From assembly GCF_025526975.1 (NCBI RefSeq), contig NW_026515688.1:310001-374000 (forward strand): a stretch of 64,000 nt of DNA, written 5' to 3'. Below the pieces are notes generated by a model. It did not search any database and had not been told where the DNA came from. It was given only the letters and a program-made list of their open reading frames with translations. The DNA comes from Fimicolochytrium jonesii (taxonomy: Eukaryota). Position numbers and translations under genes: made by a program. Numbering within the stretch: position 1 is the first letter of the stretch; every line of letters begins with the position of its first letter. Positions 1 to 64,000 of this stretch are shown here, one piece after another.

Positions 1-3000
1 ATTTCTTCCAGGTTACTGACGATTTCGAACCATGCTCTGTCGTCTTGAGCCCCTGCTTCCCCGGCACGCTGAAGCGATCGCTCATCTAATGATTGCGATG
101 GGAGAGTCTGTGAGATGGTAACCACCCGGATTTGGTGGCGTATAGTGGGAGATAACAGGCTACGTACCGTTTCTCGCCCAGTCGGTTAGATGGTCCAATT
201 GCTCCTTAATGTCTTGCCGCCTCAAAGGTATCTTGCTCTGTTGGCATGTGATGAATATTTTGTTGTACAGCCTACCCTCCGAATCGGCACGCTGTTCCCA
301 CCTTTTGACAGTCGAATAAGAGGTTCCTGATCAACCCGGTCAGCGGCGTCAATATATCTAAATTTCGCAGAGGGAGCAGATCCAAAAGAGCCGTGAAAAA
401 AGCATCTGCGATGCGATATCGTTGGACCGTCGATTAAGCGCGTTCAATGGGATTACGGACGTGCTCTAAATGGTCTTACCATTGGATAGGAAGGTCGCTT
501 TGTTGTCCTTTGAAATGGCGAGGAGACTCAACACATGCAGCGAGGCGCATCGCACTTGCATATTCCGGACCGCCAGACACTCGAGGAGGATGTCGAACGC
601 TCCTGAAGGATGCTTAGCACTGCGTTGCTTCCACGCCCGCAACACCAGAATGGCCTCTTACCATCGATGCGCATGAAGTTTACTTGTCCATCTCTATGAT
701 AAGTGTAAGCCCGAAAAAAGCCTAGCAAAGCCGCCAGTTTGGGATATGCCTTTGCCTTCGCGAAGCCATCCATGATGGAGGACAGAGCCGCTATGATATT
801 CATCTGCGGTCGAATGGGATCTCAGCCTCAGTTCACATGAACCGCGTCATTATCAAAAACCCCACCTTCCACAGCACTCGTCTAGGCTCGCTCTGCATCA
901 CCGCTATCTTCAAAACCTCCACTGCCCCAAAGACTACTTCGGCGTCCATGTTCTCCCGCAGCACATTCAAGATCACATTGACACCTATCATGCCCCTGGC
1001 GCCTTCTCCAGCAGGCTCGAGTAACACTTTGGTTAATTCGCCCGAGTTGGCACTCATATTCCGCAAACACGTCAAGCACTCGAGCATAACCATCTCGTCA
1101 GTATCGTTCCGCAGCATGATCCGATACAAAGTTGAATGCAGGCTGAGAGTCACCGCAGCGGCTTTGACTTCCGGGGAACCTGCCAAGGCGTGTCGAAATA
1201 CAGATATGATGGCAAAGAGTCCTTGATGCTGCTCAAATGTACTGGACTCATGCAGCAACTGCTGGGCTTTAGCTGCTAGCTTCTTCAGTATCCGGGCGGC
1301 AATGGCATGGTGTTTGACGAAATCGAAACAGCCCAGCAGGCATTGCAGAGATATACGAACCGATTCCAACAGCGGTGCGTCTTCGGCATCGTGTGCTTTA
1401 AGCAACAAAGGAATAAGATCGTTGCATAAAGCCGATCCGATGGGCAGGGAATCGCGTCCAGTCTCGCATGGTGTTGTGAGGATTTGCGTCATAGATAAAT
1501 CGACGACCATGCTACAATGCAAGGCCAGGATCCGCGAGAGCAACTGACACGTTGCTCTTACTAGCGGAGATGTAGCGTCAGGTACGGGGCGATTTATTCT
1601 GCTCTGCAAGCCCTTCAAAGTTGTTAGGCCACCCGAGGTGCGAAACAAATCTTCCAATTGGGATGTCCGGGCGGCCGCATAGTCGTGAATCATGCTTGCA
1701 CACAGAGTGAGACCCCAGAAGGCTTGCCGGTCCACCAATGGATTCCCCGATTCCGATAATACGCCATCCTTATTTGCTTCATATCCGCCGAGGATCTGTA
1801 TGATGCAGGAGAAAATCGTGTCGGAGGCAACAAGTCGCCGCTTGATGCCCTCATCAGACTCGGCCTCGACCCACAGGATCTCCAGTATACTGGCATGCAG
1901 TGACGGAATCACCGGGCCAGAAATCCGCATACGGTGCATCCGTTTCAGATGATCGACGATGCAGCCATCAGCGATGGTGTCTTGGTCAGGGTGCTTGCCT
2001 GTAAGGGCGGCGACCATTCCGTCCCAGATATCACTACTGCGCAAGGTTTCGAGGCAGTACATCGTATCCAGCTTCATGACAAGCAAAAGAAGACTGAAGA
2101 GGGAATTCAGCACTACGGGTCTTCTTCGTAAACGGCCCTCAGAATCCTTGGAGAGGATGTTTGTGACTTTCGCAAAGAACTGATGATGATCGAGTAGTTT
2201 CATTGCGTCCCCAACAGGAGTATGAGCTGGTCCCGAGGCCTCTACATGCACGATTCCACGACTGAAAGAACAAGCAAGAAAACTTCCGATGAAATCCAAG
2301 CAGGCGGATGTATAATCATCCTCGACGATGTCCTGGTCAACCATTGTGAATGCTTTTTCCAGCATGTCCATGGCTTGAGCCATTTCAAGTACACCGTCAG
2401 GTGGTGCAAGAAGTAGTAGGTCGCCCGCAATACCCATCTTGAGACTGCGCACGGTAACATCATCGTCCGGATGTTCTCCCCAAAGCCATTGAAGCGAGTC
2501 CAGCGTTGGTATGTCGTCAGTGACCGTGCATTCCTTGAGCTGATGCAGCAACGTCCGAAGACACATGAGAGCTTTAGAATAGAGTTCGCATGCCCCAAAG
2601 CAGAGCGTTCCGGCTGATGCCGATCCATCTGATTTGGCAATATGTGCCACCTCAACGATCGTCTTGAAGCTTTCGGCAAGCATCCTCTGCGACTCAACCG
2701 CGTTTGAGGCAGCAACGCAGCTGCCAAACCAACTCAAGGCATCCAAAGCGCTCATATGATCTACGACCGAAGTGCTGTTGACTAGGTGATGTAGCGTTGA
2801 TAGTAGCGTCGGTACGATCCCTGTCCGCGAGATCATGTCACGTACCACGGTGGGCGGCAGATTTTGAAAGAAGTGGCTTCCAATTGACAGGATTTCTCGT
2901 CGAAGAGAAGTTGAGATGTCAGACTCTAGTTCTTCGCTCGCGAGAGGTTGATCCGACCAGTTACACTCAGTTTGCAGCAGCAGCAAGAACAAACGCTCGA

Positions 3001-6000
3001 GTCCTGTGACAAATACTCCTTGCAGCGCAACGAGTGCCGTGGGGAATCTAATCATTCCCCTCAACGTAATGAGGACGTGCAGCAACAGGGTTGCATCCTC
3101 CAATGTTGCAGGCTGCTTGGTGATGATTTTGGCAAACACCTGCGCAAGGCTGTGGCCGTCCATTTGAGAGCCGTCCAAGTTGCATGATTCTCGAAGCGCT
3201 TGAAGTCCCCGATTGAAATCATCATGGCTCTTTGCGGCTTTGAGGATGTCAATTGCGAATGACTGATGCCATGCAAACAGGTTTCGCTCAGTTGCCACCA
3301 GCTTTCGTTCCGTGTGCGGCAGGGTGATCTTTGACCGATAATCTGATGAATGATAGTTGTCAAATACCAAGCCCCATAACCTGAGATGCTTCTGCCCTCA
3401 TACCTTTCAGGCATGCTAACCAGATGCTTGCAGTCACCCCATTCAGCTCCAATGTTGACGTGGGGTAGTTGACAACTCCAACGATTTGATACGATCGTTT
3501 GATTGCGGGTAATAGATTGACGTCCAACGGCATCTCTGCCAGAATCACTTGAGAGAAGATACATGCCATCTCATAACGCAACCTAGCATCAGGATGGAAA
3601 ACAAGCGAGATGAACAAATCCTGATCTTCCACCGACTTCCAGAGGGGCAGCACACCAGCTCGGTCGGCTTCAAACAGCTTGCGGAAAATGAAAATCATTG
3701 CTTGCATATCCACCGTGTCCAGCGGGGGATGAGCTTGCATATATTTTAAGAGGGCTGAGTGCACCTCCCTGTCGAGAGAATGCTGTCTCACTTTGTGGTC
3801 ATGTATGCTCTCGGCAACCTCGTGCAGAGCTTGGCTCAGACCAACGCCGTCAGCACCAGACCTTCGCAAGTGTGAGAGAAGACGTTCCACAAGAGTAGCG
3901 GCCTCCGGATGCGATGTTTTCCGCGGCTCCCGTTCGAAGGTTTCGCTCAACGACAAAGGCAAAAGCAGGGCGTCGGCGACATCCGGGATTTCTTTGCGGG
4001 GAATGGATCGGCCATCGAGATATTCAATCAAGGCGCTTGCTGCCTGCTCTCTCAGTTTCCGGTTTCTGTGCAGCAAAGTGCGGAAGTTGCATCCGCGAGT
4101 GTCCCGATTCGAGGGCTTCACCTTGTCAACCACTTTATTGGATAGCTGGTCATTGTAATTGTACACCATTTGTAACCACGGGAACACGTTACGAAGAACT
4201 TTGCCATCGACGTGGTCGATGCCATTCTCGAGTATGTCAGAAGCCAGGCGCGACTCGGCGTTGGCGACATCGGGGCAGGCGAGACTGACAAGACCGAGGA
4301 TAAGCTTCTCGCCTATCAACGTGTGAGCTTTTTCTGTGGTCGACGTTTGCAGATGCCCCTGAAGCTCATGAATGGTGACAGACCGCACCCAGCTCTGCTC
4401 GTGCGCCAATAGGTAACCATAAAGCTGATCGGCCTTTCCGAGATTGTTCGGCGCAAGTCCAAGGATAGTGCTGGGAACGGCGTTCGGGCCCGCTGTATTC
4501 AGGAAGCAATGGAGGATACTGGCCAGAAAGTGTCGTTCTTCCTGGAAGAAGTTCAATATCAAAGTCTACAATTTCACTCCAAACGCTAGTGCAGTGAGAG
4601 TCTAACCTTCAGTGCTGGCAACAACTCCGTGACCACATCCATAGCGAAACAAACGATCTGCTCTCTGCGGACTACTCCAAGAACTTGTGCATCGGACGAA
4701 GGAGTGCTTTGAATCGTTCCGAGGAGTTCGAGAATAAGACACTTGGCGATCTGAGCGGTCGACTCAACATCATGTCTGAAGCTCAACTGCAGTCTCACCG
4801 CAGGTAATAGGCCGTAGAGCAAGGGCAAGAGGAGAGTACCATGGTCAAACGTTCCCAGACAATGGATGAGCCTTATGAACATCCCACTGCAGGTTGTCGC
4901 GTATACATGGATTTGCTGGGGAACTTCGTTCGACTGCCCATCCACGTCCTCCAGAAAGCTTGAAGAATTTGGAGTGGCAGCGTCAACGGTATGGGAGGTT
5001 GTCAGCAGTCCTAGGCATTCGCGACTCCATTCAGTGACCAATCTCTGCAGGTAATTCATTGCATATGCGCCTGCGTCTTCCTTGACCGCTTCTACAAGCA
5101 GCTGAGCGAGTCTTAGAACAAGATGACATTCCACTCGGAATCGATAGCGCAAGGCTTACTTCCAACAAGTCGTCTCTCCGCAGGAACACGCCAGGCCCTA
5201 ACCGATAAATCACGGCCTCAAACAGGTTGCGATTGTGGGCTACATCATCCATCGAATCGCGAAAATCGTAGAGAAGTTGCTCGTCAGCTTCAGTAAGTGA
5301 GGTGTCTGCGGAACAATGGTAGAGAGGTTGGCAGAACTCTTGCAGCACGGACTGCGTCGCTATGTCGATGTCTGCGGATGCTACATCCCCTCGTGCTACT
5401 GATTGCTTCGGGCTTACGATCTCAGTCTTGAAACCCACAACTTGGGTGGCTTGCGCCTTCCAAAGGACATGAAACTTCTCCACAGCCACTTGCGGAGTTG
5501 TATGCACCAAACGGCCCAATAGCGCTCGGCTCCTTCGACGTATGATCTCGGGAATATTCTCCTCCTTGCCTATGGATTCCAAGATGTTCAAAGCCTCGGC
5601 ATTCAGGAGCCCTGCGCGTCCTACTGGGTTCTAGGCCAATTCAGAACTCGTTAAGTCTTCCAATGTACAGGCCTTCGCAGGGCTTACATCAATCAAATCA
5701 TCCAGAAACTCTAGGATGTTCTCACGCTCCGCTGCGTATTGATTCCCCCCAGTTCTTTTCACAGTTGCTAAGAGGGCGTGTAGGAGATCCGAATCCAATG
5801 CGATGCTCTCTGTTGACATCTAGATGTTGGTCGAGTCACATCACGAGCACCCTCAGTCAGTCGCTCACCCTTCGTTATTGCACCCGTCCTCAGCTTAAGC
5901 TGTTGATGCAGTAAGCTTGGAAGACTGGAGTGGCGGAACGTCAAAATACAGCTTGACAACAGACGTACCTTCAGATTTTGGAGCGCTCTTTGCCTCACTT

Positions 6001-6101
6001 CCGCCAGTGGATGGTCTAGGGTTCCCAGTTCCTGGTTAGCTTTCAGAGACAATGGCTCCTGCTCTACATCATCCCCACCAACCTATCTTCGACGCGCTCA
6101 T
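1..6101 (-). CDS. RTTN: Rotatin-like armadillo-repeat centriole/basal body protein (multi-exon, 3' end runs off the window)
   Basis: The spliced N-terminus MSASKI-DHPLAEVRQRALQNLK-LKLRTGAIT (ATG at 6101, GT-AG introns) resembles the rotatin N-terminal motif (GHQLAEIRERALKSI). Long helical Leu-rich exons follow (ORFs 5031-5591, 4586-5152, 3360-4562, 833-3370, 528-803), consistent with a >1900 aa ARM protein. Confidence 0.75.
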
Positions 6102-6453
6102 TGTAGGACTATGGGGCGATCTATCGGGGCGTTGCAGCAACGAGAGGGATGTTTCGGTTCGCCATCTGGCTATATAAACAATCCTCTCAGCCGTTTGGCT
6201 TAATTATCTTTGGGGATGGGCAGTTTCTCACGGAGAGTGGTTTCCACGCAGTTTCCACTTTTCCACGAGTCCGAACGAGTGGCTGTGCACCCAATGTCAA
6301 CGCGATCCGAGACCACTTTCCCACAAGTCAAAGGAAAATGTTTCTACTACAAAGTGGGTCCAAAATCGCATGTGTATGCTATATATTGCAAAATCTCAGA
6401 AACAAGTACGTAGACAAACTCAATCCACCCCATGACATCCCAAATCGCACCCA

Positions 6454-8640
6454 TCAAGCGAACCCAGCAGCAATCGCCACAGCAGCGATTCCTGCAGCGG
6501 CGGCGGCACCATACTGAGCAAACTTCGATGTAGTACCACTATGCTGATCCTCAACGGGAACGGTGGGAACGGCAGAAACGGCGGGAACGGCGGGAACGAC
6601 GGGGGAAGCATAGGGGTCGGGGAAAGTAGGAGTGGCAACGGTATCTGCGTCAGCCCACGCGGCGTCCCCACCAGGGTTTGATGCGCGAAGATTGATGCGA
6701 GCCGACTTCTTCACGGGCACACCGCGGCTGTCTACTGGCCAAACCATCCAATTACCGGGTTGCGCAATATTGGAATTGACCGGTAGTTTGACCAGAAGCT
6801 TGTCTTTCCCGTATTTTAATATCTCGAGCTCAATATGACGCTGGTCGAGATTGACGGTGTGCGTCATTGACGCATAGCGAATGATGCCAACCTTAGCGAT
6901 GGAGATGGCGTTGGCGGTAGTAAACGGGAGGATGATTTGCTGTCCGTAAGCGACATTCGTGACGGCCAGAGTGCCCAGTTCCAGAATGTTGGCGGCGAAT
7001 TTGTACGGAGGGGAGTACACGTCCAACGAGAAGTCGGCGGGATTCTGAGTGTTGGGCGAGTCACCGTTCTGGGCATCCCCTCCCCCAGCGACAATGGTGC
7101 CGTCTTCGCGAAGCAAGGCCGTATTGTGATAGTGGCGAGCGGTCGGTGCCTCGGCAGCAACGACCCATCGTTTCACATGGCCAACTGGAGCCTTCGGATC
7201 AAAGAGCACCAGTTGCTTGACACCCTGACTAGCCAAAGGGAGCCCAAAGACACCGCCTTGATGTCCTCTGCCAGAGCCACTGAGGATAGCAACGCGGCCA
7301 TCAGGGAGATTCACCGATGCGGGTTGAGAGCGGGCAATGGGCATGTCCTCACGAGTCCATGCAGCTCCATCGGTTTCGAGAGGCAGATAATGACAGCGCT
7401 GAGTCACGCCGCAGTTCGGACAGTTTGCGTACCAATCTGTCGCTCCATAATCGCGAGCAATTTGAGCACCTGTTGCATCCGTGCTATTCACACCGCCGCA
7501 AAACCACGACTCCATCTTGTAATCATCACGGTAGCTCAGCATTGGGACGAAGTTTGTGCCCGGAAATGGGAAGCTGCGGCCGAGCAAACCATTCTCCTTC
7601 GCCAAGTCGAGATTGACATGAGGAGTTTCCGTATTTGCGGTGATATCGACGATCGCGGACTCATTGTTCGCATACACCCACAACTTTCCAGAGTGAGGAA
7701 GCACATATACAACGGGATACATGTTGACAGGGTAATTCCTCTTCAGCACATCGAGAGTTCGCGGTGGCGTTGACTTCAATGTCGAGGGATTGAAAATCTC
7801 ATATGTAGGATTGTCCCATGAAGCGTTGTTACTGATGAAGAATGCCCGTTGACCGCCAACGATTGCAATGCGCTCGTCGGGTAATGTAACGAGTGATGGG
7901 TACCAGCGACCCCACATGGCCCGGGCAGGATCGTCGGGACCGAGATTGTTCGCGTTGTAAATTTCCGCTACTTTGGCATACACTGGACCCGTCGTCCCAG
8001 TGGAGGGAGTGTAAAAACGAATGTCGCGTCGCCCATCACTAAGTATCGGGTTACGTGATAATCAATAAACCTTCCAAAACTTCAATTTCTCTTCATGAAG
8101 AAGCATTGCTATGATCACTCACGAAGTGTAACTCGCGCTCACACCTGCGCTATTGGTAAACTGGCGGTACCAGAACTGATCCCCGCCAACGACAACATAA
8201 CGTCCATCTGCCATCTGTGAATGGCCCCCGCAGAAGGCATATCCCATGTTTTTGCCGACGGTGTCATTCGGGGCAAAGTGGCGGTCGATAATCGTATAGG
8301 TTTTTGTATTGAAGTCGAACTCGCCAGCATCGCTTAGGTAGTCTTTCACGTTTGGGTTCCCATTATACCAACCAGTTGCACTGCGAGCAACCAGGTCTGC
8401 CTGGGAGAAACCATCGGACTGTTGTCCCAAATAATGTAGGCGCTCGTTTAGAAACAATTTGTCTCCCGGGTTCAGTGCCATATGGACGGGCACGATGCCG
8501 CAATTATCGGTAAATTTGACCCAACTCCCGATATCTGCAGGTAACGTCGAAGTTGTTTGCGCGCAGATGGGCGAAACAAGAGCGGCAGCTACAAGATGAG
8601 CTGCCAGTCGCGCGGAGACGTATCGTCTAACCTTTCCCAT
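6454..8640 (-). CDS. Secreted copper radical oxidase (glyoxal oxidase-like, CAZy AA5) with C-terminal DUF1929 Ig-like domain and hydrophobic tail
   Basis: Has a signal peptide (AAHLVAAALVSPICA) and the AA5 cofactor motifs AFCGGH (Cys), RWYPS (Tyr), RHYHN (Tyr/His) and SMTHTVNLDQR (His). The DUF1929 segment reads PVNSNIAQPGNWMVW. There is one intron at about 8040-8121. Confidence 0.9.
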
Positions 8641-9141
8641 TTTCAGCTACTTTGGCCTGGAAGTGTTTGGCAACGATATCTCCAGACGGTCGTTCGGCCC
8701 TTTTAGCGAGACTCTCAGGCTGCTTCCGGGGTCAATCGTAACTCCATTCCCCGTTAAAAGGATGGCCCCTCTGGTGCGCCCTGCCCGAGTCGAATCGTCA
8801 CGGTCCCGGCCCATCGTTGGAGAAACAAGCTCAAAGTTAACCTTGGGTTGCAGCACCAGCTGAATTTACGCTCAAGGCAATCTGGAATTCAAGTCCTCCA
8901 GAACCAGATCCACGCCGGAACAGCCGTAGCTATAGATGTGTTGTTGAAGACACGTGACCCTCAGATCGCATCCGGACAAACAACCCGCGACTCCGCGAGA
9001 GTCCGAAACCCCTTCCAAGTGCCAGATTTCCAAGTGCTCCTTGCCTTTAGAATTCACCTCAAAAACTCACACCATCCAAGCTGCTTTCTTGGGGTCGCAT
9101 CACCACAGGCATCCTCTTCATTGCCTCAATACCAACTAGCC

Positions 9142-11867
9142 ATGACCGTCCCGATACAACTCAGTACTGGCTCGCTGCTTCATATCTATGAGTCGGACAA
9201 GCCGAACTCCTTTCCTAACGCGGTCGTTCAAGTTCTGAATATCAAGAAAATCACGACTCAACCGTCCAGCCCGGACCGATACAGGTAAACTTGCATGTTG
9301 CGTTGTAAAACGCTACTCTGAGACCGCTCCGCCTTTTTCAACACGTCTCCTTTGCCAGACTTATTGTATCGGATGGTGCTCACTTTATGCAAGGTGAGCT
9401 TTATGTCGTTTTTGAAGGCGTCTGGATATCATCTTGGGCGACAGCAGCAGTATAACCGACGTTCCACATATATATATACAGCTATGCTTGCCACGCAACT
9501 GAACCCCCACGTCGTAAATGATGAAATTCGGAAGAACGGGGTCCTCAGAATGAAACGTTCCGTTTGCAATACAGTCGCCAATAAGAGGCAAGGGTTCTCT
9601 AGCCCCGAGAAATCGTTCTGAATTGGTGATAATCTCAGGGTTATGTGACTTCGTGAACTTAGGATCATCATCATTCTTGAAATCGAAGTGCTTACGCCAT
9701 TTGCGGAGCTCCCCAAGCAAGGCACACCAATCAACGTGGACGGGCAAGGTACACCCGGGGCAGGAAATCAAGCAAACCTCAACCAGCAAGGGCCAGCCCA
9801 GCCGCAACAAGACACGGGTCATGGGCAACAAAGCAGTGGCGGGCAGCAAACCAGTGGCGGCAACTTTTACGGAGGGAATGGCGGCAATAACGTGTATACC
9901 AATTCCAACGCGTCCCGGGGGACATATCAGGACAACAATCCATACGGAGGTGGAAACTCAGGGATGTCGAATATGCCCCCGACAGGAGGAAACGCGCCGA
10001 TGGACATCTTTTCCATTAAGGCACTAACCCCATACCAGAACAGGTAACTGTGTTTACCATCTGAAGCAATTTACGGGTCTGTACTTGTGCTGAATTGCGG
10101 CGTGTTGTTACTTAGATGGACGATCAAAGCGCGCGTCGTCAACAAGTCTGAGGTCAAGCATTGGGACAACGCTCGCGGGTCGGGAAAGCTGTTCAGCTGT
10201 ACCTTTGTTGATGAGACTGGCGAGATCAGAGCCACCGGCTTCAAGGAAGCGGTCGAGTTATTTTACGATTTGTTGAAGGAGGGCAAGGTGTACTACATAT
10301 CGAAGGCGCCAATCAAAATGGCGAAGAGGCAGTTCTCCAACGTGAACAACGAATACGAAATGACGCTCGATCCCCAAAGTACCGTGACCGAGGTACGTCT
10401 TCACAGCAACGTGTTCCTCACCGCTTTCTTCTATACTGATGGTCTCTCGCATTTAAGTGCTCGGATGCTGGAAACATCCCCACTATGCGCTATAGTTTTG
10501 TAGGACTGAACAGTCTTTTCGACATCGAGGCCAACAGTATGATAGGTAGAGAAAGCACTCATCATCATATGTGCTCCTACTTCGTTCTGACCTGATACCT
10601 TCAAACAGACGTGATCGGGGTTGTGAAAAGTGTGGGGGAATTGTCTGAAATCATCTCGAAGACTACCCAGAAACCCGTACGTTTCGAGCTAAGCCTTCAA
10701 ACGGAGAGGGACCCCATTACTGAGTCCGTTTTCTGCAGTTCAAGAAACGCGATACCACCATCGTCGATCAGAATGGCTTTGAAGTTCGTATGACCCTCTG
10801 GGGACAACAAGCGGAAACTTTTGAGCCCATGGACAACCCTGTTGTCGCAGTAAAGGGAGTGAAGCTGGGCGATTTTGGAGGTCGATCCCTCTCCCTGATG
10901 GGTTCTTCGTCATTTGCCGTCAACCCCGACATTCCGGAGGCACATCAGCTTCGGGGATGGTACGATTCCACCGGGAAGACTGCGCATTTCCAAGGGTATT
11001 CGAACGCCGGCCCAGGTGCCGTTAGTGGACCGGGTCAGAATGGTGGAAGGCGGGATCCCATGAAGTTCATTTCGCAGATCAAGGATGAGAACCTTGGCCT
11101 CGGTGAAAAGGTGCCGCGAGTCTCTTTTTGATACCCGAGCAACACTTACTGATAGATCGCATCGTATAGCCCGACTACTTCATGATCCGCGGCACTGTGA
11201 TGTTTATCAAAAACGAGAACATCTCGTACCCGGCCTGCCAGTCGGAGAGCTGCAACAAGAAAGTGACAGATATTGGCAACGGATGGAGATGCGAGAAGTG
11301 TGACAAGACATGGCCCGCGCCATCATATAGGTTAGCTCGTCAGTGAAGCTGATTGAGAGCTACTGCTCGATGCTGACCTGTCGTTTCATTGGATCAGATA
11401 CATCATGTCGTTCACCGTCAGCGACCACACAGGGCAGATATGGTTGCAAGGGTTCAACGACATTGGCGAAGCGATGCTGGGGAAGACTGCCGATGAAATG
11501 GCACAACTGAAGGTTCGTCACTGGTGGCACATGCCAATTTGCGGCCTACCGCTTCGCCCTGTGCTAATACAGGCATATTCGCTTTGTATTCAGGACTCCG
11601 GCAATCAAGCAGCATACGACGCTGCCTTCTCTGCGGCGCTTTTTAAATCTTGGGATTTCAAAGTTAGAGCTAAAGCCGAGACCTACCAGGTACGTGTCGA
11701 ATAGATGCATGAGACCGGAGCTTGATGCTGATCAATGTTACAACATGCATTTTATGATGCAGGACGAAGCCAAGGTCCGGACATCCGTGATGTCTTTCGT
11801 GCCAGTGGACTATGCGTCGGCATCCCTTGAGCTCGCGGACATGATTGAGCAGTTGAAGGTTATGTAG
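9142..11867 (+). CDS. RPA1: Replication protein A 70 kDa subunit
   Basis: OB-fold motifs [47 protein letters not shown] and [17 protein letters not shown], plus the zinc finger [13 protein letters not shown]...WRCEKC. Multi-exon; stop TAG at 11865-11867. Confidence 0.97.
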
Positions 11868-12753
11868 AAACGATAGACTCTTTACGAACACTTTGATCGG
11901 ATTCCAAGGACTTTATATGTATAGTTCGACTTGACATTAGTTTTTCGCTCATGACCACGTACTACATAAAAAGCAATTTTGAATGACATTCTTTCTTCAT
12001 GACTATAAGTGTAAAGCGTCGAGATTTGAGCGCTTTGAAAAAGCTCAGGGCGACTAACGACACGTTGGGCCACGTTCCGTTCGTGAACCCATGAACAGGG
12101 GTGAGAGTCGAGATGGCCGGACAAGTTCCCCCGACCGATCAGGACCGCTACATGGTATGGAGGTCCTTGTCGTTGTTGTTTCAATGATGTGGACAATGCG
12201 GCCTACATATCTTTTGCGACCGAACATGAACGACGAGGACTTCCCCAACGGGGCGACGTGTTCCCGCACCCGCAAGCCAGAGCCTCACTTCGATGGATGC
12301 CAAAGCACCAAAATACCTCCAAACGAAACCTGCATCGCCAGCTGCATTCTCATGTTATCATTACAAATCATCATGTTCAAAAGAAAAATCATATACATAA
12401 ATTACGGAATAGTCCCGGATTGTAAAAAGCGATGCATCTACATATATTTACGGGAAAGATGCGGTCGTGTGTGCAATATGTCCTGGGTGGAGTCTGAAAG
12501 ACTCTTGTGGGTTGTGGGGCGGGAGTGTGCGGTTGCTTTTCTGCCTCACTTTGTACTTTGTTGTATGAGAAGAGCTGATGGGGGTGTTGATGTCGGGGGC
12601 GTTGGTGATGTGTCGATGCAACTCGGGGGTATGCGATTGTTATCTCGCAAGTCCCTTCCGCATAGGACCAAGTTTTCACAGCCGATCCCTGCAGTGGAAG
12701 CTCCTTCCCAGTCGCCGCCACCATCCGGCCAATCCTCCTCAACCTCCCAATCT

Positions 12754-13364
12754 CTACAAATACGAAACCAAATTCTCCACATCATCCTCATCAAACTCCG
12801 CATGCGCATCCTCATCCTCATCCTCATCCTCCCCAACCACATTGTTCACACCATGCTGCAAAACTTCCTCCTCATCGTCCTCCCCAAAATCAAGCGCCTC
12901 TTCCTCGGTCATGGCCATCGGATAGTGGTATTCTGCCGGCGCGTGTGCGACTTCTTCTTCCTCTTCGAATTCTTGGCTCGCTTCTTCTTCTTCAGGTTCC
13001 GAGATGGCTTCCGGGGCGGCTACATGCACAGTGTCGGGGGTAAGGAGTTGTTTCCTATACGGAAAATGGAGATATCAGCTTTCCTGCTACTTTCGCCACT
13101 GCGGTTTACGAAGTCGAGGGTTGTCACACCTCAATCGAAATTCCTCCAATATAGCCTCCCGCTCCTTCTGGAACGCTCTCGGCTTCTTCCCGACCAGCTC
13201 TCCCGTGGCTGAGTCGAGGGCGTCGGCGGCGAGTGTTATGCCGGAGGTCATTTGTTTCCATTTTTCCTAGAGGTGGGGGGTGAGCGTGACATAGTGGGAA
13301 AGGCCGGGACATGGAGGTGACTTACTTCTGAGCCTTCGGAGGGGGCTGCTCGTTTGGGCAGCAT
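12754..13364 (-). CDS. Hypothetical small protein (~155 aa) with highly acidic C-terminal half
   Basis: Three exons joined by GT-AG introns (13267-13325 and about 13056-13129) give MLPKRAAPSEGSEEKWKQMTSG...EREAILEEFRLRKQLLTPDTV...EEEEE...DEDEDED...ENLVSYL*. Confidence 0.6.
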
Positions 13365-13410
13365 GTTGGGAGATGTGGAGTGCGGGTGGGTGGGTTGGTG
13401 GATGCTGGCA

Positions 13411-13436
<26 letters not shown>
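13411..13436 (+). repeat. G26 homopolymer (C26 on the minus strand)
   Basis: 26 consecutive G residues between the divergent acidic-protein and FGGY-kinase genes. Confidence 0.95.
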
Positions 13437-13441
<5 letters not shown>

Positions 13442-13668
13442 AGCGCAACAGGCTCAGCAACAGCGTCTTGTTCCAATGTTGAAAGTGTGTTGAACGGCTG
13501 CGGAGCTTCTCTCGCTTCTCCGCCGTCACACGTGAGCAATCCCGGACTCGCATCGAAGTTTGTCTGACATCCGGTGATCTCTGCATACGAAAGCAGCGTT
13601 CAAGGCGCACATATCGCGCTTCAAAGTGACGTAAAACGCCGTTCAGGCAGAGGATTCATCCTTGGACT

Positions 13669-15588
13669 ATGGGCGGACCACAGCGCAAATACTCCATCGG
13701 GGTTGATGTCGGGACGTCGTCAGGTATAAAATAGTTCTAGGCCCATATTGCGACCATGTGGCTCCCCAGCGGGACAAACGAGTAGATTCTCAGTTCATTT
13801 CCCACTGTTGTCGTGCAGCTAGGGCTGCTTTGTTTGACTGGGATGGGCATATCAAGGCCACTGTGGCCCGCTCGTTGCAGACTTGTAAGCCACGGCCGGG
13901 ATACTACGAACAGGTTAGTTTTACCTAGGCCCGTTCATCCAGATAGCGAATTCAACTCACCAACTACTGCGTGGACCTCAAGTCTTCAGAAGACATATGG
14001 ATTGCATGTTGTGAAGCTGTTCAAGGGGCCATAGCCTCGGCTGGGGACATCTCAGTTCAGGACATCAAAGGAATAGGATTCGATGCGACGTGCTCGTTAG
14101 TTGCTTTGGACGAAGGTTTTCAGCCTGTGTCGATTTCTCCCTCGAAAGCTACGCAATGGAATGTCATCATGTGGTATGACTTGCTGGTGTCCTGGACTCT
14201 TCATGGGTGTGGGTCGATGTTTGGGGCTTACCCTTGGGGCTTACCCTTCTTGCTATAGGATGGATCATCGCGCTGAAGCGGAAGCAGAAGAAATGTCCGC
14301 CACTGGTCACACAGTGCTGCAGAGGACAGGTGGTAAAATCAGTCCAGAGATGTCAGCCGCGAAAATTGTATGGCTGTATCGGCATATGCCAGAGGCCTAC
14401 AAGACTGCTACGACCTTGATGGAGCTTCCAGACTTCCTCACCTTCAAGGCGACGGGCAATCCAGCACGGTCCTTGAACTCTTTGGCGTGCAAGTGGACGT
14501 TCGCGGAGGGAGATGGGTTCAATGATTCGTTTTGGCGTGCGGTCGGCATGGATGATCTGGTCGACACGAAGTATGCGCGATGCCTTGGAAGCCAGAAAGT
14601 GACTGGCGTGGGAGAGGCGCTTGTAAACGGCCTGACGGAGGCTGCGGCCGAACAGATGGGGTTAGCGGATTGCGCTGGTATGCCCGTCGGAGCGGCGGTT
14701 ATCGACGCGTATGCAGGGGCTATTGGGACACTGGGCGTCACGCTGGATGGCGAGACCGCACCTGAGGTGCACTCGGTGCAAAATCGGATGGCGGCCATCT
14801 GCGGAACGTCTTCGTGCCACATTGCACTTTCGGCAAAACATAATTTCGTACCGGGGGTGTGGGGCCCTTACACGAACATTCTCCTTCCCGACTTTCATGT
14901 CGCTGAGGGCGGACAATCGATCACCGGTGCATTGTTGACGTACATCATCAGGACGCATCCTGCATACTCCCTGGTGGATGCTTCAACGTCATCCTCCTCG
15001 TTTGTTCAGCTCAATGAAAAGATAGCGCTACTTTCGGAGTCGCAGAGTCTGCGGTTCTCGGCCATGATGACGAAGGACATGCACCTGACCCCCGACTTTC
15101 ATGGGAATCGCTCACCACTTGCGGATCCGACCTTGCGAGGCGTTCTGGTTGGGTGTGAAATGGATGTATCCCTCGATGCACTTGCAAGGACGTACTATGC
15201 AGCCTTGCTGGCCCTTGGTTACGGCACACGGCAGATCATAGATACGCTGAATTCGAACGGCTACACGGTCGACACCTTGTTTCTTAGCGGGGGCATGGTG
15301 CAGAATGATCTCTTCGTAAAGTCTTTGGCAGACACCACGGGATGTACCGTGGTGTTACCGAGGGAAACCGACGCCGTGTTACTGGGGGCGGCGATTTTGG
15401 GTGCCGCTGCTGCCGAGGGTGGGACCGATCGGAATGCTCTTTGGAAAGCGATGGTGAGGATGAGCAGCGCTGGTCGTGTGATCAAGCCTTGTACTGGCTC
15501 GGAGGCGGAATTTCATCAGAAGAAATACGAGGTCTTCAAGGAAATCTATAGCTTTCAAAAGAAGGCAAAACACATCATGGCGGCGTAA
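13669..15588 (+). CDS. FGGY-family carbohydrate (pentulose/ribulo-) kinase
   Basis: Motifs IGVDVGTSS, GIGFDATCSLV, WMDHRA, GGKISPEM, IDAYAGAIG, ICGTSSCH, PGVWGPY, EGGQS, PDFHGNRSPLADP and LLGAAILG. Confidence 0.95.
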
Positions 15589-15688
15589 GCGTGGGACCCT
15601 TGAAGCAGCTAGCTTGGAACGGGACATATACTGCGGAAATATCATAGAAGTACAATATATTTGACCGGTTCAATATCAAGGAAGCCTT

Positions 15689-18600
15689 TCAAATGACTGA
15701 CTGCATGCCCACCAACGTCGCAAACACCTCCTCATTCACATTCTGATAAAATGCAGCGCTTTCCAGATACTGTATCACATCCGATCTCAGCCCAGCTGCT
15801 GTCGCTGCCGGTGTGCCGATCGGCGACCCTGCCGGATCGCTTGTGGGCGGCTTTTCGCCGGTGACGGGGTTGGGCGCGTTGCCCCCGTAGCTGCCGAATC
15901 CGAAAGTGAGATGCGCGGCTTTCTTGTCGGCTTTTTGCGCGGAAAGGACGTGGGAGTTGAAATCGAATGCGGTGAAAAGATCCGTTTGGTTGAGCAGATG
16001 GATAAATGTGCATCTGTAGGTTCGGAGGGACATACGAATCGGCAAAATGAATCAAGCATGGTGTAGCAGCAATGCGGGAAGGAGACGTACCCAGCCCATG
16101 CCAATCCGTCGCCAAAAAGCTCCCTGTAAACAAGACGACAAATGTGAGCGTCTGGAATATGTCGGGAGGCCGGTTTCTTCGTATCGCGCATTACCTCACT
16201 AACTTTCCCTCCCCAACACTCGGCACACAAAACGTGAACTGCAACGAACTCCATATACGAAAGAAGGCACGTGGATTCTCCAGACTTCCATGAGCTTGCC
16301 ACTCGTCCGCGGCGTCCTCCAATGTATCCCGTAGGGAGGTGAGGAATGTTTCCATGATGGCAGGAGGCGGGGAGGGTGCGTAGATTTGTTGATTGATTTT
16401 CAGGGCTTCCTGAAAATGCTGGAGAAGGGATGAATTTCAGTGGATGTATATGAATGTCCGTGGATGTAATAACGGAAAGCTGACGCACAATTGCAGCTTG
16501 CTCCTCAGGCGATGCTATTGAGTCAGTGTTCTCTGCGGAAAGCGACGCGGAGGACCGTGGGTTGTCTATCGCGATTGATGTAGATTGAGTCAACGGATGT
16601 TTTGGAGAAAGTCCGTTGCAATGTGGCTTTACTTGGGCTTACTTGAGAGTTGCTGTGACCCAAACGCCTTACTCTGGATCTCCTGCAAGGTTCCATCGAT
16701 GGCCTGAAAGGAACGGGCGACGTGAAAAACTGTCTTGCGTCAAGCAAATGCAGGCGGGAGCTCCCTTACCAAAACATCTTCCAAGAACTTGACAATCACA
16801 ACAGCGTTCCCGACTTTCCGGAAAGACTGAAGTACGTCGGATTTGAGAGCCGCGTAGGATAACAGTGGCTTCAAGTGCGCTGCAAAGTACTCGAAGGTCC
16901 CTTTGTAATGATGAGCGGTTAATGAGCCGAATATCGATATTTGAAGGCCCACAACAAAGAACAAGTGGATCACGCACCTGCCGTTCCATACTCGAATAGC
17001 GGCAGTTTCAGCGCTTGCGGAGTGCCCTTTGCTATCTCACGAATGTATGCGCTCAAAGTGTCTGTAATCTGCGGAAAGAGGTTGTCAAACATCTGACCGT
17101 TGTTGCGTCCGTCAAAGGCCTCATCATCTGGAGCATACCATAGCGTTAACCTGCCTAGCAAGCTCGGCGGTTATCGCTGCAACGCTCGTCTTGCCCACCA
17201 GACGAACGAGGGAATGGAAGTGTTCTTCCCCCATGTAGCCTTTGAATATTCCGTTTTGAGCATGGAATGCTACGGACTGAGCCTGCATTTCAAACGTCTT
17301 CAGTGCCAGTGGATATCCCCAGGGTGGAGTTCGAAAGGAGTCTTACCTTGGAACCATACAAATGGAATACTAGCGCTTTCGAAAGGTTATTCCTGGATAT
17401 CGGCTTTGTGAATGGATCGGGTCCCCGCAAGAACCTATGCCGGAAATCACTCAGCGTCCAACGACGCATTCTTCAGCCGCTCCACAACCACATCCTTGAA
17501 CCCACCTATTCGTGACGTTGTTGAACGTATAGTTCGGCATCACATCGTACACCAACTCGGCGATGGTGTGCGTCACGATCCGTCCATTCGCCGCACCCAA
17601 CGTCATCGCCTCATCCACCTCGGCCAGCATGTCTTCGAATGGGTCCAGAGACATGTACTCGGATAGGAGCTTGTGGGTTGTGTGAACCGTGCGGATGAGT
17701 GTTTCCAGATCCTGTTCGGCGAAAGCATTTTGGATGTGAGTGAAGAGCGTACATGCGTCGTTACAGACGCTGACGGAGACACATACCATGATATGCGTGA
17801 AATCGCTCGCTTCATAACGACTTATAGCGATATCGATGGATTTGCGGAGATAAGTGTTCATCATGTTGGCGATGAGGTCGGGAATGTTTAGGGAACGGCC
17901 TAGCAGCTGTGAAGAGGACGCAATCAGTAACTCTCCGTGTCCTGCCGTACAAGCGCCAGAGCCAGCTTACCTGATAGTTCTTCTGTTGCAGAATCGGAGC
18001 GTATGTGCCCAGCGCAAAGTCCATGTGAGCCAGATTCATGTCGCCTTTTAGATCGGAGGATAGAACGATTCTATAAATTCAAAGATTCAAGAATCAATGA
18101 ATACTCCAACATTCACAGACGACGTCCAAAGAATGATCCTCACGCTCCAGCTGCTTTCTTGAAGTGCGAATACATTTTCTGGCTCGTTTTGAAAATCAGC
18201 TGGTCAAAACACAGGCTGACCTACCCGTTGATTTAATGTTAGCACTGCCGGTACTCACGGGAATTGCCACGGTTCGGAAATACCTCAGCGACGATTTCGT
18301 CATAAATGAACTTGCTGTTCAGGTAATACAATGCCCGGAAAGCAGAGTCATTGTAGAGCTCGAATGGATAGAAGGTGTACCTGCAATCCACACAGGTTAG
18401 CTGCTGCATACGGCACAGTATAACGATACATGCTTCTCACGTACTGCAGCATCTCGGTGTCATTACTCTCCAGTATCGATTCCGTTAATAGCCATGGAAG
18501 CGACATGCTGATGGGAAACTGAAGAGTTTGCAAAGTAGTATACGGGTTAGCCGGCCCAAAGGCTACAGACCGGTCCAATCGAATCGAAAAAAGCATCTCA

Positions 18601-21180
18601 CCTGGACTTTCTTGCTCAATTCCAAATAGAACTCCTTAAACCACAAGTTTGCCAGATTTCCGACTTGCTGCACAGTGCCTGTCCCAACAATATCAGCGAG
18701 TGTGTTTCAAGTCCCCACCTCCCGCTCAACACCCACCTTCCAGATTCAACATCGGGAAGTACAGCGCCGTCCTCGCCAAGAAGGCATCGACCTCAGCCAC
18801 TTGAGCATCTTTGAAATCCTTTTCCTTCATCAGGCCGCCTTTCATGCCCTTTGCTTTGTCGCTGAAGCAAAGGTGAAGGACGGTGCATAGCATTTGTAGC
18901 TGCGTTGGCGAAATCGAATGCGGCTTGGGCGAATCCTTTATCCTACTCTCCCTAACCTCCTCCGCCGGTTGGAGCAGGATATCGCGGAGGTGTTTCATGA
19001 TACTGCGTTTTCGATTCCGTTAGGCATCGTGTCCTCGCATCCGCGTATTCCGATCCACACTTCACTTACGAAGCAACAGCCCTCTTCTTCTTGCTAGCGT
19101 GAGCATGATAGTCATTCAGTTTCAGATTGACGAATTGCTGGATGTCTGCATAGATGTGCTGGTTAATCGCTACGAGAATTGCGGGTTCGAGGTCGAGGAG
19201 CGTTGTTGTCAGGTTTTTGATCATCGCTATGTACTGTCATGAAGGTTAGTCTAGGCCGGACAGGGTGTGATGCCGAATTTCGAACTCACCTCGATCAATG
19301 CCCGTTTGTCCTCGACGCTGTAGTTATAACGAACCGCCTATGTTTAGGGAAAGGTATTAGCGTGGTGTCTGATGCATGCCAATCTGCAAGGGACCTACCA
19401 GCTCATATGAGAAGGCTTCCGCTGGTATTGACGGCACCAGTTGCGGGTTGACGGGATTCGCATACTTCCATGCACTCTGAAAGCGGAAGATGAGCTCTCG
19501 GCTCCTAACAATCGTCATCGGGTGCGATACGCATAACGTACCTGCTCCAACACCTTTGTCGATGTCCGCACGAGAAGCTTCACAGACTGCTCCACAATGG
19601 TATACACGTCCTTTAGCACTGTCTGTGCCGCCACAATCTCCGATGAACGTAGCTGCGTGGATCTGATTAGATTCACCATTCACTACGGCAGCCTCGTGCA
19701 TGGAGTCGAGAACGGTTCCACGTACAATGTTGACCGCTCGCTTCAACGACGACATGTTGTCGGTGTACTCTTGTCGCGTAGCATCCACATTCAAAGCTAA
19801 ACTGTAAGTCCTCGCCAGGGCCGCTTTTGCAGTTTCGTCCGTCTCTTCCCACTTGACGTTCCCCAAGTGAGGGGCTTTCCCATAGATGGTCGATAGGAAG
19901 ACATATTGATCGGCGAAAAGTGGCACTACAGGGCACGCCTGAGGTGTTCCACACGATCAGTTCTTGCTCCCACTAGGATCGAAATTGCAAGGTTCCTACC
20001 TTGAACAGCTTCCCAAAGCGCTCAATTTTGAACTTCTTCCGCTTTGTGATATCATGGTCATCTCCTGCGCCGTCCAGCAAGTACAGCGCAAAAGCTATAG
20101 CCTGCAGCAACCCTTTTAGCATCCACTCCGTTCGCCTCCAAGTCTGCCACGCTCATTATACCCGATAGTACGTATGCTTTGTCCTCGCCGGTATGAAATC
20201 TGACGTCTCGAGCCGAGTCGCGCACAATTCCATCATCTCTATTATGATTTCTTCATAGGTGGGTGGAAGCGTCGCTAGGCGGGTCTTCAGCTCGGAGGAG
20301 TACTGGTCCTGATTGGCGAGGAAGGAATACAGCTTGTGTTGCATCACCGTTTCGTCTTCGCTTATATCTCTATTGGAACTCTGCACAGCCCTTTTCCGGC
20401 CGTCAATACGACATCTCCACAGAGCGCGACCGTAGAGAGCTCCAGAAGATGCTCACCTCCGGTACATTGAAAAGTCGTTGTTCATGGATCCCTTCACATT
20501 CTTCATGGCGTCCATAATTACGAACATGTCCAGTAACCGTGCAGAGGCCTCTAGGTACTGCGTGCTTGCGAATAGCTCAGTGTCCCGTGCTTTCGGGATC
20601 AGCTTCGCAAAGATATCCGTCACGCCGGTGATGGCGGCATCCCTGAATGCCATGAACTTTCGCATTTTGTTCACCTCCGGTTGGAGGACAGTGAAAGTCG
20701 TTTCGTACATCTCGAGCCGGTTCGTCTGATCGTTGCTTTGCACCTGATGACGGGATTGAGTTCGCTGATATTCAGCGTTTTGCGATTAGAAGGCGAAATG
20801 TACCTGGGGTATTGCTCTGCTGCAACTTCGGTAGCTGTATAGACTGGACAGCAGCTTTTCACCCTCCTCCAAAAGATAGTTCTGCATGTCAAAGATATGT
20901 AAGTACTCGTCCTGTATCGGGAAACCACTCGGTGTTGGATGCTCACCATTTTGGCAATATACGCCTGTTCCTGAACCGCATAGCCGATAGTGTGCTCCAA
21001 GAACTTGTCTGAGGTTTTCACGGGCAAGAAGATATTGGAGTCGGCTAAATTGATGTCTTGCAACGTTCCATTGATAGCCACGGCTACTGGCGATGCTGAT
21101 ATCACAGGACCTTTGGAGTTCAAGGCCACGGCGTTCAGCCGATCGAAAACGGATTGCGTTTCTATTGTTGATTGCGACAT
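15689..21180 (-). CDS. CYFIP: CYFIP/Sra1 subunit of the WAVE regulatory complex
   Basis: Motifs LYSYRSCSRAIPQV, VLQPEVNKMRKFMAF, LDAMKNVKGSMNNDFSMYRR, AWKYANP, QFPISMSLPWLLTE, RELFGDGLAWAG and FDFNSHVL. Many exons. Confidence 0.93.
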
Positions 21181-21721
21181 TCTGATTTGCGACAAGTGTG
21201 CGAAGACGAGTGAAATGTTGTCCTGGCTTTGACAACCGTCTAGGGCGGTACTTCCGGGATAAGTAACAGCAGATTCAGGACTGGGACTGGTCTTATATGA
21301 TATCCATTTGCCAAACGGGCAGGTTATCGATCCTTCAGTGTTGTCAAAGCACTGTTTGGGCCTGTGGACGGAAAGGATCGAAGCAACGAAGGACACGTCC
21401 TGGAAAACGAGTACGGTGAACTAAGTTGAGAGAGGATCGGGAAAAGCGTGAGGCCCATAATTTGACCGCGCGTGCCCTGTCAAAGAGCCAGAGTCCTGAG
21501 GGGCGCGCCGTCCCTGCCGTCCAGCTCTTCATCATCACAACTTCGCCGCCATAACCGCAAAACCGCAAGCGGTGGCCTCAAAGAGTCAAGACCATTTTCT
21601 CACGCAACATCCTGACAACTTTGCTGAGAAATTGGATATTCTGATCACCGGGCGCCTTTGAAAAAGCTCTCAGTATCGGTAGCTTTTGGGCTGTCTCATT
21701 GCATCTTACGTTTCAGTCGTG

Positions 21722-24700
21722 ATGGACAAGTTCATCCCCCGATTGGGCGCGTACCGCCTGAAGGACCTCATCAAGGCCATCCGGAGCTGTAAAACAGCCG
21801 CTGACGAAAGGGCGGTCATCGCAAAGGAGAGTGCCTACCTGAGGACGAGCTTCAAGGAGGAGAATGTAGATCTCAGGCATCAAAACATTGCCAAACTGTT
21901 GTACATTCATATGCTGGGATATCCAGCACATTTTGGCCAAATTGAATGCTTAAAGCTCGGTACGTTTGAGGCGGAGGTGAAGGAGCTCATTGCGGTCAGA
22001 TAAGAAACCAAGTCCTCATAAAGCTCTATCATCCAGTTGCGTCTCCTCGGTTTGCCGATAAGCGGCTCGGATATCTTGGAATCATGCTCTTGCTTGACGA
22101 GAACCAGGAAGTTCTCACACTGGTCACCAACTCGTTGAAAAAGTAAGGAACACTTCTCACAGCTCTTGGGGAGAGGGTATTCCGACCAACTGTCCTCCGT
22201 TTCCCCAGTGATATGAACAGTGCGAATATGTTCATTGTTGGCCTTGCCCTGTGTACAATGGGGAACATATCTTCTCCAGAGATGGCCCGTGATTTGTGTG
22301 GGGAGGTGGAAAGGCTTCTGGCAAGCTCGAATGCGTACATAAGAAAGAAGGTGCCGTGGAAGAGGCTCCGTTCAGTTCGGAGACAGCTGCTGACGGTTTC
22401 ATTGCCCACCAGGCTGCACTGTGTGCTCTCAGGATCATCAAGAAGGTTCCCGACCTCCTGGAGAACTTCATATCTCGAGGCAAAAGTCTTCTGAATGAGC
22501 GAAACCATGGAGTGTTACTGACGGGCATCACGCTGCTCACTGAAATGTGCAAGATGAATGAAGACGTTCTGTCGGACCTGCGGGCGGTGAGCAGGATTCT
22601 GCGTTGTTGTCATCGTACGACTCTGTGGCTCATTCCTCTGGTATCAGCACTCAGCTGCGACTTTGGTACGGCATCTCAAGAATCTCGTCACCGCTGGCTT
22701 CAGTCCAGAACATGATGTCAACGGCATCACGGACCCATTTGTGCAAGTGAGAGTTTTGCGACTCATGAGGATCTTGGGGAAAGGTGACGCCGAAGCGTCG
22801 GAAGCCATGAACGATGTCCTCGCACAGGTGCGTCAATGCGTCACGGAAAGATGCGGTAGCACGTATTACTCAGACGTTGCTTTGTAGGTTGCAACCAACA
22901 CCGAAGCAACAAAGAACGTTGGGAATGCTATTCTTTACGAAGCGGTTCTGACCATCATGGAGATTGAGAGCGAAAGTTCTCTGCGTGTTCTTGCAATCAA
23001 CATTCTCGGTCGGTTCCTGTCGAACAGGGATAACAATATCAAATACGTTGCGCTTACGACGCTCACGAAGACTTCCGCAAACACGGCAACGGCTGATTCT
23101 TCAGCTCTACAAAGGCATCGGTCCACGATTCTCGATTGCCTTCGCGACCCTGACATTTCAATCCGCCGCCGTGCGCTGGACCTTTCGTTCTTCCTCATCA
23201 ACGCGCAGAACATCCGTATATTGACTCGTGAGCTGTTGGCGTATTTGGAGATTTGTGAAGGGGAGAGCAAAAACTCGGTCGCCATCAGAATATGTGATTT
23301 TGCTGGGAGGTATCGGCCGAACAAGCGATGGGAGGTGGACACTGTCTGCCGTATCTTGCGCGTTGCTGGGGCTTTCGTCGATCAGCCTGTCGTGAATCAC
23401 TTCATCAAGTTGGTGACGACTTCGCCACCAGAACTCCAGCAATATGCAGTGCGCAAGCTTTACAACACTGTAAAGAACGAGGGCGAAAAGGCTCTCACTC
23501 AGGAAGGACTACTGCAAGCCACTGTCTGGTGTATTGGAGAGTATGGGGATTCTCTTGTGCAAGGGACATCAGGGTCGATTGGTGGGGATGAGGATGACGG
23601 TAATACCGATCCGAGCACGCAAAGCTCGTATCAGATCGCGCCGACGGAACCAGAGGTCATTGACAGACTGACGGAGGTCCTGAAAGGACCCTTCGCAACG
23701 GAGCTGGTGAAAGAGTACACCATGGTGACACTGGTGAAGCTCAGCACCCGGTTCACTACCGATGCTGCTATTAGGTACGGGCTTCACGTTCTCAGAGCGC
23801 CTGAGCTGGAAACACTCGCTTAAATTCATGGCTCGTAGTGGAATCCGAACGCTCCTGACAAAGTACAGAGCTAGCGTTGCACTTGAGCTCCAACAGCGCT
23901 CCATCGAATTCACTACCATCTTCCAACTGGACCGTGACGCCAGGTGAGATAGACTGTCACATTACTGGAAGCGTATTGGGGCTGCCTCTAACCAAATCCG
24001 GTCTTTCTTTGTTTAGGCATGGTTTGTTAGAACGCATGCCGGTGTTGGAAAGCGCGGCAAAAGAAGAAGCAAAGAAAGGGTTGGGTGTTCCCACAACTTC
24101 CACCAATGGTATGTCCGTGGATAGGGACTGTCTGTGACGGACCACAGTAGTGCTAACTACTTTCTTCTCCAGCTCCTGCATCTACACCAACAGCCGGCCG
24201 AGAGGATCTTCTAGGATTGAGCGGAGGTTCAGCAGCGGGTGGAGCGTCCAGTAAAGGCGACGACATCTACAACCTCGTCTTCGGAGGGGCTCAAGGCGGC
24301 AACTCAGCAGTCCCGAAGAGTGACGTAAGTTGGCTTGGGGTGCCCTTTTTGGAGCAACTCGAGCAGTGGTTCCAACATATGTCTGCTTCTAGAACATTAT
24401 GGATCTCCTCGGCGACATCGGGCTCGGCTCAACGCCGGTCCCAGGAGTAGCGGCAGCTCCTAGCTTTGCCGGACCGTCTCATAATGACTTGCTCGGAGAC
24501 ATCTTTGGCGGTGGCTCCGCATCCAAAAGTCCTGTCGCACCTGTTGGCTTCAGTTCTCAACAGCCGTCATCAGCAGCGCTTGCAATGGATCCCTTAGCGG
24601 ATCTCTTTGGCGGCGTCGGCCTCGGCGGTGGCTCGGTGTCCAGCGCGCCTGCCCACAAATCATACGTGGCGTACGACAAAAACAATCTCAAAGTCACGCT

Positions 24701-25126
24701 CACGGCATGGAAAGAGGGTAGCGCGGTACACATCACCACGGAAATGAAGAATAGCGGTTGGTCGTTACTGACCAATGCAGCTGTACAAGTGGCTGTTCCA
24801 AGGGTATGACGAAGATTCAAGCCTCTACCCAAAGTTGGCGGTAGTGCTGACGAGACCTTGATCCTTCAGAGTATGCAAATTTCGAATTACTCGCAAAACT
24901 CGAGTACGATACCAGCAGGCAGCGCGGCCACGCAAACCATGCAGGTCGACAATCCGACCAAGGTAGGTTCACTGGCCGGTAGAGCTAATTGGGGAAACAT
25001 GGACTAATCGATCGATTCCCGCAGGCCCCCGTTCGGTTACGACTGAAAATCCTATACACCGCCGGAGATCAAAGCACGGAAGAAATCGTCGACTTTTCGC
25101 AATTCGATCCAAGTCTATGGTCGTGA
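21722..25126 (+). CDS. APL4: AP-1 adaptor complex gamma subunit
   Basis: Motifs [66 protein letters not shown] and ELQQRSIEF. The C-terminal gamma-ear domain ends RLKILYTAG...[10 protein letters not shown]. Confidence 0.97.
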
Positions 25127-25244
25127 TGCTATATGGATTCTGTTCCTTCATTCTCTTCATTAGCTCCACCTTCATCCATATCCTTTCTGAGGAACTATGG
25201 CCCATATAGCTATCTTTCACTGCTTTTCCCCTTCCTAACTCTAA

Positions 25245-25881
25245 TCAGGATTCTACGATGCGAGAAAAGCCTGAGTGCTCCCAACGGTGAATCGTTTGCG
25301 CCCACAGCAGGTCCTCAGATGTTCCTCCGTCCCCGTCATCATAATTCGTGTTGTTTTCCTTTCTCATCCCGATGTCCGGTTGGGGAACCCCATAATACTC
25401 CCGATCCGCCAAATCCCGCTCTTTCTCAACCGCCTTAATCCTCTTCTCCACATTCTTGCGCTCAGCGGCCGTCAGATGATTCCCGCGAACGGTCGCCATA
25501 TCGATCATCGAGCATAGTGGAATCCATGACCATTTCCTGAGCGAACGAGAAGGCGTTCTGGTGCCCACGTGCCACACACCACGCCGCCATGCCGTGGGAT
25601 GTTGCGCGTCGAGCGCTGGGGGCTTCCAGGAAGCGGTCGTGCAGCGCGGATCGAGGCGTTTGGGCGTGCGGGTTAACTTCCCATATGTTGCAGCAATGAA
25701 GACACCTTGCCATAGGCGGGTGTCAAAAGTGCGAGGAAGGTACAGTATGAGATTGAAGTCGGCGGGCGAATATTCGACAGCGAGTGAACATGGTAAAAGA
25801 ACAAACCCATCAGTAGATGAGCCACGTACCTAAGAGCACAATGAGAAAGAGGGCCCTGCAGAGTGACTTTGTGGAGCTCAT
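25245..25881 (-). CDS. Putative small secreted protein of unknown function (~160 aa)
   Basis: Exon 1 MSSTKSLCRALFLIVLL(G) ends at a GTACGT donor (~25829). Splicing to an AG at ~25706 continues in frame as VFIAATYGKLTRTPKR... into ORF 25245-25577, creating a clean signal peptide. Confidence 0.45.
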
Positions 25882-27159
25882 CGTTTTTGTTGTTATGTTT
25901 TTAGGGAGCAGAAAGCCTTGGGATGAACATGGACGGCGTCGAGTAGCCTTCGTTTCGAGAGGGCCGCCCTGTACGTAATTGTTACCCGTTTGTCGGTTTC
26001 GCAACTTCTGTCCAAAAACTGTCAGTCCTCTGAAATCATACTGACGTGGAACACCTGGCCGAGAAAGAAGCCATTAAACGTACGCATGGGAGACCTATAG
26101 GGGAGAGATGGGAGGCAGCAGCTTCAATCAAGTCATCGGATGTAAGTTCAGAAACTACAGGGGTTTGCACAAAACGAAGGAGTCAAACATGGCCAGTAAA
26201 CGTATTCCATTGATGTCCACGCAACATGGTACGCCATGACTATTCAAGTGGCCTTGACATTCCCAGGTGGGCAGAGCGGGACTGGGAGGAATTATTAGGT
26301 ATGGGTCTGGAAAATTAGGGTGGACGTCTGCGTAGACGTGTGAAAGCTTCCCTTTATCGCCTTGTATAGAAAATAGGGTGAAATCGTCCATTGCCCTCTT
26401 GCAATATGCATCGATAAGTCAGGAAGCAGTCTCCGGAAGCTCCCAAATGAAAGAGACACAGGCATAATCATCGCGATGTAACTGATCAGGCTAAGCAGGC
26501 TATCTGCCACGAGCTAGAGCCCCGGCCAATAGAGCTTTCGTTCGTAGAATAGCGTCTCCAGGCACGGAGGACTGGGCGGAAGGACCTCGAGGGTTATCAT
26601 GATGGCGAACGACGAAAAGCTGGGAGAGCTGATGATAATCAGCACTCCGGACTGTAGACCGGCGAAGTTATACAGCTGATTGAAGCCAGTTCGCAATGAA
26701 GATGTCGTCGATGGATGCTTGAATGACGGACGAGAACGGACGATGTGAACACGAGCTGGCGAGAGCTGATTGAGGTGGATGCCAACGACGAAATCAGACC
26801 GTGGATATCTGGACGTGGAACTCCTCTGTGAAGGGAGACAATGTGCGAAGGCGTAAGAGGACTACGATTTGTTCACGATGTGATATATATACGGCCTCGT
26901 ACATACAACGTTCAAAATTTGACAGGATAAGATCGGAAAGCGACAGCGCGTACCACACTACCGCAGGGGAACTCCGCCCGCTTCCCAAGTTCACGAACAT
27001 AATAACAGAAAGCGCACTACATAGTCTAATACACGAGAGCTAGGAAAGAAGAAGGTATCGCTTGTGAGAAGGTATATGTTGCAAGTGTTTTGAATTGCAC
27101 TGCTGTTGGATGAACGAGAAAGTGGGAGTTGAGGTGGTTGAGGAACGGACCGCAGTTTG

Positions 27160-30100
27160 TTATGGAGACGGAGCCTCCGAGAATCTGCGGGTGCCTTTAG
27201 GGAGTATCGGAGCGGCGGTAGATGGTTTGGCCGTTGTACCCGTTATACCCTTTCCTCCAACTATCACTTTGTTCAGCATGTCCACCCATTTTGCGAATGC
27301 ACCATGATTTTCAAACTGGAACTCGAAGAAAAGATTGCCCAGGCCGGTAACCGTAAGGAGATACTCTCCGGTCTCGAGGTCCGCCGTGCTTGCAACAATC
27401 TGCACACCCTTCACAGGGTATATTGTTCCTTTTCCCTCCAATGCCTAGTTATACAAGATAGCGGGCAACGTCAACTGTACCATCCAGGCAGAGACAACAG
27501 CAGGAAGATGAATCATCTCGCGTGAAAGCGCTGTGTTTACGTACGTGGTTTTCCGACGTAGTGATGCTCAGCATTTGCAGCTTCTGGAAAACATTCAGGG
27601 TCGCACGCTTCCACGGAGCTGAGCGCAACGCCCACTTGTACTTCTGCGATCGCACGTACACGCCGCCGGACATCACGTCCTCTTTCGTATCTTGAACATC
27701 AAAGTTGTCCCCTGGGACGTTGGTGGGGTTTCTTTCTGATGTGCTCCCCATGGACTCGACGCGATCCGATCCCAAACTGGTGCCCTGACTCCCATCGGAT
27801 CCGGCTCGTCTTTGAATACTCTTCAGCTGTAATCGGGCGGGGATGAGCGGGGATGAGCCCAGTCATGAACACAATAAGTCATGAACACAATGGTGAACCG
27901 AGAAGGACGAAATCGATAACGTTACCTTTGGCCCGAAGAAAATTCCGAGCATGGCGGCATTTACGAAGATGATGACGATCGATCGGAACGCATATTGAGT
28001 TTTAACGTCCACACCGGAAATGTACATCACAGGAATCTACCAAGAGATTATTGAAAGTGGATTAGCCGCCATTATCAACACTTTCTATGATCACAAACTC
28101 ATCGAAGTTGGTGCCTCACCCCAAGCGTGGACAACAGGAAAATATTGTAGATGCAAATCGCAATGTAACGGCTTTCGTTGAACGCGCCGCGAACATGCCT
28201 AGTTAAGTACGCGACAGCCACTCCTGCGACAGCCAGCAAAGCATTGAACGAAATCATGACGCCTGTCATCGCTACGTGAACCGAGGCAGAGGTGCTCTTG
28301 CAGGTCCAGAAGCGGGAAGCGGTCAAATTTACTAGACTAGGCTTAGGCGCGTCGACTGCCGTCCAGATGAGAAGAAGCAGCTGTTATATCGTTGTTAGTT
28401 TGGACGTATCATGAGGAGTACCGCCGTTGGCGCCTACCAATTCCACACCGACAACGATTCCGACATGCAAGAGCAAAGAGGAGTCCTTGATCGAGCCCTT
28501 CATTCTCGCCAATCGATTGTTAAAAATCCTATGTTTGAACTGAGGTCAGCCAGGGTGACGGACTTACGACCTCCGCGACGGATGCATACCTGTAAACTCG
28601 CCACGTTTTGACAATCATGGGGACCATGACGATGGCATATGAGAGACAAAGCATCCAGGGCTGTAAGATGCATGTGACGCGCGTTGGGGGACCGGTGTAC
28701 ACGAAGATAGTACACAGCCCGAGGAGGTTGCCCAGGATCATCTATTTAATGTTCAATTTAGGGATGTTGCAGTTCGAAGACGACACTAAACTTGTTCCCA
28801 CCTACCAAGGAGCAGAACAGCGGGCTCGCAGCTTTGATGACTTTGTCGTGGCGGTTGTAAAACACCGCACCCAGCATGCCCAGGGCGACGAGTAAGACCA
28901 GGGCAGACAACGCGAGCATGGCGGCTCCAAGTGGGTCCGAGAAAGCGACGTACTGAGGGGCCCCGAGATCTGCAGAGAAATGCGGGATTAGCTCGGGAAT
29001 GCTGATTAGGACATTTCATTCACATTCAGGGTACTCACCAGGAACGGGCTCGACCCACGTCCCCATCGCCACCTCAGCATCGTATTTCACGTCAGAGAGC
29101 GCCTTGTCGAGGGAAGAGACGCCGCCGAGGTATTGGTTGATGTGCTGAAAGACGGCACGAGAAACGGCGAGGTAATTCGGCGCGCTCTGCGCCGAGGGAC
29201 GAGCGACGACTTCCAGAGACGCAAGGAGTGGACAGTCGATGTAAGTGCACAAGGTAGGATCTACAAAGAAGGAGATACGCTCGTCAGAAGGATGCTATGC
29301 AGCGAGACTCCAAGGCACTACCCACCATCAAGCAGACTGGGGTAACTCGGCAAAAGCGAGTAGTTCATGGCACGCTGCTTCTGGACCAACTTCCCGCTAA
29401 GGAACCTGACCGCCTCGACGGCAGCGGAGATGTTGCGGGAGTACTTGCTGACGGCCAGATGCCACCCGCCGAGTGCAGCACCGCTCAAGCTGGGGTTCTC
29501 CCCGGGGAGGCGAGTGACACCAAAAGCCGGAAAGTTGGGGGTGGATCGCGTTTCTGAGAGGACGTTTGGCCTGGAGATGTTCGATAGATACGTGAAAGAA
29601 CAGATGAGTCAGCTCACCAATCTGAGGAAGCGTTCATCACCATGCAAAAGCTGTCCTACCATGATCGCAAGAAGAGCGCATTGCCCGCCAGCCATCGTGC
29701 ATTCGACTCCGTCTCCGTATAGTAGATGTCGTCGAAAGGTGTGATCTTCTTGTCAAAGATCCAAGCCTTTACTCGCGACAGGATGGCCCGAGCATTGGGA
29801 TTGTCGAGATCGACGAGCTTCTCGGCGTTGACTATGTCACCGCCGCCAAAGCTGTGCAAAAGCTCCACCAAGTTACAGGTCAAGCCCTCGTATGCTGCGA
29901 TAGCCGACAGGTTAGAGCTTGTACCCTGGCAATCGCTCTCGTCCCCGATGAGCACACCTACCGTTGAACTGGCCAATATACCCTGCAAAGGACGGATTTG
30001 TTGCCTTCTCCCCGGGCACAATTTTCATCGCCATCTCCTCCATCTCGTCCCAAGTACTGGGCGGTCCGGTGAACCCGTATTTGGTGAGTAGGTCCTGGCG

Positions 30101-30786
30101 GTAATAGAAAACACCATAGTCTGCCCAGTAAGGCAAGGCTACCAATTTCCCATCGACCCAGTCGGCGGTGAGGATGCCAGGATTGTGTTGCTCGTATTCG
30201 GTCTTCGGGATGTATTGGCTAAGGTCCACAAAGTGCTCGGCTGGTGAAATGTGGGGGATGAGGGAGAGAAGAGTGAACAATGTTTGTGGCAAGTCGGTTG
30301 AATGAACAGCGTACCGAGGTCAGAGGGCCAAACACAATCGATCATGAATACGTCATGATCCGCCATGTGATGGGATAACTCAAAGTTCACCGCTGCCGAA
30401 TACTTGTCCGATAAAGGTGTTGGGGAGTAGTCGATCTGGATGTCCACTTCGGCAAACTGAGATATCAACGGGTTCATCACCTCCTCCTCCCGATGCGGAT
30501 CTGAATTATTTTGTATAGCGACTGCCCGCATCATCGAGACGCTCACGGTGTAGCGAGCACGAATGATGGTAACTGCACGAGGACATGCAAGGGAGATCAG
30601 TCCTCAGTTTCTCTCGAGATCATTACTTCATCAATATAGCAGATCATTTTTTCTCGCGATCAGTAGATTGATGTGATGCAAGCAAAATTCAACTGGGGAT
30701 GCGTATATACCTCCATGGCTAAGAAGCAGGGCGGCGGCAAGGAGGATAGGTTTCCAGCGGCAAAAGGACAACGGTGTAAACGCCAT
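27160..30786 (-). CDS. Class C (GABA-B-like, 7tm_3) GPCR with a bacterial-type sugar solute-binding ectodomain and a C-terminal PH-like domain
   Basis: Signal peptide MAFTPLSFCRWKPILLAAALLLSHG. SBP motifs DVFMIDCVWP, GKLVALPYWADYGVFYYRQDLL, PPSTWDEMEEMA, AYEGLTCN and GNALFLRSW. 7TM motifs VIKAASPLFC, CILQPW, VKTWRVYRIF, AYLTRHVRGAFNESRYIAICIYN and IFFGPK. The beta-rich tail ends in the helix AFAKWVDMLNKVI. Confidence 0.88.
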
Positions 30787-31472
30787 GGCGACCTTTCTCG
30801 GTAATGCGTAGATGACGGCTCTTTGATTGATGTAGCCTTGCAGCAAGACGGAGAGAAGATGGGCAGACACTCAGGCAGAAGATGTATGGACGAGATCTGC
30901 ATCCGGACGCCTTATATATGTCACGAGAGCTGCAAACGAGCGGTATTGAAAAGGGCCAGCGGTACTGGGACGCTTGCAGCGCTTGGATCGCTCAGACCGG
31001 ATCTAGACCGTACGGCTCTGGTGCACTCGGGACACATTCCTGTTATTCTCTGAGAACTGGTTCGCTTCTGGAAAAGGGCAGTGTCCACTGGGAAAGGTTA
31101 AGCGTAAACTAGATCCGAAGGCCAGGTCAATGTTTGCTGTGCAGAGAATGGCCTGCATATTAGAGCTTTGTTCCATTTCCTTGCGGACTTTCCCATGGAG
31201 CTGCTGACACCACGCGTCAACTCGCGTCGCGTTCCATTATCAAAGCTTTCGCAGACTTGAAAAAGTAGGCAAACGGAAGAAACAATTGGAACTGTACATA
31301 GTTTATTCAAAATCTATACATGGAGCTTATGGTACAAGGGGATGGGATGAAGGACAATATACATGGGTTTGTGTTGTGGGGGTGTTGAAAGTCATACATG
31401 TACAACATGGTATGAAGTCTCGTGTAAGAAATGTATGCACCAAAGAAGGGACTCTAGGTGAGGGGAGATTTC

Positions 31473-33261
31473 CTAGAAATGCTCCTTTCTAAACTCAAAG
31501 TTTACGCCGCCGCCACTTGCGCCCGCACAACTTTTCCTCAGCACTGACGCCAACGGGCTGGGTCCGCAGTAGAATACGCCAACGTCAACGGCCCCGCCGC
31601 CGAGTTTCGGGTCCACAACTTCGCGCTCTACAGCGGCGCGGACGTTTCCGAATGCTTTCGCCCAGTCGGGGCGTCCGAAGTGCGTCTTGTTTCTCAACTC
31701 GGTCAGAGCGTCGTAAGCTGAGTTGTCGTTCAATGCGAGGTTCTGAATGTCGTCGACCGAGAGGTTGCCAGTCAGATAGACATGGATCTCAAGGAAGGAT
31801 GACGGGATACTCTGTTCCAGTGTCGACAGGAGCGACTGGAACCAGGAGAATGACTCCTTGTCACGAGCCAACCAGAAGAAGTACACCTTGCGAAGTCCGA
31901 TGGGTGCTTTGCGGTAGTACCGGTACCACAGGGATTTCAACAAAGATGCTGCGGGAGTGACTCCGATACCGGCGGAAACGAGGACGGCCGAACGGTAGTT
32001 GTAGAAGTCTTCCGCAGGGGCGCCGAACGGCCCGTCGATTCGGATAGTCGGGAGCCTAATCTTGGGGTCCAAGGTGGATGCTGAGTCATCGCTGGTGGAG
32101 TATGCGCCTAGCAGCTTGGCGGCTTTCTTGGTCCAGTCACCGACAACACGAATGTGCACGGATACGAAGCCCTCCTCGGGAGTGGAGGAGATGGTGAAGG
32201 GGTGCCACTGGAAGTAAGCAATGTCGGGAATGTTGAGGAAGAGGTACTGTCCGGGCTTGTAGGCGAAGGAAGCTTTCTCGATCCTGAGCTCAATGGTGTT
32301 GCCAGGGTGCATAATGACCTTCGACAATTGAGTGGATTGGCGGGCACGGTACTCCCTCACGATCCTTTCGAGGATGTACAAGCAGAAGCAAGGAACGGTG
32401 TAGATGTTGGAACCGTAAGGCTTGCACTTTCCAGCGTTACTCTTAACGAAGCACCCGGCGTAGTGCAAGAAGAGGCACACGTAGAAGAGTACGAACAGGT
32501 GGTGGGCGTACCAGAAAAGTTCGAACTTCTTTTGGCGAACCTGCGTTTTCGCGGCACTATACATGATGAACATGAGGACAAGCATGATGTGGCCGGTGAC
32601 TCCCGCGTATGTGGTGTAGTGAATTTGCCAGGCGCTGGAGAGAGAAATGAGAAGAGTTAGATTCTGCGATTGCAACAGTGGAAGCTTTCTCATTGTAAAA
32701 CGACTATTAAAGCCTTACCGAACGGGCAGTTTGTCGAAAATTTTCGACTCAACAAAGAAGAAGTTCACATAGTGAGCATTCACGTGCACTAATGTGAAGA
32801 ATAGTAGCGAGTACGCCGCCATTTTGTGGAAGAAGATGTTTTGGTCGAAGGGTAGTATCCTGTTAACAATCCTCAGGTTTCGGGCAAAGCGAATCAAGTT
32901 CCGGCACATCGGAAGCGTGAGCAAGCAACAGTCCATCGCAAGCACAAGTCCAGCTCCTCGGGAAGTCGCGACGGAGTAACCGAGGGAGTTGAGAAGTTGG
33001 AGGTCGCCGTCCATGCGTTGTTTGAAGAATCCGAAGATAAATACTCCTGCGTGGACGCCGTACCAAAAAATGTAGAATGCCCACTTGCGTGCGGTCATGT
33101 CTAAAGAACAGGAAGGAAAATACGTGAGCTTTACCGAAGCACAGGTTTTGCTGCTAGAAGCGAACTTCTCTTGTTCCCACTGTTCCGCACTGCACACAAG
33201 CTGGTGGTGACGGCTACTTCAACTCACCTGCGAACAGACTCTCTGAAAAACTGCCGGACAT
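31473..33261 (-). CDS. noxA: NADPH oxidase, fungal NoxA/Nox1 type
   Basis: Motifs SRGAGLVLAMD, LPMCRNL, FFHKMAA...HVNAHYVNF, FELFWYAHHLF, QWHPFTISS, DGPFGAPAED, AGIGVTP, THFGRPDW, GVFYCGP and terminal FRKEHF*. No EF-hands. The 5' exons are less certain. Confidence 0.93.
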
Positions 33262-34377
33262 GGCGAAGGTTGACTGGGCGATCTCAGCTCTCCCTGGCGA
33301 CGATAGCGAAGAAGTCTTATGAAATTGCGTTGCTGCTGCTGTGCTCGATGGTGAAGGATGACGAGGCCTGGAAAGATGCAAGTTCCGAGAGGATGTCTGT
33401 CTTTTTGCCAAGAGAGGGACGACCGCTGCTGGAGGTTTAAGTGGCGGGGCCGGGAAAGAAGGCAAGAGAGAACAAGGAAGCCAGCCAGCCACTGGATACG
33501 TAAAATAGAGAATTCCGTTACACGTTTTACTGTATTTACGGTGGCCGCCGATGATAGCCGCCCCTATATGTCTTCTACCCGCAGCGCACATCGTCGCACT
33601 TGAAGCACAGTCTCTCACCCCCCTCTTTTACCCACCCACCCCCTCTTTTAATCTGCATCTTTCCCCGTTTCATCGCGCAACTCCAATGACCGCAAAAAGT
33701 TCATGAGCAATTATACCACCCTATACTCCTGAAACAGGCCAATCTCAAGTTTACCCCGTCCACCCCTTGTTTCGGGATACCGCGTCGATTAATCGACAAC
33801 CGCGTTTGCAAACTTCGACAGCGTGTTCTGAGGACTTACGTAATGGCATTTGCAGCTCAAGAATGAGAACGACCTGGATAATTAGAGGATAGCATTTGCC
33901 AAATTTTTTGGGAAACAGACGGATGATGTGAGCTGGACCCTTATGAACGGGCGGAATTGGGAGAATCAGCGATGCACTAGCCGTTGCACATAGGTCGAAG
34001 CACTGGATTATCAAAGCGTCTAACAAAAGTCAGGCGCGCGAACCTGTTGGGCTGAGTGCAATCGAACTATCGTTCAGCTCACTGTGTCCACATGGGTTCC
34101 CAACGCTGCGTATGAGAGCGACTTGTGTAGAAGTCAAATCCTCGAGGAAGCTCTATTAAAACAGTCCAGCCTCTCACCAAAGTCTGAGCGCCACGCTATC
34201 GCTTCCCACATAGCAATCGTCGTTTGGAAACCAATTGGATAATTTGCATTGCAGGTATGGGCCTTTTTGAGGAGTTTGGATGAACTGAAAGATTGATTTC
34301 AATGTGCCAATTTCATATTCTGTCCATCAAACTGCCCTCTCCGATTCAGTTTAGACCTTCAGACTCGAGATACAAAC

Positions 34378-35051
34378 ATGCATTACAGCGCTGTGCTCAC
34401 CATCCTAGCCGTACTTTCCTGTCTCCTATATCGCGTTGAAGCATGCGGCTGTTACGGCCCGCAATCATGCACGCTCAAAAACGATCGATGCAACGGGCAG
34501 CCGGCTTCCAGCATCATCGCGACGCTCACTGCACTGGAGACGAGCGCGGCATCGTTGGATCCTCGAGCCGATGCGGCTGGGAAGGATGATCAATGTGTTT
34601 GCGACTGCTGTGCGGTGTGCAATACCGTAAGTCATGGAGAATCTTGGGGATGGTTTGCATCTTATAAAGCAGTGCGCATCACTAGAGCTGAAAGCATCCG
34701 TACTCTCTACGTATACAGTGCTCAGCATTGTTTTCCGGATGCGGCGCTGACAACATCGAGACGGACATTCGCTTCCGACCTTCACTAAAGCCTCTGCAGC
34801 TGAATAAACCGATAAAACCACTGACAATCACCAGAAAAGGAAACACGACAGAGAATCTCGGGCTGTGGGGCGAGCTTTGTGTTGACGGGAATTTGCCAAA
34901 AGGGCTTGAATTCGCATACAATGCGGAAGATCAGACGTTCGTGTTGCAAGGCACGCCTGTGGAGAAGGCCCGAAAGGAGCCGGTGGTTGTTATTGCAAAA
35001 GCAGGGGGTGGGGTGTTGCAGAAACTGAAGTTCAAAGTCACAGTGAAGTGA
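34378..35051 (+). CDS. Small secreted Cys-rich protein with C-terminal putative Ig (He_PIG-like) domain
   Basis: Signal peptide MHYSAVLTILAVLSCLLYRVEA and a Cys-rich region (CGC...CVCDCCAVC). Intron 34627-34718 (GTAAGT...CAG) joins in frame to exon 2, which carries GNLPKGLEF...LQGTP, typical of He_PIG repeats. Confidence 0.7.
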
Positions 35052-36008
35052 TTTACGTATGCTCGCATCTCTTTTCATGTGCTTCAAAGTATATCAAGTC
35101 CGTGTTGTTAAATCTACTGTACGTACCATGTCGTCCAATACACGTTCCCGTATGAACTTCGATTTGCATCACGGCAATCATGAGCTCCGACGGACACCAG
35201 AAATGCCCCCACGACAGCTCCCTCTTGAAAGCGAAAATCATAGAAGCAAAAGCAGCAAAGCCCCTGCAGTGATGCGAGTTGCTAGGATGCACATCATATC
35301 ACATATCGCATTTCAGAGGTTTCCCAAAGGAATATTCTGAACGACAGGGCTATGACGCTCGCACTTGTGGGATGCTTGAATATGTGAGAGAAAGGACTCG
35401 ATATGCTAACAGCCGTAAGTATCTGTTGGGCCGGTTTGACCCCATGAGTAGTGCTGCCGGAGGAAAGTCAAAGAAGCACACATGAAGCAACCTCTCCTTA
35501 GCTGGGTCAAGGTATAAGCACAATTGGCGTTGGTGAAAAGGAGGGTAGCACAGCACTTGCGTGCATTAAACTGAAGTTTGAGCCTGATCACTGTGCGTTC
35601 CCGTCCGCACCTTGCCAGCGAGTGTTCGAACCCAATGCGAAAGGGAGTCAGTTGGGATGGCCGTGCAGAAGGGAAAATCCTCGAGTTCAAAGGTCCCGTT
35701 GGTGACAACTGTTGAGAAGGTTGGCCAGGTTGGGCGTCAGCAACGCCCATGTCGACGACTTGCAATGCGTTTGAAGCTCAGCTTAGACCTGGAATATATG
35801 CACCGCAACACACTAACCCTCGAACACACAACTCACTGCTACTATCTGTGTAGTGCGACTGTCGCGTGATTTTGTGTTGGTTCCTCTTTGTAAGCGGAAA
35901 ACGAATTTGGGTGGAGGACACCACTGCCAGGTCCTGACACATGTGGTTCCACAAATACTGAACAACGATCCTCTCCGACAGCACAGCCTTCGACTCTTTA
36001 CTCTCAAA

Positions 36009-38123
36009 ATGACCGACGCCCCCCAGTCAACGTCGCCGACAGCGCCGGAGTTTGCAGTGACGGCAGAACGTCTGACGAGTCTAAAGTCGCGCCTACAGGC
36101 GATCTCCATCAGACATTCCCAGCGCCGGTCCTCCACGGACTCTGTCGGAAATGTTAGCCAAATCTCAGCCACGCCCTCCATGTCGAGTGTGGGAGATCCT
36201 CCATCGCAAAGATATTCCATGGCCAGCATGGAAAGCATGCTGAACAGTGTGTCGGCTTCAACGGACGACCTGGAGAAGCTACCTGTACCTGAGGAGCCCA
36301 GAACTCTGTGTCATTGCGGCTTCTCTATAAACGAGAACGACCCCACTTCCTGCGGAATTTGCGGAGGGTTTTTGGAGCCGCTGGAGAAGCTGACGAGCGA
36401 GAAAGCCCGGCTGTCCGCGGAACTGCTGGATCTGAAGCGGAAAGTCCGGTTGATGGAGCAACGGCAGGATGCGTCCACGCATGAGATGGCGATATTGCGG
36501 GATCGGTGCACCGAACTCGAAGAAATCACTGCGGCGAAGGAGGCCGAGCTCAGTTCTGTCAGGGCAGATTTGGATCGGTTAGGACAGAGACTTGTGGATG
36601 AGGTGGAAGTCAGAGCAGAACTGCAATATTCGAAAGATGCGATGAAAGATGCGATGCAGGAGGAGTTGGAAGAACTTACTCGATCTTTGTTCGAGGAAGC
36701 GAATTCACTGGTCGCTACTGAAGCAAGGCATCGTTATGAGCATCAGCAAAAGGAGGCCGGTTTGCGGATGCAAATGGAGGAGATGACATTGCAATTGCAG
36801 ATGGAAAGGGATCAACTGAAGGAGCTTCGCGCCCGAATGGAGACAATTGAGGCTGAGCGATCACTTCGAGGGTCGGCCAATGACGTAGGAGGTTCCCTTC
36901 CGCGTTTGAACATTCACGGCTCCGATGACTCGATGAACACCAATTCCTCTTCCTCTCCGGCTCCCACATACGAAGACGCGATTGATCCCGTTCTATTCGC
37001 CGAGTTTGACGAGTTTGTGACCGCAAAGTCCGATATCAAGCTCGGCAAAATGCATACCCTACCTTTCATGAAGAATGCGTTGGAAGATGATGTCTCGCCC
37101 TGCTTGCGATTTGGCGGTAATCCGCGAACTTCAACGAGACGGCTCATCGACGCTATCATTGCGAATACATGTTTCGTCGAAGAGATTAGTCCGGCGCAGC
37201 AAGCAAATATGGAGGCGGCGCGGCAAGGGAGGCCAACAGAAGCAAGCCGTACAGCTTCACCGCGTGCCTCGATATCCCCATCTCGCACCGCGAGCACTAA
37301 CGCGCAGCATAACCGGAGTGGAGGAGTGCTCACCGAATACGAAAGCGTCACGCCCACAGCGAAAACCGCACAACCTTCAAATAACGTCTTCAACCGGTCC
37401 GTGATGGAGCGATTGAGCAACGCTTTCGGTGGAGGCTCCATGACCCTCAGTTCGTCTCACCAATCCCTATCCTCCTTGGCAAACTCCTGCTCCGCCTGTG
37501 GGAGGTCACCAACCGCTGCATCCTCGTCTACATCCACCTCAACACCAAGCCGCGGCGGGCAGTCAACATCTACCCGCTTCCAATTCAAAACGTCAGACTC
37601 CCCGGAGGAGGGCTGGAACCCGATATGTCAGCAGTGCCGAGACCGACTCGTCGCCGTGTGCGAGTTTTACAACTTTGCCAGGCACGTTAGACAAGGGCTG
37701 TACTCCACACGGCGCCGGGAAGACCTGTACATGGAGGTCCTTAGCTACAAACGACGGATGTTTTACGCCCGGATTGGGTGCGCCAGGTTCGCCGAAACCG
37801 ACCGGACGTTTAGTTCGCGCCGACCGCGGCCCAACAGTTCAGTCATCTCTCCCATCACCGGCTCAATCGCGATGCTTGAGGAGCCACCAGCGCTTCCACC
37901 GTCTGCATCAATATCACCGCCGGCTACTCCGCTGAAGGCGTCAAACACATCCTTGCACGATGGAGCCGGTTTAGTGCTGCCATCACCTGTGGCTAATCAC
38001 CCAGTCGCTTGTGAAGACTCGGATGACAAAACGCCCACCGTCTCTGTCGCAGGACAACATCCGAATTCCTCGCTCCAAGATACGGACCAAGCTAATGCAT
38101 CTGAAGCTCCGTCTGATGCATGA
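36009..38123 (+). CDS. SEC2: Sec2/Rabin8-like Rab guanine nucleotide exchange factor
   Basis: Coiled coil containing ELEELTRSLFEEANSLVATEAR (Sec2p signature), plus LEDDVSPCLRF and ICQQCRDRLVAVCEFYNF...RRMFYARIG. Single exon. Confidence 0.88.
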   Translation: MTDAPQSTSPTAPEFAVTAERLTSLKSRLQAISIRHSQRRSSTDSVGNVSQISATPSMSSVGDPPSQRYSMASMESMLNSVSASTDDLEKLPVPEEPRTLCHCGFSINENDPTSCGICGGFLEPLEKLTSEKARLSAELLDLKRKVRLMEQRQDASTHEMAILRDRCTELEEITAAKEAELSSVRADLDRLGQRLVDEVEVRAELQYSKDAMKDAMQEELEELTRSLFEEANSLVATEARHRYEHQQKEAGLRMQMEEMTLQLQMERDQLKELRARMETIEAERSLRGSANDVGGSLPRLNIHGSDDSMNTNSSSSPAPTYEDAIDPVLFAEFDEFVTAKSDIKLGKMHTLPFMKNALEDDVSPCLRFGGNPRTSTRRLIDAIIANTCFVEEISPAQQANMEAARQGRPTEASRTASPRASISPSRTASTNAQHNRSGGVLTEYESVTPTAKTAQPSNNVFNRSVMERLSNAFGGGSMTLSSSHQSLSSLANSCSACGRSPTAASSSTSTSTPSRGGQSTSTRFQFKTSDSPEEGWNPICQQCRDRLVAVCEFYNFARHVRQGLYSTRRREDLYMEVLSYKRRMFYARIGCARFAETDRTFSSRRPRPNSSVISPITGSIAMLEEPPALPPSASISPPATPLKASNTSLHDGAGLVLPSPVANHPVACEDSDDKTPTVSVAGQHPNSSLQDTDQANASEAPSDA

Positions 38124-38534
38124 CGGCCCGACAATCTGATACCCCCTTACCCCATCTCCTCATTCTTGTATAGAAGTTCACGTAACGAAGGGAATATTCC
38201 AATACGTACGCAACACATATTCGCTCGTATTCTCAACCTTGCGTTATCCCTAAGATTTCGAACCTGCATGTAATTGGGATTATCTTCTGTTTCATCTACC
38301 CTATATAATATGTAGTTTGCGGGAGCCATTTCTCAGTGCCGGGCCTGGTTTTGAGCGGATGGTCGTAGAATGGACTGGTTTTGAGCTTAAGCTGCTGAAC
38401 GCTCCGCGGCTGAGAATCGTTTGAGGAGGGGTGTGTCAGACGCCAGAGCCCCAGGAAAGGATGTCTCAGCACGTGCGTCCCTGAGAATACAACGGATACG
38501 TCATCGAACGAGGGAGGTTTGAGCATCCACCTCG

Positions 38535-40103
38535 CTATGCGCCGGTCTGCTGCTGCCGCAACAGCGAGTGTTTTAACGCCTCTATCCGCTGCGCAATTGA
38601 GTCCAAATTTGCTTTCTGCGATATAAGATTCATGTCAGAACGGACTGTCGTTCGTTCATGGCGCGTGAATGCGGCTTACCTCCTGAGCAGTAGGCTGTGC
38701 GCCCTCCGATTCAGCACGACTAACGGTGCCAGGACTTGACACAGTGCTGTGGACTGGAGCAGCAGCAGAACTTATAGAGACGGGGGTTCTGCCAGGGAAC
38801 GTAACTGGATTCGATGGTCGACTTGGCGCCGGTGTCCGATCGTTTGTGAATGTTTGGAAAGAAGGTACGACGGATGTGTGCAGAGCGCCTGCTGATGTGC
38901 GCGTAATGACGGTTTCTGGTGGTGGGTTGCGGAGGACATCATCTTTCTGTCATTGCGATCGGGGTAAAGCTTTTCAGCGCTATGCAATTGAGGCAGGCGG
39001 ATCAGATGAAGTGCTACCCACCGACTCTGAATTTGGCTGATTGAAGTGGAAGGCAGACCAAGCGGGGAAGTTCGTCTCAAGGTCTATGATCTTGTCCTCC
39101 AGAGCTTTTATCCTTGTAAAGGGATCCAGTGGTGTTGAAGATACTAGACCGTCGCCATGGTTGCATTGTCAGTAGTGAGTTTGCAAAGACACAAACTCAC
39201 ACACTTCCCGCTGCTTACAAAATGTGACGTTCAAATGCTCCTGCACATTTCGGATTCTCTCCTTCAGCCCCTGCAATGGTACTGAGGATTGGCTTTCGGT
39301 TGTTCCTCCGCCCACAGGATGATTTCGATGCGTAGACCTCTCAAGTGGACCAGATTGATTGTGAACCACATCTAACTTCATTTGAACAGTTCGATTGAGT
39401 TGAGCGGCGTCCGTTCGTGCGCTTGAGTTTGCTAACGGGATCGACTGTCAGGTGTTCGTGACATCGACGTAAATGCTGATGCTAAAGAACAGTACCATCT
39501 TCCGGATTCTCGCGCTGTAGAAACTCTCGTTGATTGCTGGCATCTATTTGCGCTCGCTTGTTGTTGATGAAGGTTTCGATCTTACGGTTCATCTGGTTCG
39601 ATCAAGCGTGACGGAAGACGAAGTCAGCTTTATATCCTCTCCAGCTTCGATGTAATCATGTAAGACAGTACCTCCGCTTTGTCATCCTTGATGAGTATGG
39701 AGAGAGGATCTACCCTACGAAACTTTTCCGGCTCAGGCCCCTCCGGATGACCTGCCTCCGCTAACTTCCTTTTCAGGCTGGAAGGCGTGAGAAACCGCGT
39801 TGGGGACGGCGGTGAAACGTCCTTCCCCAGAGTGGACAGGTTCTGAAAGAAAGGTTTCAAATTGTCGCTGTCTAGGACACCCTGCAAGAAGGACGTCATT
39901 GCAGACTCAGTCGCCGCACTTGTTGTTGATGGCCCTTTCGTGCCGTCGCGGAGGGTGATTGACAACCCTGCCTTTCCATAAAAGTCAGTAGTGCTCTGAC
40001 ACTCACGCGAGAAAGTCGGGCGGTACGTACCTATAGAGCCTAGAAATGTCCCGATTAACCCCACCAAGGCGGTGGTCGCTGCTTCTCGCCCTGAGTCGTC
40101 CAT
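38535..40103 (-). CDS. MBIP: MBIP-like protein (MAP3K12-binding inhibitory protein 1 / ATAC subunit homologue)
   Basis: The spliced product contains LIKDDKAE-MNRKIETFINNKRAQIDASNQREF, SARTDA, GLKERIRNVQEHL and DPFTRIKALEDKIIDLE. These parallel the animal MBIP blocks as I recall them (KAEIDRRISAFIERKQAEINENNVREF, SCARTDA, VEERLQNIEAHL, DIYQRIKKLEDKILELE). Confidence 0.75.
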
Positions 40104-40783
40104 AGCCGTTGACTGTGCTGGTGTGGGATATGTGAAAGAAGGTGGAGGAAAGGAGGAAGGTCGAGCCCTTGTGAACCGTTGACGAGCCGGGTCGAGAGTC
40201 CAGGAACCCAAAACGGAAAGTGAAATGGTTGGCGCCTAGTCTCGCTTCTGAAGAAGGCTGCTGGAGGTAACGGAAGCCTTGTACTGTATGTGTCTATTGT
40301 GCAAATGCCGGAGGTTAACGTCGGCTATCTCAGGGACATCTCTGCGAGAGCGAATGGGGTTCTCTCGGACACCACGTCGACGCGATGGAAAAGTGGAATC
40401 GCTGATGCACACAACACAAACGCATAGGCATCTTCCGCCAGCAAGTTCAATCACACACTTGGACCTAGCCTCTGACACCTACCTTCATGGGAGGCGGTAA
40501 CGGCTTGACCATGTTGTCTCTCGTGTTCACCTACCAAGATGACAGGATGGCAGCCGTCTCTCGGGGACAAACGCCGCTCATAGTCGGCCAAACGTTGGGC
40601 TTGTGCAGAGGGTCACAAAGGCATATGAGAAGGACGGGAACTCAGTCATGCGCGAACTGATCGTAGAAGAGGAAGGTGCTGAATTCGAAGTGACAAATTG
40701 AATTCAACAAGAGTGCAGCCGCACGGATGCCGTAGAACCAGTTGGAGAGCTAAGATACAGACTCCACATGTACTCGTTTTTGC

Positions 40784-41327
40784 TCATTTGGCGGTGTGCG
40801 CCAACAACTCCGACATGTTCTCCTCCGCGATTCTTCTCAACTCTATGTCGTTGACGTCCAGGTCCTGATCATACGTCGCTTTCATCTGCGTGCGGTGAGT
40901 CAATGTTCGGTGTCGATTCGCTGCATCAATGTTCTTCCAACGCTCATGTTACAAATCTTGAGCGGAAACTTACAAGGTCTAAGAAATCTTTGGTGTTGCC
41001 AATCAACTCCCCACTCTCCCTCCATATCAATTGCGGTAAGTTCTTTGGAGTCTTCAGCGTCCTATCCCGCGCTAATCGATGAGTCCAATGATTCTGCGTG
41101 ACCGTAGCTTCTACAAATGCGTCCCATTCTCGCGGATGCTTCAAGATGAAGTCGGCATGGAAATCGGGAAGGTTGGTGAGGAGACGGTGCGCGAGCACTT
41201 CCGCCTACAGAATTCGGATGAGAATATATCCATTGTAAATCACATCTCCAAAGGTATCACAGACCTTGGTACAAACCTTGGCGAATTCAATGTCATCTGC
41301 TTTCCCGGCTATCACGAAATGTGCCAT
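40784..41327 (-). CDS. Stand-alone homologue of the N-terminal domain of MDH1B (no dehydrogenase domain)
   Basis: Three exons give MAHFVIAGKADDIEFAK-AEVLAHRLLTNLPDFHADFILKHPREWDAFV...LIWRESGELIGNTKDFLDL-MKATY...IAEENMSELLAHTAK*. This resembles the MDH1B N-terminus as I recall it (MAKFVIAGRADCPYYAKAEL...NLPDF...PIIWRE...IAQENL). Confidence 0.7.
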
Positions 41328-41673
41328 GTTTCCTCTGTCGATATCGATGAAGATTGATAGTTGTGATTGCTGCATGGGCAGAACCGCACCATGGTTGTCG
41401 TAGAAGGTCATTCCCGGTCAACGTTAACCATGTTCGGTTGAAGGTTTGGCACTTGGAATTTGGAAAAGCCACGTTTCTCCATGGATGGTGACGCGAAGAG
41501 GACGACGCGTGATGAAGTTTATTGATAAGTCCGAAAACGTGCACCAAAACGTGCAGACTGTGCGGTGGTGGTGTAGCCGGAACTTTGTGACGGCTCGCTA
41601 CATAAAAGAGCGACGTTCGGTGGGGTCTTCGCCATTTCCACGACCCAGGAAGCAAGGCAGCCGTACTCCCGCG

Positions 41674-43403
41674 ATGCACATTCTATCGTTCGCCCTGGTA
41701 GCTGTGGTCGCTCGCTGTGCGCACGCGGCGGTGATCCCACAGCAGCACCCGTTGTTCACTGAAGGGCGCCCATGGAAAACAGTGGACGGGGAACCGACCA
41801 AGCTTTTCGGTCACCGCGGCGAAAGAGCGTTTGCCCTGCCCGAGCACAGTTTACCCTCTTACCACATGGCCGTCTGGGAACACGCCGACTTCATAGAGCC
41901 GGATCTGGTTAGTTTTCCTTGGCTGCTATCCTATACTTGAGACCACATTGCCTGACACTTTCCCGTGCAGGTTCTTACTAAGGACAACGTGCTCGTAATT
42001 TACCACGATGTAAGTATTGCGAATTTCAGCAGCAACCCTTCGAACTTCATTCTAAAATCTTTTCCAGCTGTCGATAAAATCCAGCACGGACGTCGCCGAT
42101 CACCCCGAGTTCCAGCACCTGAAAAGGAATGCGACAATTTGGGACCCCTGGGGCAACGCTGGAAACGTGACACTAGTCGACGATTGGTTCATCAATGATT
42201 TTACTCTTGGAGAATTGAAAACCCTCAAACTCCGGGCGGTCGGCGGAGGCGCCGGTGAGCTCAATCGAAGCAACTCCCCACATCATGGCAACCTCACTGA
42301 CTCCAGGTTCATTGCAACTCAGATGGCAAGAACATGCGTACCCCACGCTACTTCGACGACATTTTCCGGATTCCCACTTTCCAAGAGTACTTGGATCTTG
42401 TCCACGATGACTCCATCAAAGCCGACCGAGTGATCGGCATCGTCCCGGAGCTCAAGCATCCAAGTTGGCACAACGAGCGAGTCGGGAAGCCGCACTTCAT
42501 GGAAGACCTTGTGCTACAGACCTTAGAGGCAAATGGGTACCCCCTCCGGAAAAAGGACAAAGCTGTACTTGATGCTAAGTGCACCAAGCCGCGCGGGCCT
42601 GTTGTGATTCAATCGTTTGAGCCGGACGCGGCGAAGTATATTCGAAGCAAGTCGGATATCGACATCTTGCAGTTGATTTACGGCGTAGGTTTGCGGTGGA
42701 AGGTGTACCTTCGAAATGCCCGAATACTGACTTCCTCTTATGGAACGTTGACATCCTGACGCCAAAAGGGCTTAACGAGGTGGCAATCTATGCTACAGCA
42801 TTAGGGCCATGGAAGGTTGGTAGCGGATTCCCTCGTCCTCGCTAAATGTATGCTCATTAACGTGCTGTGTTTCTCGCAGGGGTTCTACCTCGAAGGCATA
42901 GTGGCATCCCTTGCTAGCGATAACGCGACCGCCATTCTTCCCTTACTCCAGAAGACGATTGACGCAAACGGCGGACTCATCCCAGCTAAACACCTCAGCA
43001 AGGAGATCAAGAAGCGAGGTTTGAAACAGATGCCGTACACATGTGAGTTGATGAGCCCTCGTCGCTCTCCAATTGACTGCTTGTGCACACACACTTACAT
43101 CTTCCAACAGTTTATTCCAGCTACGATGTCCCCGCGAAGAAGGATCACAACGCGGGAGACACAGCTCTCCACGAACGCACCCTCGAGCTTTTCTACTTCA
43201 TGGCGCAGGGCATGGACGCCCTCTTCGTTGAGAATGTTGCGGAAGCTGTTCTGATCAGGCAAAGATTTGTCGATAGATATGGCTTGTCTGGACGGACTTT
43301 GGGAGCTAGAGCGGACGGAAAGGATGAGGCTGATAAGGAGAGCGAGCTCGAGGCTTTGCGGACGTGGTTGGTCGGCGTCGATAGACTAGGTCGTAGAAAC
43401 TAG
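41674..43403 (+). CDS. Secreted glycerophosphodiester phosphodiesterase (GlpQ-like)
   Basis: Signal peptide followed by FGHRG...PEHSLPSY...ADFIEPDLVLTKD...HD, DFTLGELKTL, IPTFQEYL, PELKHPS and VIQSFE. Confidence 0.93.
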
Positions 43404-43767
43404 AACTTGTATTTAGAGACGGTGACTTTTTGCGACATGTTTATAATAGAGACCTTCGCAATCACAGATGGTATATGTACAAATGTAGAGGTCCGATATT
43501 CCTTGACGGATTGACAGGTGCACGCACTGTCGAATTTGACGGAGTTCGAGACTCATGTCACGAGCAATGTCTGGGTCCTCGATGAATTGAGGCCTCCAAG
43601 AAGTCTATTATATCTGACGCGAAGCTTTTCTACTGTATTCTGAGCTACCGCTCTACACTGTTCAAATGTGCACGCCGTTGTCCATACGCCAGCCCACGCA
43701 CCTACGCTAACAACCTGCGGAAGCCCTTCCATGACGGCATGTCTCTTTACACCAGTTCCCGCTACAT

Positions 43768-45565
43768 CTACGACGAGAAACCATCACGGAACCCCATGAG
43801 CACGTTGACGACATTCTCACCAATGGCGGCGACGGCATATCCGCCCTCCATGACAAAGAGGGCGGGACACGACAAAGACGCAATGACTTGTCCGATCCGC
43901 GTATAATTTTCCGTTGTGAGGAAAAGTCCTCCGACGGGGTCATCCTGTACATGAGAAAGTTCGAAAAGTATCAGACGTTGACCCCGATCCTCGCGTGGCC
44001 AAGAATTCCTTTGCACTCAGACCCAGCCTATCGACGGGGACTCTCCATGGCAAATGCGAACCTTGAAGGTGTCGACGCCCAAGGAGACAACTATGTAGTC
44101 TGGGCTATACGGCCTAATCCGCTTCTCAAGCACGTCCGTCAAAGCAGCGACGTACTCCTGCGATACGTATGAAAAGTGTCAGGAAGCTTGATGGAGGTGC
44201 AGTATCCTAGTGGCATGGCCAAATACCTCGTCCTGGGTCCCCAAAGGTAACGGAATGTTGACGTTGTACCCGGTCCCTTCTCCTTCTCCCGTTTCCCTCT
44301 CGCTGCCCGTATAGTACGGGTACTCCAATGCAGCGTGCAAGGACACATATAACGGGTTGGATTGCTATAGGAGCTGTTAGTGACATGCTCCTCACAACAC
44401 GTCATACGGAACCCTTACGTGATAGAATATCGCTTGGCTGCCATTCCCGTGGTGATAGTCTGGTTGCGAAGTAGCTCAATCAGGTGTCCGACAAGCCTCG
44501 AACGCTTCAGAAGCGCTACCCACCGATATCCAGAATGGCAACCTTGCCTACTTTCAGCACGTCTATGAGGTGTCGCGTTGCAACGGCGGCGTTGTTGAAG
44601 AAGCAGTACCCTCCTGTGTGCCGCGATCAGAATTCCATAAGATCGTAGCTCAGGGATCAAGCTTTTGCAGGCGCGGGCCGTTTGAATCGGGAGCCCTAGC
44701 AGCTCCACGCCGTTTCGTTACGTACCACACAAATCTTCATGCGCGTGGTGACCCGGCGGGCGGCATAGAGCAAAAACCCCATTTGCCATCTCGTTGACGA
44801 GTAGCTCCGCCCCGGTCAATGCGACCTGGGCTGCATCGTACGCCGCTTCGTAGGTGCCTGGCGCGAACCGTCGAGAGATGAGCGAACGGGTCGACGAACA
44901 CATTGCGTGGCACCATTACCATCGGCGATCACTGCGGTCCCGTCGTAGCAGCTAAGAGATTAATTTGGCCAGCTTGATGAGTAGTCCACTCCGGCGAAAG
45001 TTGCGTGCCAGTCTATCTCTCTTAACTAGTATCCCGGCCGGCCGATTGGACCTCCTTCCGGAGTATACGCAAATTTCGATTTCCCAGCTTCCGAGGATCG
45101 CGCACTGTTGTGTGTGAGGTGTGGAAATCTCAGAAGACATCCCCTTTGCGGCAATCTTCCTCGCCCCTGCCATACTTAGGCATTTTGAACTCGCGGACTG
45201 CAAACACATCAGGGAACACGCCGTTTGGGTTGCCGCCGATCTCTGTCCACGCAGCGTAGGCAGTCTTCATGTAGTCGACATAGTCGAGTGTATGGACTTT
45301 CAGAACTGGTGCAAGGCCGAAATCCCGCGGCGATATAACGGGCCCAAGGTTCCGGGTACGGATACTCTCGATGATGTGCTCCACTCGGGCGGGTGTTTCC
45401 TGGAAAGGTCGGAAGCGTCCGAGTTCGAATTCTTCGACTGGACTATTGGAAGGGGGCGGTGTCACCAGATACGTCGGCTACACTAAGCAGCCCCCCCAAC
45501 CCCGATTGGCGCACTATTTACTCGTGTAGTTTGTGCTTCTCAGAGTAGACGGTTATTAAGCACAT
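43768..45565 (-). CDS. Acetylpolyamine amidohydrolase-like Zn-dependent deacetylase (HDAC fold)
   Basis: Motifs ETPARVEHI, KVHTLDYV, ALCRPPGHHA, GGYCFFNNAAVA, ILDIDYHHGNG, VSLGVDTF..DPVG and VMEGGY. The start codon is uncertain because the frame stays open further upstream. Confidence 0.88.
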
Positions 45566-46432
45566 CTTCGAGTTCTTCTGGGGGATTATCTGGGGGCTTA
45601 TGTGGTTTAGCACACGCGAAGACCCTGACAAAACCAAAACAAGAGGCCTGCTCCCGTATACAATGTCACACATACCTGTTCGGGTTACGGCTGCTTCGTA
45701 GAATAACAAAGGAGGTTCCTGGGGCTCCGGTAAGAGCAGAAGAGCTTCGAAGGAGGGGAAGGAGGGACTGGAGGGAAACTGGAATGCTTTCAGAGTTCTC
45801 AGTCTGGTTCTCAGTGGACATGCGGTCGTTGGGCTCGTTGGGCGCGTCCATCTTCTCCATCTTTGCTCATCGTGGCAGCCTTGGAGGAGCTTGGAGGCCT
45901 TGGCCAGCATTTTCTCTTCAGGTTCAACCCTTCGAAAGCTCTCCGAAACAAACAGATAACGTCCTTGGCCTTCCAATAGGTGTCTGACAGCGTTACTTTT
46001 TCCGTCCGTTGCACTACGCGACAGGGCCGATGAAGGAACACTTTGTTTTCAATAGCGCAGAATGGACGATCCGGTTGTTGTGTGGCCATGGTTGCTGGTT
46101 CCTTCTTCGGGGTGCTCCGAGTGTCCCAGCGAAAATATAGACGGCGATCCTGTCGCCCCGTGTACGGAACAAGTTTTGCCGTATGGAACATATCGTCGCT
46201 AGTTGTCGTGCAGCTAGGCGACAATCATATCTCTCCGGGCCCTTTGAATCTGGAGCCATGGGCAAGCCCGCTGATAACGTAGATCAAGAACGACTTGTAA
46301 CATTTGCTTCAGCACCATATATCACACATACAACGCATAAACGACTTGCAAAACAAAACAAAACACAGGACAATACATGAAAAGTCTCGACGAATGAGTT
46401 CAGACGAAGGTCAAGGAGCCCAGTTACCAAGT

Positions 46433-49400
46433 TCACTTGGCGAATGCAACCAGGATGTGTGAGAATGCCCAATCCCCTTGGATGATCCCGCTGCTAGTGT
46501 CCATACTGTTCGATTTCGCCGAATTGTCCCTGTTCAGGCTCCAGAACCCAAGGAAAGCGAGCCAGTCGCCTCCGGCGCCAGCCCCAGCACCAATGTCCTT
46601 CCCGCTGCCGCCCGAAGCAAAGTTTATCAGCTCCTGGGCGTTGTTCAGAGTGAAAATCTCGTCGGCGAGATCGTTCACTCCAATCATTGGCGTCAAGCCA
46701 ATCTTGGGGACTGAGCCGGCAGGAAACTCGCTCGTAAGGAGTTTGTAGGTCGCCTGGGCCGCTGAGATTGCGTGTTGGGCCATTACGGTTTTGCAGGCGT
46801 TGTTCTTGCAGTGGGCCGGGTCCCAGTCCATGACCATGAGGTTGACAACTAGAGGTTGATTGAGGTCAAGATTTTGAGAAAACGACTCAAGCTGTAGGCA
46901 GGGAAAATTATGACAAGGCTTACCATCAATTTTCAACCCGGCTTTATGAGCACTGGTCAACACATATTTCCCTTCAGTAGTGAGACCAGTCGGCTCGACA
47001 GGGAGAGTGTAGCTGATAACCAATGTTGGGTTCTTGGCCTTGATCTTCACAAGAGCTTTGTTTCTGGTATCCACGCTGGTCTTGTTCGCCAATGCCTTGC
47101 CCTCGATGTCGAAATCAGCCCAAGTTATTTTCAGAGCGTCGATCACACTCTGATACGTAGTGACGAGGGCGGCTTGACTAGCAGCCTTCAAAGCGAGCTC
47201 CTTGCCAGCAGCGCCTCCAAAGGATACAATGACATCTCCATCATGATCGTTGCGGAGCGTTTGAATGTCTTTCTTCAAGAAGCTGCTACTGACTTTGTAG
47301 TATCCGCCCCAAGACGGGTCACCCTGCTTGTCGGCGATGATAAAGCCCAGAGCAAAGTGACGCAATCCAGAGCTTTTCGCAGCGCCGACGATGTCGAACG
47401 TTGGCCAGGCCGTGACATCAACGTATGGCGCCAATGTGCGAGTAGACCAAGTCAGAGAGTCACCAAGGGTATTCCTTTTGGTCGAAAGGCTTCGTTTGGC
47501 ATGCTCGGCTGTTATGATCAGCGATGGGTCTGGAACCCCCGCGCTGTGGCCCGGTGAACCACGAGCAGGGGGAAGAGGTGCGTTGAGATACGTCCAGCGC
47601 TTAAGCGGCTCAGGAAGCTCTTGGAGGAGGCGAGCTGCATTGTCAGAACCGGTGGAGGCGGCTAGCTTCACGGCATCTTTGGCGCTTTCTGCAGCCCCCT
47701 TCAGAGCATCCTTCGCGTCGGCAGCAGCATCCTTGACGGCGCCGGTCGCAGTCTCGGGAACGTTCTTCACAGCGTCCTTGACGTCAGCTATCACCCCACC
47801 GACTGTACCAACAATCTGGGCCACCGAAGGAAGGTGGATGCCACCGACGCTCCCGTCCTCGTCCACCTCTTCGTCATCCGTCTCCTCCGTCTCCTCATCA
47901 TCTGCTTCCGGTTCATCACGAGTGGCTTTCGTGACCTTCGTGACCTTCTTGGGTTTCTTAGTTTTCTTCGCCTTGGGGGCTTTCGGGGTCTTAGTGGGCG
48001 CATCATCAGCGCTATTCTCAGTGCCGCCTTCGGTTGAGGCTGGCACACTGGTGATGACACCACTTTGGAACCCCTTAAACGTGTTGACAAAGTCCAGATC
48101 AGCCTGCGAGACTTGGCTCGACGCGTAGAGCGCTCCTTTCTTGGAGGTGTCCCTGTTCACGCTCCACATGGCAATGCGTCCTACCCATGGAGTGGAGCTA
48201 GCCCAGGTAGAGAGTTGCGCGGCGTCGGCTAGTCTGAAGACTTCACCCGCTACATCGTTCTGTCCGATCATAGGGGTGATGCCGATCTGTGTGGCTGTGA
48301 AGCCGGCTGCTTGAACTTGCTTGTATGTTGCCTGCGCGGCGCTGATAGCGTATCCGCCCATGCCGGTGGCACCATTGGGCGCTGCACCACCACCATAGTC
48401 CATAGCCATGATATTGACAACTGAATTGGGGTCATTGAACGATCGTAAGCGTTGGGACGCCTGGGGCGCTTTATTCAGCATAATGAAACTTACCATCAAT
48501 CTTGGTCCCCATTTTAGCCGCAGACGCAAAGAGTGCAATCGAATATGCATCAACCCCGTCGGGCATAGCCGGAAGCGTGTAGGATATCTTCACGCCCGGA
48601 TTAGCCTTCTGCAATCCAGCGATGGCTTGGTTACGCCGATCATTCGCAGCGGTGTTGGGCAGTGTTGCGCCTTCAATGTCAAAGTCCAGCCAGGACACTC
48701 CGTAAGTGTCAATGACGCTTTGGTACTTGGCTTGGAGAGCTTTGGGATCAGTGACCTGCAGCGCCAGCTCCGTTCCTGTAAAGTACAGTGTTGAAATGTC
48801 AGTTACTCAGTTCACGAACAGCATCCGAAGCGAATACTAGTATAGCAAAACTGCGGAGGTGATACGAACCAGTAGCGCCACCCAACGAGATGATGACATC
48901 GCCACCGAGTGCTCGAAGCTTGTCAATGATATCCTTGTAAAATCCTGTGGCGATCTTAGTGACTCCTCCCCAAGCCGGATCTCCAGCGGGATCAGCGAGA
49001 ATAAACGCCAAAGTGTAAAATTTGTGGCCCGTCGTCTGGGCAACGGTCGACACATCCAGGGTCGGCCAGAGAAGCACATCGACGTATGGTGCGAAGTATC
49101 TTCCTGTCGATCCGGTGGCTGCTTCCGGGACCGGAACGGGGGCTTCCGCAGCTGGCTGCTGCTCGCCATACACTTCCTTCTGCGTAGAAGTCTTGACGGT
49201 CGTGACGCCGTTGAGGACGGCGCTGAACTCGTAGTCCTTTTGAACGATCTGTGTAGATGCGTACAGCGGTCCGGTCTTGGCTTTATCGCGATTGACAGAC
49301 CATGCGCCAAGCGATGCAATCCAGTCGGTGCTCTTGGCCCAGGTGACCAGTTCCACGGCATCTGCCACGCGGAAAATTTCGCCGGGGACGTCGTTTTGAC

Positions 49401-50846
49401 CGAGCATGGGCGTCACACCGATTTTGGTCGTGAGAAGGCCGGCCAAATGGGCTTGAGTGAGAGTGGCCTTGGCAGCGCTGATCGCGTAGCCGCCCATACC
49501 GGTTGCGCCGTTGGGCGCGGCGCCGGCGCCGTAATCCATGGCCATGATGTTGATGACTGTAGACGGATTGTCAAGCAATCAGAATGTGCTTCAGTGGCAG
49601 GATACACTTGCATTGGCCTTACCATCAACAGCCAATCCAGCCTTTGCAGCCGATTGCAACAAGGCAACACCCTCTGCCGTCAGTCCGTTCGGTAAGGCAG
49701 GCAATGTATAACCGATCTTCAACTTCGGGTTGTTTTTCTTCAGCGTCGCAAGGACCCTGTTTCGACGGTCGACGGCGGCCTTGTCCACAAGACCGGCTCC
49801 CTCGATGTCGAAATCCGCCCAAGTGAGCTGGTAGGCAGTAACAATCGATTGATAAGTGGCAAGAAGGGCTTTCTCATCGGTGATGACTTGAGCCAACTCT
49901 TGGCCTGGAAGTGGAAGCCAACTCATTTTGTGAGTGTCTGCAACCCACAAAAGAGTCATACGCATCGAAAAGCGATATCAGCAGATGAATCTTACCATTG
50001 GCGCCGCCGAAAGAAATAATTACATCTCCACCCGCAGCCCTCAATTTTTGTACAATGTCCTTGTAAAATCCGCTGGATACAGGCGTAATTCCACCCCAAG
50101 CTGGCGTATGGGCAGCATCAGCGGCCGCTGTTACAAACGCGAGAGTGAAATACTTGACACCAATTTGAGTGGCGACAGCACTGACGTCCAAAGTGGGCCA
50201 CAGCATTACATCAACGTAAGGAGCGTAAACCTTGGATGGCCATGTCCCAGTGGAGGCACTGGCGCTAGTCGATGGAGGCGTCGTACCGGCGACTACACCG
50301 CCCGAGACCGCTGCTCCAGCGCCTACGGAAACGGCTATAAACAGATGACGATAGCATGAATTTCCAATGTTCGTTGAAAAGCAGTAGGCGCAAGTATGCC
50401 CACCTGTAGGTTTGGCGGCGGCTGCAGGGGCAGTTCCACCGCTGACAGGCCCAACGAGCTTCCAGATAGCTGCACAGCATCCAGGGTACCAATCCGTCTG
50501 GCTGACATGGGTCGTGAGGACTTGGTAACGGTTGGCTTGATAATCGACAATCTGGCCCTTGGTATACTGCGCTCCGATCGCCCAATTGTAATCTGTACAT
50601 ATTGCTAAGTGAGTAAGGAGTGCTCTGATCCAAATCCAAGCATGCCTGCTAATCACACGCCGCACTAGATGACTTACCACCGTTGGCTGCCTTACTGGGA
50701 GCAGCAGGTGCAGCAATAACAAGGCCAACGCAGAGAGAGAGAAATGTATAAAGGCAGATACCTACGCCCAGGCCCATAAGGAAACAGGAACCGATGCTCC
50801 GTGACTCCAAGAAGCCCTTCTTGGGAGTAACCTTTTTACGAGGCAT
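46433..50846 (-). CDS. Multidomain chitinase: N-terminal anchor, CBM5/12, and three tandem bacterial-type GH18 domains
   Basis: CBM motif WAIGAQYTKGQIVDYQANRYQVLTTHVSQTDWYP. Three repeats each carry APYVDV..WPT, TLAF/ALGF, GGDVIISxGG, DFDIEG, YTLP, NIMAMDY/NLMVMDW, TPMxGxND and WSxNRD. Confidence 0.92.
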
Positions 50847-51449
50847 CGTCGGGAGTAGACTATCGGTGACTGCTCACAAACAACTGCTCTCGATAAATGA
50901 TGCTAAAAATCTCGATAGATGTGATGCTAAAACTCTCACGGGTTTGTGGATTTGATGTAAATCGTGCTCTCATGAAGGGTTCTGAGAGGGTTGCTGTTCA
51001 TCAACAACAGAATCTTGGCGACGCCACCGGGGATGTGAGGTAACGTTCTTGCCAGTTTTTCGTGTATGCAAAACAGGTTAAGCGTAAGCTAAATCTGCCG
51101 CCCACTGTCTTCAGCCCAACGGCGGCGTGAAGCCCACACCACTTCTGACGGCGGTTGTTTTCGGGGACGGTTGTCTGGGATCAAGCAGCTAGGAAAACTC
51201 CGCCGGTGTCATCACTAACGCGTGATGATTGGCTGAGGGAGGCAGCGCGCCTTCACGCGTACTCGGCCTTTTCTTCGAAAGCGACGAAATATCATTGGAA
51301 CTTAAACCGCCACACCCTAGCGAACTGTACAAGTATCGGTCTATACATCACGCATTAGGGGTTCCACAGGGCATAGTCCAAACGGTGTGTCCTATTTAAT
51401 CTATCTGTAGACAACGTTTGCGGAATTCTAGTACACCCGCAATGTCAGA

Positions 51450-53121
51450 TCAAACCTCAATCTCACCAAGAGGCTTGTCAAGCTCGGACGCGACGATGGC
51501 CCAGAAAGCAAAGGCCAAGGCGTTCTGGTATAGCGCCCTCGGGTTGACGACCTCCATTTGATCGGCACGGCTATGGTGAAAGGCAAAATAGGTGTCACTC
51601 GTAATCGTCGTCTCGAAACCAGCAACGGGTACGCCAACGGCTCCCAAGAGTTCCGTGTCTGATGGGGGAGGTGAGGTGACATGAGTCAGTCACGTGGTTA
51701 CTTCAGTTCGTCTTGGGCATTGCAAAAGAGCCTTACCAGATCCAGAGTAACCTTCACCGCCTCCTTCGACCGTTCCCCAGTGGTTCGCCTGGATCAAAGC
51801 ATCCGCTTGGGCAGCCGCCTGCAAAACCTTCAACGCCTTCTCTCCAGCGGGGAAGTACGATTCAACAGTAAGCCCGGCCGGGGTCGCGACGCCAAAATCA
51901 CTTTCAATGGCAAGGATGTGGCGCTCGCCGTTGCGCTTCTTGTTTTCCGCTTGGACGTATTCCGCGTATTTGGCGGCACCGTGGGAGCCGCTCTCCTCGT
52001 TGGCCCACCCGGTGAGCCTGATGGTGCGCTTGAGCTTGATCCCGCTCTTCTTGATGAGGCGGATCGCCTCCCAGGCAGCAAAAACCGGGCCACCGTCGTC
52101 ACCTGCACCCACGCCAACATCCCAGCTGTCGAAGTGTCCGCCGATCAAAACGAGATCCTTGGGATGGGTGGTGCCGGGCAGGTCAGCAAAGATATTGTAG
52201 GTGGTCGTGTTGCGGTAGTCGGACTGCAGGTTCAACTGGACGACTGGAGCCGGGTACTTTTTGGGATTGGTTTGCGATCTTTTGTAAAGCCGTTGAAGGA
52301 GGTTGGCGTCCTCAGGAGAGATTGCCGCCGCAGGAATCCTAATCGAATGGATCAAACGCAAGGAAGAGTCATTGAAGAGTTCTCGTTCTCCTAACCCCAG
52401 ATGCATACATACCCAGCGCGCCTCGAGAATCCAGTGTGGACGGTTCGCTGACTGACGCTCGTGGCCGACCTGATGATCACAGCCTTGGCTCCGAACGCCT
52501 CCACAGTTTGTGCCGCGGTACTTCTGATACGAGAAGCGGCGCCGTACCCCGTCCAGTTGTAGTTGACGAGAACAATTTTGCCACGGACATCCGTAGTATT
52601 GAGCTGAGCCAAGGACGTGATCGGTATCACCGCTCCGGTGATGCCCTTCTTGCTGGTTGGGAAGGAGCTGCCGAGAGCCAACACGGGGATATCGAAATTG
52701 GGACGCTCCTTGTTGCTAATGAGGGTCAACGACTCGTCCTTCCTGGTCCAAGTAGGCACGTTCGGCACGGGTTGTTGAAAGATCTTGAGGTCATCGGCTT
52801 GCAGTTGGTCACGAAGCCATTTCAACGACTGTTTCCGTCACTGAGAAGGTCAGTGCAACCGAACGTGTTATTTCAATGAGTTGGTTTCACACATGCCTTC
52901 AAGTACCCGGGGGTCCCAGTCTTCCTCGGACCGTAGGTGTCCGTCATCTCAGCCAGACGGTCCCATGCGTCGCTACCTGTATCGACCTTCTGGACTGCAG
53001 CCCAAGCCTTCTGGACATTCTCCCACCCAGGAAGGTTGATGGTGGAGTTGCCCGCCGCTACAACGGGGTCAACCCAATGGCTCGCGCACGCGGCGACGAA
53101 GAGAACGGATTTCAAGAGCAT
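51450..53121 (-). CDS. Secreted M28 metallopeptidase with PA domain (carboxypeptidase Q-like)
   Basis: Signal peptide, then WDRLAEMTDTYGPR, the PA domain DVRGKIVL, LIGGHFDSWDVGVGAGDDGG, GWANEESG, AIESDFG and FHHSRAD. Confidence 0.92.
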
Positions 53122-53874
53122 GTCGGCGGAAGCTTTCAGGTGTTTTGTGGGTTTCAGTGTGGACGTCCCAGGGGCGTGCCCTCCTTTCTCGGGCTTGCCT
53201 TTATACCCCTGCGTTCCCAACTTGCCAGTGTGCACCTGTTGTCACCAGCGGGACAGCCTGTGCGTCGTGGGCGTTGTGCCATCGGAGTGCAATCCGCGTC
53301 TTGTGCTGGAGCAGACGCGTTTGATCAAAGACAAAAAGCGTTGATCCCCACGCGTTTTCAGATTGCGTGCTTGCACCTTGCAACCTTCCCACGCCCGACG
53401 ACGTTGCTGCACATCCAGATCCCATGTCGAGACCAAGGAGTCATTTCCAGACCGATGCCAGCTGGCCCATGTTTCTGCAAAGGCGGCAGGACTCTCTATA
53501 ACGCTAGGACATACTGTAGAAATACCAGCAGTCGTGTGAATGCTGGCTCGGATTGAACAATCGTTCCTTAGAGACGCTATACATATATGTACGGGTTCTG
53601 AACCGCCCTAGGCACCTCCGCATCAGCCCGCATCCGCCTCGCTATCCATCAAGACCTTCTGCCATCTATGCTTCTTTTTTTTCCTGCTGGGCGCATGTTG
53701 GGGTGTCGGAGACTGATGAAATGCCAGTGGAGAACACGCGCCTTATGAGAACGCGTTGACCAGCAGGACCCTGTCCAAATTTCAGCGGCCCCCATCCCCA
53801 AGTCCGTCTTCCAACTAGCGACAAGTCTGTTCCAACCGAAGATCTCAGATCTTGTTTGCTGTTCTCGACGACGG

Positions 53875-56800
53875 ATGATATACCGCTCATCCGCCTCAAG
53901 AGCTCTCTTTGTTCGCAAAGCTGCTATCTCTCATCCTTCCCTGTCTCTCCAAAGCGCACGCACCTTGCATCTGCACGGAAGTAAAGTTGTCGCAAACCAA
54001 GTTCTCCCAGCCCCGACATATTCCACGAAACCCACAACAACCATGGGAGTTCGCAACAACGTACGGCCGTTCCCAGTCCAAGGTCTCCTCCCTAAAGACG
54101 AAACGCAAGCTGCGGCATTCATTAGAAACCACCCTGAGTATGACGGACGTGGAACCGTAATTGCTATTTTGGATACCGGCGTGGACCCAGGCTCTCCGGG
54201 AATGCAATTGACATCCGACGGGCGCCCCAAAGTCATAGACATCATCGACTGCACGGGTGCGGGTGATGTACCATGCTCAACCGTTTTAGAGGCGGCGTCA
54301 ACCGACATCGATGGCGTGAGTGTGAAGACCCTGAAGGCCCTGTCAGGTCGAACACTCAAAATCGGTGATTGGAAAAACCCAACAGGCAAATATCGCCTAG
54401 GCATAAAACGCTCTTCAGATCTATTTCCGAAGGATCTCTGGGGCCGTCTGAACAAGGAGAGGAAGAAGAAGTTCGACCTCCGTCATCACGAGGTCGCGAC
54501 CAAGGTCCATAGAGAGATGGAAGAGTTGAGCACTGCTACCAATGTGGAGGCCGAGGAGAAGGATAAGAAAAAAGCCGAGCTGAAGACCAGACTGGAAGTT
54601 TTGACCGAACTGCACAAGCGCTATGAAGACCCGGGATGGATCGTCGACTGCGTGGTCTTTCATGATGGAGAGAAGTGGCGGGCTGCACTCGATATTGGAG
54701 AAACCGGGGATCTCAGACAAGCGACGTTGTTGACAAATTACGCCGACGAAAGGCAATTCGCTCGATGGACTGAAGACTCGATGCTGAACTACTCTGTCAA
54801 TATTTACGATGAAGGACACACCCTGTCCGTCGTGACGCTGTCTGGGACTCACGGCAATCATGTGGCAGCGATCACAGCTGCAAATTATCCCGACGATCCA
54901 GAAATCAACGGCGTAGCGCCTGGGGCGCAGATAATATCGTTAAAAATTGGCGACCAGCGCTTAGGAAGCATGGAAACCGGGACAGCTCTCGTTAGAGCCG
55001 CCATTGAATTGGCTCGCTTGAAGCCCGATTTGGCAAACATCTCATACGGAGAAGCATCGTCTGTCGCAAACACGGGGCGATTCATTGAGCTACTTCAGGA
55101 CGATGTGATCAACAAAGCGGGATGCATCGTCGTGGCCGCGTCCGGGAACGCCGGACCCGCCCTGTCTACGTCCGGGACGCCCGGTTCGACTACTTCCGGC
55201 ATTGTCTGCGCTGGAGCATACGTCACGAAGGGTATGATGGAGGCGGGCTATGCTTTGCTGGACACAGTGGATGAAAGACCATTCACGTGGTCCTCCCGAG
55301 CCCCAACCACGGATGGGGCTGTTGGGACGACCATCTACAGCCCAGGGGCGGCTATCACCTCGGTCCCTCAATACACTACCGCTCGATCGCAACTGATGAA
55401 CGGTTCTTCGATGGCCAGTCCCAATTGCTGCGGCTGTCTTGCCTTGTTGGTTGGAGGCTTGAAAGCGGAAGGAATTCCATACACGCCGTACCGGATAACA
55501 GCGGCGATTCAGAACGGCGGGAAGGACATCAACGATCCCTCAGGCGTCAAATTCTTTCAAGTTGAGGACGCTTGGGAACACCTGACAACCACCGCACCGC
55601 AATCTGCCGCTTTCGACGTTCACTACGACATTTCGGTCAACGGGGGCCGCGGGATTTATCTCCGCGACGCGCACCAAACCACCGAGATCGGAGTTTTTCA
55701 AACGGATGTGAAAGTACGGTTTTTCGACGAGGAAAAGGAAGGGATCAACCTCCGGAAGGGCGACTTTGAAGTTAGGCTCGCGCTCGTTCCGTCGAAGAAG
55801 TGGATAAATGCTCCCGAGCACGTTCTTATGGCCAGCTCTGGCAGGTCATTCGCTGTGGAGGTTGATCCCACCGGGCTTGATGCCGGACATCACTTTGGTG
55901 AGGTCGTCGCGTACGACGTCAAGAACCCCAAAGCCGGACCACTCTTCAGAGTTCCCATCACCGTTTGCAAGCCGATCCAACCCAATCTGCGCTCCGGCGA
56001 TTCGATAGCTTACTACAAATGGGACAAACTGCAATTCTCACCTGGTGAAATCAAGCGACATTTCATCAGCATACCCCCCGGCGCAAATTTCGCTGAGCTT
56101 GTAGTCCGCAGCGTCAATCGTGACTCTTCAGCAAGATTCATTGCCCACCTGCTGCAACTCCAGCCACAGACCCGCTATACCAAGCACGAGCACGAGTTCG
56201 CTTTCATGCTGGGACGGGGCACAGACACCACTGAAGACTTGACTGAGCATCGCAAGATCTTCCCGATTTTGCCCAACGCCACTCTGGAAGTGTGCCTGGC
56301 ACAATTCTGGTCCTCTTTGAATACGTCCGAAGTGGAGGTTGAGATCAAATTGCATGGAATCATCACGACGATTTCCTCTCACAATCAGGGCGCGAATTCC
56401 GTTACGAGTGGGTCCGGTGGAGATTTGACGGTCGTCAATGCGGCTGGAGGCTTTGCGCGGCTGGACTTCTGGACGGGGTTGAGGAAGGAAGAAGTGCATG
56501 CTGATGTTTCTTTAGGTAACCACCCCTTGTCAATTTTGAAACCTTTGATTTGCCTAACTTGGTTCATGCAGATACTTTGCGCCGATCACTTCGCCCCACT
56601 GAATACACCATCACCCCGCTCAAGTCTAGGGATGTGCTGCCTAATACGAGACAGCTTCATCAGCTGGTGCTGACATACAGCCTGAAAGTGACCGACGCTG
56701 GCACGGGGCTGAACATCACCCCTAGAGCCCCACGCATGAACGAGATGTTATATGATGCGTGGTTTGAAAGCTTTGTATTGATCGGTATGTGATCGCCAAA

Positions 56801-58103
56801 TTTGGGCATGCTAAGAGCTGATGGGCGCATTTACTAAAATGGAAATCTTTCTGTAGTGTACGACGCGAACAAGAAAGAACTGTCGTACCAAGATATTTAC
56901 GCGAAACCTGTGAAAGTCACCGACGGCACATACACAATTCGTGTCCAACTCATCTCTTCCTCATTGGAAGAACTGGAGAAGCTGAACGCCATGTGCCTAG
57001 TGGTCGACCAAGCTCTCAGCAAGAACATCTCTCTCACTTCCTACTCGACGCTGAAAGCTACCGTCAAGGAGGACAAATCGGGAGCATTCAAGAAGAAAAC
57101 AATGCATAAAGGCGACAGAGCCACTGCCTGGATTTCTTTGGAGGGTATCACGCCTCCAAAGGACGCTGCGAAGGGTGACCTGCTGATCGGCAAACTGAAC
57201 GTGACCGGCGGTGGAAGTAAGATCGATGGGAACGGTCTGTACGCTCTTGGTGTCATCGTGCCGCCACCTGCTGAGAAGAACAAAAACGGGGACAAACCCA
57301 AGAAGGACGAGAGCGAGCTAGATGAGACCAAATTGATCCAAGAGGCCGTTCGCGATGTCGAGATTTCTTTGATCAAGAAACTTAAAACGGATGCGGAACG
57401 AGCGAAATTGGTCGCGAAGCTGGAGACCGAATGGGGTGCGCATTTGCCCTTCCTCGTCGCGCATCTCGAGCAAGTGGGTGAAGTCGGGGAGAAGGAGGAG
57501 AGGGAAACGCAGCAAAAGGAACCCAAGGGGCACGTCGGCGACGAGAAGATCAAAACCGTTGAAGCCGCGGCCGACAAGATTCTCAAGCAAGTTGATGAGA
57601 AGGAGGTCCGCGAGTTCTTCGGCGCCCGCCGTGACGCCTCGTCCGAGACACTCAGTGGCACCGAGTCTGACAAGACCAAGCTCGCTGAGAAGCAAAAGGA
57701 AATGGACAAGCAGAAGGAGGCGCTTGCCCTCAGCTACGGGTGGAAAGCATGGGTAGCGAAGCAACGCGTGTTGACCGAGCCTAGCAATCAATCCGTCGAC
57801 GCATTGGCTGGGGCACTCGATTTGTTCGCGACATGGATTCCAGAGAAGGAAAAGCCAACGGACAACTCCCTGTACCTGCTGTCGTGGTGTGTGTTTGCGA
57901 AGCAGAAAGGGAGATTGGGGGAGCTGGTGAAAGTCACGGACAAATGGCTCAAGGATCCCACAAAGGTGTTGGACCCGAGGTTCTCCGCGGTCGTGGCAGA
58001 GTACAACGCGGCGTTGAAGGAGCTGGGGTGGGCGTGTTGGATTGAGTATGAGGAGAAGCACGCCATCATCAGGAAGCCGCCGGGAGGGTTCTCTGCGTTC
58101 TAG
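53875..58103 (+). CDS. TPP2: Tripeptidyl-peptidase II (subtilisin S8 family)
   Basis: Motifs FPVQGLLPK, YDGRGTVIAILDTGVDPG, HGNHVA, KIGDQRLGSMETG, NISYGE, TWSSRAPT, LMNGSSMASP and EVCLAQFWSSL. Two introns (~56516-56570, ~56785-56856). Confidence 0.96.
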
Positions 58104-58130
58104 CAACGAAAGCAGCGCGCTAAATTGTGA
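58101..58130 (+). other. Putative stop-codon readthrough element encoding a cryptic PTS1 (X-QRKQRAKL*)
   Basis: TAG CAA CGA AAG CAG CGC GCT AAA TTG TGA lies immediately after the TPP2 ORF, in frame. Confidence 0.7.
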
Positions 58131-58631
58131 AGGCGAAGGAAGGCAGATGAAAGGCGGTAGAAAGGAAGCGTAGGATAGCTGTGAGTGAGGATGGAGTTTA
58201 TATGTATCTTGGGACCTCGCATGTACTGTACGTACATAAATCGTCAATAAGACCTTTAAGAGTGCGCAGAGATTGGTAAAGCGTCGTCATGGTTGTAAAT
58301 GTTGTACGGCCCGACAAATGGTTTTGGTCAAAAATGAAAGTTCGTGGGAATAGGGTGGTGAGCTCAGAATTCTGAACTGGGCTACATAGTTTGCCAAGTG
58401 GCTCAAGTCTGTTCTCATAAGAGGATTAGGTGCGCAACGGTAGACTCGGCGGGAACATGCAGCGGCGCCACCCGACAGCGAATCATAGATAACGCGGATT
58501 CACTTAAGCTGCCAGATGACAGCGCGGCGCTAATCTATTCTTTACGGGGTCCAAATTGCTACCCTACAAGTTCGCAGGGATGAAGAACACCCCACGGTTC
58601 GAGTAGTATTCCTACGGGTACGGGATGGTTT

Positions 58632-60268
58632 CTAAAACTCCTTCTTGATGAGTTTCGCAATGGTTTGCAATTGGATGTTGGATGTTCCCTCGTAAATAGC
58701 ACCAATCTTGGCGTCCCTGTAGAACTTCTCGACTCCGAAGTCCCGCGTGAACCCAACTCCACCTGGTTGAGACATATGTCAGTTATATCCTGAGAAGTAA
58801 ACGTGAGGGAGACTGCCTTAGATCCCGATACTCACCGACCCACTCAATGGCCCTGCTGGACGCCTTCTCAGCGATTTGCGATGCATACAGCTTAGCCATA
58901 GCGGCTTGCTTGACGAAGTTGCGGCCCTCTTCCTTCATGCGGGCAGCGTTGTATGTGAGGAGACGGGCAGCCTCCAGTTCAGTTGCGACTTGGGCAAGTT
59001 GGTGCTCGACGCCCTGGGATGATGAAAGCTCTCGTTCAGTATCTGTTTCTTGCGAAGCATAAAACTTTGCAATCCACAGCTCACCTGGAAGTCGATAACA
59101 GCAGTGCCGAACTGCTTCCTTTGTTGCATGTATGGCACAGCAATGTCAAGGGCACCTTGTGCGATACCAATCATCTGGGCGGCGATTCCGATACGTCCTT
59201 CGTTCAAGATCTCAATAGCGTACTTGTATCCCTTTCCAACCTCACCGACAACGTTCGCGGCGGGAACCTCGACATCCTCGAATGACAGTTCACATGTGGA
59301 AGAGCTCTTGATTCCGAGCTTCTTTTCTTTCTTAGCAATCTTTACGCCCATCTCCTTCTCGACCAAGAAGCAGGTGATTCCCTTGTAGCCTTTGCTTGGG
59401 TCGACATTTGCGAACACAAGGAAAATCCCAGCCTCCCATGAGTTGGTGATCCACATCTTTCCTCCGTTGATAACGTATTTGTCCCCCTTCTTGGTAGCAG
59501 TGGTGCCAAGAGCGAATGCATCAGACCCTGCTCCGGCCTCAGACAATGCGAAGCAACCAATGGTGTCCTCAGCAAGACGGGGCAGGTACTTTTCCTTCAA
59601 CTCCTTGGTGCCGTGTTGACGGACGAGGGTGTTTACAAGGGTGTTGTGGACGTCGCAGGCGACGGAGACAGACGCGTCAATTCGAGCAAGTTCCTCGACG
59701 GCGATGATAGCTGCGGTAAAAGACATTTCTGCTCCTCCAAGCGCTTCCGGGGTCTCAATTCCCATGAACTGCGGAAAAAATGCCGTGTCAGCACCATGCC
59801 CCGGCGGTGAACCCACGTTTGAGTCGCACGTACCCCGTTGGCAAACATGCCATCGAAAACGGACCTTTGTATTTGCTCCGCCTCGTCCATCTCGTAGGCT
59901 AAAGGTTTGACTGTGTCATGGGCGAACTTCCGCACTGTACTCGTGAACCACACCCCGTCAGTATCACAATCCTTCATCTTCGCTCAACCTCTCCCCATGC
60001 CATACCAGTCTCCCTCAGCATCTCCTCCTCATCTGTGAAGTTGTACAAGGAGCCAAGACTTCCATTGTGCTGTCGGGCAACCGCAGACTGCGAAAAAAAC
60101 CTGCAGATCGCGGGGAGAAGCTGAATATGAGAATATGTTTTTCCACGTTGTGTTTTTTCCCACGACCTATGAGAAGGACTTCACATACCTGTGTTGTGCA
60201 AGAGGTCTTGAGCGGCCGATGGAGCGCACAGCGAGACGAGCGGTGCTGGAACGAAGGAGGGCGACCAT
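58632..60268 (-). CDS. ACADSB: Mitochondrial short/branched-chain acyl-CoA dehydrogenase
   Basis: Presequence [21 protein letters not shown], then [49 protein letters not shown] and [26 protein letters not shown]. Confidence 0.92.
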
Positions 60269-60784
60269 GGCTACTGCTGGATGCGTTTGCCGAATGGGTA
60301 TGGGGAATTCTGGGAATGAAAATGGGAATTGCGGTTATTGAGAAGGTTGTCTATAAGCTGCCGGATTTTGCCGAATCGTGGGGTAATGCGGCCCTCGTTG
60401 GGAAACGCGCGGAGTTAATCAAGGAATGATTAGAACTGAGGTCGAATGGCAGCTCAAAGCGTGAAGATCGGCTGCATTCGGAGTACGCGTGACTGTATGA
60501 AATCGCGTTGGTTGCCACGTGAATTCAATGTGGATCTGGACCGCTTGCAAATCCATTTTCCGCTGTTGTTCCTGTCAAATCTGGTCCACGATCATGAAGG
60601 GGAAAAGACCATATGAGGGAAGTGTAATACTTACATATTATATAGATACATGTGATATGTGCGCTGCTACAGACAGGGGCAACAAGGTTCAGCTAGATAG
60701 AGCCTATATATGTGATGCACCGTCGACAAAACCGAAACATGAACTGTTTTGTGAGGTGGATACGGGGCGCGACTCGAGGAACTT

Positions 60785-63700
60785 TCATGTGAACCGTGTG
60801 AAATCCAACAGGATCTCCCGTTCATCGACGACCGGGTTTCTGTTTCCCCCAGCAGCTCCCGATCCGTCTGCGCCCTCAGTGCTCGCCGCCCTATTCCCGT
60901 TTTTGACGGCGGCAGCCACGGCTCTTTCCTTGATGCGCTTGATTTGCCGCAACCGCTCCCTCGCGTTACTGGTATGACTCTCAGCATTGTTCCCACTATT
61001 CTGAAAAATCTGCGAAAAGATATTGGCCTGCACCGCGTTTTGTCGGACGAACGCACCGAGGGATGCGCCAGACACGAGCTTCGGCTCTCCCAACGGTCCT
61101 GTCTCGGGCATGTCTTGCTTCTGCTTAGCGATGACTCGGAAGAACTGGTGCTGGAAGGCGTCGAACCCTTTGTCGGTGACGACGGACACCGGGGCGACGT
61201 TTGCGAAGCTTGCTGTTGTAGAAACGGAGGATGATAGGGATGAAGTGGTGCTTGCAGCAGATGCGATGGCGCCGCCGATCCATTCACGAGCAGGTTGTTG
61301 ACCGCCCAGCGAGTCGTCAGATCGCGAGCCACCAGCGGGCTCGATGATGATGTTGACGAAATTGAATTGGGCGGGGATGGTATCGAATGCGTAATCCCTC
61401 CCGCTTTCATTCCACACGATCGTCACGTAGTCATTTCCGATATGACGCTTTTTCGATGTGCACGCCGGGTCGTGCGCCAATGTAGGCATTAGTGTCGTCG
61501 TATGGAAGATTATTTGACTCAGATCGTCCTGCGCGTAGATAGCGTGTCGGCCATCAAGGTCGTCGTTGGTGTCCAGCCCACCCGTATAAATATCGCGGCA
61601 ACCTTTCAGACGGACAAACCGACCGATGGTCTGCAGGAAGTAGCCGTAGTTCCGGGACCCATGGGTGTTATTGAGAATGGCCGCCTCGGTTGTCTGATCC
61701 GGACCGACGTACACCACGCCAATCTTGTGTAAGTCGATGACAGGCGTTCGGTCCAGGACCGAGACACCCCGAGTGATGGCGTCGTCTTCGGGTAAGAGCA
61801 CCGAGGGTTCTTCGAATTGCAGGTTCGGATAATGAATGAATTGGGCAAGGAGGAAACTGGGATCCAGCGATGCTTGTTGTTCGTCACGGGCCAAAGCAGC
61901 GGGCCGAGCCGACTCGATGAAGCTGCGAGCGGAAGGCGATTGGCTCACCGGACCCTCGTCGCTTCGTTCGTATCGCGTTGTTGGCAGATTCGGGGCGATC
62001 AGATCAAGTCCCTCGGGCAACTTAGCCGATGACATGGAGGACGATCTCCCACGTCGCAGAGGAATGTCATCCGGGAAGTACTCGCTGATAGGGGAGTCCT
62101 CTCCACGATTCGACAATAGAGACAAATCAGATTTGCCTCGGATATCTATTGCTGCCGGGAACTCCAACTGCAGTGGGGCGATGGAGGCGAGAGAGTTCGA
62201 GCGTACGTGTCGGCGTCGAGAAAATCCGTCGGAATCGCTACGTCGAAGGCCTTGGGCGGCACTCTCCTTCCGTCCCTTCTCTATCGTGTACGCTCGCCGA
62301 GACGACATGAGCTGCTCGAATGCGACGGGCGCAACAAGCGGTAACATCGACGCTGTGGTAGCCTTGAACCTGTTCTCCAACCTCACTGAGAACGCAATCA
62401 CACCCGCGGGTCGTCGAATGGTCAGGTCGATCCATCCCGGATGACTCGACACTTGAGATGTCAACAACGAGTTGCCCTGCACCCATGTGCGGCTCGGAAG
62501 TTTGCCCGGTTTGCTTCCACTTTGCAGCGGTCGCGTGTCCGGAGGCTTCGACCAGCAGTCCGCGAACGAGTTGTAGATCAGAAGGTCCAATACCAGCTCG
62601 ATATTCTCGTCCAAGTCCTTGCTTTGCCGACTGCTTCGTAGGAGTAGGTAATGAATTATGAAGGGGACGTACTTTTTCCGCTCGGGAAGCTTGAGGGTCA
62701 CAAACCACGCCAGGAGTACTTGATATGCGAGTTGGACGATGTAGAGATTGACTGGTGAGGTTGGAGTGCTGTTTGCGCCTGAGTCGACGGTCGTGTTGAT
62801 GTACTGCAGTGCGATGACAAAGACTCGCTTGACATCAGTGTCGGTGAAGTTGACTCTAAGACTTGGCAGCCGTGCTAGCGTCGCGAGGAACTGGAGGTTG
62901 TGAACCGCCATCGCCGTTGACATCATCTGCGAAACTTTCAAGAGCGTCCCTGGGAGGAGCTTGGTCATACTCTGCGGCAGCTCGTGAAGAGCGAGCGTGA
63001 AAGCGTGAATGCAGTTCTTTGCGGCGCTGGGCCACCTGTACAGTCCCGTTTGAAACGCGACGAGCATCTCATCCTGATCTTGTCGAGTGAAAAATGATCG
63101 ATACGCCAAGAGGATAGTGAGGATATTGAGCGCTGTGAGGTATATATCCGACTTACGGACCGTGGTAGGTATGTTCTTCACCGTGACAGCCGCGCGCTCA
63201 TTGACAATCATGTCGCAAAAGAAGGCCCGCATGACTGTCAGCTGTGGTCCGGCAGATTGGAAGAAACTCAGATCCAAGAGCTGGTTCGGAAGTCCTTGCA
63301 TGATGCACGTGTAAACATCCCAGTCCTTCTCTCTTGTGAGATTCAACATCAACGCCGCTGCATGTTGCGCTATGGGTATATGACAGATTGAGGATTCCGT
63401 TCGAGTTGTCGGGGTCGCTGGCAAGTCCGCATCGGTTGTTGGCTCATCGGATACGTCGGCAGGCCAGCTCTTCAGCCGGGAAGAGCAGGACAATGATGGG
63501 CACAGGACCAGCGTTTTCGGAGGTTCCATTGATTGCGGATTGTCCGGATCGTTATCATCGACTGACGAGGCCTGGGTTGCGTCCAAATATGACGGTAGCA
63601 GCATCGTCATAGATTCACCAGCTCGGAATGCCAGCAGATACTTCAGACAAGCCAATCTAACCGGCTTGGGGCAATTGTGGAAAGTCGGTATTCGGACGAG

Positions 63701-64000
63701 ATACTTGAAGATCAGCAAGCATCCTCTGCCACCCCGCTGCTTGGCGCAGATCTCGCAAATCGCAAACACTTTCTTGATTGCGTACAAAGAGTGTCGATTT
63801 GGCACCGTTCCCGATCCCGGAGTGACAGCTACTGCCGTCTGAGCAGCCATGGCGGAGAGCAACTCTGCGAGCATCAGGATGCTCGCTACCGCGTCGGACT
63901 GAGAGTTCAGCGAGCATTGAACCAAAACTTCAATGATGGCGGTGAACTGCTTCTCGGTGCTATCGCGTACCTGGCTGGCGAGGAAGTCAACCACCAGCCG
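60785..64000 (-). CDS. TSC2: Tuberin (TSC2), Rheb GAP; 5' part lies outside the window
   Basis: Tuberin domain (EKDWDVY, ALHELPQSMTKLLP, AVHNLQFL), TWVQGN, LTIRRPAG, the Rap-GAP domain LDRTPVIDLHKIGVVYVG...KKRHIGNDYVTIVWNE, RERLRQIKRI, and terminal DFTRFT*. Confidence 0.95.
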   Translation of the reverse strand, partial: RLVVDFLASQVRDSTEKQFTAIIEVLVQCSLNSQSDAVASILMLAELLSAMAAQTAVAVTPGSGTVPNRHSLYAIKKVFAICEICAKQRGGRGCLLIFKYLVRIPTFHNCPKPVRLACLKYLLAFRAGESMTMLLPSYLDATQASSVDDNDPDNPQSMEPPKTLVLCPSLSCSSRLKSWPADVSDEPTTDADLPATPTTRTESSICHIPIAQHAAALMLNLTREKDWDVYTCIMQGLPNQLLDLSFFQSAGPQLTVMRAFFCDMIVNERAAVTVKNIPTTVRKSDIYLTALNILTILLAYRSFFTRQDQDEMLVAFQTGLYRWPSAAKNCIHAFTLALHELPQSMTKLLPGTLLKVSQMMSTAMAVHNLQFLATLARLPSLRVNFTDTDVKRVFVIALQYINTTVDSGANSTPTSPVNLYIVQLAYQVLLAWFVTLKLPERKKYVPFIIHYLLLRSSRQSKDLDENIELVLDLLIYNSFADCWSKPPDTRPLQSGSKPGKLPSRTWVQGNSLLTSQVSSHPGWIDLTIRRPAGVIAFSVRLENRFKATTASMLPLVAPVAFEQLMSSRRAYTIEKGRKESAAQGLRRSDSDGFSRRRHVRSNSLASIAPLQLEFPAAIDIRGKSDLSLLSNRGEDSPISEYFPDDIPLRRGRSSSMSSAKLPEGLDLIAPNLPTTRYERSDEGPVSQSPSARSFIESARPAALARDEQQASLDPSFLLAQFIHYPNLQFEEPSVLLPEDDAITRGVSVLDRTPVIDLHKIGVVYVGPDQTTEAAILNNTHGSRNYGYFLQTIGRFVRLKGCRDIYTGGLDTNDDLDGRHAIYAQDDLSQIIFHTTTLMPTLAHDPACTSKKRHIGNDYVTIVWNESGRDYAFDTIPAQFNFVNIIIEPAGGSRSDDSLGGQQPAREWIGGAIASAASTTSSLSSSVSTTASFANVAPVSVVTDKGFDAFQHQFFRVIAKQKQDMPETGPLGEPKLVSGASLGAFVRQNAVQANIFSQIFQNSGNNAESHTSNARERLRQIKRIKERAVAAAVKNGNRAASTEGADGSGAAGGNRNPVVDEREILLDFTRFT

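What the first reader, a model, noticed from the sequence alone, without database searches (positions are those of the whole stretch)
58095..58130. Cryptic peroxisomal targeting signal behind a leaky stop codon of tripeptidyl-peptidase II
Seen in sequence: the TPP2 stop TAG (58101-58103) is followed in frame by CAA CGA AAG CAG CGC GCT AAA TTG TGA, which encodes QRKQRAKL*. Established knowledge: -AKL preceded by basic residues is a canonical PTS1. The 3' context CAA CGA fits the yeast/TMV-type readthrough-promoting consensus CA(A/G)N(U/C/G)A. Fungi are known to make cryptic PTS1 isoforms of glycolytic and other enzymes by readthrough. Inference: a fraction of TPP II, normally described as a giant cytosolic exopeptidase acting downstream of the proteasome, is routed to peroxisomes. 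I know of no report of this for TPP II. None of the other 3' ends I translated here gives such an extension.
Basis: partly seen in the sequence, partly recalled or inferred. Interest (0 to 1): 0.88.

Follow-up and report, generated by a model that had tools for sequence, protein, structure and literature searches.

The report
Hidden peroxisome tag behind TPP2 stop
In a chytrid fungus, the gene for the giant peptidase TPP II ends in a likely leaky stop codon followed by eight codons that end in the classic peroxisome address tag, and it has an upstream start codon giving a likely mitochondrial leader, so one gene probably supplies three compartments, but whether related fungi keep the hidden tag could not be checked.

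Summary
Observation confirmed: TAG 58101-3, the conserved TPP II stop, is followed in frame by QRKQRAKL and TGA. The gene is TPP2 of the chytrid Fimicolochytrium jonesii. Of 4121 stop triplets in the window, only this one combines CAR with a canonical PTS1; joint chance is about 0.5-2e-5 per stop. The context fits the recalled yeast consensus but not strict TMV CARYYA. The decisive test, conservation in chytrid DNA, failed for lack of data: of 13 metagenome loci none was fungal, and the 2 informative ones lack a tag. Two indirect lines help. TPP II ends natively in PTS1-like tails in one chytrid clade (12 of 15) and an unnamed clade (8 of 11), although a basic penultimate residue also occurs in bacterial-type homologues. 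Also, an upstream in-frame ATG gives a basic, acid-free leader, mirrored in other chytrids, smuts and fission yeasts. Best reading (0.58): mainly cytosolic TPP II with minor readthrough-peroxisomal and mitochondrial forms, like insulin-degrading enzyme. The mechanism is known; the cargo appears new.

The parts
53875..54042 (+). Upstream in-frame ATG (C at -3, weak context) and 56-codon leader: 7 K/R, no D/E, 15 S/T, no PTS2; likely mitochondrial presequence
   Evidence: the public gene model P0001 (1366 aa) starts here
54043..56515 (+). TPP2 exon 1 from the conserved core ATG (A at -3, G at +4); S8 catalytic domain, Ig-like and GBD-like domains
56516..56571 (+). Intron 1 (GT..AG, 56 nt)
   Evidence: the spliced length agrees with P0001
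56572..56784 (+). TPP2 exon 2 (TPPII domain core)
56785..56856 (+). Intron 2 (GT..AG, 72 nt)
56857..58103 (+). TPP2 exon 3, helical C-terminal domain, ending in the conserved tail and TAG
58101..58109 (+). Stop TAG and 3' context CAA CGA, a likely leaky context
58104..58130 (+). In-frame extension QRKQRAKL and second stop TGA; AKL at 58119-58127 is a canonical PTS1
58201..58251 (+). TATGTA, TACATA and AATAAG elements, a likely polyadenylation signal downstream of the extension
   Evidence: motif match only; no RNA data

Best explanation
The TPP2 stop TAG is followed in frame by QRKQRAKL and TGA, and ribosomes likely read through it at a low rate, giving a TPP II nine residues longer that would be bound by Pex5 and likely imported into peroxisomes (microbodies). 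A near-cognate tRNA would decode the UAG in its CAA CGA context, probably in well under to a few percent of events (inferred). The added residues would carry AKL clear of the conserved, predicted-ordered terminal Phe. Extended subunits would be imported as monomers or dimers, possibly with an untagged partner, before the multi-megadalton complex forms (inferred). The same gene likely also makes a mitochondrial form from the weak upstream ATG 53875, while most ribosomes would start at the strong ATG 54043 and make the cytosolic enzyme. The likely job in the organelles is trimming of peptides left by matrix proteases. Shown: sequence, gene structure, rarity, conserved stop, leaders and tails in homologues. 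Inferred: readthrough, import, mitochondrial targeting, function.
For: Only 1 of 4121 stop triplets in the window combines CAR with a canonical PTS1; joint null 0.5-2e-5 per stop. AKL fits the PTS1 consensus (S/A/C)(K/R/H)(L/M) (PMC3798809, passages) and three of the five preceding residues are basic. UAG CAR YYA works in yeast without a downstream structure (PMC13517186, passages). Readthrough PTS1s are widespread and patchy in fungi (PMC9549241, passages). Native PTS1-like ends [SAC][KRH][FLM] occur in 28 of 397 intact TPP II ends, including 12 of 15 in a chytrid clade holding Globomyces, Terramyces and Boothiomyces, where -3 varies among A/C/S and -2 among R/K/H, and 8 of 11 in an unnamed clade, two ending ARL and SRL; 0 of 64 bacterial-type homologues do. 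F is an accepted last residue among yeast PTS1s (PMC4526572, section 8). Basic, acid-poor leaders before a retained internal Met: 17 of the 22 long leaders among 187 non-bacterial rows, including three Schizosaccharomyces and several smuts, and four Spizellomycetales genera; window null 25 of 2260 ATGs. Likely poly(A) elements lie 70-120 nt past the second stop.
Against: No chytrid or other fungal DNA was obtained; of 13 metagenome loci only 2 show the sequence past the stop and neither has a leaky context or PTS1. No stored homologue carries an extension past the conserved Phe that ends in a canonical PTS1, whereas known readthrough cases have some orthologues with the PTS1 inside the reading frame. 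The +8 base departs from CARYYA, and +8 is reported as a key position in yeast (PMC9272376, passages). In Ustilago the efficient motif is UGA CU, and UAG was weaker in that motif (PMC4207609). About 1% of yeast genes have PTS1-like motifs in the first 30 nt of the 3' UTR in some frame, few conserved. A basic penultimate residue occurs at the same rate in bacterial-type homologues (7 of 64) as in the rest (22 of 187), so native PTS1-like ends may be structural drift; the clades are few independent events (12 changes), and the Spizellomycetales sequences themselves do not end so. Active TPP II is a complex above 5 MDa activated by assembly (PMC2933905, passages). No targeting predictor was available for either signal.
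Confidence: 0.58

Rival explanations
1. The extension is a chance 3' UTR sequence under no selection; TPP II here is cytosolic (and perhaps mitochondrial), and any trace that leaks into peroxisomes is irrelevant.
For: With about 10,000 genes (assumed; no genome held) the nulls give 0.05-0.17 context-plus-PTS1 coincidences per genome, 0.4 for CAR alone and 2-3 for any stop followed by C. A large scan that looks for this pattern collects such cases (several comparable notes). The start of the UTR is purine-rich, which favours K and R. No conservation was shown.
Against: Three independent features coincide (context, canonical tripeptide, basic upstream residues; about 2e-6 in the Markov null), and they fall on an enzyme with separate signs of organelle targeting.
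Confidence: 0.35
2. The PTS1 is functional but reached by alternative splicing: the TAG doubles as a 3' splice acceptor and an upstream donor joins the coding frame to CAA CGA.
For: The stop lies at the end of a pyrimidine run ending in TAG, and acceptors at 58103, 58112 and 58115 all keep the AKL frame. Fungi make PTS1 isoforms of GAPDH and PGK by splicing.
Against: None of the 9 in-phase GT donors between 57700 and 58090 matches a strong donor pattern, no branch-point motif was found in 58020-58100, the introns would be 111-363 nt against 56 and 72 nt for the real ones, and they would delete conserved helices. The pyrimidine run is explained by the conserved F-x-x-F codons.
Confidence: 0.05

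Closest known systems
Readthrough-derived PTS1 isoforms of fungal and animal enzymes (Ustilago Pgk1, Tpi1, Art1, Rpe1; human LDHB and MDH1; PMC4207609, PMC4359377, PMC3798809)
   Same: Conserved stop of a cytosolic enzyme, short in-frame extension, canonical PTS1, second stop.
   Different: The context is UAG CAA CGA instead of UGA CU(A); the cargo is a giant self-assembling peptidase, not a redox or glycolytic enzyme; the host is a chytrid; conservation and import are not shown.
Insulin-degrading enzyme (IDE; PMC8472535, passages)
   Same: A mainly cytosolic oligopeptidase with a mitochondrial form from a weak upstream start codon and a C-terminal AKL.
   Different: Unrelated fold (zinc metallopeptidase against subtilase); IDE's AKL is constitutive and its peroxisomal role is disputed in that review, whereas here AKL lies behind the stop.
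Tripeptidyl-peptidase II (S8 family; PDB 3LXU)
   Same: All four TPP II Pfam domains and E 2.7e-160 to 3LXU; conserved terminal tail.
   Different: Described as cytosolic, with debated nuclear relocation; no peroxisomal form found in my searches.
TMV-type UAG CAR YYA readthrough signal
   Same: UAG followed by CAA, with A at +9.
   Different: G at +8 instead of a pyrimidine.

Membership tests
Tripeptidyl-peptidase II | S8 domain plus TPPII, Ig-like and GBD-like domains | tested here: met
   PF00082, PF21223, PF21316 and PF12580 above cut-off; match to 3LXU
Tripeptidyl-peptidase II | Asp-His-Ser catalytic motifs intact | tested here: met
   The three motifs align with 3LXU
Readthrough-derived cryptic PTS1 | First stop is the true, conserved end of the protein | tested here: met
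Readthrough-derived cryptic PTS1 | In-frame extension ends in a consensus PTS1 before the next stop | tested here: met
   no PTS1 predictor was available to score the last 12 residues
Readthrough-derived cryptic PTS1 | Stop context known to be leaky | tested here: inconclusive
   Fits the recalled yeast consensus CA(A/G)N(U/C/G)A; fails UGA CU and strict CARYYA
Readthrough-derived cryptic PTS1 | Extension conserved in related species | tested here: inconclusive
   No fungal locus among 13; viral and prokaryotic scans gave none
Readthrough-derived cryptic PTS1 | Measured readthrough and Pex5-dependent import | not testable with these tools
   Needs reporter and localisation experiments
Alternatively spliced PTS1 isoform | Usable in-phase donor, branch point and acceptor | tested here: not met
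Dual-start mitochondrial/cytosolic isoforms | In-frame upstream ATG in weak context giving a basic, acid-free leader before a conserved internal Met | tested here: met
Dual-start mitochondrial/cytosolic isoforms | Leader shown to direct mitochondrial import | not testable with these tools
   No predictor or experiment available

The most novel reading that the evidence does not exclude
TPP II is an overlooked organellar peptidase across fungi: one gene serves cytosol, mitochondria (upstream start, kept from chytrids to fission yeasts and smuts) and peroxisomes, the last gained repeatedly, by stop-codon readthrough in Fimicolochytrium and by remodelling the enzyme's own last three residues into a weak PTS1 in other chytrids and an unnamed eukaryote clade. 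A 5 MDa cytosolic protease would then have a working small or re-assembled form inside organelles.
Probability: 0.3. Interest if true: 0.75.

Novelty: new member of a known kind. Interest (0 to 1): 0.5.

Why it matters
It would add a protease, and a giant self-assembling one, to the enzymes sent to peroxisomes by readthrough, extend the mechanism to chytrids and to a UAG CAA context, and point to an exopeptidase step in peroxisomal and mitochondrial peptide turnover. It also poses a testable question: whether TPP II, activated by assembly, can be imported as a dimer and work or re-assemble in an organelle. If conservation fails it is a single-species coincidence of little weight, though the mitochondrial-type leader would still stand.

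Tried and rejected
No own genome is held. No sequencing run was listed for 56000-58700, which is no evidence on expression or poly(A) site. Four viral-contig scans found no relative; the prokaryotic-genome scan gave one weak bacterial locus, not examined further. The metagenome scan gave 13 loci, none fungal by best hit: 9 do not reach the C-terminus, L013 ends just before the stop, L001 ends one base after it, L002 (TAA TCA, 22-residue extension) and L003 (TAG TTT, 7 residues) have no PTS1. Cluster members of 10 proteins showed no isoform with a C-terminal tag; a Powellomyces model fused to the next gene splices out before the stop and tells nothing about the UTR. Alternative splicing was tested and rejected. 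No stable stem-loop follows the stop (-9.1 kcal/mol for 77 nt; no shuffle control). No PTS2 in the leaders of six proteins checked. AlphaFold: the isolated domain with the stop read as Gln gives the tail pLDDT 70-77; the full-length homologue P0104 gives 88 for its last ten residues; different proteins, so only a hint that the native tail is ordered. Literature: TPP II with peroxisome and readthrough, 0 papers; tripeptidyl with PTS1 and peroxisome, 4 papers, of which the one on TPP II concerns pexophagy after knockout, not targeting; no listed chytrid paper held readthrough or PTS1; tpp2 with pombe and mitochondria, 0 papers; supplements of PMC4207609 and PMC9133605 and the text of PMC9244630 had no hit for tripeptidyl. 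Freitag 2012 and Namy 2001 were not read; their text or supplements could list chytrid cases or the exact readthrough rate of this context.

Full report
Observation. The window reads, at 58071-58139, RKPPGGFSAF*QRKQRAKL*: TAG at 58101-58103, then CAA CGA AAG CAG CGC GCT AAA TTG and TGA at 58128-58130. Exon 1 is 100% identical to a protein of Fimicolochytrium jonesii, a chytrid whose nearest hits are Spizellomyces and Powellomyces. The gene has two GT-AG introns and 1310 codons from ATG 54043, all four TPP II Pfam domains and a strong match to Drosophila TPP II, 3LXU. Homologues from chytrids, other fungi, animals and bacterial-type sequences end at the same tail closing in Phe (397 of 437 rows had an intact end), so TAG is the real stop and the eight codons are an extension.

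Chance. Among all 4121 stop triplets of the window, 11 run in frame to [SA][KR]L*, 153 are followed by CAR and 26 by CA[AG]N[UCG]A; only this one has context and tripeptide together. Markov models of the local flank give 1.4-1.7e-3 for a canonical PTS1, 4e-5 with CAR, 5-7e-6 with the six-base context and about 2e-6 with basic residues as well (few events in 600,000 draws, so rough). For an assumed 10,000 genes that is 0.05-0.17 coincidences per genome on the strict definition, 0.4 for CAR and 2-3 for any stop followed by C. The pattern is thus unusual but within reach of a scan of many genomes. In yeasts about 1% of genes have a PTS1-like motif near the stop in some frame and few are conserved (PMC4526572, section 8 read). 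Eleven other long-ORF ends and the neighbouring acyl-CoA dehydrogenase end gave no tag.

Context. UAG CAR YYA works in yeast without a downstream structure (PMC13517186, passages), and +4, +5, +6, +8 and +9 are the key positions (PMC9272376, passages). Here +8 is G, so the match is to the looser yeast consensus only, which I recall and could not read. The demonstrated fungal cases use UGA CU, and UAG was weaker in that motif (PMC4207609, first fifth of the text read; PMC4359377, passages). Readthrough is therefore plausible but probably low. Reviews note that low rates suffice for the small peroxisomal compartment and that such signals are patchily distributed (PMC9549241, passages).

Conservation in DNA. 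This was the decisive test and it could not be done. No genome or run is held. The metagenome scan with a chytrid-based pattern returned 13 loci, none fungal by best hit; 2 show the sequence past the stop and neither has a tag. Viral and prokaryotic collections gave nothing useful.

Protein ends elsewhere. No stored homologue has an extension past the conserved Phe that ends in a canonical PTS1. However, 28 of 397 intact ends are themselves PTS1-like, [SAC][KRH][FLM]. They cluster: 12 of 15 in a chytrid clade that holds Globomyces, Terramyces and Boothiomyces (support 0.73; 14 of 24 in the enclosing clade, support 0.98), with -3 varying among A, C, S and -2 among R, K, H; and 8 of 11 in an unnamed clade, two with ARL and SRL. 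Cys at -3 occurs 5 times, always with a basic -2; a small -3 goes with a basic -2 in 28 of 34 rows against 159 of 299 otherwise (Fisher p 0.001, but rows are related, there are only 12 changes on the tree, and up to 16 bacterial-type rows remain in this count). Against this, a basic -2 is as common in bacterial-type homologues (7 of 64) as elsewhere (22 of 187), though none of the 64 is PTS1-like; that tree left out rows failing a tail motif, among them several animals. The native tail is predicted to be ordered in a full-length homologue (pLDDT 88), which fits a structural role and makes a readthrough spacer a sensible way to expose a signal. This line is suggestive only.

The other end of the gene. 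An in-frame ATG at 53875, in weak context, lies 56 codons before the strong core ATG. The leader has 7 K/R, no acidic residue and an R-x-L-H motif (its reading as a processing site is recalled). Comparable, unalignable leaders stand in models from Spizellomyces punctatus, Powellomyces and Thoreauomyces; models from Geranomyces and Gaertneriomyces, and sister models of Spizellomyces and Powellomyces, start at the core Met. Of 187 non-bacterial full-length rows, 22 have 45 or more residues before the core motif and 17 of these are basic and acid-poor, including all three Schizosaccharomyces rows and four named smuts, each with an internal Met kept. Only 25 of 2260 ATGs in the window have such an upstream leader. 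This is the better-supported sign that fungal TPP II is shared with organelles; no predictor was run.

How it likely works. Most ribosomes would skip ATG 53875, start at 54043 and stop at TAG, giving the cytosolic enzyme that assembles into a complex above 5 MDa (PMC2933905, passages). A minority starting upstream would make a mitochondrial precursor. A minority reading through would add X-QRKQRAKL, bound by Pex5; peroxisomes import folded and oligomeric cargo, and untagged partners can ride along (PMC3798809, passages), so a dimer is a plausible cargo, the full complex is not. Insulin-degrading enzyme has the same layout of weak upstream start and terminal AKL, with its peroxisomal role disputed (PMC8472535, passages). 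All three routing steps are inferred.

Rivals. Chance (0.35) stands because conservation is unshown. Splicing to the TAG as acceptor (0.05) fails for want of a donor or branch point.

Novelty. The mechanism is known. My searches found no report of peroxisomal or readthrough TPP II nor of mitochondrial fission-yeast Tpp2; subscription papers and unseen supplements, Freitag 2012 among them, are outside these searches. Earlier scan notes hold nothing on TPP II but several other hidden-PTS1 candidates, so the class is common. Verdict: real observation, probable new cargo of a known mechanism, unverified by conservation; interest 0.5.

Noticed in passing
window 53875-54042 (+): Upstream in-frame ATG giving a 56-residue basic, acid-free leader; similar leaders in other Spizellomycetales, smuts and three Schizosaccharomyces suggest a widespread mitochondrial form of fungal TPP II that my one search did not find in print.
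   Followed up: partly
P0014, P0016, P0017, P0019, P0024 and unnamed relatives; P0221, P0336 and relatives: Two clades in which TPP II ends natively in PTS1-like tripeptides (ARF, AHF, CHF, CRF, SHF; ARL, SRL, SRF, SKF).
   Followed up: partly
P0335, P0350, P0388, P0392, P0394 and their clade: Full-length TPP II-like proteins in Planctomycetes and Verrucomicrobia, many with signal-peptide-like N-termini, keep the same C-terminal tail.
   Followed up: no
window 46433-50761 (-): A multi-exon gene with several tandem copies of a domain that by recalled motifs looks like a bacterial-type GH18 chitinase; the 718-residue piece had no Pfam hit at 1e-3.
   Followed up: no
window about 51400-53142 (-): An M28 peptidase gene with a signal-peptide-like start lies head to head with TPP2, about 730 nt from the upstream ATG.
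   Followed up: no
window about 58630-60000 (-): An acyl-CoA dehydrogenase gene lies tail to tail with TPP2; it has no PTS1, native or hidden.
   Followed up: yes
P0264: A Powellomyces gene model fuses TPP2 to the downstream myosin-like P-loop protein; probably an annotation artefact, since another assembly has them apart.
   Followed up: partly
window 27786 (+) and 21588 (-): Two TGA CTC stops followed in frame by short PARL/AAKL-type ends; neither was shown to be a gene end.
   Followed up: no
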